Below are positions 1-54,061 of a stretch of 54,061 nucleotides of DNA, piece after piece. Below the pieces are notes generated by a model, which searched no databases, was not told the origin of the DNA, and was given only the letters and a program-made list of their open reading frames with translations. The first letter of the stretch is position 1. Each line of letters begins with the position of its first letter. This stretch comes from Armatimonadota bacterium (GTDB lineage Bacteria > Armatimonadota > SYMT01): positions 1 to 54,061 of the forward strand of contig JBKBRF010000046.1 of the NCBI GenBank assembly GCA_046292385.1, read 5' to 3'. A program made the translations under genes and the position numbers.

Positions 1-165
1 GCGCACCTGAAGCAGGTCGCCGGCAAGAACAAGCAGGCGCGGGTGCTCGTGAAGGGCGACCGGGACGTTGTCTACTCCCGCGTGATGGAAGTGATGGACC
101 AGGTGCGTCAGGCCGGCCTGACGCGCGTGGTGCTGCCCACCGACCCGCTGCGGCCGGCGCCGTAG
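1..165 (+). CDS. ExbD/TolR family biopolymer transport protein, 3' fragment
   Basis: Frame 1 reads ...ARVLVKGDRDVVYSRVMEVMDQVRQAGLTRVVL..., the typical ExbD C-terminal pattern; TAG at 163-165. Confidence 0.8.
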   Translation, partial: AHLKQVAGKNKQARVLVKGDRDVVYSRVMEVMDQVRQAGLTRVVLPTDPLRPAP

Positions 166-341
166 CGGTTTCAGGTTGTTGTCCGGACTGGTGGTCGCCA
201 GCCGTGGATGAGCCGGCGAAGCCGCGCCGGGCCCCGGAGGTCGCCAGCGAGCAGGAGCAAGAGTAAGAGCAGGAGCAGGACCTCCCGTACACGGAGGGTT
301 CAGACTTTAGCCTTCTGCCTTTAGCCTTTAGAGGGGTTTCC

Positions 342-2018
342 ATGCCGTTCGAACGATGGTGGTGGCTTTGTGTCTGTCTGGTGCTCTCGGTCTGCATCCA
401 CGTGGGCGTGGCGCTGAAGAGCCGGACGTTCCACGTCGCCGTGCCGCGCGCCGCCGCGCCGGCGGAGATCGAAGTGGCGCTGGAGCCGCTGCCCGAGCCG
501 GAGCCTGAGAAAAAGCCCGAGGAGCCCGAGCCGAAGCCGAAGGTGAAACCGCAGCCGGAGCCGCAGCAGCCGCTGGAGCACCAGCCGGAGCGGACCGTCG
601 GCGCGCCCCGGAAGCGGGCGGAGCGGGAGGCGGCGGAGATCGTGAAGCCGCGGGAGAAGACCGGCCCGCAGCGCCTGGTGAAGACGGTCGACCCGCGCCC
701 CACCGCGCCGAACGCGGAGCCGGGCGGCCTCGATCCGACGCGCAACGAGCGTCCCCTCCCCCTCGGCCTCCCCTCCGCGCGGCGAGACACGGACGCCCCG
801 CGGCTGATCCGCGTCGCGAAGGCCGATCCGAACCCCGGCGGCGGCGGCGCGCCGGCCCCGGGCCCGGTCCCCGGTGGGCGGGGCGGTGCCCGCGGTCCCG
901 AGGCGCCCCCGGAAGACATCATCTATAACGGCGGCGGCGCGGGCGGGGTGAACCTTCCGAAGGCGGCGCCCCGGATCGGAGGCGGCGGAGGGCGCTCCAT
1001 CCTCTCCGTCAGCAACCCTCTGGCCAAGGAAGTGGTGCCGGACGAGCGCCCGGGGCTCGGTCCCGGTCTGGGCGGCGGCGCCGGTGCGGGTGCGGGCGGC
1101 GGCGCCGGCTACGGGAGAGGTAAGGGCATCGGCACGAGCCTGGACGGCCAGCACGCGCTGGCGACCCTCCGCCGCAAGCCCGGTCCGGGCATCGGCGGGG
1201 GAGAGGGACGCGGCATCGGCACCCGCCCGCCCGGAGGCGGCCGCGGCGCCGGGGCGGAGCTGCCCGGCACCGGCGGGACCGGCCTCGGCTACGGCCGCGG
1301 CAGCGGAGTCGGCTTCGGCAGCGGGAAGGGAGTCGGCATCGGCGACGGCGCGGGCGGCGGCACCGGGCGAAACACCCTGGCGCGCGGCATCCCGTTCGGC
1401 GACCTCTCCGGCCTGCTGACCGACGGGGACCCGAACGGCGGCGGCGGCAAGGGCGGCGGCCCGGGCGGTCCCGGGCGCGGCGCCGTCTTCGGCGTCAAGG
1501 CCCCACCCTCCGGCGGAGGCTCCGCCCGGTTCGTCTACGTCCTCGACACTTCCACCAGCATGCGGCAGGGCGACAAGATGCCGCAGGCGAAGCTGGCGCT
1601 CAAGAAGGCGCTGCTGGAGCTGAAGACGGTCGACACCTTCAACATCGTCTGCTTCGACGGAGGCGTCCGCTCCTTCGCCGCCGCGATGCAGCCCGCCAGC
1701 CCGGAGAACGTCCGCCGCGCCGTGGAGTATGTCGACGCGATCGACATGCGCCCCGGCACCAACATCTCCGACGCGCTGGAAACCGCCCTGCGCCTGGAGA
1801 AGATCACCCACGTCTTCCTGCTCTCCGACGGCGAGCCGAGCCGCGGCATCACGAACCCGGACCAGCTTCGGGCGATGGTCCGCGAGCGCAACACCCAGAA
1901 GGCGCAGATCCTCACCCTCGCCCTCGGCCTGGGAGAGCAGTTCCCCGGCATCCCGCTCCTCAAAGGCCTGGCCGAGGACAACGACGGCAAGTTCAGCTAC
2001 GTCAACCTGGCGAAGTAA
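342..2018 (+). CDS. Membrane-anchored TonB-like Pro/Gly-rich protein with C-terminal VWA domain
   Basis: N-terminal TM with SxxxH (SVCIH), EP/KP-rich spacer, Gly-rich region, VWA MIDAS motifs (DTSTS, GTN, LLSDG). Confidence 0.85.
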   Translation: MPFERWWWLCVCLVLSVCIHVGVALKSRTFHVAVPRAAAPAEIEVALEPLPEPEPEKKPEEPEPKPKVKPQPEPQQPLEHQPERTVGAPRKRAEREAAEIVKPREKTGPQRLVKTVDPRPTAPNAEPGGLDPTRNERPLPLGLPSARRDTDAPRLIRVAKADPNPGGGGAPAPGPVPGGRGGARGPEAPPEDIIYNGGGAGGVNLPKAAPRIGGGGGRSILSVSNPLAKEVVPDERPGLGPGLGGGAGAGAGGGAGYGRGKGIGTSLDGQHALATLRRKPGPGIGGGEGRGIGTRPPGGGRGAGAELPGTGGTGLGYGRGSGVGFGSGKGVGIGDGAGGGTGRNTLARGIPFGDLSGLLTDGDPNGGGGKGGGPGGPGRGAVFGVKAPPSGGGSARFVYVLDTSTSMRQGDKMPQAKLALKKALLELKTVDTFNIVCFDGGVRSFAAAMQPASPENVRRAVEYVDAIDMRPGTNISDALETALRLEKITHVFLLSDGEPSRGITNPDQLRAMVRERNTQKAQILTLALGLGEQFPGIPLLKGLAEDNDGKFSYVNLAK

Positions 2019-2221
2019 CGCTTGCCCGAACGTGTAAGAAAAGGAGATAGGGGGGATGCGCTTAGGGATGAACGATGCGGGATGAGGGATGAATCCGAAC
2101 CTTCCGCGGCGCTCCTGCGGCTGCGCGGCACCCATCCGGAAATCTCGTCAAAGCAGAAGCGTTTCCGGCCGGAGGGGCGAGCGCCCCGCGCAGGCCTGCC
2201 GGACCGAAAGCACGGCAGTAC

Positions 2222-2686
2222 TTACGTTGCACCCCGAGGGCTACCGCCGAGCATCACGGGCCCCTCCTTGAGGTAGGCTTCGAAGAGCTCGCTGAAGGAC
2301 CGGGCGAGAACTTCAGGAGGTCCCGGCGGTCCCAGCAGAAGGAACGTGTTTTCGCATTTGCCCGACGCGTCCAGTCGCACTGCGTAGATAAACGCGTGGA
2401 GCATCCAGTCCGCGCAGACGAAGTACTGATCCGCATCTTCAAACGGGTAGTGCCCGTATTCTGAGAGCCGCTCCCAGCGGGAGATCGGATACCACTCGAC
2501 GCACTCCGGGTCCCACTCGTACTGCTCGAACCCATTCATCGTCTGCAGAAACTCGCGGATGTCGGGCGGCAGCCGGACCCCGTTGGCGCGCTCGAAGGCG
2601 TCGAGCTCCTCCTGCGAGGCGCCCGGCAGCATCCGGACCCGGTGCTCGAGCCAATACCGGTGCAGCCGCTGAACCACGCTTTCCAT
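2222..2686 (-). CDS. SMI1/KNR4 (SUKH) family protein
   Basis: PGASQEELDAFERANGVRLPPDIREFLQTMNG and C-terminal LARSFSELFE; start taken at ATG 2686. Confidence 0.85.
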   Translation of the reverse strand: MESVVQRLHRYWLEHRVRMLPGASQEELDAFERANGVRLPPDIREFLQTMNGFEQYEWDPECVEWYPISRWERLSEYGHYPFEDADQYFVCADWMLHAFIYAVRLDASGKCENTFLLLGPPGPPEVLARSFSELFEAYLKEGPVMLGGSPRGAT

Positions 2687-2994
2687 TCGCAGACCTCGGC
2701 TCAGCTCGATGCCGCAGAGTGTAAAAAAAGGGGATAGGGAGATCAGGGGAGATAGGGGGATATTCAAATCACGTCAATTTACCAGCGCCGCTGCTAACCT
2801 GCGGCCGCGCGTGCCGGACGCGAGAACGGGGCCGCAGTAGGCTGGCGACTGGAGAGCCAGAGCCAATTCCATCCCCCTATCCCCAATTCATCCCCCTATC
2901 TCCTTTCTTACACAACCTCTCCCCGGGAGGAACGCCGCGCCGGGTCATCGAAGCACCAAGCGATGGTTTGACTGCGATGGACGAGGGGCGGCGG

Positions 2995-4371
2995 ATGAGA
3001 CTCGATCGACGCGAGCTGGTGCTGGGCGGCGCGGCGCTGCTGTTGGCGGGTGGGTCCCGCGCGGAGGCGGCGGCACAGAACTGGGGCAATTGGCGGGGGC
3101 CGCACTACAACGGCTCCTCCGATGAGACCGGGCTCCCGGTGAAGTTCAGCCCCACGGAAGGCGTGCGGTGGTCCGCGGCGATGCCGGGGCCGTCCGCGGC
3201 GACCCCGATCGTCTGGGGTAACTCGGTCTTCGTGAGCAGCGTCGACACGGAAGCCAAGCAGCTCGTCGCGCTCTGCCTGGATCGCTCCACGGGCGCGGTG
3301 CGGTGGCGGCAGGCGGTCGGCTCCGGCTACCGTCCCGCGGGCGAGGGGAACGAGATCCAGCTCGACGCCCGCAGCAACTACGCCTCCCCTTCGCCGGTGA
3401 CCGACGGCCGGCGGGTGATCTTCTTCTACGGCAACGGCGACCTGGTCGCGTTCGACATGGCCGGCCAGAAGCTCTGGTCGCGCAACATGCAGCGCGACCA
3501 CGGCGACTACGCCTTCCAGTTCACCTTCTCCACCTCTCCCCTGCTCCACGAGGGCCGCCTCTACATGCAGGTGCTGCAGCGCAACACGCCGATCGGGCAG
3601 CGCGGCCGGCCGGGCGCGGAATCGTACCTGATGTCGCTCGACCCCGCCACCGGCAAAGAGCAGTGGCGCGTGGTGCGGCCCGCTCCCGCCGTGGCGGAAT
3701 CGCTGGAGGCCTACTCCACGCCGATCCCGTTCGTCCACAACGGTCGCAAGGAGATCCTGATCGCCGGCGGCGACATCCTGACCGGTCACGACCCCGCCAC
3801 CGGGAAGGAGCTTTGGCGCTGGGGCACCTACAACCAGGATCCGGGCGACGAGGCGAGCCGGCACCGCCGTCCGGACTTCCGCCTGGTCCCCTCCCCCGTG
3901 GCCGGGGGCGGCGTGGTGCTGGGCTGCGGCCCCAAGCAGAAGCCGGTCTTTGCCGTGAAGGCGGGGCAGAACGGCGACGTGACGGCGGACGGCATGGCGT
4001 GGCACAGCGAGGTGCGGGGCGACGTGACCTCCGACGTGCCGACGCCCGCCTTCTACCGCGGCCGCTTCTACGTGGCGAGCGACGTAAAGAAGGCGCTCTC
4101 GGCGGTCGATCCGCGCGACGGCAAGGCCCTCTGGAGCGTCCCGACGCCGGGCCGCAGCATGGTGTGGGCCTCCCCCACCGCCGCCGACGGCAAGATCTAC
4201 GCGATGAGCCTGCAGGGCGAGGTTTTCGTCTACGACGTGGAGCGCGGCGAGCTGCTCTCCACCAACGCGATGGCCCCCGGCGAGAACGAGATCCGCTCCG
4301 CCATCGCCGTCTCCGGCGGGAACCTCTTCATCCGCACCAACAGCCGGCTCTACTGCATCGGAAAGGCGTAG
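2995..4371 (+). CDS. PQQ-like beta-propeller repeat protein (BamB-like), probably exported
   Basis: Tat-like DRRELVLGG signal, NWGNWRGP start, repeated LDxxTGKxxW motifs; start uncertain (2968-2995). Confidence 0.85.
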   Translation: MRLDRRELVLGGAALLLAGGSRAEAAAQNWGNWRGPHYNGSSDETGLPVKFSPTEGVRWSAAMPGPSAATPIVWGNSVFVSSVDTEAKQLVALCLDRSTGAVRWRQAVGSGYRPAGEGNEIQLDARSNYASPSPVTDGRRVIFFYGNGDLVAFDMAGQKLWSRNMQRDHGDYAFQFTFSTSPLLHEGRLYMQVLQRNTPIGQRGRPGAESYLMSLDPATGKEQWRVVRPAPAVAESLEAYSTPIPFVHNGRKEILIAGGDILTGHDPATGKELWRWGTYNQDPGDEASRHRRPDFRLVPSPVAGGGVVLGCGPKQKPVFAVKAGQNGDVTADGMAWHSEVRGDVTSDVPTPAFYRGRFYVASDVKKALSAVDPRDGKALWSVPTPGRSMVWASPTAADGKIYAMSLQGEVFVYDVERGELLSTNAMAPGENEIRSAIAVSGGNLFIRTNSRLYCIGKA

Positions 4372-4385
4372 CGGGACTTACGCCG

Positions 4386-5183
4386 CTACGCCGTCCGATT
4401 AGCGCCCGCGAGCAGCTCTTCGGCCCGCTCCCACACCGTCCCGGTGTCGTCGAGGTGTGCTGCCCGTTTCCACGCCTTCCGCGCGCCGCTACGGTCGCCG
4501 GCATGGTCGAGCGCAATCCCCAACCGCAGGTATGCGTACGCGGCCAGCGGGCGGCAGTCTCGGTGGGTCTCCGAGATCACCCCGCGATACTCGGCGATCG
4601 CCGCCTCGACGTCCCCGGCCTCCAGGAGGGTGTCGCCCAACTCGATGCGGTGACTCGGGACCACGGGAGACTTGCTGATCTCGAGCTCAATCGCTCGCCG
4701 GTAGGCGACCACGGCTTCGGTCGGGTGGCCGGACTGCCGGAGCGCTCGAGCGAGGTAGGAATGGGCGAGGGAGCTTTCGGGATGATGGCGGAGAAACTCC
4801 TGGTAACGCTCCACCGCAGCCCCGGCATCGTCGCCGGTCTCGGCCCGGATCGCTTCGAGTTGCGCGCTTTCGGCCCGGATTGCCTCCACCTGCGTCCGGA
4901 GGGAGGCGAGTTCCGCGGCCATTTCCTCATCACCCAGTCGGCGACAGCCGCCTTCCAGAACATCGAGTCCCGCCTCGATTCCCTGGGTCTCCATGACCTC
5001 CGCCACTTCTCGTTGCCAGGCCTTCAGATCCGTGATTTGCTCCCGGAAACTCCGGCAGGCAAGGTGGCGCTCCGGAGGGCCGAAGCGCTCCAGGACCTGA
5101 CTGAGCTGAACGCCCAGCCAGATGATGACGCGAGCGGCGAGGACCGAGTAATCCAGGCCGCGGCCGGAGCTGCGTGAAGCCAA
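4386..5183 (-). CDS. Tetratricopeptide repeat protein
   Basis: TPR-like units (AHSYLARALRQSGHPTEAVVAYRRAIEL; AYLRLGIALDHAGDRSGARKAWKRA); start uncertain. Confidence 0.7.
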   Translation of the reverse strand: MASRSSGRGLDYSVLAARVIIWLGVQLSQVLERFGPPERHLACRSFREQITDLKAWQREVAEVMETQGIEAGLDVLEGGCRRLGDEEMAAELASLRTQVEAIRAESAQLEAIRAETGDDAGAAVERYQEFLRHHPESSLAHSYLARALRQSGHPTEAVVAYRRAIELEISKSPVVPSHRIELGDTLLEAGDVEAAIAEYRGVISETHRDCRPLAAYAYLRLGIALDHAGDRSGARKAWKRAAHLDDTGTVWERAEELLAGANRTA

Positions 5184-5276
5184 CGCCTTGCCTCCCTGGA
5201 GTCGTGCTCTCGCCTCCTAGACAACTCCGCCAAAAGGACGAAGGAGCAGAATCCGGGTGACGGACAATTTACCGCA

Positions 5277-5981
5277 GTGAGCCAGGAAGCCCCCGGTTGT
5301 CTCGGCGCGCTGCTGCGCCTGTTCGGAGTGTCCACTTCCCACCCCTCGCCGGGTGCTGTTTTGGGAACAGAAGAACTTTCTGCCACCACCCTCGACGTCT
5401 ACCGGGTTCGAGATGACTTTCTCTCCCGCGCGGAGGCCTCCTTCTTCCACGTGCTGCGCCTCGTCGTGGCCGACCGGTTCGTCATCTGCCCGAAGGTGCG
5501 GCTGGCCGACCTCTTCTTCGTGACGCGCCCGCACGAGAACCGGGGAGCCGCCAACCGGATCGCGTCCAAGCACGTCGATTTCGTCCTGCTCGATCCCGCG
5601 TCGCTCAAACCCGTGGCGGCGCTGGAGCTGGACGACTCCAGCCACCAGAAAGCCCGCGCCGCAGAGCGGGATGAGTTCAAAGACCAGGTCTTCGCCTCCG
5701 CCGGCCTGCCACTGATCCGCGTTCCGGCCCAGCGAGCGTACGACGTCCAGCAAGTCTCCGCCCTCCTCGCGACCGCGCTCCCCACCCTTTCGGCCGCGGC
5801 ACCGATAGCCAGATCGGAAGTGCCGGCAACGGAGCCCGCTCCCCCGGGACCGCCCACCTGCCCGAACTGCTCCGTCCCGATGACCCTGCGCAATGCGACC
5901 CGCGGGGCGAACGCGGGAGGGGAGTTCTGGGGATGTCCCAATTACCCGAAGTGCCGGTCGGTGCTCCCCGTGGGGAGCTGA
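5277..5981 (+). CDS. DUF2726 domain protein with C-terminal topoisomerase-type C4 zinc finger
   Basis: KVRLAD, KHVDFVL, ELDDSSH motifs; CPNC...FWGCPNYPKC. Confidence 0.88.
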   Translation: MSQEAPGCLGALLRLFGVSTSHPSPGAVLGTEELSATTLDVYRVRDDFLSRAEASFFHVLRLVVADRFVICPKVRLADLFFVTRPHENRGAANRIASKHVDFVLLDPASLKPVAALELDDSSHQKARAAERDEFKDQVFASAGLPLIRVPAQRAYDVQQVSALLATALPTLSAAAPIARSEVPATEPAPPGPPTCPNCSVPMTLRNATRGANAGGEFWGCPNYPKCRSVLPVGS

Positions 5982-5991
5982 GCCGCCCGGA

Positions 5992-6546
5992 TCACCGCAG
6001 GCGGTGGCGGGCCGCGGCGGAGAGGTAGGTGCGGGAGACGAAGCCGGTCTCCTTCCACTGCGCGTGGCAGGAGGCGCAGCGCTTCAGCCGGCCCCGCTCC
6101 TCGATCTTGCTGCCGGAGCCGTCCAGCACCAGGTACTCCCAATCGCCGCCCGCGGGGAAGTAGCCCTTCTCCCGCTTCCGCATCACCGTCAGCAGCTCCG
6201 GCGCGCGGCTGTCGGCGGTGGATAGCTTTTCCTTCACCAGCAGGCTGCCGCGCGGGAACACGGGGCGCTTCCGCTCCAGCATCGGCTTGCGGGCGGCGGG
6301 GTTGCCGTAGACAGTGACGAACTTGTCGAGGTGCGGGCTCGCCTTCTCCCGCGCGTGCTCCCCCTTCGAAGCGACGCGGCACTCTGCCGCTATACGTGAT
6401 TCCACCCGGTGCGGCGTGGGATTGACCCGCGTCCACTCGCGGTAATCGACCACGAGGCTGGACCGCGACTCTACCGGCGCTAGCGCCGCCGTGCCGAAAC
6501 TGGCAGCCGTTAACAGCACTGTCACCATCGGGAGAACCAGGCGCAT
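5992..6546 (-). CDS. Cytochrome P460 family protein
   Basis: Signal peptide, FPRGSLLVKEK, MRKREKGY...GDWEY, C-terminal CASCH; AGGAG upstream of ATG 6546. Confidence 0.8.
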   Translation of the reverse strand: MRLVLPMVTVLLTAASFGTAALAPVESRSSLVVDYREWTRVNPTPHRVESRIAAECRVASKGEHAREKASPHLDKFVTVYGNPAARKPMLERKRPVFPRGSLLVKEKLSTADSRAPELLTVMRKREKGYFPAGGDWEYLVLDGSGSKIEERGRLKRCASCHAQWKETGFVSRTYLSAAARHRLR

Positions 6547-6579
6547 CTCGCACACTCCTTTCCCCGTAAGGAGGCGGTG

Positions 6580-7275
6580 CTACATCAGCCCCCGCTGCTT
6601 CATGCTGACCCACTTTCCGTCGCCGATGATGACGTGGTCGAGCAGCTCGATCCCGAGGAGCTTCGCGCCCTCTTGCAGGCGCTTCGTGGTGGCGATGTCC
6701 TGCGGGGAGGGGTCCGGGTCGCCGGAGGGGTGATTGTGGACCAGCACCAGCGAGGCGGCGTTGAACTGGAACGCCTCCTTGAAGACCTCCCGCGGGTGGA
6801 CCAGGCTCTCGGTCAGCGTGCCGGTCGAGATCCGTCGGCGGTGGCGCACCTGGTTGCGGGCGTCGAGCACCAGGGCGAACAGGTGCTCACGGGCTTCGTA
6901 GCGCAGCTCGCTCATCATGAGCTGGGCCACGTCGGCGGGCGAGCGGATCACCGGCTTCACCTCGTCGCTCGTCGCCGCGACCCGCTTCGCCAGCTCGAAC
7001 GCCGCCTTCACTTCGATCGCCTTCACGCGGCCGATGCCGTCGACCCGTGCGAGCTGCTCCAGGCTGGCGTTCGCCAGCCCGGAAAGCCCGCCGAGCTCCC
7101 GGAACAGCTCCTCCGCCAGCTGCACCGCGTTCCGCCTGGAGGTCCCGGTGCGGAAAAGGATCGCCAGCAGCTCCGGCGTGGTGAGACTCTCCGGCCCGGA
7201 AGCCTCCAGCCGCTCCCGCGGCCGGGACTCCGGGAGCATATCGGCGATGCGAAGGGCGTTGTAGGCTTCGGACAT
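6580..7275 (-). CDS. radC: RadC family JAB/MPN domain protein
   Basis: RPRERL, HhH GIGRVKA, VHPREVF, HNHPSGDPDPSPQD, LLDHVII. Confidence 0.95.
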   Translation of the reverse strand: MSEAYNALRIADMLPESRPRERLEASGPESLTTPELLAILFRTGTSRRNAVQLAEELFRELGGLSGLANASLEQLARVDGIGRVKAIEVKAAFELAKRVAATSDEVKPVIRSPADVAQLMMSELRYEAREHLFALVLDARNQVRHRRRISTGTLTESLVHPREVFKEAFQFNAASLVLVHNHPSGDPDPSPQDIATTKRLQEGAKLLGIELLDHVIIGDGKWVSMKQRGLM

Positions 7276-7375
7276 AGAAAGCGGAAGGAGAGTGGACGAT
7301 GCAAGGTCGTTCACCCGCCGGGCCGGGGGGCTCCTGCCTTTTGGACAAGTTCGCAGGTGCACTCGGCGAGAACAA

Positions 7376-8025
7376 CATCTCACCGAGGTTCCACCCCGTG
7401 CCCTCACCGGGTGGAGCGGCCCTCCCGGGTGAGTGGCCCTCCCGCAGTCCTTTCACGCTCCGGCTTCGCCCCCCGTTCGGGGGGTGAACCTCCGCTAGCG
7501 GACTGCTCCGGGCGTGCACTTCGGTAGGCTGCGCTCCGCGTCCGAGTACGGCGGGCTTTCGCAGCGCGGCGAATCACGGGCCGCTCCACCCGGCTCAAGC
7601 AGCCACCCCTTCCGCCCGCGAGCGGGCACCCGGGGGTGCCCACAAGTGGAGCCCTCCGCCGCTGCCTACGGCAGCGCCTCCAGGCTCCTTCGGTAGCGCG
7701 GGCGAAGGCCTATCCAGTGGCGTTCGGAGGCGGAGCCGCAGGCTCTGCCGGAGGACGGCAATTGTGACCGCCCCTGGGTGCCAGGGGCGGTAGCTCGACG
7801 GCGGCCGATTCAGCCCGTGAACCAGCCGGCTGTGGCGGTAGAGCGCACTGGCGCGGGAAGAGCGCATCGGGATGCACCCCCGGAGCGGCCCGCTAACGGA
7901 GCGAAGCGGAGTGTGAAAGGGCCGGCGCAGGGCCCTCGTCGCGGGAGGGCTGAATCGGCCGACTAGGGCTCGGGGTCGGACCGCGGTTCCAACGCTGTTG
8001 CACGCAAAGGCAGTGCACACTCCGC
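7376..8025. repeat. ~650-bp structured dispersed repeat, copy A
   Basis: Collinear with the reverse complement of 13289-13941; 47-nt identical block 7592-7638; compensatory stem changes; boundaries approximate. Confidence 0.9.
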
Positions 8026-8224
8026 GTCGGAGGCCCGTCCGCCAGACCGGGAGGCTGATTCGGCGCGCGGGCTCGAGCCACGACACCAGGGCTGCCAACC
8101 GCAAGCCATAAGAAACCACCCAAAGCCGACCCCCGACCGGATAGCAATCAGCCGCTCGACGCACTCATCACCCCAGGGATAAGATAGGAGCGGTCTGCCC
8201 GCGCGGGGCAGCTGTGGGGGTCTC

Positions 8225-9172
8225 ATGGAGCGCAACGTCACCATCATCGGTTCCGGTCCGGCGGGCTACACCGCCGCCATCTACGCGGCGCGAGCCAACC
8301 TCAAGCCGCTGCTCATCCAGGGCATGCAGCCGGGCGGACAGCTCACGATCACCACCGACGTGGAGAACTACCCCGGCTTCCCGGACGGCATCATGGGCCC
8401 GGAGATGATGGAGCTGTTCCAGAAGCAGGCGACGCGCTTCGGGACCGAGATCGTCTGGGGCACGGTGACGAAGGTCGACTTCAGCGGCTGGCCGTTCCGG
8501 CTCTACACGGAGGACGACGAGTTCGTCTCCAAGACGGTCATCATCGCGACCGGCGCCTCCGCCAAGTGGCTCGGCCTGAAGGGGGAGCTCCCCTGGCCGG
8601 AAGGGCTCGGCGGCCGCGGCGTCTCCGCGTGCGCCACGTGCGACGGCTTCTTCTTCAAGAACCAGGACGTGCTGGTGGTGGGCGGCGGCGATACCGCCAT
8701 GGAAGAGGCGAACTACCTGACGCGGATGTGCAATTCGGTCACCATCGTCCACCGCCGCGAGGAGTTCCGCGCCAGCAAGATCATGGTCGACCGCGCGAAG
8801 GCGAACCCGAAGATCAAGTGGGTGCTGAACGCCGGCGTGGAGGAGATCCTGGGCCAGGAAGCCGGCAAGGTGACGGGAGTCCGCCTTCGCAGCACGGTGG
8901 AGGACAAGACCTGGGAGATGCCGACCGACGCCGTCTTCGTGGCGATCGGGCACAAGCCGAACAGCGACCTCTTCACCGGCCTGCTCGACATGGACGAGTT
9001 CGGCTACCTGAAGGTGAAGCCGGGCACCACCCAGACCAACATCGAAGGCGTCTTCGCCGCGGGCGACATCGCGGACCGCGTCTACCGCCAGGCAATCACC
9101 GCCGCCGGCCTCGGCTGCATGGCCGCCCTCGAAGCGGAGCGCTGGCTGGAAGCGCGAGGGGATCACCAGTAG
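8225..9172 (+). CDS. trxB: Thioredoxin-disulfide reductase
   Basis: GSGPAGYTAAIY, CATCDG active site, GGGDTAMEEA, FAAGD. Confidence 0.97.
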   Translation: MERNVTIIGSGPAGYTAAIYAARANLKPLLIQGMQPGGQLTITTDVENYPGFPDGIMGPEMMELFQKQATRFGTEIVWGTVTKVDFSGWPFRLYTEDDEFVSKTVIIATGASAKWLGLKGELPWPEGLGGRGVSACATCDGFFFKNQDVLVVGGGDTAMEEANYLTRMCNSVTIVHRREEFRASKIMVDRAKANPKIKWVLNAGVEEILGQEAGKVTGVRLRSTVEDKTWEMPTDAVFVAIGHKPNSDLFTGLLDMDEFGYLKVKPGTTQTNIEGVFAAGDIADRVYRQAITAAGLGCMAALEAERWLEARGDHQ

Positions 9173-9338
9173 GGTCTAGGGTCTAGGGGATAGGGTATAG
9201 CGCTGGCGCATGCCGGACGTGCATCTCGTGGCGCGTGCCTCCTCCCCGAGGTCCTGCCCTCGCCACTTCCGGTACGCGAGCCCTACCCGCGAGCTCAGTC
9301 CCTAGACCCTAGACCCTAGACCCTAGACCCTAGACCCT
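9170..9338. repeat. Inverted pair of heptamer arrays (TAGGGNN x4 / CCCTAGA x5) around a unique spacer
   Basis: 9170-9200 starts at the trxB stop; 9300-9338 ends 4 nt before ATG 9343. Confidence 0.9.
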
Positions 9339-9342
9339 TCCC

Positions 9343-11235
9343 ATGAGCATCCTCGTCGATACCTCTTCCAGCCCGCACGCGCGTCTGCGGGGAGTGCCGC
9401 TCGCGAACGTGCGGCTGACCGATTCGTTCTGGGAGCCGCGGCGGCGGCGCAACCAGGAGGTGACGCTCCCCTCGCAGTACCACCGGTGCGAGGAGACGGG
9501 GCGGATCGATAACTTCCGGCGCGCCGCGGGGAAGAAGGGCGGGGAGTTCCAGGGCCGGTACTACAACGACTCGGACGTCTACAAGTGGGTCGAGGCGGTC
9601 GCCTACGCCCTCGCCGCCGGGCCGGACCCGGAGCTGGAGCGGAGGGTCGATCTCGTCATCGGGGAAATGGCGGACGCCCAGGAGCCGGACGGTTACCTGA
9701 ACACCCACTTCACCCACGAGAAGCACGACCTCCGCTGGACCAACCTGCGCGACTGGCACGAGCTTTACTGCGCCGGGCACCTGATCCAGGCGGCGATCGC
9801 GCACCACCGCTGCACCGGCAAGACGACGCTGCTCCAGGTGGCGCGGCGCTTCGCCGATTACATCTGCGACGTCTTCGGACCGGAGGGGCGCAACGGCACC
9901 TGCGGCCACCAGGAGATCGAGATGGCGCTGGTGGAGCTCTACCGCCATTCCGGCGAGCCGAAGTACCTCGTGCAGGCGCAGCTCTTCATCGACCGCCGCG
10001 GGCAGAACCCGCCGGTCATCGGCGGCCGGGACTACCACCAGGACCATGCCCCGTTCCGCACGCTCGACGCGGTGACCGGCCACGCCGTGCGGATGGTCTA
10101 CTACTGCGCGGGCGCGGCGGACGTGCTGGCGGAAACGGGCGATGGGGAGTACCAGGTCGCGCTGGAGCGGCTCTGGCACAACATGGTCCACCGGCGGATG
10201 TACGTCACCGGCGGCATCGGCTCCCGCTACGAGGGGGAGGCGTTCGGCGAAGACTTCGAGCTGCCGAACGACCGCGCCTACGCGGAGTCGTGCGCCGCCA
10301 TCGGCAGCTTCATGTGGAACTGGCGGATGCTGCTCCTCACCGGCGAGGCGCGCTTTGCCGACCTGATGGAGAACGCCCTCTACAACGGGATGCTCCCGGG
10401 CCTCTCGCTGGACGGCGAGCTCTACTTCTACCAGAACCCGCTGGCGGACACCGGCAGCCACCGGCGCCAGCCCTGGTTCGAGTGCGCCTGCTGCCCGCCG
10501 AACATCGCGCGGCTGCTGGCGTCGCTGCCTGGCTACTTCTACGCCACCTCGCCGCAGGGCGTGTGGGTGCACCAGTACGCGGACGGCGACGCGCGCCTGG
10601 AGCTGGACGGCGGCTCCGTGAGCCTGCGCCAGCAGACCCGCTATCCGTGGGACGGCGAGGTTCGGATCACGCTGACCGGGTTGAGCGCCACCGGCGACTT
10701 CACCCTCCACGTCCGCATCCCCGGCTGGTGCGGGGAAGCCTCCGCGCAGGTGAATGACGAGCGGGTGGAGGGTCCCGCGCGGCCCGGCACGTACCTCAAG
10801 CTGCGGCGTCCGGACGGTCAGCCGTGGCAGTCGGGCGACGTGGTGACCCTGTCCCTGCCGATGTCCCCCACCCGGCTGGAAAGCCACCCGTACGTCGCGA
10901 ACAATACCGGACGCGTAGCGCTGCGCCGGGGCCCGCTCGTCTACTGCGCGGAGCAGGCGGACCTCGGGGTCGATCCCCGCGACGTGGTGCTGCCGGCCGA
11001 GGCGGAGCTGGCGCCGGAGTGGCGTCCCGAGCTGCTCGGCGGCGTGGTGGTGCTCCGCGGCGAAGCGGTCGCTCGCGAGCAGGGCGCCGCCTGGGGCGGC
11101 GAGCTCTACCGCAGTGAAGCCCCCGCCGCGCCCGCGGAGCGCCCGATCCCGTTTACGGCGATCCCCTACTACGCCTGGGCCAACCGCGAGCCCGGCGGCA
11201 TGGCGGTCTGGATCCGGGGCTTCGCCAGGGTATAG
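9343..11235 (+). CDS. GH127 beta-L-arabinofuranosidase family protein
   Basis: DSDVYKW, HELYCAGH, GHAVR, YAESCAAIG, CACCPPN motifs. Confidence 0.93.
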   Translation: MSILVDTSSSPHARLRGVPLANVRLTDSFWEPRRRRNQEVTLPSQYHRCEETGRIDNFRRAAGKKGGEFQGRYYNDSDVYKWVEAVAYALAAGPDPELERRVDLVIGEMADAQEPDGYLNTHFTHEKHDLRWTNLRDWHELYCAGHLIQAAIAHHRCTGKTTLLQVARRFADYICDVFGPEGRNGTCGHQEIEMALVELYRHSGEPKYLVQAQLFIDRRGQNPPVIGGRDYHQDHAPFRTLDAVTGHAVRMVYYCAGAADVLAETGDGEYQVALERLWHNMVHRRMYVTGGIGSRYEGEAFGEDFELPNDRAYAESCAAIGSFMWNWRMLLLTGEARFADLMENALYNGMLPGLSLDGELYFYQNPLADTGSHRRQPWFECACCPPNIARLLASLPGYFYATSPQGVWVHQYADGDARLELDGGSVSLRQQTRYPWDGEVRITLTGLSATGDFTLHVRIPGWCGEASAQVNDERVEGPARPGTYLKLRRPDGQPWQSGDVVTLSLPMSPTRLESHPYVANNTGRVALRRGPLVYCAEQADLGVDPRDVVLPAEAELAPEWRPELLGGVVVLRGEAVAREQGAAWGGELYRSEAPAAPAERPIPFTAIPYYAWANREPGGMAVWIRGFARV

Positions 11236-11260
11236 GGTTCAGGGGCCAGGGTGTAGGTCT
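11226..11260 (+). repeat. Heptamer array (YAGGGNN x4-5) overlapping the GH127 stop codon
   Basis: cagggta tagggtt caggggc cagggtg taggtct; no clear complementary array. Confidence 0.7.
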
Positions 11261-11445
11261 CGCGGGGGCTGCTGCGCCTTCCGCCGGAGGGGAGCTCCTG
11301 CTCCTGCTCGCTGGCGACCCCCATTACTCCGGCACGTCTGCGTGAGCTGGAGCAACGACGCGCTCTACAAGACCTCCGCGGGTTGCCGCCCGCGCGGGCT
11401 GCGCCCTACAATCAGGGAAGCAAGCGGCGTCCGGAGGAGTGAGAC

Positions 11446-12309
11446 GTGAAGATCGCGGTGCTCGGGGCATCCGGGATGCTGGGGCGGGACCTCTGCCAGG
11501 TGCTGGCGGAGCGCCACTACGTGGTGCCGCTCTCCCGCGCCGAGGCGGACGTCACCGACCTCCGCCACCTCGTCGGCGTGCTGGAGCCGCGCCGGCCGGA
11601 GCTGATCATCAACTGCGCCGCCGCCACGCACGTCGACCGCTGCGAATCCGAGCCGGACTGGGCCTACCGGATCAACGCCTGGGGCGCCTGGAGCGCCGCC
11701 TCCGCCGCGCAGGAACTGGGGGCGCGTCTGATCCACCTCAGCACCGACTTCGTCTTCCCCGGCGACACCGAGCGCCCTTACACCGAATGGGACCCGGTCC
11801 GGCCGCTCAGCGTCTACGGTGCCTCCAAGCGCGCAGGCGAGGAAGCGGTCTTCCGCGCCTGCAGCCGCGCGACGATCGTGCGGACGCAGTGGCTCTTCGG
11901 ACGACACGGAAAGAGCTTTCCCCGGGCGATTCTGGAGGCGGCGCGGCGCTCGCCGGAGCAGGGGCTGCGGGTCGTGTCGGACCAGTGGGGCGCGCCTACT
12001 TACACGCGCCACCTGGCACGGAAGCTGGCGTGGCTGGCGGAGTGGAGGGTCGACGGTCTCTACCACGTGAACAACGCGGGAGAGTGCTCCCGAGAGGAGT
12101 GGGCGCGGGAGACCCTGCGGCTGGCGGGACTGTCTGAGGTGCTGGTATCGCGGATCCGCACCGCGGACTGGCCCGCTCCCGCCCCGCGCCCGGCCCGCAG
12201 CACGCTGCGGCGGTACGCGCTGGAGCTGATGGGCCAGGACGACCTGCCTCCGTGGCAGGAAGGGGTCGCTGCTTTTGTGCGGGAACTCCGGGACGCCGGG
12301 GAGCTATAG
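11446..12309 (+). CDS. rfbD: dTDP-4-dehydrorhamnose reductase
   Basis: GASGMLG, HLSTDFVF, YGASK, VVSDQWGAPT. Confidence 0.93.
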   Translation: MKIAVLGASGMLGRDLCQVLAERHYVVPLSRAEADVTDLRHLVGVLEPRRPELIINCAAATHVDRCESEPDWAYRINAWGAWSAASAAQELGARLIHLSTDFVFPGDTERPYTEWDPVRPLSVYGASKRAGEEAVFRACSRATIVRTQWLFGRHGKSFPRAILEAARRSPEQGLRVVSDQWGAPTYTRHLARKLAWLAEWRVDGLYHVNNAGECSREEWARETLRLAGLSEVLVSRIRTADWPAPAPRPARSTLRRYALELMGQDDLPPWQEGVAAFVRELRDAGEL

Positions 12310-12380
12310 AACTGGTGGAGCGCGCGCCGCAGGCACGGAAGGAAGAGCCGTCCCCGGAGCGATGCTCGGATCACGAATGC

Positions 12381-13280
12381 ATGGCTGAGATTGCGGTAGA
12401 GCGCCCGTCCGTCTGGTCCGCCCTGTTCCGCGCCCTGCGCCCGCGCCAGTGGGTGAAGAACGGCGTGCTCCTGGCGGGCATCCTGTTCACGCTCGACCAG
12501 CCGCATGGTCTGGCGGACTGGCTCCGCGTGCTGGCCGCCGTGCTCGTCTTCTGCGCCCTCGCCAGCTCCATCTACCTGGTCAACGACCTCTACGACCGGG
12601 AGCAGGACCAGCTCCACCCCACCAAGCGCCTCCGGCCCCTTGCTTCCGGCCAGATCACGCCGGGGCTCGCGCGGATCGCCGCCGTCGTCCTGGTCGTCGC
12701 CGGGATGGCGGGAGCCGTGCTCCTCGGCCCCGGGTTCAGCCTCTGCGCCGCCGCCTACCTCGCGCTCACTGTCGCCTACTCGGTGCGGCTCAAGCACGTC
12801 GTCCTGGTCGACGTCCTCGCGCTGGCGGGCTGCTACGTGATCCGCGCGGTCGCCGGCGCGGCGGTGATCTCCGTCGAGATCAGCCCCTGGCTCCTCGTCT
12901 GCACCACGCTCGGCGCGCTGCTGATCGGGCTCTCCAAGCGCCGGAACGAGCTCGCCACGCTGGAAGACGCCGGCAGCCACCGCCGCGCGCTGGAAGAATA
13001 CTCCGTGCCGATGCTCGACCAGATGATCGGCGTGGTGACCGGCAGCACGCTGGTCGCCTACATGCTCTACACCATCTCCTCCGAGACGGCGAAGGCGCAC
13101 CCGGGCATGATGCTCACCATCCCGTTCGTGATCTACGGGGTGCTGCGCTTCTTCTACCTGGTCCACCGCCACGGCAAGGGCGGCGACCCCTCCCGGGAGT
13201 TCGTGGAAGACCGGAACCTGCTGGTCTGCGGCATCCTGTGGGCGATCACCTGCGCGGGAGTGATGCTGGCCGGCCGTTAA
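12381..13280 (+). CDS. UbiA-family decaprenyl-phosphate phosphoribosyltransferase-like protein
   Basis: RPRQWVKN, YLVNDLYDREQDQLHPTKRLRPLASG, KRRNEL; multiple TMs; start uncertain. Confidence 0.88.
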   Translation: MAEIAVERPSVWSALFRALRPRQWVKNGVLLAGILFTLDQPHGLADWLRVLAAVLVFCALASSIYLVNDLYDREQDQLHPTKRLRPLASGQITPGLARIAAVVLVVAGMAGAVLLGPGFSLCAAAYLALTVAYSVRLKHVVLVDVLALAGCYVIRAVAGAAVISVEISPWLLVCTTLGALLIGLSKRRNELATLEDAGSHRRALEEYSVPMLDQMIGVVTGSTLVAYMLYTISSETAKAHPGMMLTIPFVIYGVLRFFYLVHRHGKGGDPSREFVEDRNLLVCGILWAITCAGVMLAGR

Positions 13281-13288
13281 TGTCCATT

Positions 13289-13941
13289 GCGGAGGGTGCT
13301 GCATTCCTGCGGGATTGCACCGTTGGAACCGTGGCCCGACCCTGAGCCCTAGTCAACCGCTTCAGCCCTCCCGCGGCGAGGGCCCTCCGCGGCCCTTTCA
13401 CGCTCCGGCTTCGCCTCCGCTAGCAGGCCGCTCCGGGAGTGCGCTGCGTTTAGCTCTTCCCGCGCCACCGCGCTGCGCCGCCACAGAGGCGGGGTTCACG
13501 GGCTGAATCGGCCGCCGTCGAGCTACCACCCCTGGCATCCAGGGGTGGTCACAAGTGCCGTCCTCCGGCCCAGCCTTTCGGCTGTGCCTCCGGACGCCAA
13601 AGGTCTTCCATGCGGGAACGCGTTTGGAACTCCTCGACGCTGCCCAACGCGAGGAGCCCGGAGGGTGGGCCGTAGGCGCAACCGCAGGGATCCACCTGTG
13701 GCCACCCCCGGGTGCCCGCTCGCGGGCGGAAGGGGTGGCTGCTTGAGCCAGGGAGAGCGGCCCGTGAGTCGCCGTTCTGGCGCAGCCGCAGCCCTCGGAC
13801 GCGGAACACAAGTGGTCGGAGCGCACGCCCGTAGCGCCCGCTAGCGGAGCCGGAGGCGGAGCGTGAAGGGCCGCGGAGGGCCATGCACGCGGGAGGGCCG
13901 CTCTCCCTGGTGAGGGCACGGGGTGAGCCCTCGTCGAGATG
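13289..13941. repeat. ~650-bp structured dispersed repeat, copy B (inverted relative to copy A)
   Basis: Reverse complement aligns with 7376-8025; identical block 13703-13749. Confidence 0.9.
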
Positions 13942-14078
13942 GCTGTCGTTTTGATCGAGAAACCCTTCGTACGGAGCCCTTCCGTCCCCGCTAGACACAT
14001 CGCTAGGAAGGAATCCGGGCAACCGGAAGCCTAACACCCCACGGGGCCGGCGCTCGACCCGGCGGCCCCCTACTCACC

Positions 14079-14873
14079 ATGCATCAAGCTGACATCGGCA
14101 TCTTTGGCGGCTCCGGCTTCTACTCGTTCCTGCCGGACGTGGAGACGATCCGCGTCCACACCCCCTACGGCCCACCGAGCGACCGCATCGCCCTGGCGAC
14201 CGTCGGCGGCAAGCGGGTCGCGTTCCTGCCGCGGCACGGGCGGGACCACTCCGTCCCCGCGCACGCGGTCAACTTTCGCGCCAACATCTGGGCGCTGAAG
14301 GAGCTGGGTGTCAAGGAGATCCTCGCCCCTTGCTCCTGCGGCAGCCTGCAGACTCACATCCACCCGGGCGACTTCGTGATCCTGGACCAGTTCATCGACC
14401 GCACGAAAGGCCGGAAGGACACCTTCTTCGACGGTCCGGAGACGCACCACATCGGCGCCGCGGAGCCGTACTGCAGCCGATTGCGCAGCCTCACCATCGA
14501 CCAGTGCCGCGGCCTGGGGATCCCGTTCCACGAGACCGGAACGATGGTCACCATCCAGGGACCCCGCTTCTCCACGCGGGCGGAGAGCGCCTGGTTCACC
14601 CGGGAAGGCTGGGACGTGGTCGGCATGACGCAGTATCCGGAGGCGATCCTCGCACGCGAGCTCGGAATCTGCTATACGGGAGTCGCGCTGGTGACCGACT
14701 ACGACACCGGCATCGCGCAGGGCCGGGAGCCGGTGTCGATCGAGGAAGTCTTCCGCGTCTTCACCGAGAACGTGGGCAAGGTGCGGGACCTGATCGAGGC
14801 GATGGTGCCGCTGCTCGGCGACGAGCGCCCCTGCGAGTGCGAAGAGGAAGCCCGGCGGGCCAGGGTGGGATGA
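14079..14873 (+). CDS. mtnP: S-methyl-5'-thioadenosine phosphorylase
   Basis: GIFGGSG, TPYGPPS, FLPRHG, GPRFSTRAES, GMTQYPEA, VTDYD. Confidence 0.93.
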   Translation: MHQADIGIFGGSGFYSFLPDVETIRVHTPYGPPSDRIALATVGGKRVAFLPRHGRDHSVPAHAVNFRANIWALKELGVKEILAPCSCGSLQTHIHPGDFVILDQFIDRTKGRKDTFFDGPETHHIGAAEPYCSRLRSLTIDQCRGLGIPFHETGTMVTIQGPRFSTRAESAWFTREGWDVVGMTQYPEAILARELGICYTGVALVTDYDTGIAQGREPVSIEEVFRVFTENVGKVRDLIEAMVPLLGDERPCECEEEARRARVG

Positions 14874-14883
14874 TAGAGGTAGG

Positions 14884-15936
14884 ATGACGGCACCGAAGGA
14901 TACTTACACGATCTGGTGGGATGACGGCGTGGTGCGGATGATCGATCAGCGCATCCTGCCGGAGCGGTTCGAGATCCTGGCGCTCACAAACTACCAGGAA
15001 GTAGCGGATGCGATCCGCACCATGGCGGTGCGCGGCGCCCCGGCGATCGGCTGCTCCGCCGCGCTGGGGCTGGCCCTGGCGGCGCGGGAGGCGCTGCAGG
15101 GCCCGGCCGAGGAGTTCTTTCCCCGCCTGCGAGAGGCCGCGGAGGTGCTCCGCGGCACGCGCCCTACGGCCGTGAATCTCTTCTGGGCAATCGACCGCGT
15201 CATGCGCGTGGCCGAGGCTCACGTGGGCGACCCGGCGGGCGCCGCGGAGGCGGTCCTGGCGGAAGCGCAGCGGATGCTGGACGAGGACGTGCGCGCCAAC
15301 CGCGCGATGGGAGCCTACGGTGCCGAGCTGCTGCCGGAGGGCGCTAACGTGCTCACCCACTGCAACACCGGCAGCCTGGCGACCGTCTACTACGGCACCG
15401 CCCTGGGCGTCGTCCGCGCCGCGGTGGAGCAGGGCAAGAACCTGCACGTGTGGGTCGACGAGACGCGTCCCCGGCTGCAGGGGCTGAAGCTGACCGCCTG
15501 GGAGTGCCGCGAGCTCGGCATCCCCCACACGGCGATCAGCGACAACATGGCCGGCTGGGTAATGCGCCAGGGCCGCGTGAGCGCCGCCATCGTGGGGGCG
15601 GACCGCATCGCCGGGAACGGGGACACTGCCAACAAGATCGGCACCTACTCCGTCGCCGTGCTCGCCCGCGCGCATGGGGTGCCGTTCTACGTCGCCGCGC
15701 CGCTTTCGACCGTCGACTTCGACCTCGCCACCGGCGACCAGATCCCGATCGAAGAGCGCGCCGAGACCGAGGTTACGCACGCCGGTCCGGTGCGGCTGGC
15801 GCCGGAAGGGGTGCGCGTCTATAACCCCGCCTTTGACGTGACCCCCGCCGAGTACATCACCGCCATCATCACCGACCGCGGGGTCGCCTATCCCCCCTTC
15901 GCGGAGAGCCTGGCCCGCCTGCGCGACCTGTCCTGA
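14884..15936 (+). CDS. mtnA: S-methyl-5-thioribose-1-phosphate isomerase
   Basis: MAVRGAPAIG, RPTAVNL, LTHCNTGSLAT, ETRPRLQG, ANKIGTY, NPAFDVTP. Confidence 0.96.
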   Translation: MTAPKDTYTIWWDDGVVRMIDQRILPERFEILALTNYQEVADAIRTMAVRGAPAIGCSAALGLALAAREALQGPAEEFFPRLREAAEVLRGTRPTAVNLFWAIDRVMRVAEAHVGDPAGAAEAVLAEAQRMLDEDVRANRAMGAYGAELLPEGANVLTHCNTGSLATVYYGTALGVVRAAVEQGKNLHVWVDETRPRLQGLKLTAWECRELGIPHTAISDNMAGWVMRQGRVSAAIVGADRIAGNGDTANKIGTYSVAVLARAHGVPFYVAAPLSTVDFDLATGDQIPIEERAETEVTHAGPVRLAPEGVRVYNPAFDVTPAEYITAIITDRGVAYPPFAESLARLRDLS

Positions 15937-15951
15937 CCCGGAGAACCACCC

Positions 15952-16470
15952 ATGGCACTGCTCGCGAAGAGCCTGATCCGCGATATCCCGGACTTCCCGA
16001 AAGCCGGCATCATCTTCAAAGACATCACTCCGGTCATCCAGGATGCCGCCGCCTTCCGCGAGGTGATCGACCGGATGCTCGACTACGCCCGCGACAAGAA
16101 GGTCGATGCAGTGGTCGGCATCGAGTCGCGCGGCTTCGTCTTCGGCGCGCCGCTGGCGCTGGCGCTGAACGCCTCGTTCGTGGTAGTCCGCAAGCTGGGC
16201 AAGCTGCCGGGAGAGACGCTGCGGCAGGAGTACGCGCTGGAATACGGCACCAACACCGTCGAGATCCACAAAGACGCCCTGGAGCCGGGCGCCCGGGTGC
16301 TGATCGTCGACGACCTGCTCGCCACCGGCGGCACCTCCGCGGCGGCAGCGCAGTTGGTGGAGCGGCTCGGCGGCGAAGTGGCGGGGCTGGTCTACCTCGT
16401 GGAGCTCGGCTTCCTCAACGGCCGCTCGCTGCTGGAAGGCTACGATATCTGCAGCCTGATCGAGTACTGA
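15952..16470 (+). CDS. apt: Adenine phosphoribosyltransferase
   Basis: IPDFPKAGIIFKDIT, ESRGF, YALEYG, VDDLLATGGT. Confidence 0.97.
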   Translation: MALLAKSLIRDIPDFPKAGIIFKDITPVIQDAAAFREVIDRMLDYARDKKVDAVVGIESRGFVFGAPLALALNASFVVVRKLGKLPGETLRQEYALEYGTNTVEIHKDALEPGARVLIVDDLLATGGTSAAAAQLVERLGGEVAGLVYLVELGFLNGRSLLEGYDICSLIEY

Positions 16471-16716
16471 TGTAATTCACCACTAGAGTCCCGGTAACCG
16501 CAAAGGCCGTACGCCCCTGACACGCGTGTGAAGAAGTGCGTTGTCGAACTACTGTGAGAGAAACCCTCTTGTGCCGACTGAGAGCGTCAGCGCGAGTACC
16601 TCTTCGTCACTCTTTGAATTCCTCGCGGGAAACAAGCGTGCGCATGGCAGCTTGCGTGAACGGGCGAAACAAGATTGGCACCTGAGTCGCACTAATCAGA
16701 AGGATTACTACCTGCC

Positions 16717-18480
16717 GTGGCTATCACTCATCTGAGTATCCGCAACTTCCGATCAATTCTCTCCCTCTCAGAAGGCACCCGTGACCTTAACATCTTTGTG
16801 GGGCAGAATGACGAGGGTAAATCGAATATACTTCGAGCTCTCGACCTCTTCTTCAACCATGATCAACCGAACGGATATCAACTCGAGTGGACTAGGGATT
16901 ACTGCTCATTCGCTACGCCTCGGGCCAAGAGAGCCCCGGAAATCACAATTCAATTGGAGGTCACTCCGCCTCCGTCCTTCAGCACCCGTACACCTGTAAT
17001 CTGGACCAAGACCTGGCGGCGCGACGGGTTATACCACGAGGATATGACATACGCGGAATCGTCTGAGATCGGGGCACGCTCTAAGATAAGGACGTTTCTC
17101 AAGTCTATGAGATACGATTACGTCCCCGCGATCAAAGGGAAGGAGTACTTTCAAGGTCTGATGGGCAGCCTTCATGACATGCTTGAAGCGACCGTAGAAG
17201 AACAGATTCGTGCAGCATCGGGCTCTTTCACTGCGACCATTAATCACACAACGCAGCCGATCCTGGACTCAATCCGCGAGAATCTGAGCCTCGATACAAC
17301 TATTCAGCTTCCCAGTAATTTGCGTGATCTGTTCGCGCAACTAGAGTTTACTTCCATCTCTTCAAATAAAGCCTTCTCGCTTGATCAGCGTGGAGATGGA
17401 ATCAAGGTGCGACACATACCAATCGTGCTGAGATGGCTCGCACAACAGGCTAATCATCTCTCAGCACAAGGTCGCCCCAGGACTGTTACGGTGTGGGGAT
17501 ACGAGGAGCCGGAGAACAATCTGGAACTAATGCGCTGCTTGCAACTCGCAAAGGAATTCGTAGAGGGCTCTTCTGAAATCCAGGCGTTCGTCACGACTCA
17601 CTCCCCCGCATTCTACTCGGTTTTCCGAGACAGCGATCAGGAAAAGGTCTCCGTTTTCTTAGTTGAGAAGGACGATTCTTCACAGACGAGTCTGGTTCGC
17701 GCACTCAGCACTTCTGATGATCTAGCTTCCCTAGATACCTCAATGGGCTTGCTATCCCTTCTGGAGCCGCATTTCAAGCAGGTAAGACAGGAACTCGCGA
17801 GCGTTCAGTCGGCGATGAGTCGGCTTACCGATACGTCAGTTCCCACGATCTTTGTGGAAGGTCCTACTGACAAGACCGTTTTCGAAGAAACAATACGTCT
17901 GTGGTTTCCGGAGTTCGTCGGAGAAGTCCGCGTACTCTGTGCAACTCACCATGGCGGTGGTCATAACTGGGTGGCAGATATGCTGATTGCTTGGTCTTTC
18001 AATCGGCCTCTAGCCAAAGCAGTAGGAGTCTTTGATAAGGATGAGGGTGCTCAGAAAAGCCGTCGCACTATTTCTGGTAAGGTAAAGTGCAACACTATGG
18101 TAAAGGTGGCGGAGCTGATACCCGGGCCAGATCTGATCGAGTGTTATAATAAAAATATCAGAATCCCATTTGCGATTGAGGAATTATACTCTCGTGAGGT
18201 CTGGGATCACGCTGAGAAGAATAGTTGGCTTGATGTTCGTTCGAACCCGATTGCACTCTATAACTTTGATCGAACTGACGTCACCTTTGACGACTATATA
18301 CGCTCCGTCTTCGAGGACGCTCACCTACTGCGACTCGCGCTTTCGCGAGTTCGTCCGGATCGCAAGCAAGCCCTCACGAAATACGTTTGTGGTACACTCG
18401 ACGAGAGTTCTCGACGCAGAGCATTGGAATCATTCCGGCCAACGATCGCCGCAAGTCTGAAGCAGTTGGGTCTCGGGTAG
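16717..18480 (+). CDS. OLD-family ABC-type ATPase fused to TOPRIM nuclease domain
   Basis: IRNFRSI, Walker A GQNDEGKS, Walker B/D-loop EEPENNL, TTHSP; TOPRIM VEGPTD and DKD; much lower GC than the flanks. Confidence 0.85.
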   Translation: MAITHLSIRNFRSILSLSEGTRDLNIFVGQNDEGKSNILRALDLFFNHDQPNGYQLEWTRDYCSFATPRAKRAPEITIQLEVTPPPSFSTRTPVIWTKTWRRDGLYHEDMTYAESSEIGARSKIRTFLKSMRYDYVPAIKGKEYFQGLMGSLHDMLEATVEEQIRAASGSFTATINHTTQPILDSIRENLSLDTTIQLPSNLRDLFAQLEFTSISSNKAFSLDQRGDGIKVRHIPIVLRWLAQQANHLSAQGRPRTVTVWGYEEPENNLELMRCLQLAKEFVEGSSEIQAFVTTHSPAFYSVFRDSDQEKVSVFLVEKDDSSQTSLVRALSTSDDLASLDTSMGLLSLLEPHFKQVRQELASVQSAMSRLTDTSVPTIFVEGPTDKTVFEETIRLWFPEFVGEVRVLCATHHGGGHNWVADMLIAWSFNRPLAKAVGVFDKDEGAQKSRRTISGKVKCNTMVKVAELIPGPDLIECYNKNIRIPFAIEELYSREVWDHAEKNSWLDVRSNPIALYNFDRTDVTFDDYIRSVFEDAHLLRLALSRVRPDRKQALTKYVCGTLDESSRRRALESFRPTIAASLKQLGLG

Positions 18481-18936
18481 AATGCTGGACCCAATCTGTC
18501 GCCGGCTCACGAAGGCGGAAACGAAGTTTGCCGTAGACGTGGCGTTTACTCAGGCGTAACGGCTGGCGGCTTCCGTGCTCCACTAGGGGGTGCGCGGTAG
18601 GTTAATGCACCCTTTTCGCAGGAGCGGAGCCAGCGCCGACGATGCGCTGTCGGCCGTGCCGTCGTGGGCCCCGATCAGAGGATGCCGTGGGCGAAGGTAC
18701 CATTTTCCGCCGCGCACCCCTTAATAACACGGCAGCCTTCCCTTCTCCCAGGTTACTAAAGGGGTTCCGACGAGTAACTGAGCGTTTCCAGCGGCGTGGA
18801 AGGCGCGGAGAAACTGCTCAGTTAGTCCAGGAGACCCCTGAGTTCCACTTCTATTGGTATCGGTGGCTTAAGTCGCGGCCATCGATGTAGTCGATTGGGC
18901 CCAACGCCTCGCCCGCAGTCTGCAGGTCACCACCAT

Positions 18937-18981
18937 GCAAAGAGGGGGGCGGCGCTGATTGGCTGCCGTCCCCCTCTTTGC
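18937..18981. terminator. Probable bidirectional intrinsic terminator between convergent rplA and the OLD gene
   Basis: gcaaagaggggggcggc / gccgtccccctctttgc, 17-bp stem with one G-T, short T runs on both strands. Confidence 0.65.
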
Positions 18982-19007
18982 TCTTTGCTTCCGGTGGCTC
19001 GGAACCG

Positions 19008-19718
19008 TCAGATCTTCTCCGCGCCGGACTGCGCCTTCTGCGTGTCGAGGCGGAAGCCGGGGCCCATCGTGCTGGAGAGGGTGATGCTCCGCAGGTAGCG
19101 GCCCTTGGCAGCGGACGGGCGCGCCTTGATGAGGGCGTTCAGCGCCGCATTGAAGTTCTCGATCAACTGCTCGCTGGTGAAGTTCACCTTACCGATCGGC
19201 ATGTGGACGATACCGGCCTTGTCGACGCGGTACTCCGCGCGGGAGGCGGTCTTGATGTCCCGGACCACGCGGCCGATGTCGTTGGTCACCGTGCCGGCGC
19301 GGGGGCTCGGCATGCGGGGGCCCAGCGTGCGGCCGAGGGTGCGACCCACGGCACCCATCATGTCCGGCGTCGCCAGGAGCACGTCGAAGTCGCGCCAGCC
19401 CTGCTGGATCTGCGTGATCAGCTCTTCGGCGCCCACGGTGTCGGCGCCGGCCGCCTCGGCTTCCGCCGCCTTCTCGCCCTTGGCGAAGACCGCGACCTTG
19501 CGGGTGCGGCCGGTGCCATGCGGCAGGTTGGTGGTGCCGCGGACCATCTGGTCGCCATGGCGAGGATCGACGCCCAGGCGCACCGCCACGTCCACCGTCT
19601 CCGGGAACTTCGCGGTCGCGGAGCGCTTCACCAGCTCCACCGCCTCCGCCAGCTCGTAGATCGCCTTCGTATCGAGGCCCTGAACCGCCTCGTTGTAGCG
19701 CTTACCGTGCTTAGCCAT
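19008..19718 (-). CDS. rplA: 50S ribosomal protein L1
   Basis: [39 protein letters not shown]. Confidence 0.98.
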
Positions 19719-19732
19719 CTGTAAATACTCCC

Positions 19733-19765
19733 GTGGTCAAACGGAGCCCACCGGGCTCCTCCCAT
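19733..19765 (-). promoter_or_regulatory. Putative L1-binding autoregulatory RNA site upstream of rplA
   Basis: Minus strand UGGGAG-GAGCCC-GGU-GGGCUCC-GUUUGACCAC, resembling known L1 operators, directly before the SD (GGGAG). Confidence 0.65.
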
Positions 19766-19773
19766 CCGTTAGC

Positions 19774-19906
19774 TAGGGGGTAGGGTTGAGGGGATAGGGT
19801 GTAGGGGCTGCGGAGCGGCTGTCGCCGCGTTCCCGTTATTCCGCCCGACCCTGCGGCCGAGCTAAACCCTGAACCCTGGACCCTATACCCTAGAGACTGA
19901 CCCTAG
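19774..19906. repeat. Inverted pair of heptamer arrays in the rplK-rplA spacer
   Basis: NAGGGNN x5 at 19774-19808; CCCTNNA x4 plus ccctag at 19867-19906 including the rplK stop. Confidence 0.88.
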
Positions 19907-20328
19907 CCGGCGACTTCGATGCCCATGCTGCGGGCGGTGCCGGCGATGATCTTCATCGCGGCGTCGATGTCGTTCGCGTTGAGGTCCGACATCTTCGTCT
20001 CGGCGATCTCGCGAAGCTGGGCCTGCGTCACGCTGCCGGCCTTCTCCTTCTTGTTGGCGCCGGAGCCGCGCGGCACGCCGGCTGCCTTCTTCAGGAGCTC
20101 GGCCGCGGGCGGGGTCTTGGTGACGAAGGTGAAGGTGCGGTCTTCGAAGACGGTGATCTCCACCGGGATCACCGTGCCTACCTGGGCGGCGGTGCGCTCG
20201 TTGTAGGTCTTGACGAACTCCATGATGTTGATGCCGTACTGGCCGAGCGCCGGGCCCACGGGGGGCGCGGGCGTCGCCTTGCCGGCAGGACACTGGAGTT
20301 TCACAACAGCCATTACTTTCTTGGCCAT
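19903..20328 (-). CDS. rplK: 50S ribosomal protein L11
   Basis: [37 protein letters not shown]. Confidence 0.98.
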
Positions 20329-20459
20329 AACGCTCTCCTACGGTCGCGGAGGCAGACTTTCGCCTCCGGGTAGTACTGGTTCGAGCAAACGCCCCGCGGG
20401 ATCGCGGGGCGGGAAGGTAGGGTACGGCCCGGCCAGCGGGCGCACCGGACGCAGGCCGG

Positions 20460-20984
20460 TTAGACGCGCTCGATCTGGTTGAACTCCAGCTCCAGCGGGG
20501 TGTCGCGGCCGAAAATGGAGATCAGAACCTTGACCTTCTGCTTCTCCAGGTTCACCTCTTCGATGGTGCCGTTGAAGTCCGCGAAAGGACCGGAAGTCAC
20601 GCGGATGACCTCGCCCTTCTGCCACTGCGGCCGCGTCTGCACGCCGCCGGACTCCAGCGCCTCCAGAATGTTGCGGACCTCGTGCTCCTGCAGCGGCACC
20701 GGCTTGTTGCCGGAGCTCACGAAGCCGGTCACGCCGATGGTGTTCTTCACCAGGTACCACGTCCGGTCGTCCAGATCCATCTCGATCAGGACGTAGCCGG
20801 GGAACACCTTCCGCTTGATGGTGGAGCGGCGCCCGTTGCGGTTGCGCGTCTCCTCCTCCGTGGGCACCAGGATCCGGTTGATCTTCTCCCGCAGGCCCAG
20901 GGACTCCGCTCGGCGCTCGATATTTGTCTTGACCTTATTCTCGTGACCGGAATAAGTGTGGACCGCGTACCAGGCTTTCGCCAT
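20460..20984 (-). CDS. nusG: Transcription termination/antitermination factor NusG
   Basis: WYAVHTYSGHENKV, KVFPGYVL, KOW GPFADFNG, IFGRDTP. Confidence 0.98.
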   Translation of the reverse strand: MAKAWYAVHTYSGHENKVKTNIERRAESLGLREKINRILVPTEEETRNRNGRRSTIKRKVFPGYVLIEMDLDDRTWYLVKNTIGVTGFVSSGNKPVPLQEHEVRNILEALESGGVQTRPQWQKGEVIRVTSGPFADFNGTIEEVNLEKQKVKVLISIFGRDTPLELEFNQIERV

Positions 20985-21002
20985 CGGAACCTCCGCTCGC
21001 CG

Positions 21003-21275
21003 TTAGAGTCGCACGCCCATCAGCCGCAGGATCGTCTGGAAGACGAAGCCCAGCGCCGTATCCCAGACGTAGATGAAGACACCGAGCAGAAGGATGACGG
21101 CGATCACAACCTGCGTCTGGGAGATCAGCTCCGTGCGCGTGGGCCACGTCGTCTTCCGCAGCTCGACCTGCACCTCGTCGAGATACTTCTTCATGCGCTG
21201 GAACGGCCCGTTGCCAGGAGTCTGGGCGGGGCCTTTCGCTGCCTTGACGGTTGCCGCACTTCTATCCGTCGCCAT
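21003..21275 (-). CDS. secE: Preprotein translocase subunit SecE
   Basis: ELRKTTWPTR plus one TM; directly upstream of nusG. Confidence 0.93.
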   Translation of the reverse strand: MATDRSAATVKAAKGPAQTPGNGPFQRMKKYLDEVQVELRKTTWPTRTELISQTQVVIAVILLLGVFIYVWDTALGFVFQTILRLMGVRL

Positions 21276-21547
21276 GATCGTCCTTTGATGCCTTCTGCTG
21301 CGCCTCCCCGGGCGCCGGAAGACGCGTGCGAATTCAAATCGGTTGAGAATGCTCGCCGCAGGCGCCGGAGTGGACACCGTGGCCTATACTGACTCTTTGC
21401 CGGAGCCCCTCCGGGCGAAACCCGCGCCGGGGCCGGAGCCGTCCCGGTGACTCAACGCAGGCGGCGCCGGAGATCTTGCAAAGGGGTGCTCTGCGAGCGG
21501 CGAGCCAAATAATTACAGAGGAGAGACACGCTCTCCTCCGCGCCGCG

Positions 21548-21576
21548 ATTATAGCAAGGCCCCCTGGGGGTGTCAA
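21548..21576 (-). promoter_or_regulatory. Sigma70 promoter of the secE-nusG-rplK-rplA unit
   Basis: Perfect consensus TTGACA (21576-21571), 17-nt spacer, TATAAT (21553-21548). Confidence 0.9.
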
Positions 21577-21702
21577 TGCTCAATTCAGGCCTGTACAGCC
21601 GGAAAGCAATCGGCGAGTCGCCCGGCCGTCGTGGTAAGACCTGAGAGGGAGCTCCCTCGCGCCGGCAACCGGTGCCATAAGGAAACGGTCAGTAGAGAAA
21701 AC

Positions 21703-23565
21703 ATGAGTCGCATCCTGGATGTGCAGAAGCTGCGCCTGCTCGACCAGCCAGACGAGCCGGAGATCGACCGGGTACTGGAGTGCGACATCCTGGTCGCCGG
21801 GGGCGGCGTGGGCGGGTGCGCCGCGGCGCTGGCCGCGTGCCGCGCGGGGCGCTCCGTGGTGCTCGCGGAGGAGACCGACTGGCTCGGCGGCCAGATGACG
21901 AGCCAGGGCGTCTCCGCGCTGGACGAGCACGCCCACATCGAGCAGTTCGGCGGCACCGCCACCTATTACGAGCTGCGCGAGCTGATCCGTGAGTTCTACC
22001 GGGAGCATACCCTCCTCTCCCCCGCCGGCGAGGATGCCGAGCCGCTGAACCCGGGGAACGGTTGGGTGAGCCGCCTCTGCTTCGAGCCGCGCGCGGCGCT
22101 GTGGGCGCTCGACCAGCTCCTGCAGCCGTTCGAGGCGGACGGGCGGCTGGTGGTCCTGGCCCGGCACCGCGCCGTCTGCGCCACGGTAGACGGCGACCGC
22201 GTGGAAGGCGTCGTCTTCCGCCACCTCGACGGGCCCGATCACGTGGAGGTGCGCGGCACCTTCGTGCTGGACGCCACCGAGTTGGGCGACTTACTGCCGC
22301 TCACCGGGACAGAGTACGTCACCGGCGCGGAAGCGGCGGCGGAGACGGGTGAGCCGCACGCTCGCGAGGACGGCCCCGCGCCGCGCTGCTCGCAGTCGTT
22401 CACCTATCCCTTCGTGCTGGAGCACCGTCCCGGGGAGCGCCACTCCGTCGCCCGCCCGGAGGGATACGAGCTGCACCGGGAGCGGCAGCCCTACACGCTG
22501 GAGCACCAGTATCCGGAGCCGGTGGGGTGGGTGCGCTACCGGATGTTCGAGACCGCGGAGAAGACCCCGGGCTCGTTCTGGGAGTACCGCCGGCTGATCG
22601 ACGCGGAGCTGTTCGAGGAGCCGACCCTCCGCCGTGACCTGGCGATGATCAACTGGCCGGGGAACGACTACCGCCACGGGCAGCTTATCGACGTGGAGCC
22701 GGAGGAGGCGCTGCGCGCGCTGGAGGAAGCCCGGCAGCTCAGCCTCGGCTTCTGCTACTGGCTGCAGAACGAGTGCCCGCGGGATGAGGGCGGTGCCGGT
22801 TACCCGGAGCTCCACCTGCGCCCCGACGTGCTCGATTCCGAGGAGGGGCTGGCCAAGTACCCCTACATCCGGGAGTCTCGGCGAATCCGCGCGCTCTCCA
22901 CCGTCGTGGAGACCGATATCGCCGCGGAGCACCAGCCGGGCGCCCGGGCGCGGCACTTCCGGGACAGCGGCGGCATCGGCTTCTACGGGATCGATATCCA
23001 CCCGGCGGAAGGCGAGACGAAGCTGCCGCCCGCCGCCACGCGACCATTCCAGATCCCGATCTCCACCCTGATTCCGGTGCGCGTCGAGAACCTCCTGGCC
23101 GCGGGCAAGAACCTGGGGGTCACGCACCTGACCAACGGGGCCTACCGGCTCCACCCGGTGGAGTGGAACGTCGGCGAGACGGCCGCCTACCTGGCAGCGT
23201 TCTGCATCGACCGCGGCCTCACGCCGAAGAGCGTGGTAGAAGACGCCCACCGCCTGCGGCGCTTCCAGCGGCGGCTGGTGCGATCCGGGGTGCCGCTTCA
23301 CTGGTACGTCGACGTGCCCCGCGGCCATCCCGCCTTCGAGGCCGCCCAGGTGCTGGCGGCCTGGGGGCTCTACACTGGCCGGCCCGGCTCCCTGGAGCTC
23401 GACCCGGACGGACTCGCCGGCGTGGAAGAGCTGGCAGCCTTTACCTGCGCTCCACAGTGGGCGCAGGAGCGCCTGGAGCGATTCCTCTCCCGCTGGCTCC
23501 CCCGCTGGTCCCAGCTCGACCGCGCCTCGCTGCTAGCCGCCGTCTACGACCTGCTGAACGTGTAG
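21703..23565 (+). CDS. FAD-dependent oxidoreductase (FAD_oxidored-like)
   Basis: DILVAGGGVGG, WLGGQMTSQGV, LDATELGD, YIRESRRI, YRLHPVEW. Confidence 0.88.
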   Translation: MSRILDVQKLRLLDQPDEPEIDRVLECDILVAGGGVGGCAAALAACRAGRSVVLAEETDWLGGQMTSQGVSALDEHAHIEQFGGTATYYELRELIREFYREHTLLSPAGEDAEPLNPGNGWVSRLCFEPRAALWALDQLLQPFEADGRLVVLARHRAVCATVDGDRVEGVVFRHLDGPDHVEVRGTFVLDATELGDLLPLTGTEYVTGAEAAAETGEPHAREDGPAPRCSQSFTYPFVLEHRPGERHSVARPEGYELHRERQPYTLEHQYPEPVGWVRYRMFETAEKTPGSFWEYRRLIDAELFEEPTLRRDLAMINWPGNDYRHGQLIDVEPEEALRALEEARQLSLGFCYWLQNECPRDEGGAGYPELHLRPDVLDSEEGLAKYPYIRESRRIRALSTVVETDIAAEHQPGARARHFRDSGGIGFYGIDIHPAEGETKLPPAATRPFQIPISTLIPVRVENLLAAGKNLGVTHLTNGAYRLHPVEWNVGETAAYLAAFCIDRGLTPKSVVEDAHRLRRFQRRLVRSGVPLHWYVDVPRGHPAFEAAQVLAAWGLYTGRPGSLELDPDGLAGVEELAAFTCAPQWAQERLERFLSRWLPRWSQLDRASLLAAVYDLLNV

Positions 23566-23568
23566 CCT

Positions 23569-23713
23569 CGTATTGCGTATTTCGTGTTGCGTTGCGGCGG
23601 GCGTTTACCGCTCTTCGCCCACGTCCTGCCGAGCGGAGCGCTGAAGAGCTTATCGCCCGGCAGGACGTAATGTGACGCGGAGAGAACATTCCGCAACGCA
23701 ATACGGAATACGC
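23569..23713 (+). repeat. Inverted CGTATTG-type heptamer arrays bracketing the intergenic spacer
   Basis: 23575-23597 pairs with 23691-23713 over 23 bp with two G-U pairs on the + strand. Confidence 0.8.
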
Positions 23714-23769
23714 CAGCATCGGAAGCAGTATCCGTCCCGTCGCCGCACACCACCCCGGAAGGAAGCCCG

Positions 23770-24552
23770 ATGTCCATCACCCGCCGCACGCTGCTGCTCG
23801 CACCCCTCGCCGGGCTGGTCGCCTCCCGGGCCGGCGCGGAGCCGATGCGGCCCGCGGAGGAGTTCCGGCTCCTGCCGCTGCGGGTGCACGTGCTGCAGTC
23901 TGAGCTGCTGACCGACCTGCACTGCAAGCTGGCCGACGCGGACCTCCGCCGGGTGCTCGGCAAGGTGAACGGAATCTGGCGGCCCGCCGGGATCCAGTTC
24001 TTCCCGGAGTCGATCCGCCGGGAGACCGCGGGGGCGGAGTCGCTGCTCCGCTCGCTGGGAGGGAACCGGACGCTGGACCACCTCCCGCTGGCGCGTCCGC
24101 GGGAGAGCCGGTCCGACCGGATGTTCCACGTCTACTACATCCGGGAGATGGGCCCGAACGGGATCTGCTTCGACGGCAGCGGTGAGAAGCTGTTCGTGAA
24201 GGAGACCGCGCGCCTGAACCCGGTGCCGGACGGAATCGACGAGCCGCTCCCGCGGGTGACGGCCCACGAGATCGGGCACGCGCTGCGCCTCCCCCACCGG
24301 CAGGACCGCACCAACCTGATGGCGAGCGGCACCAACGGCACCAGCCTGAACGAGGAGGAGATCGGCATCTCCCGCGCCGCGGCCGAGGCGCTGGAGTGGC
24401 ACCTCAAGCCGGCACCGGCGCTTTCCCACGCCGAGTCGCTGCGGGAGCAGCAGCCGGAGGCCGCCGCCGACCTGCTGGAAGTCCTGGCGCTGCTCCCGGA
24501 CGGCCCCACCGCGCAAGCCGCCCGCGCCGCCCGCCGGGCTCTCCGGGGCTAA
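23770..24552 (+). CDS. Exported zincin-like metallopeptidase
   Basis: Tat-like TRRTLL signal; HEIGHALRLPH and downstream NLM (Met-turn-like). Confidence 0.7.
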   Translation: MSITRRTLLLAPLAGLVASRAGAEPMRPAEEFRLLPLRVHVLQSELLTDLHCKLADADLRRVLGKVNGIWRPAGIQFFPESIRRETAGAESLLRSLGGNRTLDHLPLARPRESRSDRMFHVYYIREMGPNGICFDGSGEKLFVKETARLNPVPDGIDEPLPRVTAHEIGHALRLPHRQDRTNLMASGTNGTSLNEEEIGISRAAAEALEWHLKPAPALSHAESLREQQPEAAADLLEVLALLPDGPTAQAARAARRALRG

Positions 24553-24591
24553 CCTCCACCGAAAGGCTTCCCCCGCAATCGTCGCTGCGAG

Positions 24592-24768
24592 TCAATAGCC
24601 GAGCCAGGTCACGATTAGAACAAATGCGACCCAGGCAACCAAGGCACTTAGCGCCGCGATCGAGAATGCGAGGGCTGGTGCCGCCGACCTTAGAAGATAG
24701 ACGACAACCAATCCGGCTATCATCGCGACTCCGAACGAAACGACGAGGAGCAATCTGCCGCGCTGCAT
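24592..24768 (-). CDS. Small 58-aa two-TM membrane protein (absent from the ORF track)
   Basis: MQRGRLLLVVSFGVAMIAGLVVVYLLRSAAPALAFSIAALSALVAWVAFVLIVTWLGY; lower-GC patch; weak SD. Confidence 0.55.
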   Translation of the reverse strand: MQRGRLLLVVSFGVAMIAGLVVVYLLRSAAPALAFSIAALSALVAWVAFVLIVTWLGY

Positions 24769-24864
24769 TCTTCAACTCACGTCCGCGAATCTCTACGGGC
24801 AGGCCGTAGGATGGACCAATGCCTCGGGCATCCAGGATGAGAATGCGGCGACGACTGCCTCTAT

Positions 24865-24973
24865 CGCGGCCTCACCCCCGACCCCTCTCCTGAGAGAAGA
24901 GGGGAGCTATGGGTGCCAGGCAAGCCGACTCCCCCTTCCACTTCAGGGAAGGGGGTTGGGGGGTTAGGCCGCG
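24865..24973. repeat. Inverted doublet of CCTCACCCC...GGGGAG REP-like palindromes
   Basis: 24865-24906 and the reverse complement of 24929-24973 are homologous, each with an internal hairpin. Confidence 0.75.
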
Positions 24974-25026
24974 CCGAAGCGTCTAGCTCTCGCCGGCGGC
25001 ACAAAGCCTCATCAGCGCACACCCTC

Positions 25027-25077
25027 TCAGCCCGCGGAGGCGGGCTTCGTGCCGTTGTTGCAGCGACTTCAGTCGCC
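25027..25077. repeat. REP-like palindromes overlapping the phosphatase stop codon
   Basis: agcccgc-ggag-gcgggct and gcgact-tc-agtcgc hairpins. Confidence 0.6.
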
Positions 25078-25791
25078 CGACTTTGATCCAGGCGCCACCA
25101 GCTCCAGCTCGCGGTCCGGCAGGATCACGGCGCTCAGCGGGCCGCCGTAGGCCGCGCCGGTGTCGATGCCGATCTTCTCCGGGCGGACCAACGGCCGCCA
25201 GGGCATCTGGGAAAGGTCCGCCGGCGCCGGGCCGGAGCGGTCGTACTGGGGAGTGTGGCCGAAGACGACGACTTTCGGCCAGGCATAGTCGGAGTCGAGA
25301 AACGCCTCGCGGATCCAGAGGCACTCCTCTTCGGACGCGGCGGCGGGGTCGCAGCCGGGATAGAAGCCGGCGTGGACGTAGATCCCGTTCTCGTCCTCGT
25401 GCCAGAGCGGGAGCGAGTGGAGCAGCTCCAGGTGCTCCTCCGGGAGCTCGCTCTGCCAGTCCCAGGTCCAGCCCCGGCCGGTGTAGCTGGCGATCGTCTC
25501 CAGGCCGCCGTTGCGGATCCAGACCTCCGGGTCGAGCTGCGGATCGTCGGAGATGAAGTCGAGCATCATCGCCTCGTGGTTGCCGCGCAGCGGCGTGACG
25601 GGGCCGTTCCACCCCCCGGCCCGCAGCGCCAGCACCTGGTCCAGCACGCCGCGGCTGTCCGGGCCGCGGTCGATGTAGTCCCCCACGAAGACGAGCGCGT
25701 CACCCGGCTGGGCGCGGGCGGTGAGCTGCTCCATCAGCTTCCGGAGCAGCTCCGCATGGCCGTGAATATCACCGACTACAAAGGTACGCAC
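25069..25791 (-). CDS. Calcineurin-like metallophosphoesterase (Ser/Thr phosphatase, PphA-like)
   Basis: GDIHG, GDYIDRG, RGNHE, VHAG, FGHT, IDTG. Confidence 0.92.
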   Translation of the reverse strand: MRTFVVGDIHGHAELLRKLMEQLTARAQPGDALVFVGDYIDRGPDSRGVLDQVLALRAGGWNGPVTPLRGNHEAMMLDFISDDPQLDPEVWIRNGGLETIASYTGRGWTWDWQSELPEEHLELLHSLPLWHEDENGIYVHAGFYPGCDPAAASEEECLWIREAFLDSDYAWPKVVVFGHTPQYDRSGPAPADLSQMPWRPLVRPEKIGIDTGAAYGGPLSAVILPDRELELVAPGSKSGD

Positions 25792-25821
25792 GGGTCACCG
25801 CCCTACTCCATTCGAGTCTGC

Positions 25822-26115
25822 TCAGATCTCGTAGTCGACCACGATCACGTCCGCCTTGATCGGCGCCACGTAGGTGTCCACGCAGCCGCGGTGCGCCGGG
25901 TGCGGCAGGTAGGTCTCCAGCGCGGCGCGGTCGGTAAAGCGGACCACCAGCCCGACTTCGAATCCCTGGTTCCGGCTGCTGAAGTTGCGTCCTACGCTGA
26001 GGTCCACGATGCCGGGGATCTTGTCACGCAGCGCCTTCAGCTCGGAGACCATGCGCTCCAACTGCTCCTCCGTGGCGTCCGGGGTGGTCTTAAAGAGGAC
26101 GACGTGCTCGACCAT
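25822..26115 (-). CDS. Dabb family stress-responsive alpha/beta barrel protein
   Basis: HVVLFK, IPGIVDLSVG, YLPHPAH. Confidence 0.9.
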   Translation of the reverse strand: MVEHVVLFKTTPDATEEQLERMVSELKALRDKIPGIVDLSVGRNFSSRNQGFEVGLVVRFTDRAALETYLPHPAHRGCVDTYVAPIKADVIVVDYEI

Positions 26116-26212
26116 TGCGTTCCTTTCAACTGGATTTCCGTTCCGGAGCAGTCTGCGCTCCGGTTAGTAGTGTAGTGCGGCCTGCCCCATCCCGGCCGGA
26201 GGGCGGCGGCGA

Positions 26213-27256
26213 TCAGTCGATCTCCACCCCGACCGCCCGCGCGCTCTCCGCGAACTGGCGCCAGGTCTCCTCGTCGATGGAGATCCCCTCCCGCCGGCGC
26301 CGCGCTTCCATCCGCAGCTCCGGCTCGCCCGGCATCAGGATCTCCTCCACGCCCGGCGCGGGGGGCGAGGCCTTGACGTACTGCTCCAGGGTAGAGACCT
26401 GCTCCAGAAACTCATCCCTCGGCACGAGCGTCTCGATGCCGAGCACGTGGAAGTACATGGCGTTGCCCAGGCGAGCGGTGGCGCTCTGGCTGCAGCCGCC
26501 GCCGGAGAGCGCGCCGGCGAGGAGATCGACCATGATCCCGAGCGCGAAGCCCTTGTGCCCCACGGGGCCGCCGAACGGCAGGATCGCGCCGCGCGGCGAG
26601 CTGTACAGGTCGTTCGGATCGGTGCTCGGACGGCCCTGGTTATCGATGATCCACCCCTCCGGCACCGGCTTCCCGGCGTTCCGCATCACCCGGACCTTCC
26701 CCTCCGCCACCACGCTGGTGGTGATGTCGACCAGGATCGGCCGCTCCGGGCCGGGACAGGCGAAGGAGAGCGGATTCGTGGCGAGGCGGCCGTCGCTGCC
26801 GCCGAACGGGGCGACCAGGTTGCCGCGGCCGTGGTTGTTCACGGCGGCGAAGCAGAGGAACCCCTCTTGCGCGGCGCGCAGGGTATACTCGCCCAGCCGG
26901 CCCAGGTGGTTGCTGTTCCGCACGCTCACCGTGCCGCTGCCGACCTCCCGCGCTTTGCGGATCGCGAGTCCGATCGCCCGGTGCGCCACCACCGGGCCGA
27001 AGTTCCAGCCGCCGTCCAGCAGCGCGACCGCCGGAGTCTCCCGGACCACCGTCGTCGGCGCTCCCGGCACGATCTCGCCCGATTCAACCATCTTGGCATA
27101 CTGCTCGATTCGAATGATTCCGTGAGAATCGTGGCCGGCCAGGTTCGCCCCGGCCAGGGCGGCGGCGACGAGCTCCGCCTCTTCCGGCGGACAGCCCAAA
27201 GCCATGGCGACGCGAGTGGTGACGGAGAGGAGCTGTGGGTAGGTTACGAGTGGCAC
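26213..27256 (-). CDS. Ldh_2 family (malate/L-lactate/sulfolactate) oxidoreductase
   Basis: GHDSHG, SNHLGRLGEY, LATNPL, GHKGFAL, MPGEPE. Confidence 0.9.
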   Translation of the reverse strand: MPLVTYPQLLSVTTRVAMALGCPPEEAELVAAALAGANLAGHDSHGIIRIEQYAKMVESGEIVPGAPTTVVRETPAVALLDGGWNFGPVVAHRAIGLAIRKAREVGSGTVSVRNSNHLGRLGEYTLRAAQEGFLCFAAVNNHGRGNLVAPFGGSDGRLATNPLSFACPGPERPILVDITTSVVAEGKVRVMRNAGKPVPEGWIIDNQGRPSTDPNDLYSSPRGAILPFGGPVGHKGFALGIMVDLLAGALSGGGCSQSATARLGNAMYFHVLGIETLVPRDEFLEQVSTLEQYVKASPPAPGVEEILMPGEPELRMEARRRREGISIDEETWRQFAESARAVGVEID

Positions 27257-27466
27257 GGCAAGGTCCTCGCTGGAACAGTGCGACGCCGAGCCAGTTAACC
27301 GCCACCCATCCGGGAACCTCTGCCGCGAGCGGCGGAAGTGCTCTGTACGATTTCATGTAGAACAATCGCCGGTCATACAGGACGTGCCGCGCCGACGGCG
27401 AAGTAGTAAAGCAGCAGTAGCCTTGCAGGCGCGGCCGGTGCCGCTGATGACCGTCTCATCACTCCT

Positions 27467-28447
27467 ATGCCACTCCTGACTCAAACCGGGCGTGCCGAGC
27501 TGCCGATCCTGGTGGTCGACGACGACCCCTCGATCCGCGGGATGCTGCAGACCGGGCTCCAGACCTTCGGCTTCGAGGTGGTGACCGCCGCCGGGGTGGA
27601 AGAAGCGCGCCGCATGCTGCAGTCCCGGCCGTTTCAGATGGTGCTCTGCGACTACGACATGCCGGACGGCAACGGGATGGACGTACTCTCCTACGTCGAC
27701 CAGGTGCTGACGGAGCTGCCGGTCATCATGCTGACGGGTCACACCGAAGTCCCGCTGGCGAGCCGCGCCATCCGGAACGGCGCGACCGACTACCTCTGCA
27801 AGCCGGTCAGCATCCGGCAGCTGATCCGCGTGATCGAGCAGAACCGCGCCCGCGTGGAGCGCGACCGGGAGCGCGCCGCCCGGCTCACCGAAGAAGTGCT
27901 GACCGGCACCATCCGGGCGCTGGTCGCCGCCGTCGACGCCAAGGACCCCCACACCGCCTCCCACTCTTCCCGGGTTACCCGCCTGGCCCTGAAGCTCGGC
28001 GGCGCGCTCGGGCTCTCGCCCGAGCGGCTCCGGGTGCTGGAGTTCTCCGCGCTGCTGCACGACGTCGGCAAGATCGGGGTCCCCTCCGCCATCCTCCGCA
28101 AGCCGGGCCCGCTGACGGAGGAAGAGTGGATCGTCATCAAGCGGCACCCCGTCGCCAGCGCGGAGATCGTGAACCAGGTCGACGCGCTCGGAGAGGTGGC
28201 GACCATCGTGCGCCACCACCACGAGCGGGTGGACGGCGGCGGCTACCCGGACGGGCTGGTCGGCGCGGCGATCCACCCGTTCTCCCGGATGATCGCCATC
28301 GCGGATGTCTATGAGGCGCTCACCGCCGACCGCGCTTATCGCCCCGCCCGCTCCCCCGAGGAGGCTCGCCGCCTCATCCGGGAAGGGATCGGTACGCAGT
28401 TTGATCCCGCGATGGCCCGCTGCTTTCTCGAGATGCCCGAGCTCTGA
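27467..28447 (+). CDS. Response regulator with REC and HD-GYP phosphodiesterase domains
   Basis: VVDDD, DYDMPD, LLHDVGK, HHERVDGGGYPDGL. Confidence 0.93.
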   Translation: MPLLTQTGRAELPILVVDDDPSIRGMLQTGLQTFGFEVVTAAGVEEARRMLQSRPFQMVLCDYDMPDGNGMDVLSYVDQVLTELPVIMLTGHTEVPLASRAIRNGATDYLCKPVSIRQLIRVIEQNRARVERDRERAARLTEEVLTGTIRALVAAVDAKDPHTASHSSRVTRLALKLGGALGLSPERLRVLEFSALLHDVGKIGVPSAILRKPGPLTEEEWIVIKRHPVASAEIVNQVDALGEVATIVRHHHERVDGGGYPDGLVGAAIHPFSRMIAIADVYEALTADRAYRPARSPEEARRLIREGIGTQFDPAMARCFLEMPEL

Positions 28448-28693
28448 GCCGAAATCAGCGGTTTCGACGCGAGGAGCAGGTTGGTACTCTGAAGTACGAA
28501 GCTGAAGAGAGGCTTGTCGTCCGGGATTCGGACTGGCCCCGGAGCTCTGCGAACGGGTTCCGGGGTCTTTCGCGTCGTAGCTTTCCCCTCCCCGCTCGGG
28601 ACGCGAAGAAAGGACCGTGCCGTATTGGAAACCCCTGCGATCGTCCCGCCCACCCGCATCTATCGCCGCAGCCTTCCCGGCGCGGACTTCTCC

Positions 28694-29029
28694 ATGGAAG
28701 CGAACACCGACTCGGTGCCGGAGGAGGGTCACTTCTACATCCTCAACCACGGAGAGGTGGTCTTCCAGAGCGATGAGTTCCCGGAAGCCCTGGACGCTTA
28801 CCGCGATCTCTGCCGGGAACACTGGGAGGAGCACCTCCAATCCGATACCCTGGAGGTGAGGATCTGCAGCGCCTGGGGTCTGCTGGGACTGGAGCCGAGC
28901 CACAGCAGTGCCGCGGCGGTGATCCGGGACCAGGGGACGGACGGCGATCGCAAGCGGTTGGAGCAGCTCCGGCGGAGAAAGCAGTTCAGCAAGCCCCGCG
29001 GGGGGGCTCAGTTCGCGAAGACGGGGTAA
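28694..29029 (+). CDS. Hypothetical protein
   Basis: 111-aa ORF with host-like codon usage from ATG 28694; no recognised motif. Confidence 0.6.
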   Translation: MEANTDSVPEEGHFYILNHGEVVFQSDEFPEALDAYRDLCREHWEEHLQSDTLEVRICSAWGLLGLEPSHSSAAAVIRDQGTDGDRKRLEQLRRRKQFSKPRGGAQFAKTG

Positions 29030-29204
29030 GCGCCCGCCCGGCGCTGGTCAGATGAGCGTTTTCCACGCTCCAGCGCATGCCGCTCCCTACCGACCATGAG
29101 GATGCCAGCCTCCGGCGCGCTGCTGCGCCGGGCATCCTGACCTCAACCGGCTGCACGCACGGAAACGGACATCTCCGAGCCGATTGCGGTACTCTTTCCC
29201 GGCC

Positions 29205-30953
29205 ATGAAGTTTTCAGACGTACTCCCCTGTCTGCCCGGCAAGCGCCTGGCGGCGAGTCTCCTCTCCGCGGCGCTGGGCGCCGCTGCGCTGCTGAGCGCC
29301 GCTCCGCGTGCCGAATCCCAGACGCTGGCGCCCGCAAAGGCGGACGGCGTGGGCCAGGCGGTCTCCCGGCACGCCGGCCTGGAGGGCCGCGTGCTCTGGC
29401 TGGACGGCACCGCCAATCTGCAGCGGCTCTCCACCCGGGAAGGTGTGGCGCGGGTGCTGGACCGGTGCGTGCGCGCCCGGGTCAACACCATCGTGGTCGA
29501 CGTCAAGCCGCTCAGCGGCCACGTGCTCTACCCCAGCGAGGTGGCCCCGCGGCTGAAGGAGTGGCAGGGGTTCACTTACCCGGAGAACCACGACCTGCTC
29601 CAGGTGGTACTGGAGGAAGGGCATAAGCGCGGGCTCAAGGTCCACGCCAACATCAACGTGTTCAGCGCCGGCCACAAGCTGGTGGGCGTGGGGCCGGCCT
29701 ACGAGCGGCCGGAGCTGCAGTCGGTCATCTACGAGGTGGAGCGCACCTTCACCACCCCTCGCGGCGACCGGCGCCGCGTGATGATCGGGCTCAACCGGGT
29801 CCCCGGGCATGGGGAGCTGGGGATCTACGACGCCAGCAACAAGCTCTCCCGCGTCTTCGACGTAGCCGAGGCGTTCGCGCTGGTGATCAAGAACCGGGTC
29901 GAGGCGGTGGTGACCGGGGGCCTCGCACCGGCGGAGGGCGTGAAGCCGCCGCGCGACGGTTACCTCATCATCGGACGCGGCGAGTCGGCGCGCTGGCTGC
30001 TGGAGCGGGTGCAGGTCGGTGACGAGCTCACCTGGACCGCCACCGACCGCTTCATGCCGATCGTCGAGTCCCCCTCCGAGACGGTGGCGGCGTTCGTCAA
30101 CCCGGCCGATCCGGGTCCGCGGGAGATGCTGCTCCGCCTGGTCGACGAGCTGGTCACGAAGTACCCGGTCGACGGCGTGGTGTTCGACCGCATGCGATAC
30201 GCCAGCCTGCAGTCCGACTTCAGCCTCTACTCCCGCGCGAAGTTCGAAGAATACCTCGGGCAGAAGCTGAACCGCTTCCCGGAGGACATCTACTCGTTCG
30301 ATCCCACGCCGGGCCGTCCGATCGTGCAGGGACCCTACTTCAAGCAGTGGCTGGAGTGGAGGGCTCGCAACATCCGGTCCTGGCTGGAGCAGGCCAGCGC
30401 CCTGGTGCGGAAGAAGCGGCCGGAGGCGAAGCTCGGCGCCTACGTCGGCTCCTGGTATCCCAGCTACTACACGGTAGGCGTAAACTGGGGCTCCGACGAG
30501 GTTGGGCCGCGCTACGACTGGATGACGCCGGGCTACCACGCCACCGGCTACGCCGGCCTGCTCGACTGGATCACCACCGGCTGCTACCATCCGGTCGCCA
30601 CCCGCGAGGAGGCCCGCCGGGCGGGTCAGGACGAGCTGAATACGGTGCAGGCGGCGGCGGAAGTCTCGACTCGCGCCGTCGGCGACGCCGCCTTCTTCTA
30701 CGCGGGGCTCTACCTGGTTGACTACCAGGGAAAGCCCGAAGCGTTCCGGAAGGCGATGCAGGCCGCCCGCGACTACAGCCACGGGGTGATGATCTTCGAC
30801 CTGGTCCACCTGGAGAACTTCGACTGGTGGAACCTGGTCGAATCCGAGTTCCGCAAGCCCGCGCTGGCACCCCACGACGTGCCGGCCCTGCAGGACGCCA
30901 TCCGGAACCTGCGCCGGGCGGTAGGCGCCGCGAGCCGACCCCAGCTCCCCTGA
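29205..30953 (+). CDS. Exported glycosyl hydrolase-like protein (GHL10/DUF187, YddW-like)
   Basis: Signal peptide, NTIVVDVK, GHKRGLKVHA, YPVDGVVFDRMRY, WLEWRA. Confidence 0.8.
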   Translation: MKFSDVLPCLPGKRLAASLLSAALGAAALLSAAPRAESQTLAPAKADGVGQAVSRHAGLEGRVLWLDGTANLQRLSTREGVARVLDRCVRARVNTIVVDVKPLSGHVLYPSEVAPRLKEWQGFTYPENHDLLQVVLEEGHKRGLKVHANINVFSAGHKLVGVGPAYERPELQSVIYEVERTFTTPRGDRRRVMIGLNRVPGHGELGIYDASNKLSRVFDVAEAFALVIKNRVEAVVTGGLAPAEGVKPPRDGYLIIGRGESARWLLERVQVGDELTWTATDRFMPIVESPSETVAAFVNPADPGPREMLLRLVDELVTKYPVDGVVFDRMRYASLQSDFSLYSRAKFEEYLGQKLNRFPEDIYSFDPTPGRPIVQGPYFKQWLEWRARNIRSWLEQASALVRKKRPEAKLGAYVGSWYPSYYTVGVNWGSDEVGPRYDWMTPGYHATGYAGLLDWITTGCYHPVATREEARRAGQDELNTVQAAAEVSTRAVGDAAFFYAGLYLVDYQGKPEAFRKAMQAARDYSHGVMIFDLVHLENFDWWNLVESEFRKPALAPHDVPALQDAIRNLRRAVGAASRPQLP

Positions 30954-30973
30954 CGCCAGGCCTCCCCTTAGCC

Positions 30974-31008
30974 ACAGCGCCCGGGACCGTTACGGTCCCG
31001 GGCGCTGT
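30974..31008 (+). terminator. Strong hairpin downstream of the GHL10 gene (possible terminator)
   Basis: Perfect 16-bp stem acagcgcccgggaccg/cggtcccgggcgctgt; poor U-tract. Confidence 0.5.
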
Positions 31009-31406
31009 TCGATTCTGGGACGGACCCGGAGGTCAGTCGGTCCAGAGTGCTTGTGGCGTCATGGTTGAGGGGCCTTCCTTGAGAAGCCGGCGTACGCCAA
31101 CCTCCAAGTCGGATTGCTAGATTTCGTCCAGCCGTAGAGATGGACGCCTCGTCCCCACCGGCTGTTCCCGATCCACGCCTAAGAAGATTCCGAACGACGG
31201 CTCCGCCCGATCCGCGCGCTCGCGTCTCCACGTCTCGTTCGGGGAGCGCCAGGCGAGCAGCCGCCCGTTCAGAAAGCCCCTCCTCTCGGGACGAGCATGC
31301 GCCAGGGACGTTTGCGCTTCCGAGCCCTGGGTAAAAGCGGTCAGTAAACGGACCGCGGGCTTGCGCCCGGCGGTACCGCACCATCGAACGGATCGGAGGC
31401 AAGCCA

Positions 31407-32810
31407 GTGGTACGACTGCAAGCCCTGCTTATACTCGCCCTTTCCCTCCTGGTCGGCGCGGCGTTCGCCGGGGAGCCGCCCATCACTCCCGGCGACCGCC
31501 TGACGGTGGTGGTCGAAGGAGAGAAGGAGCTTTCCCGCACCTACGTCGTGGACCAGGACGGCAAGATCGCCGTGCCCCTGGACGGCGTGGGAAAACTGGA
31601 AGTTAAGGGACTTTACCCCAACCAGGTGCAAGAGCGCCTGGCCGACGCGCTGAAGAAATTCATCCTCAATCCGCAGGTTACTGTGGAATTCGGGGAGCGC
31701 GCCAAGATCAACGTCTCGGTAACCGGGCAGGTGACGCGCCCCGGGCAGGTGAGCCTCCAGAAGGGCGGGCGATTGCTCGACGCCCTCGGCGAGGTCGGCG
31801 GCGAGACGATAACGGCGGATATCAAGCGGCTGCGGCTGACCCGCCGCGGCGAGCCCGAGGCGCGCACCTTCGATCTCGCCGCGATCCGCGCGGACGAAAA
31901 GCTGAACCTGGAGCTCCAGGACGGCGACGCCATCGAAGTGCCGGCCATTCCGATGCTCACCTACCGCGTCCTCGGCGCGGTGGAGAAGACCGGGATGATC
32001 CAGCGGCTGGAGCGGGCGACGCTGCTCGACCTGATCGGCGAAGCGGGCGGCACCAACCCGGTCGCGGACGAGACCCGCGTCCAGGTGCTCACCCGGGACG
32101 CTTCCCAGCCGCAGCTCATCTCGCTCAAGGAGATCCGCACCGGCAAGATGGCGAACCCGGTGCTGCCGGACGGCGCCGTCGTCACCGTGCCGGAGTTCCC
32201 GCACGTGATCGTGAAGGTCTTCGGCGCCCTCGACAAGCCGGGCGAGCTGCGCCTGCGTGAGGGCAGCACCCTGATCGACGCGCTCACCGCGGCGGGTCCC
32301 TTCAAGCCGGAAGCGGACCAGCGGGCGATCATCGTCGAGGCGGGCGCGGGCCAGGTACAGCGCTGCGCCGTGGAGAAGGTCGACGACGCTTCCCGGGGCA
32401 TGCCGCTGAAGGACGGGATGCGGATCTCCGTGCCGGTGCGCGCCCCGATCCAGTTCGCGGTGGCCGGCGCGGTGCAGCAGCCGAACGTCTTCCCCTACCC
32501 GCGTCCGGACGAGCCGAAGGTGTTCGTCACCGACGCGCTGGCCCGAGCCGGCGGCGTGAGCGGCGAGAAGTCGAAGAAGCCGATCGTGGTCGTCTTCCGC
32601 AAGAGCGCGAGCGGCGGGGAGCCGGAGCAGATCGCGATCGACTGGGAGGCGCTCTTCGGCAAGGACCTGAAGAAGCGCGACCCCAGCAAGAACATCGAGA
32701 TCCAGCCGAACGACGTGGTCTACGTGGACGTGGAAGCGGAAGGACAGCGGCGGCCGGGGGCCTGGGAAAAGGTGCTGGGCGTGGCCCGCGCGTTCATCCC
32801 GTTCCTGTAA
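31407..32810 (+). CDS. Polysaccharide export protein with multiple SLBB domains (Wza/OPX-like)
   Basis: ITPGDRLTV, VDQDGKI, repeated V-x-G-x-V-x-x-P-G SLBB units. Confidence 0.9.
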   Translation: MVRLQALLILALSLLVGAAFAGEPPITPGDRLTVVVEGEKELSRTYVVDQDGKIAVPLDGVGKLEVKGLYPNQVQERLADALKKFILNPQVTVEFGERAKINVSVTGQVTRPGQVSLQKGGRLLDALGEVGGETITADIKRLRLTRRGEPEARTFDLAAIRADEKLNLELQDGDAIEVPAIPMLTYRVLGAVEKTGMIQRLERATLLDLIGEAGGTNPVADETRVQVLTRDASQPQLISLKEIRTGKMANPVLPDGAVVTVPEFPHVIVKVFGALDKPGELRLREGSTLIDALTAAGPFKPEADQRAIIVEAGAGQVQRCAVEKVDDASRGMPLKDGMRISVPVRAPIQFAVAGAVQQPNVFPYPRPDEPKVFVTDALARAGGVSGEKSKKPIVVVFRKSASGGEPEQIAIDWEALFGKDLKKRDPSKNIEIQPNDVVYVDVEAEGQRRPGAWEKVLGVARAFIPFL

Positions 32811-32914
32811 GCGCAGCGTGCAGGGGCGGGGACGGGCTCTAACGGCCCGCTCCCGCCCGCCAGACAGGCTTCTTCCGGGCCGGAGCGCGCCCGGGCAAGA
32901 GTTGAGGATTACCG

Positions 32915-35059
32915 ATGGATTACACACGAGTGATGACGGCGCTGCGCCGCCGGCGGTGGTACATCCTGGCCGCCGTGATCGGCTGCACCGGCGCCACCGG
33001 CTACGGCGCGCTGCGGATGCCGCGCGAGTACCAGGCGAGCGCCACCCTGCTGCTGCAGGAACAGGCGACGCGGGACTTTAGCGACATGACGGCACTGCCG
33101 GAGGTCCCCACGGAGAAGGACGACCTGGAAGGTCGCCGGGACCGCGTGAAGACGATCGCCACCGTGCTCACCAGCCCGGAGATCGTGAGCCGGGTGATCG
33201 AGAAAGTCGGTCTGAAAGGCACCCCGGCGCAGGTGCAGGAGAACCTCGTCGTGGAGGAGGTCACCTCCCAGACGCTGCGCGTGGGGCTGAAGGACCGGGA
33301 TCCGAAGGTGGCCACCCTGGCGGTCAACACCATGGTGGATGAGTTCCTGCCCTACTTCGCGCGGCTGCGGAACCAGGAGCTGAGCCGCCAGCTCGAGGCG
33401 CTCTCCGCGGAGAAGCAAGAGGCGGAGCGGGAGCTCGACCAGAGCGGCGACGCGCTGGAGGGCTTCAAGCGGGCCAACAACATCTCGGACATCCAGACCC
33501 AGATCCAGGAGAGCTGGAGGCAGGCCTCTGAGGTGGAGCGCAGCCGCACCGCCGCCGAGGCGGAGCTGCGGGACGTCGACCGCCAGCTCGCCCGGGTGCA
33601 GGAGCAGTACCGGCAGACCCCCGCGATGGTGCGCGTGGAGCAGCGCCAGACGCAGGCGACGCTGCTCGACACGCTGCGGAGCGAGGTCGCCCGGCTGCGG
33701 ACGCAGCTCGCGCAGGAGCTGACCCGGCGCACCGAGGAGCATCCGGAGGTCCGCCGCGTCAAGCAGCAGCTCGAAGACGCTGAGAACCGACTCTCGGCCG
33801 AGTCCGGCAAGCTCCAGACGATCGTGGAGGAGAAGCCGAACCCGGTGAAGGCGACCCTGCTCGCCGATCTCCAGAGCCTGCAGAAGCAGCGCGACGGTCT
33901 GACGGCGCGGGTGCGAGACCTCAACAGCAAGCTGGGAGCGGTGCAGGAGCGCGCCAGCCAGTACTCCGGGAAGGATGTGCAGCTCTCACGCCTGACGCAG
34001 CGCCACGAATTCGCCCGGCAGCGCCTGGAGCGGGTGGCTGGGCGGCTCACCGGCGTGGAGAACGCGCTGGCCGGGCTGCAGGAGACGCCGATCGCGGTGG
34101 TCGACCGCAGCGGCGAGCGCAACCCGCCGGTCGACCTCTCCCAGGGCCGCGCGATGAAGCTGACGCTGCTCGCCTTCGTGATGAGCCTGGCGGTCTGCGT
34201 GGCGCTGGCGGTGGGCCTGGAGATGAGCGATCGGCGCGTGCGCAGCGTGGCCGACGTCGAGTCGCTCACTCAGCTCCCGGTCGTCTCCGTGGTACCGAGC
34301 CTGCCTTCGGGCCGCGGCTCCCAGGCGGCGCTCTGCCGGACCACGGAGAACGATCCGTCCGGCCACATGGCGGAGAGCTTCCACTTCCTGGCCAACCACG
34401 TGCTGCGCCAGACGCTGCGGCGGGAGAACACGGTGCTGATGGGCGCCACGGCCCGGCCGGGCCAGGGGGCCACCACCGCGCTGAGCAACCTCGCCATCGC
34501 CCTGGCGCGGGCGGGACGGCGGGTAGTGCTGGTGGAAGCGGACCTCCGCCGGCCGGAGCTGCACCGGATCTTCGAGTGCGACGAGCGGCCCGGCCTTACG
34601 GACGTGCTGCAGGGCTTCGTCCCGGTGGAAGAGGCGCTCGCGCCGACCTCTACCGGCAACCTCTACGTCCTGGCGGCCGGCTCGGCGGTGCAGGACCCGT
34701 GGAGCCTGCTCTGGCAGCCGGCGATGGGCGCCGCGGTCCAGGCGCTGCGGGAGTGCTCCGACTACGTGATCTTCAACGTCCCGAGCGCTACCGTCTTCGC
34801 GGACGCGCTCTGCGTGGCGCCGCACGTGGACGGGGCGGTGCTGGTGATGCGCACCTCCGAGCTGCCGAACGGCGCGGAGCAGAAGGTCCGCGAGTGGCTG
34901 GACGACGTCGGCGTGCCGGTGATGGGCGTGGTGCTGAACGGCGTGCCCCAGAAGGAGATGGACAGCTACGACTTCCATCGCTCCTACACCGCCCGGCGCG
35001 TGGATGAGCACCCGGCGCTCGCCGCTCCGGTGAGCGTGCCGGCCCGGCGGGCCGCCTGA
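32915..35059 (+). CDS. Polysaccharide co-polymerase, Wzc/GumC-like, with degenerate tyrosine kinase domain
   Basis: Two TMs, coiled-coil periplasmic region, AESF, PGQGATT, EADLRRP, GVVLN. Confidence 0.9.
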   Translation: MDYTRVMTALRRRRWYILAAVIGCTGATGYGALRMPREYQASATLLLQEQATRDFSDMTALPEVPTEKDDLEGRRDRVKTIATVLTSPEIVSRVIEKVGLKGTPAQVQENLVVEEVTSQTLRVGLKDRDPKVATLAVNTMVDEFLPYFARLRNQELSRQLEALSAEKQEAERELDQSGDALEGFKRANNISDIQTQIQESWRQASEVERSRTAAEAELRDVDRQLARVQEQYRQTPAMVRVEQRQTQATLLDTLRSEVARLRTQLAQELTRRTEEHPEVRRVKQQLEDAENRLSAESGKLQTIVEEKPNPVKATLLADLQSLQKQRDGLTARVRDLNSKLGAVQERASQYSGKDVQLSRLTQRHEFARQRLERVAGRLTGVENALAGLQETPIAVVDRSGERNPPVDLSQGRAMKLTLLAFVMSLAVCVALAVGLEMSDRRVRSVADVESLTQLPVVSVVPSLPSGRGSQAALCRTTENDPSGHMAESFHFLANHVLRQTLRRENTVLMGATARPGQGATTALSNLAIALARAGRRVVLVEADLRRPELHRIFECDERPGLTDVLQGFVPVEEALAPTSTGNLYVLAAGSAVQDPWSLLWQPAMGAAVQALRECSDYVIFNVPSATVFADALCVAPHVDGAVLVMRTSELPNGAEQKVREWLDDVGVPVMGVVLNGVPQKEMDSYDFHRSYTARRVDEHPALAAPVSVPARRAA

Positions 35060-35143
35060 TCGAGACGCCGGGCGGGCCGTTTGGTCCGCCCGGCCCCGGA
35101 GACGCAGTAAGCAAACAAGACAAACGAATCGGGAGCGGAGCTA

Positions 35144-36292
35144 ATGAACGATACTCGACATCGCAGCCGCACCGCCGCCTGGGCCCTGGGCGTGGTGATG
35201 TTCGTCGTAGTCTACGGCGTGGGGGCGGCGGCGCTCGGCCAGGCGCTTAGCTGGATCCCGCTGGGGAACCTGGCCCTGGTGCTGGTGGGACTGGCGGCCT
35301 CCGTGCCGCTGGCGCGCTGGTGGGCCGTCTCCCGCACCGCGGAGCGCGCCGAGCGCCGCAAGCGCGTGCTGCTGGTGGGGGCGGGACCGGTGGCGGAGCA
35401 CCTGGCCGGACTGGCGGAGGAGAAGGGCTACCACGTGCTCGGCACGGTGGAAGACCTCGATCCCGCCCGGCGGCTCGACTGGCCGGCCACCGTGCTCGCG
35501 CCCCGCGCCGCCCTGCCGGAGCTGGCGCTCTACCTGCGAGCCGACCAGATCCTGGTGGCGGAGGAGCCGGGCCGGGTGTGGGAGCTGGTGCACCAGATCG
35601 AGGCGCACGCCGTTCCCGCCGAGGTCTACGTGGTGCCGGAGACCTACGAGCTGGCGCTGGGGCGGCCGACAAACGAGCGCCTGGGCGACGTGGCGCTCTT
35701 CCGGATCCCGCGGCTCGGCGGCGACCGCGTCTACCAGGCGATCAAGCGCGCGACCGACGTCACCGCGGCGGTGATGCTGTTGACGCTGCTCGCGCCGGTG
35801 CTGCTGCTGGCGATGGCGGCAATCCGGCTCGGCAGCCGCGGACCCGCGCTGTTCTGGCAGGAGCGGGTGGGCAAGGACGGCCGGCGCTTCAGCATCGTCA
35901 AGCTGCGCACGATGGTGACCGACGCGGAGAAGGACGGTCCGCAGTTCTGCCAGGGCAAGCGCGACCCGCGCCTCACCCCGGTCGGTAGCTTCCTGCGCCG
36001 CACGCACCTGGACGAGGTGCCGCAGCTCTGGAACGTGCTGCGAGGCGAGATGAGCCTGGTCGGCCCGCGGCCGGAGCGGCCCTGCTTCGTGGAGCGGTTC
36101 GAGAGCGAGCTGCCGCGCTACGCGGAGCGCCACCGCATCCTGCCCGGCATCACCGGCCTGGCCCAGATCAACGGCCACTATCACAGCAGCCCGCGCGAGA
36201 AGCTGCGGTTCGACCTGATGTACGCCTACCATCCGTCGCTCTGGATGGACCTCTGCATCCTGGTCCGCACCGCCCTTCAGGTCTTTCATTAG
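35144..36292 (+). CDS. Priming sugar transferase (polyprenyl-phosphate phosphoglycosyltransferase)
   Basis: KRATD, KLRTM, DEVPQLWNVLRGEMSLVGPRPE, PGITGLAQ. Confidence 0.93.
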   Translation: MNDTRHRSRTAAWALGVVMFVVVYGVGAAALGQALSWIPLGNLALVLVGLAASVPLARWWAVSRTAERAERRKRVLLVGAGPVAEHLAGLAEEKGYHVLGTVEDLDPARRLDWPATVLAPRAALPELALYLRADQILVAEEPGRVWELVHQIEAHAVPAEVYVVPETYELALGRPTNERLGDVALFRIPRLGGDRVYQAIKRATDVTAAVMLLTLLAPVLLLAMAAIRLGSRGPALFWQERVGKDGRRFSIVKLRTMVTDAEKDGPQFCQGKRDPRLTPVGSFLRRTHLDEVPQLWNVLRGEMSLVGPRPERPCFVERFESELPRYAERHRILPGITGLAQINGHYHSSPREKLRFDLMYAYHPSLWMDLCILVRTALQVFH

Positions 36293-36416
36293 GGGCTAGG
36301 GTTTAGGGTCTAGGATGTAGCCTGAACGAGACACGCCGAAAGCAAGCGGCTCCACTCGCAGGGCAGACTTCGCACCCACAGCCCTAAACCCTGCCCCCTA
36401 CCCCCTAAACCCTATG
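36290..36416. repeat. Inverted pair of heptamer arrays running from a stop codon to the next start codon
   Basis: TAGGGNN-type x4 at 36290-36320; CCCTNNN x5 at 36382-36416, the last unit containing ATG 36414. Confidence 0.88.
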
Positions 36417-37628
36417 AAGGCTATCTATCATCATCGTACGCAGGGGCGGGACGTGGAAGCGGTGCACATCCACGGGATCTGCTCCGGCCTGGCGGAGCTC
36501 GGCTACGAGGTCGAGATCGTGAGTCCGCCCGGGGTGACCGCCGACCCGAACGCCCCGGTCTCCGCCGCCTCGACGAAGAAGGCGGGGCCGTGGTCCGCCC
36601 TGGCGCGGCGGGCGCCGCAGCTCCTCTTCGAGCTGCTGGAGCTCGGTTATAACGCGGTGGCGCTGCCGCGGCTGCTGCGGAGGTGCCGCGCGGAGCGGCC
36701 GGCGCTGCTCTGCGAGCGGTACGCGCTCTACAACTTCTCCGGCGTGCTGGCGGGCAAGCTCACCGGCACCCCGGTGGTGCTGGAGGTGAACGAGACGGCG
36801 GGCGTGGACCGCACCCGCCAGGGGAAGCGGCTGGTGCTGCCCCGGCTGGCGGAGTGGTTCGAGCGGCGGATCTTCGCGGGCGCCGCCGGGTTCGTGGTCG
36901 TCTCCGGTTACCTGAAGGACCACCTGGCCGCCAAGGGAGTCGACCCGCGGAAGATCCGCGTCACGCCGAACGCCGTGCACAGCTCCTGGCTCGAGAACCC
37001 GGCGGACGGCCGCCGCCTGCGGGAGCAGTACGGCTTCGAAGGCTGCACCGTCGTCGGCTTCGCCGGCTCTTTCACCAAGTGGCACGGCGTCGACCTGCTG
37101 GTCCGCGCCTTCGCGGCGCTGGCGGCGGACCGCCCCGAGCTGCGCCTGCTGCTGGTGGGCGACGGCGCCCGCCGGGCCCACGCCGAGGCGGAGGTGGCGG
37201 AGCTGGGGCTTTCGGACCGGGTGGTCTTTACCGGCCGCGTCCCCCACTCCCGGATGGCGGAGCACGTGGCGGCGATCGATATCGGCGTGATGCCGGCGTC
37301 GAACGTCTACGGCTCCCCCATGAAAGTGTTCGAGTACATGGCGCTGGGCAAGCCGCCCGTCGCGCCGCGCTACCGGCCGCTGGAAGAGGCGCTGCAGCAC
37401 GAGGCGGAGGGGCTGCTCTTCGATCCGGAGGATCCGGACGGACTCCGCGCGGCGCTGGCGCGGCTGGTCGACGACCCGGCCCTGCGTGCCCGGCTCGGCG
37501 CGGCGGCCCGCGCCCGCGTCTCGGAGCAGCACCGCTGGGTCCACAACGCGCGGGTGGTGGAATCGCTCGCGCTCGGCGCCGACCGCCCGGCGACCACCCC
37601 CGCCGTCGCGGAGGCGCAGCAAGCCTGA
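36414..37628 (+). CDS. Glycosyltransferase family 4
   Basis: GSFTKWHG, LVGDG, SPMKVFEYMALGKP. Confidence 0.93.
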   Translation: MKAIYHHRTQGRDVEAVHIHGICSGLAELGYEVEIVSPPGVTADPNAPVSAASTKKAGPWSALARRAPQLLFELLELGYNAVALPRLLRRCRAERPALLCERYALYNFSGVLAGKLTGTPVVLEVNETAGVDRTRQGKRLVLPRLAEWFERRIFAGAAGFVVVSGYLKDHLAAKGVDPRKIRVTPNAVHSSWLENPADGRRLREQYGFEGCTVVGFAGSFTKWHGVDLLVRAFAALAADRPELRLLLVGDGARRAHAEAEVAELGLSDRVVFTGRVPHSRMAEHVAAIDIGVMPASNVYGSPMKVFEYMALGKPPVAPRYRPLEEALQHEAEGLLFDPEDPDGLRAALARLVDDPALRARLGAAARARVSEQHRWVHNARVVESLALGADRPATTPAVAEAQQA

Positions 37629-37637
37629 TTCGCGGAT

Positions 37638-37730
37638 GTTTGCAGGTTTCAGGTTAGCAAGTTAGCAGGTTGGGCCCTCGGCAGGCGGGGGCTCCAATCC
37701 TGAAACCTGCAAACCTGTCAACCTGCAACC
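37638..37730. repeat. Inverted 7-8-mer arrays (GCAGGTT / AACCTGC)
   Basis: 37638-37672 versus 37696-37730. Confidence 0.75.
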
Positions 37731-37801
37731 GAGCGATGGAAGACGAGCGACCGGGCGGTGTGTAGGAAAGCGCCCGCCCGGGTAGTATCCGGCTGCATCC
37801 G

Positions 37802-38497
37802 ATGGCACACGTACTCGCACAACCTCAACCGGGCTTCCGGTGGCGCTCGGCAGCGAAGGAGCTGGTCCGCGCGGGGGTCGAGCGCTCGCCCCTCTCGGGC
37901 CGCTTCTTCTGGCGGCTCTCGCAGCCGGTTGCGGCGCTCACCTTCGACGACGGTCCCGATCCGGAGCAGACCCCGCGCATCCTCGACCTGCTCGGCGAGT
38001 GGGGCGCGCACGCCACCTTCTTCGTCCTGGGCGAGGCGGCGTCGAAGCATCCGCGGCTGGTCTGCCGCATCACCGCGGAGGGGCACGCGATCGGCAACCA
38101 TACCTATTCCCACGCCGTTTGCCGCGGGATCAGCGCCGCGGAGCTGCGGACCGAGCTGGCGGCGACCGACGCGGCGATCCGCGAGGCATGCGGGGTGGAG
38201 CCGCGCCTCTTCCGGCCGCCGTTCGGAGCGGTCGGGCTGCGGTCGCTCTGCGCGCTGGCCCGGGATGGGCGCCGCGTGGCGCTCTGGAGCCAGGACAGCC
38301 GGGACTACCGCGGCGCCGGACCGGAGGAGATCGCCGCGGTCGGGGCCGCGCTGCGCCCGCGCGACATCCTGCTGCTCCACGACCGCTTCCCCGCCACGGT
38401 AGAGGCGCTGCCCCGGATCCTGCGGTCGCTCCGCGAGCGCGGGGTGCCGCTCGTTACGCTCGAAGCGCCGGAGGCGCGGCGGAAGGAGAACGATTGA
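37802..38497 (+). CDS. Polysaccharide deacetylase (CE4/NodB domain)
   Basis: ALTFDDGP, GNHTYSH, FRPPFG, ILLLHD. Confidence 0.93.
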   Translation: MAHVLAQPQPGFRWRSAAKELVRAGVERSPLSGRFFWRLSQPVAALTFDDGPDPEQTPRILDLLGEWGAHATFFVLGEAASKHPRLVCRITAEGHAIGNHTYSHAVCRGISAAELRTELAATDAAIREACGVEPRLFRPPFGAVGLRSLCALARDGRRVALWSQDSRDYRGAGPEEIAAVGAALRPRDILLLHDRFPATVEALPRILRSLRERGVPLVTLEAPEARRKEND

Positions 38498-39948
38498 TGG
38501 AACGCGTCGACCGCCGGATCGCCGGCTCCGACCTGTTCTGGACCGCGCTGCTCGTCTTCGGGATGATCGGCGCGTGCGGCGTCATCACCGCCGGGCTGCT
38601 GCGGTTCTCGCCCGCGCTGGTAGCCGCCGCCGTCTGCGCGCTGCTCGGCTGCGCGGCAATCCTGCGGTTCCCGTACGCGGGGATCATCCTGTTCATGGGC
38701 CTGCTGGCGTTCCGGCCGGAGCAGCACTTCCCGATCCTGGAGTCGATGCGGCTCTCCCTGCTCCTCAGCGCCTTCACCCTCTTCGCGTGGCTGATCCAGG
38801 TGATGCTGGGGCGGGAGACGTTCCGCCCGCGGGTGGAGCTGGGATGGATGGTGCTCTTCGCGGCGGCCCTGGCGCTCTCCGCCCTCCGTTCCACCGTCTC
38901 CGGCGCGTTCGAGACCGGGATCACCGACGCCGCCAAGCTCGCGGCGCTCTTCGTCCTGTTCCAGCAGCTCCCCAACTCCGAAGCGCGGCTCTACGGGGCG
39001 ATGCACTGGCTGCTGGCGTTCAACGTCTACCTGGCGCTGCACGCGGCCTACGGCTGGTACACCGGGTCGATGGTGATGATGGAGCACGGGCAGCCGCGCG
39101 CGATCGTGGCGAACGGGAACTACGACGACCCGAACGACCTCGCCGCGGCGCTCGTCGTCTCCGTGCCGCTCGCGCTCTGCCTGCTCACCAGCGGCCGGTT
39201 CTGGAGCCGGCTCTGGGGCGGGCTGGCGCTGGCGGCGCTGCTGACGACCGTCTTCCTTACCTACTCTCGCGGCGGGATGATGGCCGCGGTCGCCGGGATG
39301 ACCCTCTTCTGCGGCCACCGGTTCGGCTGGGTGCGCACGGCGATAGTGGGATCGGTCCTCCTGGTGGCGTTGATGGCGATCGGTCCGGACCGCTTCACGG
39401 CGGAAAGCCTGGAGGGCGACGACTCCACCCTCGGCCGCATCTACGCCTGGGAGGCGGGGCTTGGGATGCTCGCCGCCAGCCCTCTGCTGGGAGTCGGCTA
39501 CGAGAAGTTCATCGTCCTCCACGGCCTGGCCCCTCACAACTCGCTGGTCCAGGTCTCCGCCGAGGGCGGGCTGCTGGGAGCGGTCGCGTGGGTGGGGCTG
39601 AACTACTGGGCCGCGCTCACGCTGGTGCGGGTCTGGCGGCGCCGCCGGGAGGCGGATGAGGACGTCCACGCGGTCGTTCCGCCCAAGGAGAGCGCCAGCC
39701 CGGAGCTGTCGACCTACGCCGTCGTGCTGCTGGCAGGGCTCGTCGCCTCGCTCGTGGCCCAGTTCTTCCTCCACCACGCCTACCGGCCGCAGCCGCTGAT
39801 CCCGGTGGCGCTGGCGGCCGCCTTCGCCGTGGTGGCCGGCGTGACCGCGCGAGAGAAGCAGTCGAACTGGGCCCACTTCCTGGCCGTGCCGGCGGTGACG
39901 CTCCTCGGCATCGGCTTCATCTGGGCGGCGGTGGTGACGGGAAAGTAG
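38497..39948 (+). CDS. O-antigen ligase/Wzy-like polymerase
   Basis: Many TMs, DPNDLA, TYSRGG, PLLGVG, PHNS...EGG; TGA/ATG overlap at 38495-38499. Confidence 0.88.
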   Translation: MERVDRRIAGSDLFWTALLVFGMIGACGVITAGLLRFSPALVAAAVCALLGCAAILRFPYAGIILFMGLLAFRPEQHFPILESMRLSLLLSAFTLFAWLIQVMLGRETFRPRVELGWMVLFAAALALSALRSTVSGAFETGITDAAKLAALFVLFQQLPNSEARLYGAMHWLLAFNVYLALHAAYGWYTGSMVMMEHGQPRAIVANGNYDDPNDLAAALVVSVPLALCLLTSGRFWSRLWGGLALAALLTTVFLTYSRGGMMAAVAGMTLFCGHRFGWVRTAIVGSVLLVALMAIGPDRFTAESLEGDDSTLGRIYAWEAGLGMLAASPLLGVGYEKFIVLHGLAPHNSLVQVSAEGGLLGAVAWVGLNYWAALTLVRVWRRRREADEDVHAVVPPKESASPELSTYAVVLLAGLVASLVAQFFLHHAYRPQPLIPVALAAAFAVVAGVTAREKQSNWAHFLAVPAVTLLGIGFIWAAVVTGK

Positions 39949-39958
39949 GAAGCAGGCA

Positions 39959-41500
39959 ATGGAATCGGCACCGGTAGAGAGGGATGAGGCGCGGCCCGGC
40001 AGCAAAGGGCTGGCGCAGCGGGTGGCGGGCAACTCCGCCTGGCTGATCGCGCGGCCGCTGCTGCTGAACGTCATCTCGATCGCCAGCACCGGGTACATCG
40101 CTCGGAAGCTGGGCGCGGGCGACTACGGCACCTTCAACCTCGGCTTCGCGCAGGTGGCGCTCTTCGTGCCGCTCTGCAGCCTGGGCCTGCGGGGCGTGGC
40201 GGTGCGGGCCGTGGCCCAGGACCGGGAGCACGCGCGGGAGATCATCTCCGCGGTGGCCGGCCTCCGGCTCCTCACTACCCTCGCCGCGGCGCTGCTGGCA
40301 CTGGCGTGGCTCTTCATCTCGCCCTACAGCGCGGCGACCCGGATGATCGGCGTCGCCGCGATCGCGAGCATGATCTGCACCGCCTGCGGCTACAGCCCCA
40401 TCGACCTGTTCCAGGGCTTCGAGCGCTCCCGGCTGGCGGTGATGCCGCAGATCGTCGGCGGCCTCGCCCTCACCGGCCTCTCGGTGCTGGCGCTGGTGCT
40501 CGGATTCGGCCTGGCCGGCTTTACGGTGGCCTACGTCCTGGGGGCGGTGCTGCAGCTCGTCCTGCTGCTGGCGGCGGCGCGGAAGCACTACTTCCCGATC
40601 GTTCCGTCGTGGGACCCGCCCCGGTACCGGCAGCTCCTGCTCCAGGCGCGCGCCTTCGCCCTGATCGGGGTCGTCGGGGTCTGGACCCAACCCGCCGTGC
40701 TCGACGTGATGATCCTCGCGGCGCTGCTCGGCGATCACGCCGTCGGCCCTTACGCGGCGGCGATCGGGCTGCTGGGACGGCTGCTGATCGTGCCGCTCGG
40801 CATCGGCGACGCGCTCTATCCGGCGGTGGCCCACGGCTACGCGCAAGACCGGGCCGAGGTGGAGTCCGGGGTGCGCCGGTGCTTCACGACCCTCGCGCTG
40901 GTCACCGTGCCGATCTCGGTCTGGCTTAGCTTCGCGGCGCCGACCGTGCTCTGGCTGCTCTTCGGGAGCGAGTACGTCTCCGCCGCGCCAGCGCTGGCGG
41001 TGGCCGGCTGGCTGCTGCCGGTGGCCGGCCTGGGGTACGCCTTGCGGGAGTGCCTCTCCGCGGTGCACCTTCAGGGCATCAGCGCGCGGCTCTGGGCCCT
41101 GGGCGGGGTTCTCACCGTGGTGCTGCTCGGGCTGCTGATCCCACCATTCGGCGCCACCGGAGCGGCGCTCGCGCTGCTGGGGCAGGAGCTGGTCCTGCTT
41201 CCGATCAGCGCGCTCTACTTCGCGCGGCAGTTCCAGCGGCCCGTCTCCACGGGCGACCTGGGCCGGGTGGCACTCGCGGGGGCGCTCTTCGCGGCGCCGC
41301 TCGCGGCGGCGGCGACTCACTACTCGCACCTGGGCATCACCGCGGCATCGTTCGCCGGCGCGGCTCTCTACGGGGCAGCGGTGGTGTGGCTCGGCCTCGT
41401 CGACCTGCGGGAACTGCCGGTGGTCGGCCGCCTCCTGCGCAAAAAGGCGCCCGCACCGGTGGCCGCCCTCGCCGGCACGGAAGCAGCGCAATCGAGCTAA
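39959..41500 (+). CDS. Wzx-like polysaccharide flippase
   Basis: ARKLGAGDYG, VGPYAAA, about 12-14 TMs, EPS cluster context. Confidence 0.9.
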   Translation: MESAPVERDEARPGSKGLAQRVAGNSAWLIARPLLLNVISIASTGYIARKLGAGDYGTFNLGFAQVALFVPLCSLGLRGVAVRAVAQDREHAREIISAVAGLRLLTTLAAALLALAWLFISPYSAATRMIGVAAIASMICTACGYSPIDLFQGFERSRLAVMPQIVGGLALTGLSVLALVLGFGLAGFTVAYVLGAVLQLVLLLAAARKHYFPIVPSWDPPRYRQLLLQARAFALIGVVGVWTQPAVLDVMILAALLGDHAVGPYAAAIGLLGRLLIVPLGIGDALYPAVAHGYAQDRAEVESGVRRCFTTLALVTVPISVWLSFAAPTVLWLLFGSEYVSAAPALAVAGWLLPVAGLGYALRECLSAVHLQGISARLWALGGVLTVVLLGLLIPPFGATGAALALLGQELVLLPISALYFARQFQRPVSTGDLGRVALAGALFAAPLAAAATHYSHLGITAASFAGAALYGAAVVWLGLVDLRELPVVGRLLRKKAPAPVAALAGTEAAQSS

Positions 41501-43176
41501 CGGCAGCGCCTGGGAGCGAGCTCGGTGGAGGTCTCGGGCGCGCTCTCGGGGTCGACGCTGTCGTCGGGCGGAAGCTCCCAGGCGTCGGGACTTCCGTATC
41601 GCCCGTGAACGGCCGGCAAGTCGCGCGGAGTGGAGTGCTCCGGGCTTCCCGCGCTCTGCCGCATGCCCTGCGCGTCGAACGAGACAATCGCCGTCAGGCC
41701 GGCGCCCGAGCGGAGCTCCAGGGAACCGCCTAGCGAGCTTTCGACGAGGGCCTGAACGAGCTGAAGGCCTACCCCTCCGTGTTTCCGCGGCTCGAAGTGC
41801 TTCGCCAGGCCGGGCCCGTTGTCCTGAACGCTTAGCCGCAGCCGCTCTCCCGCGCCCTCGCGAATGCTGATCCGGAGCGAGCCGCCTGCACCGCCGGGAA
41901 ACGCGTGCTTGGCGGCGTTGCTGATCAGCTCATTCAGCACGATCGCGAGCGCGGTCGCCTCCTTGGACGGGACCAGGAGGTGCGGCACGTCGATCCGGAG
42001 ATCGACCTTCGCCGCGGAGTGGGCGCTCGCGGCCAGCGCCATCGGCGCGAGCCGCTCTATCAGCTCTCGCAGGTCCGCGTGGTCCAGCTCCACGTCGCGA
42101 GAGAGGAGGTCGTGGACGATCGCAATCGCCTGGATGCGCTCAATGCATCCCCGCAGCGCTTCGGTGCCGGAGGTGGGAGCCGCCGCGTACAGCTCCAGGG
42201 AAAGGACGTCGGTCACCGCCTGCAGGTTGTTCTTGATCCGGTGGTGCGCCTCGCGCACGCACAGCTTGAGCTGCTCGCTCCGGATCCGCTCCCGCTCCAG
42301 TACCGCTGCCATGGTGCCCAGCAGGGCGCGCGGGTCGACCGGCTTATCGTAGCAGGCCGTGACCTGTGCCGCGATCGGGTCGCACTCCAGGTCTCCGAGG
42401 GCGGAGAGGATGATTACGGGGATGTCGCCCGCGGGTCCCATGCTCTTCAGGCGGCGCTGAAACTCCCACCCGTCCATCACCGGCATCGTCAGATCGAGCA
42501 GGATCAGCGCCGGCCGGGGAATCTCACGCAGCAGCTCCAGTGCTTCCTGGCCATTCGCCGCGGTCACCACGTCGTGTCCGAACTCGACCAGGAGCTCCGC
42601 CATCGACTCCCGGACGGCACGGTCATCGTCGACGAGCAGGATCACCCGCCGCTCTTCCGGGTGCGCAGCCTCTCCCCACGGCACGTCGACCGACGAGTAG
42701 CCCGGCCTCGCGGTATTCTCCCGCCTGATTACCGAATCGAGCGCCAGCGCAGTCTGCTCGCCGAGGATGCCGAGGAGTCCGGTCACCAGCTCCACCCGCC
42801 TCGGCGGCACGGGCTGACTGCGCCGTGCGTGGACAAACAGCCGGCCTCGCACACTCCCACCGGCGATCGGCACGCACAGGACCAGGTCGTGCGGCCCGGC
42901 ACGTAAGGCTGCCGCCACCGCCTGCGGTCCGGCATCGTCCAGTGAGAGATCGAGGGATCGGAACGCGGCGGCTCCCGGACCGAAGGCCGTCTCCACTCGC
43001 GCGGCCCCGGTGCCCTCGTCCAGCAGCAGCAGCGAGGACGATTCCGCGGCGGCGAGCTGGACAGCTCGCTCCACCGCCATCCGTGCGATCACGGCGCGGT
43101 CGCCGCAGGTCGCCATCGCACGTATAGAAGCGGCGAGTGCGCGGAGCTCCGGGAGAGTTACCGAGGTGCCTGGCAT
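41497..43176 (-). CDS. Hybrid sensor kinase (GAF-like, REC, HisKA_2/HATPase)
   Basis: LVDDD...LLDLTMP; EAHHRIKNNLQ; NELISNAAKHAF; DNGPG. Confidence 0.88.
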   Translation of the reverse strand: MPGTSVTLPELRALAASIRAMATCGDRAVIARMAVERAVQLAAAESSSLLLLDEGTGAARVETAFGPGAAAFRSLDLSLDDAGPQAVAAALRAGPHDLVLCVPIAGGSVRGRLFVHARRSQPVPPRRVELVTGLLGILGEQTALALDSVIRRENTARPGYSSVDVPWGEAAHPEERRVILLVDDDRAVRESMAELLVEFGHDVVTAANGQEALELLREIPRPALILLDLTMPVMDGWEFQRRLKSMGPAGDIPVIILSALGDLECDPIAAQVTACYDKPVDPRALLGTMAAVLERERIRSEQLKLCVREAHHRIKNNLQAVTDVLSLELYAAAPTSGTEALRGCIERIQAIAIVHDLLSRDVELDHADLRELIERLAPMALAASAHSAAKVDLRIDVPHLLVPSKEATALAIVLNELISNAAKHAFPGGAGGSLRISIREGAGERLRLSVQDNGPGLAKHFEPRKHGGVGLQLVQALVESSLGGSLELRSGAGLTAIVSFDAQGMRQSAGSPEHSTPRDLPAVHGRYGSPDAWELPPDDSVDPESAPETSTELAPRRCR

Positions 43177-43409
43177 AAAGGTGCCCCCGATCCGACCAGC
43201 CGAACGCTGCCTGAAAGAGCGAGCGGGCCAGCCTTTCGGGGATTAATTCCAGTCGAGCCGGAATTCTCCTGCGAGAGTTTGCGAAGGTTGACCTCGGTTA
43301 CGAGCCCGGGGCACACCGCACCTGCTGGAGCGTTCAACAGTGGAGGCGTGAGCGTCCCGGGGGTGCCCGGACGGCGCGACCGGCGACTTCCGCCGGTCGC
43401 ATCCAGGCG

Positions 43410-44195
43410 TTAGTGGACGCTTGAATCCGAATCGGCGACCGCGTTTCCGGCCCCCGGGTGAGTGAGCCACGGACGCGTGTCGAAGAGGTCGCGGCGGCAC
43501 TCCTCTTCCTCGTCGAGATTCGCGCTGCGCCGCTCTTCCAGGGCGTAGCGGAACTTCTTCGGAATGAAGTGGCGCTCCTGCGGACAGAGCCAGTCGAAGA
43601 TCTCCACCAGCGCGCAGAGCAGGCGCCAGTGCTGGCGTACTTCATGCAGCAGGTGGCCCCAGTCCAGCTCCCCCCGGGTTCCGCGGATCACGTTGATGAT
43701 GTCCGGCCAGTCGCAGCGTTTCCGCTGGAACACGAACAGCTTCATCCAGCACATGTCCGCGGCCGAGACGTGGCGCACGCGCTCGCCGAAGAACTCGCCC
43801 TCGCAGGAGCGCTCGAACCAGTCTTCCGCGATGTCGTCCGCCTTGTTTGCCAGGCGCCAGATCAGGTCCACGATCACCCCTTCACGAGTGCCGCGGAAGA
43901 TCCACTCCCGGTCGTACGGCTCCTGCTGGAACATGTCGCTGAAGCCCGCGCCCGTGAGCGCCTCGATCGCCGCCTCGCGGTCCTGGGGCAGCACCAGGAT
44001 GTCGAGGTCCTTGGTGCCCCGCCAGAAGCCGGTGTAGTGATAAAGGCCGAAGGCGCCTCCCATCAGGAACGGCACCCCGGCTTGCTTGAGGGCCTGGATA
44101 GCGCGCACGAACCATTTCCGCGCCACCGGCGATATATCGATTTCCTGCTCGGAGGTGCCGTTCTGGCAGAGCTCCGGCAGGTTGACTACCTCCAT
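43410..44195 (-). CDS. Nucleotidyltransferase family protein
   Basis: GGAFGL...RGTKDLDI (G-G...DxD) and a third Asp in VDLI. Confidence 0.75.
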   Translation of the reverse strand: MEVVNLPELCQNGTSEQEIDISPVARKWFVRAIQALKQAGVPFLMGGAFGLYHYTGFWRGTKDLDILVLPQDREAAIEALTGAGFSDMFQQEPYDREWIFRGTREGVIVDLIWRLANKADDIAEDWFERSCEGEFFGERVRHVSAADMCWMKLFVFQRKRCDWPDIINVIRGTRGELDWGHLLHEVRQHWRLLCALVEIFDWLCPQERHFIPKKFRYALEERRSANLDEEEECRRDLFDTRPWLTHPGAGNAVADSDSSVH

Positions 44196-44366
44196 CAAGG
44201 ACGTGGTCTCCCTCTTTTCAGTTGTTCGCGCGCCGCTCCGGCCCCAGCGCCGGACGCGCAGTAATGCGCTATACCCGCACCGGCCCCGCTTTAGCCGCGG
44301 CGCCGGAATCGCCGGGGTTCAAGCCCGGGGAGATCACTTATAATGAGGTAGTCTCACCAGAAACGA

Positions 44367-45224
44367 GTGGGCGCGGCCGCAAGCGGGGTGGACGGGCGAG
44401 TGCTGGGTGGATTCGAAATCTGGAGCTGGGTGGCCCGTGTCCTCGATGTTCTCGTTGTCGCGGCGATCTTCTACAGCCTGGTGATGCTCGCGCGCGGCAC
44501 CCGCGCGTGGAAGATCATCTCCGGGCTGATGGTGTTCGGCGCCATCTTCCTGCTCTCGGACCTGCTCCAGTTCCGCACCCTCAACTGGCTGCTGCGCCAG
44601 ATCGTGCCGCTGGCGCCGGTGGCGCTCGTGATCCTCTTCTATCCGGAGCTGCGCTACGCGCTGGAAGAGATGGGACGGGTGCAGTTCTGGCGCAACCGCT
44701 TGATGCTGCTGCCGAAGGAAGACGTGCAGCGGCTGGTCGGCGAGCTGGTCCGGGTCGCGGGCAGCCTCTCCAGCAAGCGGGTGGGAGCGCTGATGGTGAT
44801 CGAGCGGGAAGAAGGGCTGGACGACCTGATTGCCACCGGCGTACCCCTCGACGCCCAGGTGAGCGCGGAGCTGCTGGCCACCCTCTTCTACCCCGGCACC
44901 GCCCTGCATGACGGCGCGGTCATGATCCGCGGCGACCGCGTGGTGGCGGCCGGGTGCGTGCTGCCGCTGACCGACCGCCCGGACGTAGGGACCGACGTCC
45001 ACACGCGCCACCGCGCCGCCATCGGCGTCACGGAGCGGAGCGACGCGCTGGTGGTGGTGGTCTCCGAGGAGACCGGCGCGATCTCCCTCGGGCAGGAAGG
45101 CCGCTTGGCGCGCGGGCTCAAGCCGGAGGTGCTGCAGCAGCGCCTGCTCGCCGTGCTGCAGCCGGCGGAGGCGCGGGAGAGCCGCATTCCGATCACGCTC
45201 CCTTCGTTCCGGGGCCGCAAGTAA
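44367..45224 (+). CDS. cdaA: Diadenylate cyclase
   Basis: Three TMs, PELRYALE, LHDGA, RHRAAIG, VSEETG; start uncertain (44367 or 44388). Confidence 0.95.
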   Translation: MGAAASGVDGRVLGGFEIWSWVARVLDVLVVAAIFYSLVMLARGTRAWKIISGLMVFGAIFLLSDLLQFRTLNWLLRQIVPLAPVALVILFYPELRYALEEMGRVQFWRNRLMLLPKEDVQRLVGELVRVAGSLSSKRVGALMVIEREEGLDDLIATGVPLDAQVSAELLATLFYPGTALHDGAVMIRGDRVVAAGCVLPLTDRPDVGTDVHTRHRAAIGVTERSDALVVVVSEETGAISLGQEGRLARGLKPEVLQQRLLAVLQPAEARESRIPITLPSFRGRK

Positions 45225-45258
45225 CGTCGTCCGCCTCCGAGGCCGGTAAAGCTGAGTC

Positions 45259-46335
45259 GTGAACATTCTCAAGCACAACCTGGGCTGGAAGCTGATCTCG
45301 CTGGCAGGCGCGGTGCTCGTCTCGTTCCTCGTGCACCGGCAGGAAGACGTGCGCCGCAGCACCATCCTGCTGCCGGTCAACGTCACCGCGCAGGCGGGTC
45401 AGCGGGTGCTGGAGCCGGGACCCGGCTTCCGCATCCGCGTCAACCTGACCGGACCCAGCGAGGTGATCCAGGAGCTGGAAGAGGAGAGCGACGAGATCCG
45501 GCTGCGGATGGACACCTCCCAGGTGCGGCCCGGGCAGCGCGCCTCCGTGCCGGTGCGCGTGGAGCTGCCGACTCGCTACCGCGGCGACGTGCAGGTCGAC
45601 TGGACCCCGCGGAATATCCCGGTCCGAATCGTGGCGGACGCCAGCAAGGTGCTCCCCGTCATCACGGAGGCGCTCAGCCGGCCGGAAGGCTGGGAACTGC
45701 AGGCGCCGCTCCAGTCGAACCCGCCGCGCGTGAGCGTGAGCGGCGATGACGAGGCGCTAGACCGCGTCGCCTCGATCAAGGCGCCGGTGGTGCTCGGCGA
45801 GAACATGCGGATCAACCAGCAGGTGGCGCTCCAGGCGTTCGACGCGCGGGGCCGCAATATCACCGACCAGGTGCGGCTGGACCCGCCGCAGGTGCTGGTG
45901 ACCGGTCTGCAGAACCCGGTGGCGATCTCCAAGCGAGTTCCGGTACAGCCGATCTTTCAGACGCCCCCCGGAGTCCGCGTGACGGCGGAAGTGGAGCCGA
46001 GCCGCGTTCGGGTGGTGGGGCCGGAGCGGAAAGTCGGCGATATCTACGTGATCGAGACCGACCCGATTCCGATCCCGGCCGGGCAGACCGAGGTGACCCG
46101 CGAGGTTTCGCTGGTGCCGCCGCGTGACGATGTTGAGCTGGACCCGCCGCGAGTCCGCGTGACCCTGCGCCTGCAGCCTAATGCGGCCCCGGGAACCGGG
46201 GGGAGCGCCGGCACTCCCGAGAGCCCGCCGCGGGAGCGGGAGAATCCCCGGGAGCGGGAAAACCCGCGGGAGCGAGAGAATCCGCGTGAGCGAGAGAACC
46301 CACGCGAGCGAGAGCCCGCCCCGGCGCCGGGGTAA
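45259..46335 (+). CDS. cdaR: CdaR/YbbR-like regulator
   Basis: NLGWKLISL N-terminal TM, repeated YbbR-like beta domains, position between cdaA and glmM. Confidence 0.85.
   Translation: MNILKHNLGWKLISLAGAVLVSFLVHRQEDVRRSTILLPVNVTAQAGQRVLEPGPGFRIRVNLTGPSEVIQELEEESDEIRLRMDTSQVRPGQRASVPVRVELPTRYRGDVQVDWTPRNIPVRIVADASKVLPVITEALSRPEGWELQAPLQSNPPRVSVSGDDEALDRVASIKAPVVLGENMRINQQVALQAFDARGRNITDQVRLDPPQVLVTGLQNPVAISKRVPVQPIFQTPPGVRVTAEVEPSRVRVVGPERKVGDIYVIETDPIPIPAGQTEVTREVSLVPPRDDVELDPPRVRVTLRLQPNAAPGTGGSAGTPESPPRERENPRERENPRERENPRERENPREREPAPAPG
46228..46314 (+). repeat. 18-bp coding tandem repeat (PREREN x4.8)
   Basis: Identical peptide units with different synonymous codons. Confidence 0.85.
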
Positions 46336-46346
46336 CAAGAGGAGTC

Positions 46347-47741
46347 ATGCAAGAAGATCCTAAGTTCGGGACCGATGGAGTGCGCGGCGTGGCGAACGCC
46401 GACCTCTCCGCGTTCTTCTCCTTCCGCCTGGGACGCGTGGCCGGCGGCGTCGTCGCCGGCTCTTCCGGTCCGGAAGGCAGCCGCCCCCGCGTGCTGATCG
46501 GGCGGGACACGCGCATCTCGGGCGACATGCTCCGCAGCGCGCTCTCCGCCGGGCTGCTCTCGGTCGGCGTCGACGTGGTCGATCTCGGGGTGATCCCCAC
46601 TCCCGGCGTCGCCTTCCTCACCCGCAGCATCCGCGCCGCGGCGGGCGCGGTCATCTCCGCCTCCCACAATCCCGCGCCGGACAACGGCATCAAGTTTTTC
46701 GGCCCGGACGGCCGCAAGATCGCGGACGAGACCGAGACCGCCATCGAGGAGGCGATCGACGACTGGGAGCGCTTCCCGCACCCGACCGGCGGTGAGATCG
46801 GTCGGGCGAGTGAAGGCGGCGAGCTGGTCGCCTCCTACCTGGAGTTCCTGAAGAGCTGCGCGCCGGGCTCGCTCCGTGGACTGCGCATCGTGATGGACTG
46901 CGGCAACGGCGCCGCCTCCCTGCTCGGGCCGCGGCTGGCGCGGGAGCTGGGCGCGGAGGTGATCTCGCTCTTCGACTCGCCGGACGGTCTGAACATCAAC
47001 GACGGCTGTGGGGCGCTGCACCCGGAGAAGGCGCAGCAGGCGGTGCGGGAGCACGGCGCCGACTTCGGCGTCAGCTTCGACGGCGACGCGGACCGCGCGA
47101 TCTTCACGGACGGCGACGGCAACCTGGTCGACGGCGACCGCGTGATGGCGATGTGCGCCATCGATGCCCGCGGTACGGACGGCCTGCCCGGGAACGTGGT
47201 CGTCGGCACGGTGATGAGCAACGTCGGCCTGGAGCGCGGCCTGGCGGAGCACGGCATCCGCCTGGAGCGCGCCCCGGTCGGCGACCGCCACGTAGCGGAG
47301 CGCATGCGCGCGGAGGGTGCCGCGCTGGGCGGCGAGAAGAGCGGGCACATCATCTTCTCCCGCCTGCATACCACCGGCGACGGCCTGCTCACCTTCCTGC
47401 AGGTGGCAGGGCTCGTCCACCGCACCGGCCGCAGCCTGGCGGAGCTGGCGGGGCAGATCCGCGAGTACCCGCAGCTCCTGGTAAACGTGCCGGTCTGGCG
47501 CCGCCGCGGCTGGCGGGACCAGCCGGACCTGTGGGCGGCGGTCCGCGAGGCGGAGGCGCGGCTCGGCAACCGGGGCCGCGTGCTGGTGCGCGCCAGCGGC
47601 ACCGAGCGGATCATCCGGGTGATGGCGGAGGGTCCGGAAGAGGGCGAGGTGCACGAGATCGTGGAGCGGATCTGCGCCGTCGTCCGCGACAAGATGGGCT
47701 CCCCGCCTCCCGGCGCGTCAGACGAAGACGACGACGAATAG
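46347..47741 (+). CDS. glmM: Phosphoglucosamine mutase
   Basis: FGTDGVRG, ISASHNP, FDGDADR, GGEKSGH, VRASGTE. Confidence 0.97.
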   Translation: MQEDPKFGTDGVRGVANADLSAFFSFRLGRVAGGVVAGSSGPEGSRPRVLIGRDTRISGDMLRSALSAGLLSVGVDVVDLGVIPTPGVAFLTRSIRAAAGAVISASHNPAPDNGIKFFGPDGRKIADETETAIEEAIDDWERFPHPTGGEIGRASEGGELVASYLEFLKSCAPGSLRGLRIVMDCGNGAASLLGPRLARELGAEVISLFDSPDGLNINDGCGALHPEKAQQAVREHGADFGVSFDGDADRAIFTDGDGNLVDGDRVMAMCAIDARGTDGLPGNVVVGTVMSNVGLERGLAEHGIRLERAPVGDRHVAERMRAEGAALGGEKSGHIIFSRLHTTGDGLLTFLQVAGLVHRTGRSLAELAGQIREYPQLLVNVPVWRRRGWRDQPDLWAAVREAEARLGNRGRVLVRASGTERIIRVMAEGPEEGEVHEIVERICAVVRDKMGSPPPGASDEDDDE

Positions 47742-47767
47742 CGGCAATCGGCGGTAGACGAGTTGAA

Positions 47768-47920
47768 AGACGGACCCTCCACCGTGCTTGCCTGTGGAGT
47801 GCGGTGGCTTGCCACCGCTTGGTAGTGCGCTTCGCTCAGGGGTCAGGGCTTTCGCAAGGCGGAGTGGCAGACCGGGTACGGCTGCTGCTCCAGAGCCCGC
47901 CTCGAGGGGTGGTCCGTCTC
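47768..47920. repeat. REP-like composite element (CTGTGGAGTGCGGTGGCT family)
   Basis: 47792-47809 identical to 53954-53971; hairpin gcggtggc-tt-gccaccgc; outer inverted repeat agacggacc/ggtccgtct. Confidence 0.6.
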
Positions 47921-47959
47921 TCCGACTGGCATACTCCAGCCCGACCACGGGAGGCGAAC

Positions 47960-49519
47960 GTGAAGCTCTGCACCGGCGCGCAGATGCGGGAGATCGACCG
48001 GCTGGCCGTGGAGCAGTACGGCATGCCGTCGCTGCTGCTGATGGAGAACGCCGGGAGGGCGGTCGCCGAGCGCGCCGCCGCGCTGCTCCGGGACTGCCCC
48101 TCCCCGACCCCGCGGGTCGTCGTCCTCTGCGGCAAGGGCAACAACGGCGGCGATGGCTTCGTCGCGGCGCGCCATCTCTACAACCGCGGTTATCGGGTGG
48201 AGTGCCTCCTCGCCGCGGACCGCGCCGGCATCCAGGGAGATGCCGCCGTGAACCTGGCGCTGCTGGAGCGGCTCCGGGTTTCGGTGCGGCCGTTCCCCCA
48301 GCCGCCGGACCAGATCCTGGAGGCCAATCTCCTGATCGACGCGCTGCTGGGCACCGGATTCAGCGGCCAGCCGCGGGGCGCCATCGCCGAGGCGATCCGG
48401 GCGGCGAACCGGTCCGGAATCTCGGTGCTCGCCGTCGATATCCCGTCGGGGGTCGAGGCCGACACCGGCCGCGCCTCCGGTACGTCGATCCTGGCGCGGG
48501 AGACGGTCACCTTCGGGCTCCCCAAGCTCGGGCTCGCCGTCTACCCCGCCAGGGCACGGGCCGGGCAGATCACGGTGGCGGAGATCAGCCTCCCCCGGCC
48601 GCTCTTGGAAGACGTGGAGGCCGCGGAATGGATCACCCCCGCGCGCGGCGCGGCGCTCTGGCCCGACCGCGCGCCCGACGCGCACAAGGGAGAGGCGGGA
48701 CGGGTCTTCGTCCTGGCCGGGTCGCCGGGCCTCACCGGCGCGGCGACGCTCTGCTGCGAGGGGGCGCTGCGAGCGGGGGCCGGCCTGGTGACCCTGGGCG
48801 TGCCGGCGAGTCTCAACCCGATTCTGGAGGTCAAGCTGACCGAGGCGATGACCGTCCCGCTGCCGGAGACGCCCGCGCAGCGCCACTGCCCCGAGTCGCT
48901 GCCGCTGATCCAGGAGCACCTGCAGCGCGCCGGAGCGCTCGCCGCCGGTCCCGGATTCGGGCGAGACGCGGCCTCCGGGGAGCTGCTGCGCACGGTGCTG
49001 CGAGAGTGTCCCGTACCGGCGGTGGTCGACGCGGACGGCCTGACGCTCCTGGCTCCGGCGGACGCGGGCACGTTTCCGGCCCGGACCGTCATTACTCCCC
49101 ACCCGGGAGAAATGGCGCGGCTGCTCGGAACAGATGTCGAGTCCGTACAGTCTAATCGCGTAGAGATTGCCCGGAGAGCGGCCGAGCGGTTGGGTTGCGT
49201 GGTGCTGCTGAAGGGGGCCGGCACGATCATCGCCGCGCCGGACGGCCGGCTGGCGGTCAACTCCAGCGGCAGCGCCGCCCTGGCGACCGGCGGCACGGGA
49301 GACGTGCTGACCGGCGTGACCGCGGCTTGCCTGGCGCGGGGGCTGGAGCCGTTCGAAGCCGCCGCCGCGGCCGCGTACCTGCACGGCCTGGCGGGCGAGA
49401 TTGCCGAAGAGCGCTTCGGGACCGTCTCGGCCGTCGCCGGGGACGTCGCCGCGGCGCTCCCACAGGCATTCCGGCGATTGCGGGACGGGAACCTCCCCGG
49501 CCCGTGTCGAACAGTATAA
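47960..49519 (+). CDS. nnr: Bifunctional NAD(P)H-hydrate epimerase/dehydratase
   Basis: LMENAG, CGKGNNGGDG, DALLGTG, DIPSG, TPHPGEM, ATGGTGDVLTG; GTG start after GGAGG. Confidence 0.95.
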   Translation: MKLCTGAQMREIDRLAVEQYGMPSLLLMENAGRAVAERAAALLRDCPSPTPRVVVLCGKGNNGGDGFVAARHLYNRGYRVECLLAADRAGIQGDAAVNLALLERLRVSVRPFPQPPDQILEANLLIDALLGTGFSGQPRGAIAEAIRAANRSGISVLAVDIPSGVEADTGRASGTSILARETVTFGLPKLGLAVYPARARAGQITVAEISLPRPLLEDVEAAEWITPARGAALWPDRAPDAHKGEAGRVFVLAGSPGLTGAATLCCEGALRAGAGLVTLGVPASLNPILEVKLTEAMTVPLPETPAQRHCPESLPLIQEHLQRAGALAAGPGFGRDAASGELLRTVLRECPVPAVVDADGLTLLAPADAGTFPARTVITPHPGEMARLLGTDVESVQSNRVEIARRAAERLGCVVLLKGAGTIIAAPDGRLAVNSSGSAALATGGTGDVLTGVTAACLARGLEPFEAAAAAAYLHGLAGEIAEERFGTVSAVAGDVAAALPQAFRRLRDGNLPGPCRTV

Positions 49520-49596
49520 CGGCCCATCGTCGGAGCCTCTCCGCGTAGGCGCCTCTCCTCGAAACGAATCGGTTCGCAGATGGCTCGGAGACAGTC

Positions 49597-51120
49597 ATGA
49601 AACGCTACGTGCCGGCCCTCGCACTCCTCCTTCTCGCGCTGCCCGTAGGAGCCCAGCAGAACGCCCCCGCGGCGGGAGCGGCTCCGAAGCCGGCCGGTAA
49701 CTCCCCGGCGGCTCCAAAAGCGTCTGCCGCCCCGAAGGGGAACGCACCCGCCGCCGCTACGGCCGGCAATGCGCCCGCCAACGCCCCCGCCGGCAGCGCG
49801 CCCGCCGGGAATGTCGCGGCTGGAAACGCTCCCGCGGCGGCTGCCGAGCCGGCTTCCCGCTCGCTGACGATCAAGGCTCCCTCCGGAGGAGAGTACTCCG
49901 CCTACCTGCAGGAGGCGCCTTCCACGCTCAAGTCGTTCACGGACCAGGCGCAGCTCGAAGCTCCCGCGGGACAGGAGAAGCTGACGCTGTTCGTGCTCGA
50001 CAAGAAGTCCGGCTACGCGGCGCGGCGGGAGCTCAACGCCGGGGAGCTGCCGGCCGAGATCAGCGTGGCGGGGCCCGACTTCACCCTGCTCCAGAAGGTT
50101 CGCGTGGCGGTGACCGGTAAGGACGACAAGCCGGTGGCGGCCGGGACGGTGCAGTTGAGCGACGGGGACGGCAATACCTCGATGCGGGTGCTCCAGCCGG
50201 CCTCCCAGGGCGTGGCGGAGTTCGACTTCGTCCGTAAGGGCGAGGGCCAGGTGACCGTCTCCCCCGAGGGCGGGGACGGAAGTGCCACCACCAAGAGCGT
50301 GAACCTCGACCTCCCGCCGGGCCAGACGGCGCAGCTCCTCACCGTCTCGATGCCCGAGGTGACGGCGGTGGTCGAGCCGCCCGTCGGTTCCGCGGCCCCC
50401 ACCGAGCCGGCGTCATCCACTCCCGCGCCGGAGGCGGGAGCGGCGGCTCCGCAGTCGGGCGGTGACGGCGGCGGACAGTGGGGCTCCACCGTGATCGGCT
50501 TCCTGTTCCTCATCCTGCTGGTCGGCGGCGCCTACTACTACGCGAAGACCCAGGGGATCACCATCGATACGGTCCTCAAGAAGCTGGGAGTGCAGCCGGA
50601 CGTGGTGGGAGCTGGCGGCGCCAGCCTGGCCGGCGCCAACGCCGCCGCGGGCGCGCCCGCACCCGGGCCGGCCCCCGCGCCGCCGCCGGTGGTCGCCGAT
50701 CCGAACCAGTGCCAGTTCTGCGGCCAGATGAAGGACCCGAGCGGCGCCTGCGCGTGCACCGTTACGCCGGGAGCCCCCGCGGCGGCCTCTTACGGCAGCG
50801 GCTACGGCGGCGCCGCCGCCGCGGGTGGGAGCGGGCCGCGGCTGGTTGGCATGGGCGGCGAGTACATGGGTCACGTCTTCCCGATCGCCGGCTCCGCGGT
50901 GATCGGGCGCGAGCCGGCGAACGACATCCCGCTGGACCGGGACACTACGACTTCCCGCCGGCACGCGCAGATCGCGGCCGACGGAGCCGGCGGCTACCGG
51001 ATCCAGGATCTCGGGTCGTCGAATGGCACTTACGTCAACGGCGCCCGGGTGAGCGATGGGCCGCTCAATCCGGGAGATGAGGTGAGCATCGGCGGGACCC
51101 GGTTCCGCTTCGAGGTGTAG
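49597..51120 (+). CDS. Single-pass membrane protein with extracytoplasmic domain, Cys motif and C-terminal FHA domain
   Basis: Signal peptide, TM (VIGFLFLILLVGGAYYY), CQFC...CAC, FHA motifs IGRE, SRRH, SSNGTYVNG. Confidence 0.88.
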   Translation: MKRYVPALALLLLALPVGAQQNAPAAGAAPKPAGNSPAAPKASAAPKGNAPAAATAGNAPANAPAGSAPAGNVAAGNAPAAAAEPASRSLTIKAPSGGEYSAYLQEAPSTLKSFTDQAQLEAPAGQEKLTLFVLDKKSGYAARRELNAGELPAEISVAGPDFTLLQKVRVAVTGKDDKPVAAGTVQLSDGDGNTSMRVLQPASQGVAEFDFVRKGEGQVTVSPEGGDGSATTKSVNLDLPPGQTAQLLTVSMPEVTAVVEPPVGSAAPTEPASSTPAPEAGAAAPQSGGDGGGQWGSTVIGFLFLILLVGGAYYYAKTQGITIDTVLKKLGVQPDVVGAGGASLAGANAAAGAPAPGPAPAPPPVVADPNQCQFCGQMKDPSGACACTVTPGAPAAASYGSGYGGAAAAGGSGPRLVGMGGEYMGHVFPIAGSAVIGREPANDIPLDRDTTTSRRHAQIAADGAGGYRIQDLGSSNGTYVNGARVSDGPLNPGDEVSIGGTRFRFEV

Positions 51121-51122
51121 GC

Positions 51123-52724
51123 ATGTCGCCGACCCGAATTCTGCGCGGGTTCCTCTTCGGCGGGATCGGCGGCTTCCTGGCGTGGGTGGCGCTCGAGTTC
51201 GCTCCGCCGCCGTTCCCACAGCCGCCGTTCCGCCTGCACCAGCTCGAGGCGATGCACGTCCAGGCGCAGGCCGCGGGCGACGCCGTGCGGATCGCGCAGA
51301 TCGAGCGCGTGCTCACGATGACGCCGACCGCGGACTCGCTGATCGGCATCGTGCTCGGACTGCTGATCGGCGGGATGCTCGGCGTCTCCGACGCGATGGT
51401 CGACGGCCGGCGGTCGCGCTTCTTCCGGCGGGTGGGGCTCTTCCTGGTCTTCGGGGCTCTCGGCGGATTCCTGGGGCTCTACTTCGGGCACATTCTCTGG
51501 GCCGCGCTGGACGGCCGCTTCGCCCTCCCGCGCAACGCGGCGGAATTCCTCCGCTTCACCCTGGCCCGCTCCAGCAGCTGGGTGCTGATCGGGCTCTTCC
51601 TGGGTGCGGCGTTCGGCATTCCGGACCTCTCGCTGCGCCGCATGTGGAACGGCGCGGTCGGCGGCGCGCTGGGAGGCGGTCTCGGCGGCTTCTTCTTCGA
51701 GACGCTCAGCGTGGCGCAGATCTTCACCGGGATCCACGCGCGCCTGCTCGGCTTCGTCATGATCGGCGCGATGATCGGCTTCTTCATCAACCTGATCGTC
51801 GAGGCGATGAAGCGGGTCTGGGTCAAGGTGCTGGTCGGCCGGAACGAGGGCCGGGAATACATCCTCGATACTCCGCTCGCCTATACCGGGCGGGACGAGC
51901 TGGCGGAGCTCCCCGTCTTCCTCGATCCCGCCGTCCCCAAGCGGATGGCAAGCTTCCGGCAGACGGGCGGCCGCTACGCGCTCCATCCGGAGAGCGACGC
52001 CCTCCAGCTCCTGGTGAACGGCCAGCCGGTGGTGCCGGGGCAGGTGCTGCGGGACGGCGACGCGATCCAGTTCGGCCGCGTCACTCTCGGCTACTTTGAG
52101 AAGGTAACCGCCCGGGAGGCCGCGCCGCGCCCGATCGACAACGTCCCGCTCGCCGACTTCAGCGCGCCGTCGGTCGTGCCCGGCGCCACGCCGCTCCCGA
52201 ACGCGCCAAACGTCTGCGAGTTCTGCGGACAGCCGCGCGACCCGGTCACCGGAAGCTGCGCCTGCTCCGTCCCCGCCGATCCGTACGCGGCCCCTGCCTA
52301 CGCCGGCGCCGCGGCCGACCCGCACGCCGGCTACGCCGATCCGTACAACGGCTACGCCGGGGCCGCGCCGGCCGGCGATCCCGCCTACGGCGCCACGATG
52401 CTGGACCCCGGACCCGCCACCCACGCGGCGCCGGCGGGCGGGCCGTGCCTGGTGGCGGTGGCGGGCCCCTACGCCGGCCAGCAGTTCGTGCTGCCAGCGG
52501 AGATGGGGATCGGACGGGACCCGTCCCAGGACCTCCCGCTCCCGCAAGACCGCACCGCCTCCCGTCGACACGCGCGGATCCACTACACCAACGGAAGCTG
52601 GTTTGTCCGCGACGAAGGCAGCTCGAACGGCACCTACGTCAACGGTGTCCGCATCCAGGAGCAGCCGATCTTCCCCGGCGACCTGATCCGCGTGGGCCAG
52701 ACCGAGTTTCGGTTCGAAGGATAG
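51123..52724 (+). CDS. Polytopic membrane protein with two FHA domains
   Basis: Gly-rich TMs, degenerate FHA1, CEFC...CAC, canonical FHA2 (IGRD, SRRH, SSNGTYVNG). Confidence 0.88.
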   Translation: MSPTRILRGFLFGGIGGFLAWVALEFAPPPFPQPPFRLHQLEAMHVQAQAAGDAVRIAQIERVLTMTPTADSLIGIVLGLLIGGMLGVSDAMVDGRRSRFFRRVGLFLVFGALGGFLGLYFGHILWAALDGRFALPRNAAEFLRFTLARSSSWVLIGLFLGAAFGIPDLSLRRMWNGAVGGALGGGLGGFFFETLSVAQIFTGIHARLLGFVMIGAMIGFFINLIVEAMKRVWVKVLVGRNEGREYILDTPLAYTGRDELAELPVFLDPAVPKRMASFRQTGGRYALHPESDALQLLVNGQPVVPGQVLRDGDAIQFGRVTLGYFEKVTAREAAPRPIDNVPLADFSAPSVVPGATPLPNAPNVCEFCGQPRDPVTGSCACSVPADPYAAPAYAGAAADPHAGYADPYNGYAGAAPAGDPAYGATMLDPGPATHAAPAGGPCLVAVAGPYAGQQFVLPAEMGIGRDPSQDLPLPQDRTASRRHARIHYTNGSWFVRDEGSSNGTYVNGVRIQEQPIFPGDLIRVGQTEFRFEG

Positions 52725-52881
52725 GGTCCAGGGTCTAGGGTCTAGGGGATAGGGTGTAGGGTTCAGGTTCGTGCCGGCCGTGCGTCTATCCGTGGGCCGG
52801 TCCTTCCGCTCTATTCATTCGTATACGGTTACTCCGAGGATGGCGTGAAAACCGTACCCGAAGACCCACACCCTAGACCCT
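52722..52881. repeat. Heptamer array starting at a stop codon with a short complementary array before the next gene
   Basis: YAGGGNN x6-7 at 52722-52770; cccaca ccctaga ccct at 52865-52881; ATG at 52886. Confidence 0.85.
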
Positions 52882-52885
52882 CGCG

Positions 52886-53737
52886 ATGAACCTCGAACGA
52901 TCGCTCTTCCGCCTCGGAGAGGCGGTGGCGTGGTGGGTGGTGCGGCCGCCCCGGCTGCCGCCGGTGGTGACGCCGGGGATGCTGGGGCTCCCCTACCGCC
53001 GGTTCCGCCTGCAGGGCGCGGGGCCCGCGCTGGCGGCGTGGCACGTGCCGAGTCCCGGCTCCCGGCGCGGCCTGGTGCTCTGCCACGGCCACGCGAACAG
53101 CCGGCTCGCGGTCCTGCGCCTGCTGCGCCCCCTGCACCGGGCGGGATTCCACCTGGTGCTGTTCGACCAGCGCTCCATGGGGATCAGTCCCGGCCGCTGC
53201 TCGTTCGGCTTTCACGAGCAGGACGACACCCTGGCGGCGCTGCGGTGGCTGCGCGAGGAGGCAGGGGTGGAGCACCTGGGCCTCTACGGCATCTCCATGG
53301 GCGGGGCGTGCGCCCTGCTCGCCGCGGCACGCGCCCCGGAGGTAGAGGCGGTGGTGAGCGACTGCGCCTTCGCCCGGCTCGACGAGGTGGTGGAGCGCCG
53401 CTTCCGCCACCTGCCGCCCGGTCTGCGCGCGCCGTTCAGCCAGGGCGTGCGCTGCGGCGCGGAGCGGGAGACCGGAGCGCAGTCGGAGACCGTGAACCCG
53501 GAAGAAGCGCTGCGGCAGTGGCAGCCGCGGCCGCTGCTGGTGATCCACGGCGACCGGGACAGCCTGATTCCGGTGGAGCACGCGCAGCGGCTGGTGGCAG
53601 CCGCGGGACCCGGGGCCGAGCTGTGGGTGCTTCCGGGCGCCGGTCACGCCGGGCAGTCCCGCTGGGGCCGCGCCGATCCGCGGGAGTACGTGCGGCGGGT
53701 GGTCGGCTTCTTCGATCAGCACGTGCCGAATCGGTAA
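52886..53737 (+). CDS. Alpha/beta fold hydrolase
   Basis: LCHGH, nucleophile GISMG, IHGDRD, GAGH. Confidence 0.92.
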   Translation: MNLERSLFRLGEAVAWWVVRPPRLPPVVTPGMLGLPYRRFRLQGAGPALAAWHVPSPGSRRGLVLCHGHANSRLAVLRLLRPLHRAGFHLVLFDQRSMGISPGRCSFGFHEQDDTLAALRWLREEAGVEHLGLYGISMGGACALLAAARAPEVEAVVSDCAFARLDEVVERRFRHLPPGLRAPFSQGVRCGAERETGAQSETVNPEEALRQWQPRPLLVIHGDRDSLIPVEHAQRLVAAAGPGAELWVLPGAGHAGQSRWGRADPREYVRRVVGFFDQHVPNR

Positions 53738-53888
53738 GCGGTCACACCAATCGGTCCGGGCCTTGGGACCCCACGCCGGACGGGTTCGCACCACAGTAAA
53801 CCATGGCCAGCCACAGATTCCACGCCTGTTAAGGTCGTTGAATAGGTACGATTGGCGAATTCGGGAGGTTGCTCTTGGGGCAAGCATT

Positions 53889-53971
53889 CGCACTCCACAG
53901 GCTAGCCCGGAAGAGATTCCCTCTCGTGGAAAGGGAGACTGCCCCGGTGCAGTCTGTGGAGTGCGGTGGCT
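53889..53971. repeat. REP-like GGAGTGCG motifs in inverted orientation
   Basis: cgcactccacag at 53889-53900 and ctgtggagtgcggtggct at 53954-53971. Confidence 0.55.
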
Positions 53972-54061
53972 CGTGTCACACGCTGTAAAGTTGGTGCGCC
54001 CCGGGGCGCAGAGTATGTTTTGCCGGCTGCAGGGCGGGTACTCGCTTTACAGCCGGAATCA

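What the first reader, a model, noticed from the sequence alone, without database searches (positions are those of the whole stretch)
7376..13941. Two inverted ~650-bp non-coding elements with compensatory base changes: candidate new large structured RNA or ssDNA mobile element
Seen: 7376-8025 and the reverse complement of 13289-13941 are collinear, roughly 75-80% identical by eye, with a 47-nt identical core (7592-7638 = 13703-13749) and no convincing ORF. Several differences preserve pairing. (a) The 16-bp long-range stem CCGGGTGGAGCGGCCC/GGGCCGCTCCACCCGG (7407-7422/7578-7593) becomes CCAGGGAGAGCGGCCC/GGGCCGCTCTCCCTGG (13748-13763/13895-13910): three double substitutions, still perfect. (b) The 11-bp hairpin 7767-7791 versus 13525-13549 swaps a G-C pair for A-T. 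(c) GAGCC-gca-GGCTC (7733-7745) becomes CAGCC-gaaa-GGCTG on the minus strand of 13571-13584. Inference: structure is under selection, so this may be a large ncRNA or a non-autonomous element moved through a folded single strand. I cannot match it to a family I know, and found no target-site duplication or nearby transposase.
Basis: partly seen in the sequence, partly recalled or inferred. Interest (0 to 1): 0.85.

Follow-up and report, generated by a model that had tools for sequence, protein, structure and literature searches.

The report
Dispersed structured mobile repeat family
The two look-alike non-coding stretches are two of roughly 135 copies of a gene-less, intricately folded, about 270-base element that has spread between the genes of this Armatimonadota bacterium; it is an unusually large and complex example of a known kind of bacterial repeat, and what moves it is still unknown.

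Summary
It is not a two-copy feature. Each ~620-bp stretch is a convergent pair of two ~268-nt modules of different subfamilies, A and B. The genome holds 146 hits and 134 near-full modules: 27 such pairs and 80 singles.

Modules lie between genes, in any orientation, at a median 70% identity. They keep a six-helix fold: 54 pairs, 93.7% paired, 30 pairs with compensatory changes. No Rfam family matches.

The family occurs in 3 of 7 genomes of one Armatimonadota family and in 0 of 144 other genomes of the phylum searched.

It is mobile. Filled sites face empty sites in relatives and in a paralogous gene cluster.

A young ~800-bp subfamily has fixed, unlike tips and no target duplication. No associated gene, TnpB or reverse transcriptase was found.

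Best reading: a new, large, structured non-autonomous mobile repeat. It may move as a folded single strand. The acting strand, DNA versus RNA, and the mobilising enzyme are all unresolved.

The parts
7379..7687 (+). Module 1 (subfamily A) of the first pair. It carries extra hairpins at 7468-7483 and 7614-7627.
   Evidence: nhmmer hit covering model columns 2-268. It is a row of alignment A1. 51 of 54 consensus pairs form.
7688..7719 (.). Spacer between the two convergent modules of pair 1 (about 33 nt).
   Evidence: The spacer classes over all pairs are about 28-35, 50-56 and 71-94 nt.
7720..7990 (-). Module 2 (subfamily B) of the first pair.
   Evidence: 53 of 54 consensus pairs form.
13325..13597 (+). 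Module 3 (subfamily B) of the second pair.
   Evidence: 49 of 54 pairs form.
13598..13653 (.). Spacer of pair 2 (56 nt).
13654..13938 (-). Module 4 (subfamily A) of the second pair.
   Evidence: 51 of 54 pairs form.
7408..7592 (+). Helix P2 of module 1: a long-range 15-bp stem, 7408-7422 paired with 7578-7592. The same helix lies at 7947-7961/7802-7816, 13354-13368/13500-13514 and 13895-13909/13749-13763 in the other three modules.
   Evidence: 11 of its 15 pairs change on both sides across 50 modules, and 94% of cells are paired.
7602..7640 (+). Helix P5 hairpin of module 1 (7602-7610/7632-7640). In the other modules it lies at 7783-7791/7767-7775, 13525-13533/13541-13549 and 13731-13739/13701-13709.
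   Evidence: 7 of 9 pairs change on both sides. Its loop is a recurrent insertion point for another repeat.
7444..7506 (+). Helix P3 stack of module 1 (7444-7458 with 7494-7506). It encloses a tip hairpin of variable length.
7509..7538 (+). Helix P4 of module 1.
7661..7675 (+). Helix P6 hairpin of module 1.
   Evidence: This is the weakest helix (72-88% of cells paired).
7339..7378 (+). Probable 5' leader of module 1. It is only partly similar to the conserved leader of other A-type copies, which ends ...GTCATC.
   Evidence: Flank listing and subfamily consensus. Weak for this copy.
12252..13280 (+). Upstream gene of the filled site (342 aa). Orthologues are present in 5 of 6 related genomes.
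   Evidence: I did not test its family.
14079..14873 (+). Downstream gene of the filled site. In four related genera it follows the upstream gene directly.
   Evidence: tblastn. My crude gene caller preferred a minus-strand ORF here. The 75-86% identical hits in relatives support the plus-strand ORF.

Best explanation
The two stretches are two insertions of a lineage-restricted, high-copy, non-autonomous mobile element. Its building block is a ~268-nt module that folds into a closed multi-helix structure: P1 and P2 close a junction bearing P3 and P4, followed by hairpins P5 and P6. Modules occur singly or as convergent A/B pairs, and they carry short leader and tail sequences that form the real termini.

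Shown: the copy number, the intergenic spread, independent insertions in different genera, fixed asymmetric tips without target duplication in the youngest subfamily, and purifying selection on pairing and on about 54 unpaired core positions.

Inferred: the fold and core motifs are the cis-signal that a trans-acting enzyme recognises on a folded single strand. Unlike tips, no terminal inverted repeat and no duplication are the habit of single-strand (HUH Y1, IS200/IS605- or RAYT-type) or IS110-type systems. I rate 'selfish mobile repeat' at about 0.8. Within that reading I rate 'moved as folded single-stranded DNA by a Y1-type enzyme' at about 0.35. An added or alternative RNA-level role remains open.
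For: Copy number and arrangement:
- 146 hits and 134 near-full modules.
- 30 of 31 adjacent hit pairs are convergent.
- 26 of 27 near-full pairs join one A-type with one B-type module.
- 120 of 134 modules lie outside my called genes. Orientation against both neighbours is even (14/15/15/13 among intergenic singles).

Structure:
- 26 of 46 RNAalifold pairs are compensatory.
- 95.3% and 93.7% of cells are paired, against about 81% in shuffles and 37-50% with slid partners.
- Changes private to one copy run at 7.8% per unpaired column, 3.9% per paired column and 0.9% per core column. 197 of 337 changes in paired columns are compensated.

Mobility:
- A 798-nt spacer holding pair 2 sits between two genes that are about 0-200 nt apart in four other genera.
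- A 355-nt spacer holding a module sits between terminase and portal genes, which overlap by 1 nt in the paralogous cluster of the same genome.
- A pair in G005 lies between genes that are 151 nt apart and module-free in G000.
- 0 of 8 flanking-gene comparisons show a shared site.
- Copy numbers are about 135 in G000, 14 in G005 and 8 in G006.

Termini: 12 copies of a 791-823-bp (one of 614 bp) B+A composite share the tips TCTGTACTAC... and ...GCGCTGTG. Flanks of one copy share no longer words than flanks of different copies (5.33 against 5.26).

Candidate enzymes: Y1_Tnp hits number 5, 9 and 6 in the three genomes that hold the family, against 4, 1, 1 and 0 in the others.
Against: - No mobilising gene is linked. 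No protein family is enriched within 2.5 kb of modules. 0 of 14 Y1 loci in five genomes carry a module. The two IS200-type genes of G000 are flanked by unrelated hairpins.
- Most copies are old (median 85.5% identity to the nearest neighbour) yet still paired. A purely selfish element would be expected to decay after insertion, so selection on the copies where they sit (a host or RNA function) is not excluded.
- The strand indicators disagree. Hairpin loops read GNA/GAAA, and A.C exceeds G.U (53 to 21), so both point to the strand complementary to my model orientation. Yet the model strand tends to lie on the G-rich strand (51 to 29 singles, p 0.02, and 8 of these come from one cluster). In the 50-module alignment, G.U and A.C are about equal.
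- The exact ends are defined for one subfamily only.
- The Y1 count correlation rests on 7 related genomes.
Confidence: 0.8

Rival explanations
1. The module is a structured RNA that works where it sits, for example as a transcript stabiliser, processing site, translation modulator or independent small RNA. Its spread is secondary to that role.
For: The fold has six helices, invariant unpaired motifs and variable-length hairpin tips, as in functional RNAs. Even changes private to single copies are mostly compensated, and core columns change 9 times less often than other unpaired columns. All 8 modules in the prophage-like operon on contig C40 point the same way as the genes. The fold is kept in three genera.
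Against: Orientation relative to both neighbouring genes is random genome-wide. No sigma-70-like promoter or intrinsic terminator lies in or next to the window copies. No site is shared between genera. Copy number differs about ten-fold between genera. The wobble-pair test gives no consistent strand. No expression data exist for this organism in the runs offered.
Confidence: 0.25
2. The A/B pairs are internal-deletion derivatives (classical MITEs) of an insertion sequence whose long, structured ends are the A and B modules. Singles would be solo ends.
For: The arrangement is strictly convergent and heterotypic, with a few fixed spacer lengths. In the one metagenome contig found, two inverted module arms flank a 474-aa Tn5-like transposase gene.
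Against: That transposase gene has its own 20-bp inverted ends (CTAATC...) inside the arms, and the same ends flank a 47%-identical copy in G004. Its homologues occur in 11 of 151 genomes of the phylum, and 0 of 12 such loci have modules. None is in G000 or G005. The arms both stop at the P5 loop, a known insertion hot spot. Singles (80) outnumber paired modules (54). A-only singles carry the same two tips as the composite. There is no target duplication.
Confidence: 0.1
3. The family is a REP/BIME/REPIN-type element mobilised by RAYT transposases.
For: Three RAYT-like genes are present; their HUH and Y motifs are my own reading of the translations. The modules are high-copy, G+C-rich, intergenic and often in inverted pairs. 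The tail of the composite has a hairpin followed by GTAG (my reading).
Against: The RAYT-like genes are flanked by a different repeat family of about 70-150 nt. 0 of 14 Y1 loci carry a module. The module is 268 nt with six helices, not a 20-40-nt palindrome.
Confidence: 0.15

Closest known systems
bcr1 and related Bacillus cereus group repeats (Klevan 2007 and Kristoffersen 2011, as summarised in PMC3184786; passages read)
   Same: Dispersed, non-autonomous, intergenic, with a non-conserved distribution between relatives. The structure is kept by compensatory base changes.
   Different: bcr1 is about 155 bp with two stem-loops and 5-bp direct repeats, and it is known to be transcribed. The element here is 268 nt with six helices, pairs into A/B composites of 620-800 bp, shows no duplication, comes from another phylum, and its expression is unknown.
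IS200/IS605-derived non-autonomous elements (PATEs) moved by Y1 TnpA
   Same: Unlike ends, no terminal inverted repeat, no target duplication, subterminal hairpins, and a short word (CTGT) at both the left border and the right tip. Y1 genes are present in the genome.
   Different: No Y1 gene is linked and no TnpB was found. The left and right hairpins are unlike each other. A large conserved internal fold is not needed by known PATEs. That the CTGT words play the role of cleavage or target words is my inference.
REP / BIME / REPIN elements with RAYT
   Same: High-copy, intergenic, G+C-rich hairpin repeats, often in inverted pairs.
   Different: They are ten times shorter and consist of single hairpins. 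The RAYT-like genes of this genome are flanked by a different repeat.
Classical bacterial MITEs (Correia/NEMIS, ERIC, RUP)
   Same: Gene-less, dispersed, and foldable into long structures (PMC3184786).
   Different: Those have terminal inverted repeats and target duplications and fold as one long hairpin. Here the tips are unlike, there is no duplication, and the fold is branched.
Large multi-copy structured RNAs tied to mobile elements (HEARO / IscB omega RNA, IS110 bridge RNA)
   Same: Size (about 200-300 nt), several helices, many copies, and an association with elements lacking inverted repeats.
   Different: No Rfam match even at E<=10. No RRXRR or TnpB protein was found (the RRXRR control did not ring). 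The two IS110-family genes of G000 are not next to modules. The variable part here is a paired stem, not a loop.

Membership tests
Classical MITE | Terminal inverted repeats at the tips | tested here: not met
   The tips of 12 young composites are TCTGTACTAC... and ...GCGCTGTG, which are not inverted copies of each other. Only the two modules as wholes are inverted, at about 70% identity.
Classical MITE | Target-site duplication | tested here: not met
   The longest shared word between the left and right flank of the same copy averages 5.33 nt, against 5.26 for flanks of different copies (outside-only 3.92 against 3.86), in 12 copies.
Classical MITE | A parent insertion sequence with matching ends | tested here: not met
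   No protein family is enriched near modules. The Tn5-like element in L075 has its own ends and occurs elsewhere without modules.
REP/REPIN-RAYT | Short (20-40 nt) palindrome with a conserved GTAG-type head | tested here: not met
   The module is 268 nt with six helices.
REP/REPIN-RAYT | A RAYT gene flanked by the repeat | tested here: not met
   0 of 14 Y1 loci have a module. The RAYT-like genes are flanked by another repeat.
IS200/IS605-type non-autonomous element | Asymmetric ends with subterminal hairpins, no inverted repeat, no duplication | tested here: met
   for one subfamily only.
IS200/IS605-type non-autonomous element | A cognate Y1 TnpA whose own element has the same end hairpins | tested here: not met
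   The two IS200-type loci carry unrelated hairpins.
IS200/IS605-type non-autonomous element | Strand bias relative to replication | tested here: inconclusive
   51 to 29 singles agree with the GC-skew sign (p 0.02), but 8 come from one cluster and the genome is in 91 contigs.
Rfam RNA families (HEARO, group I/II introns, GOLLD, ROOL, OLE and the rest) | Score at or above the family gathering threshold | tested here: not met
   0 matches in the whole window. Only four chance-level hits (E 1.1-5.8) appear in 7250-8250.
Structured interspersed repeats of the bcr1 kind | Dispersed non-autonomous copies, non-conserved sites, structure kept by compensatory changes | tested here: met
Structured interspersed repeats of the bcr1 kind | Transcription of the repeat | not testable with these tools
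   No RNA run was listed, and the read-laying run returned nothing.

The most novel reading that the evidence does not exclude
The ~268-nt module could be a new class of structured nucleic-acid machine. It would be a fold that is itself the active partner of mobility, for example a guide or scaffold RNA, or a folded-DNA substrate, for an as yet unrecognised recombinase encoded elsewhere in the three host genomes. The hypervariable but always paired P2 stem and the A/B pairing would then encode specificity. This would explain why pairing and core motifs stay intact in old copies across three genera without any linked gene.
Probability: 0.12. Interest if true: 0.85.

Novelty: new variant of a known kind. 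Interest (0 to 1): 0.55.

Why it matters
Structured, gene-less repeats are common in bacteria, but few are this large, this complex or this well constrained. One genome supplies about 135 diverged copies, which gives unusually strong covariation support for a six-helix fold with invariant junction motifs.

The family expanded about ten-fold in one genus and inserts exactly at gene junctions inside operons, including eight times in one prophage-like structural gene cluster. It therefore shapes gene spacing and probably expression.

Its asymmetric, duplication-free ends and the lack of any linked enzyme make it a tractable case for finding how orphan structured repeats are moved. Its P5 hairpin loop is also a preferred landing site for another repeat.

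That note saw what appear to be two copies of this family elsewhere in the genome and judged them not to be a jumping element.

Tried and rejected
- Rfam: nothing at the gathering threshold, and only chance-level hits at E<=10.
- Cis-regulatory element: rejected, because orientation against neighbouring genes is random.
- Coding: rejected, because of frame-breaking indels between copies.
- Associated gene: none enriched within 2.5 kb.
- TnpB (PF07282) and reverse transcriptase (PF00078): 0 hits in G000.
- RRXRR (IscB/IsrB): 0 of 7 genomes, but the control rang nowhere, so this is uninformative.
- Tn5-like transposase between two module arms in L075: rejected as the partner.
- Y1 loci: 0 of 14 carry modules, and there is no sequence similarity to the termini.
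- Composite transposon made of the two window pairs: rejected, because gene order across pair 2 is conserved in relatives.
- Integron-like cassette array on C40: rejected, because the genes are phage structural genes in the usual order.
- Strict motif scans: 0 in genome contigs, 0 in viral contigs, 1 in metagenome contigs.
- Looser motif scan: 4 loci in genome contigs, of which 3 were chance matches by the covariance model.
- Full-length covariance model: too slow to calibrate, so a 187-position model was used.
- Sequencing runs: no RNA holder listed.
- Laying contigs of four DNA runs to look for empty sites returned nothing, so population-level insertion polymorphism and transcripts remain untested.
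- Empty site for pair 1: the upstream neighbour is not syntenic in relatives.
- Promoter and terminator consensus scan: nothing inside the elements.
- Literature: a search for Armatimonadetes + repetitive elements + intergenic found 0 papers. I did not search further, so absence from print is not established.

Full report
**Observation.**
I read both regions and checked each statement by script.
- The 47-nt identical core is confirmed.
- The two perfectly complementary 16-nt stem pairs differ at three pairs.
- The G-C to A-T swap in the 11-bp hairpin is confirmed.
- The GAGCC-gca-GGCTC / CAGCC-gaaa-GGCTG hairpin is exactly as described.

Region 7376-7997 aligns with the reverse complement of 13318-13941 at 76% identity, E about 1e-128 to 1e-132. 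The repeat finder reports the same collinear blocks.

**Scale.**
A search of the window's own genome (7.04 Mb, 91 contigs, 98% complete) found 61 matching places, so this is not a two-copy feature. Hits fall into three classes: full-length hits, hits to the left half only and hits to the right half only. The left half is about 70% identical to the reverse complement of the right half.

Iterated nhmmer converged on a 268-column module with 146 hits at E<=1e-6. Of these, 134 are near-full, which is about 0.5% of the genome. Each '650-bp element' is therefore two modules facing each other.
- Of 31 adjacent hit pairs, 30 are convergent. None is tandem or cleanly divergent.
- Clustering gives two main subfamilies.
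- 26 of 27 near-full pairs join one A-type and one B-type module.
- 80 modules are single.
- Median pairwise identity is 70%. Only 8 module pairs exceed 95%.

**Context.**
With a crude gene caller of my own, 120 of 134 modules lie outside called genes. Among intergenic singles, the four combinations of neighbour orientation are equally frequent (14, 15, 15, 13). No protein family is enriched within 2.5 kb.

Copies cluster. Contig C8 holds a dozen. Contig C40 holds eight, all co-directional, between the genes of a prophage-like cluster encoding terminase, portal, capsid, head-completion and tail-completion proteins.

**Structure.**
A MAFFT alignment of 50 modules shows invariant blocks separated by stems whose sequences differ but stay complementary. 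It also shows hairpin tips of variable length. I took the 50 modules that lay in loci already held, out of 134.
- RNAalifold predicts 46 pairs, of which 26 have compensatory changes.
- For a 54-pair structure including P6, 93.7% of cells pair, against 80.8% in column shuffles (0 of 500 reach the observed value) and 37-50% with partners slid by 1-3 columns. 348 cells change on both sides, against 110 expected. 30 pairs have double changes.
- A second alignment that includes two copies from a relative gives 95.3% against 80.9%.

Subfamily relatedness inflates such counts. However, pairs such as 22-250 (CG 26, AU 12, UA 10) and 34-237 (CG 22, GC 16, AU 4, UA 3) show repeated independent changes. 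The four window modules form 49-53 of the 54 pairs. Indels of 1, 2, 6, 8 and 20 nt between copies exclude a conserved reading frame. Rfam has no match.

**Distribution.**
Earlier notes of this scan call the organism an uncultured Armatimonadota bacterium.
- BLAST found the family in 1 of 40 relatives.
- A 187-position covariance model found it in 3 of 151 genomes of the phylum: G000 plus 2 of the 6 other genomes of its family (three genera), and 0 of 144 outside that family.
- With 150 candidates scored per genome, G005 has 14 copies and G006 has 8. These include convergent pairs and, unlike G000, tandem arrays.
- A strict motif found nothing in 185,579 species genomes or in viral contigs, and one metagenome contig.
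- A looser motif found four loci. Only one, an Armatimonadota MAG record, is confirmed by the model.

**Mobility.**
Three comparisons show filled sites facing empty sites.
- First site: the gene at 12252-13280 and the gene at 14079-14873 are 798 nt apart in the window, with pair 2 between them. In G005, G002, G001 and G004 their orthologues (62-86% identity) are neighbours, roughly 0-200 nt apart by my reading of the tblastn coordinates, and no module is present.
- Second site: on C40 a module fills a 355-nt gap between the terminase and portal genes. In a paralogous cluster on C12 (terminase 71% identical) the two reading frames overlap by one base, and there is no module.
- Third site: a pair in G005 lies between two genes whose G000 counterparts are 151 nt apart on a contig without any module.

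In 0 of 8 flanking-gene comparisons is a site shared between genera. Insertions are therefore independent in each lineage, and the family expanded about ten-fold in G000.

**Ends.**
Near-identical copies reveal the unit of spread. A B+A composite of 791-823 bp extends about 135 nt and about 70 nt beyond the two modules. There are twelve such copies, one of them shortened to 614 bp.
- Its tips are TCTGTACTACTC... and ...AGCCGCGCTGTG.
- They are not inverted copies of each other.
- Each has a nearby hairpin.
- Flanks of one copy share no longer words than flanks of different copies, so there is no target duplication.
- A-only singles carry the same two termini.
- Some B-only singles are deletion derivatives of the composite.
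- Both borders contain CTGT, and 7-8 of 12 right flanks run into CTCTGT-type heptamer tracts. I read this as a possible target word; it is an inference.

**What moves it.**
- TnpB and reverse transcriptase are not found.
- Y1 (HUH) transposase genes are present: 5 in G000, 9 in G005, 6 in G006, against 4, 1, 1 and 0 in the four genomes without the family. None of 14 Y1 loci carries a module, and their own flanking hairpins are unrelated.
- In metagenome contig L075 a Tn5-like transposase gene lies between two inverted module arms. However, that gene has its own 20-bp inverted ends, shared with a homologue in G004. Homologues occur in 11 of 151 genomes without modules at any of 12 loci, and none is in G000. 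It is an insertion into the module, not its parent.

**Strand, and RNA or DNA.**
Terminal loops of the P3 tip and of P6 read T-N-C closed by C-G in my model orientation. On the complementary strand they therefore read G-N-A, and one reads GAAA. From memory, GNA triloops closed by C-G are very stable in DNA, and GNRA loops are stable in RNA.

Other evidence is mixed.
- Among changes private to one copy, A.C mismatches outnumber G.U 53 to 21, which points to the same complementary strand.
- This asymmetry comes mainly from P2, and it is absent in the 50-module alignment.
- Single modules tend to have the model strand on the G-rich strand (51 to 29).

These indicators do not give one consistent picture. 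I could obtain no RNA evidence.

**Selection.**
Changes private to one copy are 7.8% per unpaired column, 3.9% per paired column and 0.9% per core column. 197 of 337 changes in paired columns are compensated. Two readings fit:
- the fold is selected in each resident copy, or
- the divergence arose in propagating lineages whose intermediates are lost.
The data cannot separate these. This is why an RNA-level or host role keeps a quarter of my odds.

**Comparison and verdict.**
Dispersed non-autonomous repeats whose structure is kept by compensatory changes are known, for example bcr1 of the Bacillus cereus group (review PMC3184786, passages read). This family is of that kind. It is larger, branched and modular (A/B pairs), lacks duplications and inverted tips, and is confined to one Armatimonadota family.

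I file it as a new variant of a known kind. The copy number and the empty sites found here contradict that reading. I could not confirm that its two stretches belong to this family.

Noticed in passing
G000 contig ends, including the window's right end (about 53,850-54,061); for example C9:132455-132692: A second high-copy repeat ends in GATTTCGCCAACAGTATC, with 78 such ends found. Small copies are about 236 bp. By my count, about 25-29 of the 78 ends abut module sequence, most at the P5 hairpin loop; at C9 the word TCGCCA is duplicated. About 37 ends abut another palindromic repeat (…GCCGCGCAAG|CGCAAGCGCG…). This repeat terminates most contigs of the assembly.
   Followed up: partly
G000 C6:73829-75366 and contig C91 (1,413 bp): Two IS110-family transposase genes were found. 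The one on C6 lies between two ends of the repeat described above. C91 looks like a collapsed copy. The relation between this insertion sequence, the 236-bp repeat and the RAYT-like genes is unresolved.
   Followed up: partly
G000 C40:62260-62790, C83:9667-10392, C5 near 163200: Three RAYT-like Y1 genes; the HUH and Y motifs are my reading. They are flanked by inverted GGAGTGCG...CGCACTCC repeats that occur in 60-85 places in the genome.
   Followed up: partly
window 9170-9200 and 9300-9338: Inverted arrays of a 7-base unit (TAGGGTC / GACCCTA) lie between the genes at 8225-9172 and 9343-11235. Similar heptamer tracts (CTCTGTG type) adjoin many composite elements.
   Followed up: no
G000 C40:16,000-40,000 (L031, L032) and C12:90,400-93,400 (L091): There are two paralogous prophage-like structural gene clusters. 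The C40 copy holds eight modules, all co-directional with the genes and of diverse subfamilies. The C12 copy holds none in the stretch examined, and its terminase match contains one in-frame TGA.
   Followed up: partly
L075 744-2243 (metagenome contig): A 1.5-kb Tn5-like insertion sequence with 20-bp CTAATC... ends sits between two inverted module arms, both cut at the P5 loop, without a direct repeat. This suggests insertion followed by rearrangement.
   Followed up: partly
G006 C236:9086-11959 and C47:3730-4904; G005 C3:830649-836866: In the relatives some modules stand in same-direction tandem arrays 350-800 nt apart. This arrangement is not seen in G000.
   Followed up: no
window 11446-12309 and 12252-13280: My crude gene calls overlap by 58 nt. 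The start of the second gene is probably further downstream, since relatives align from residue 24-57 onward.
   Followed up: no
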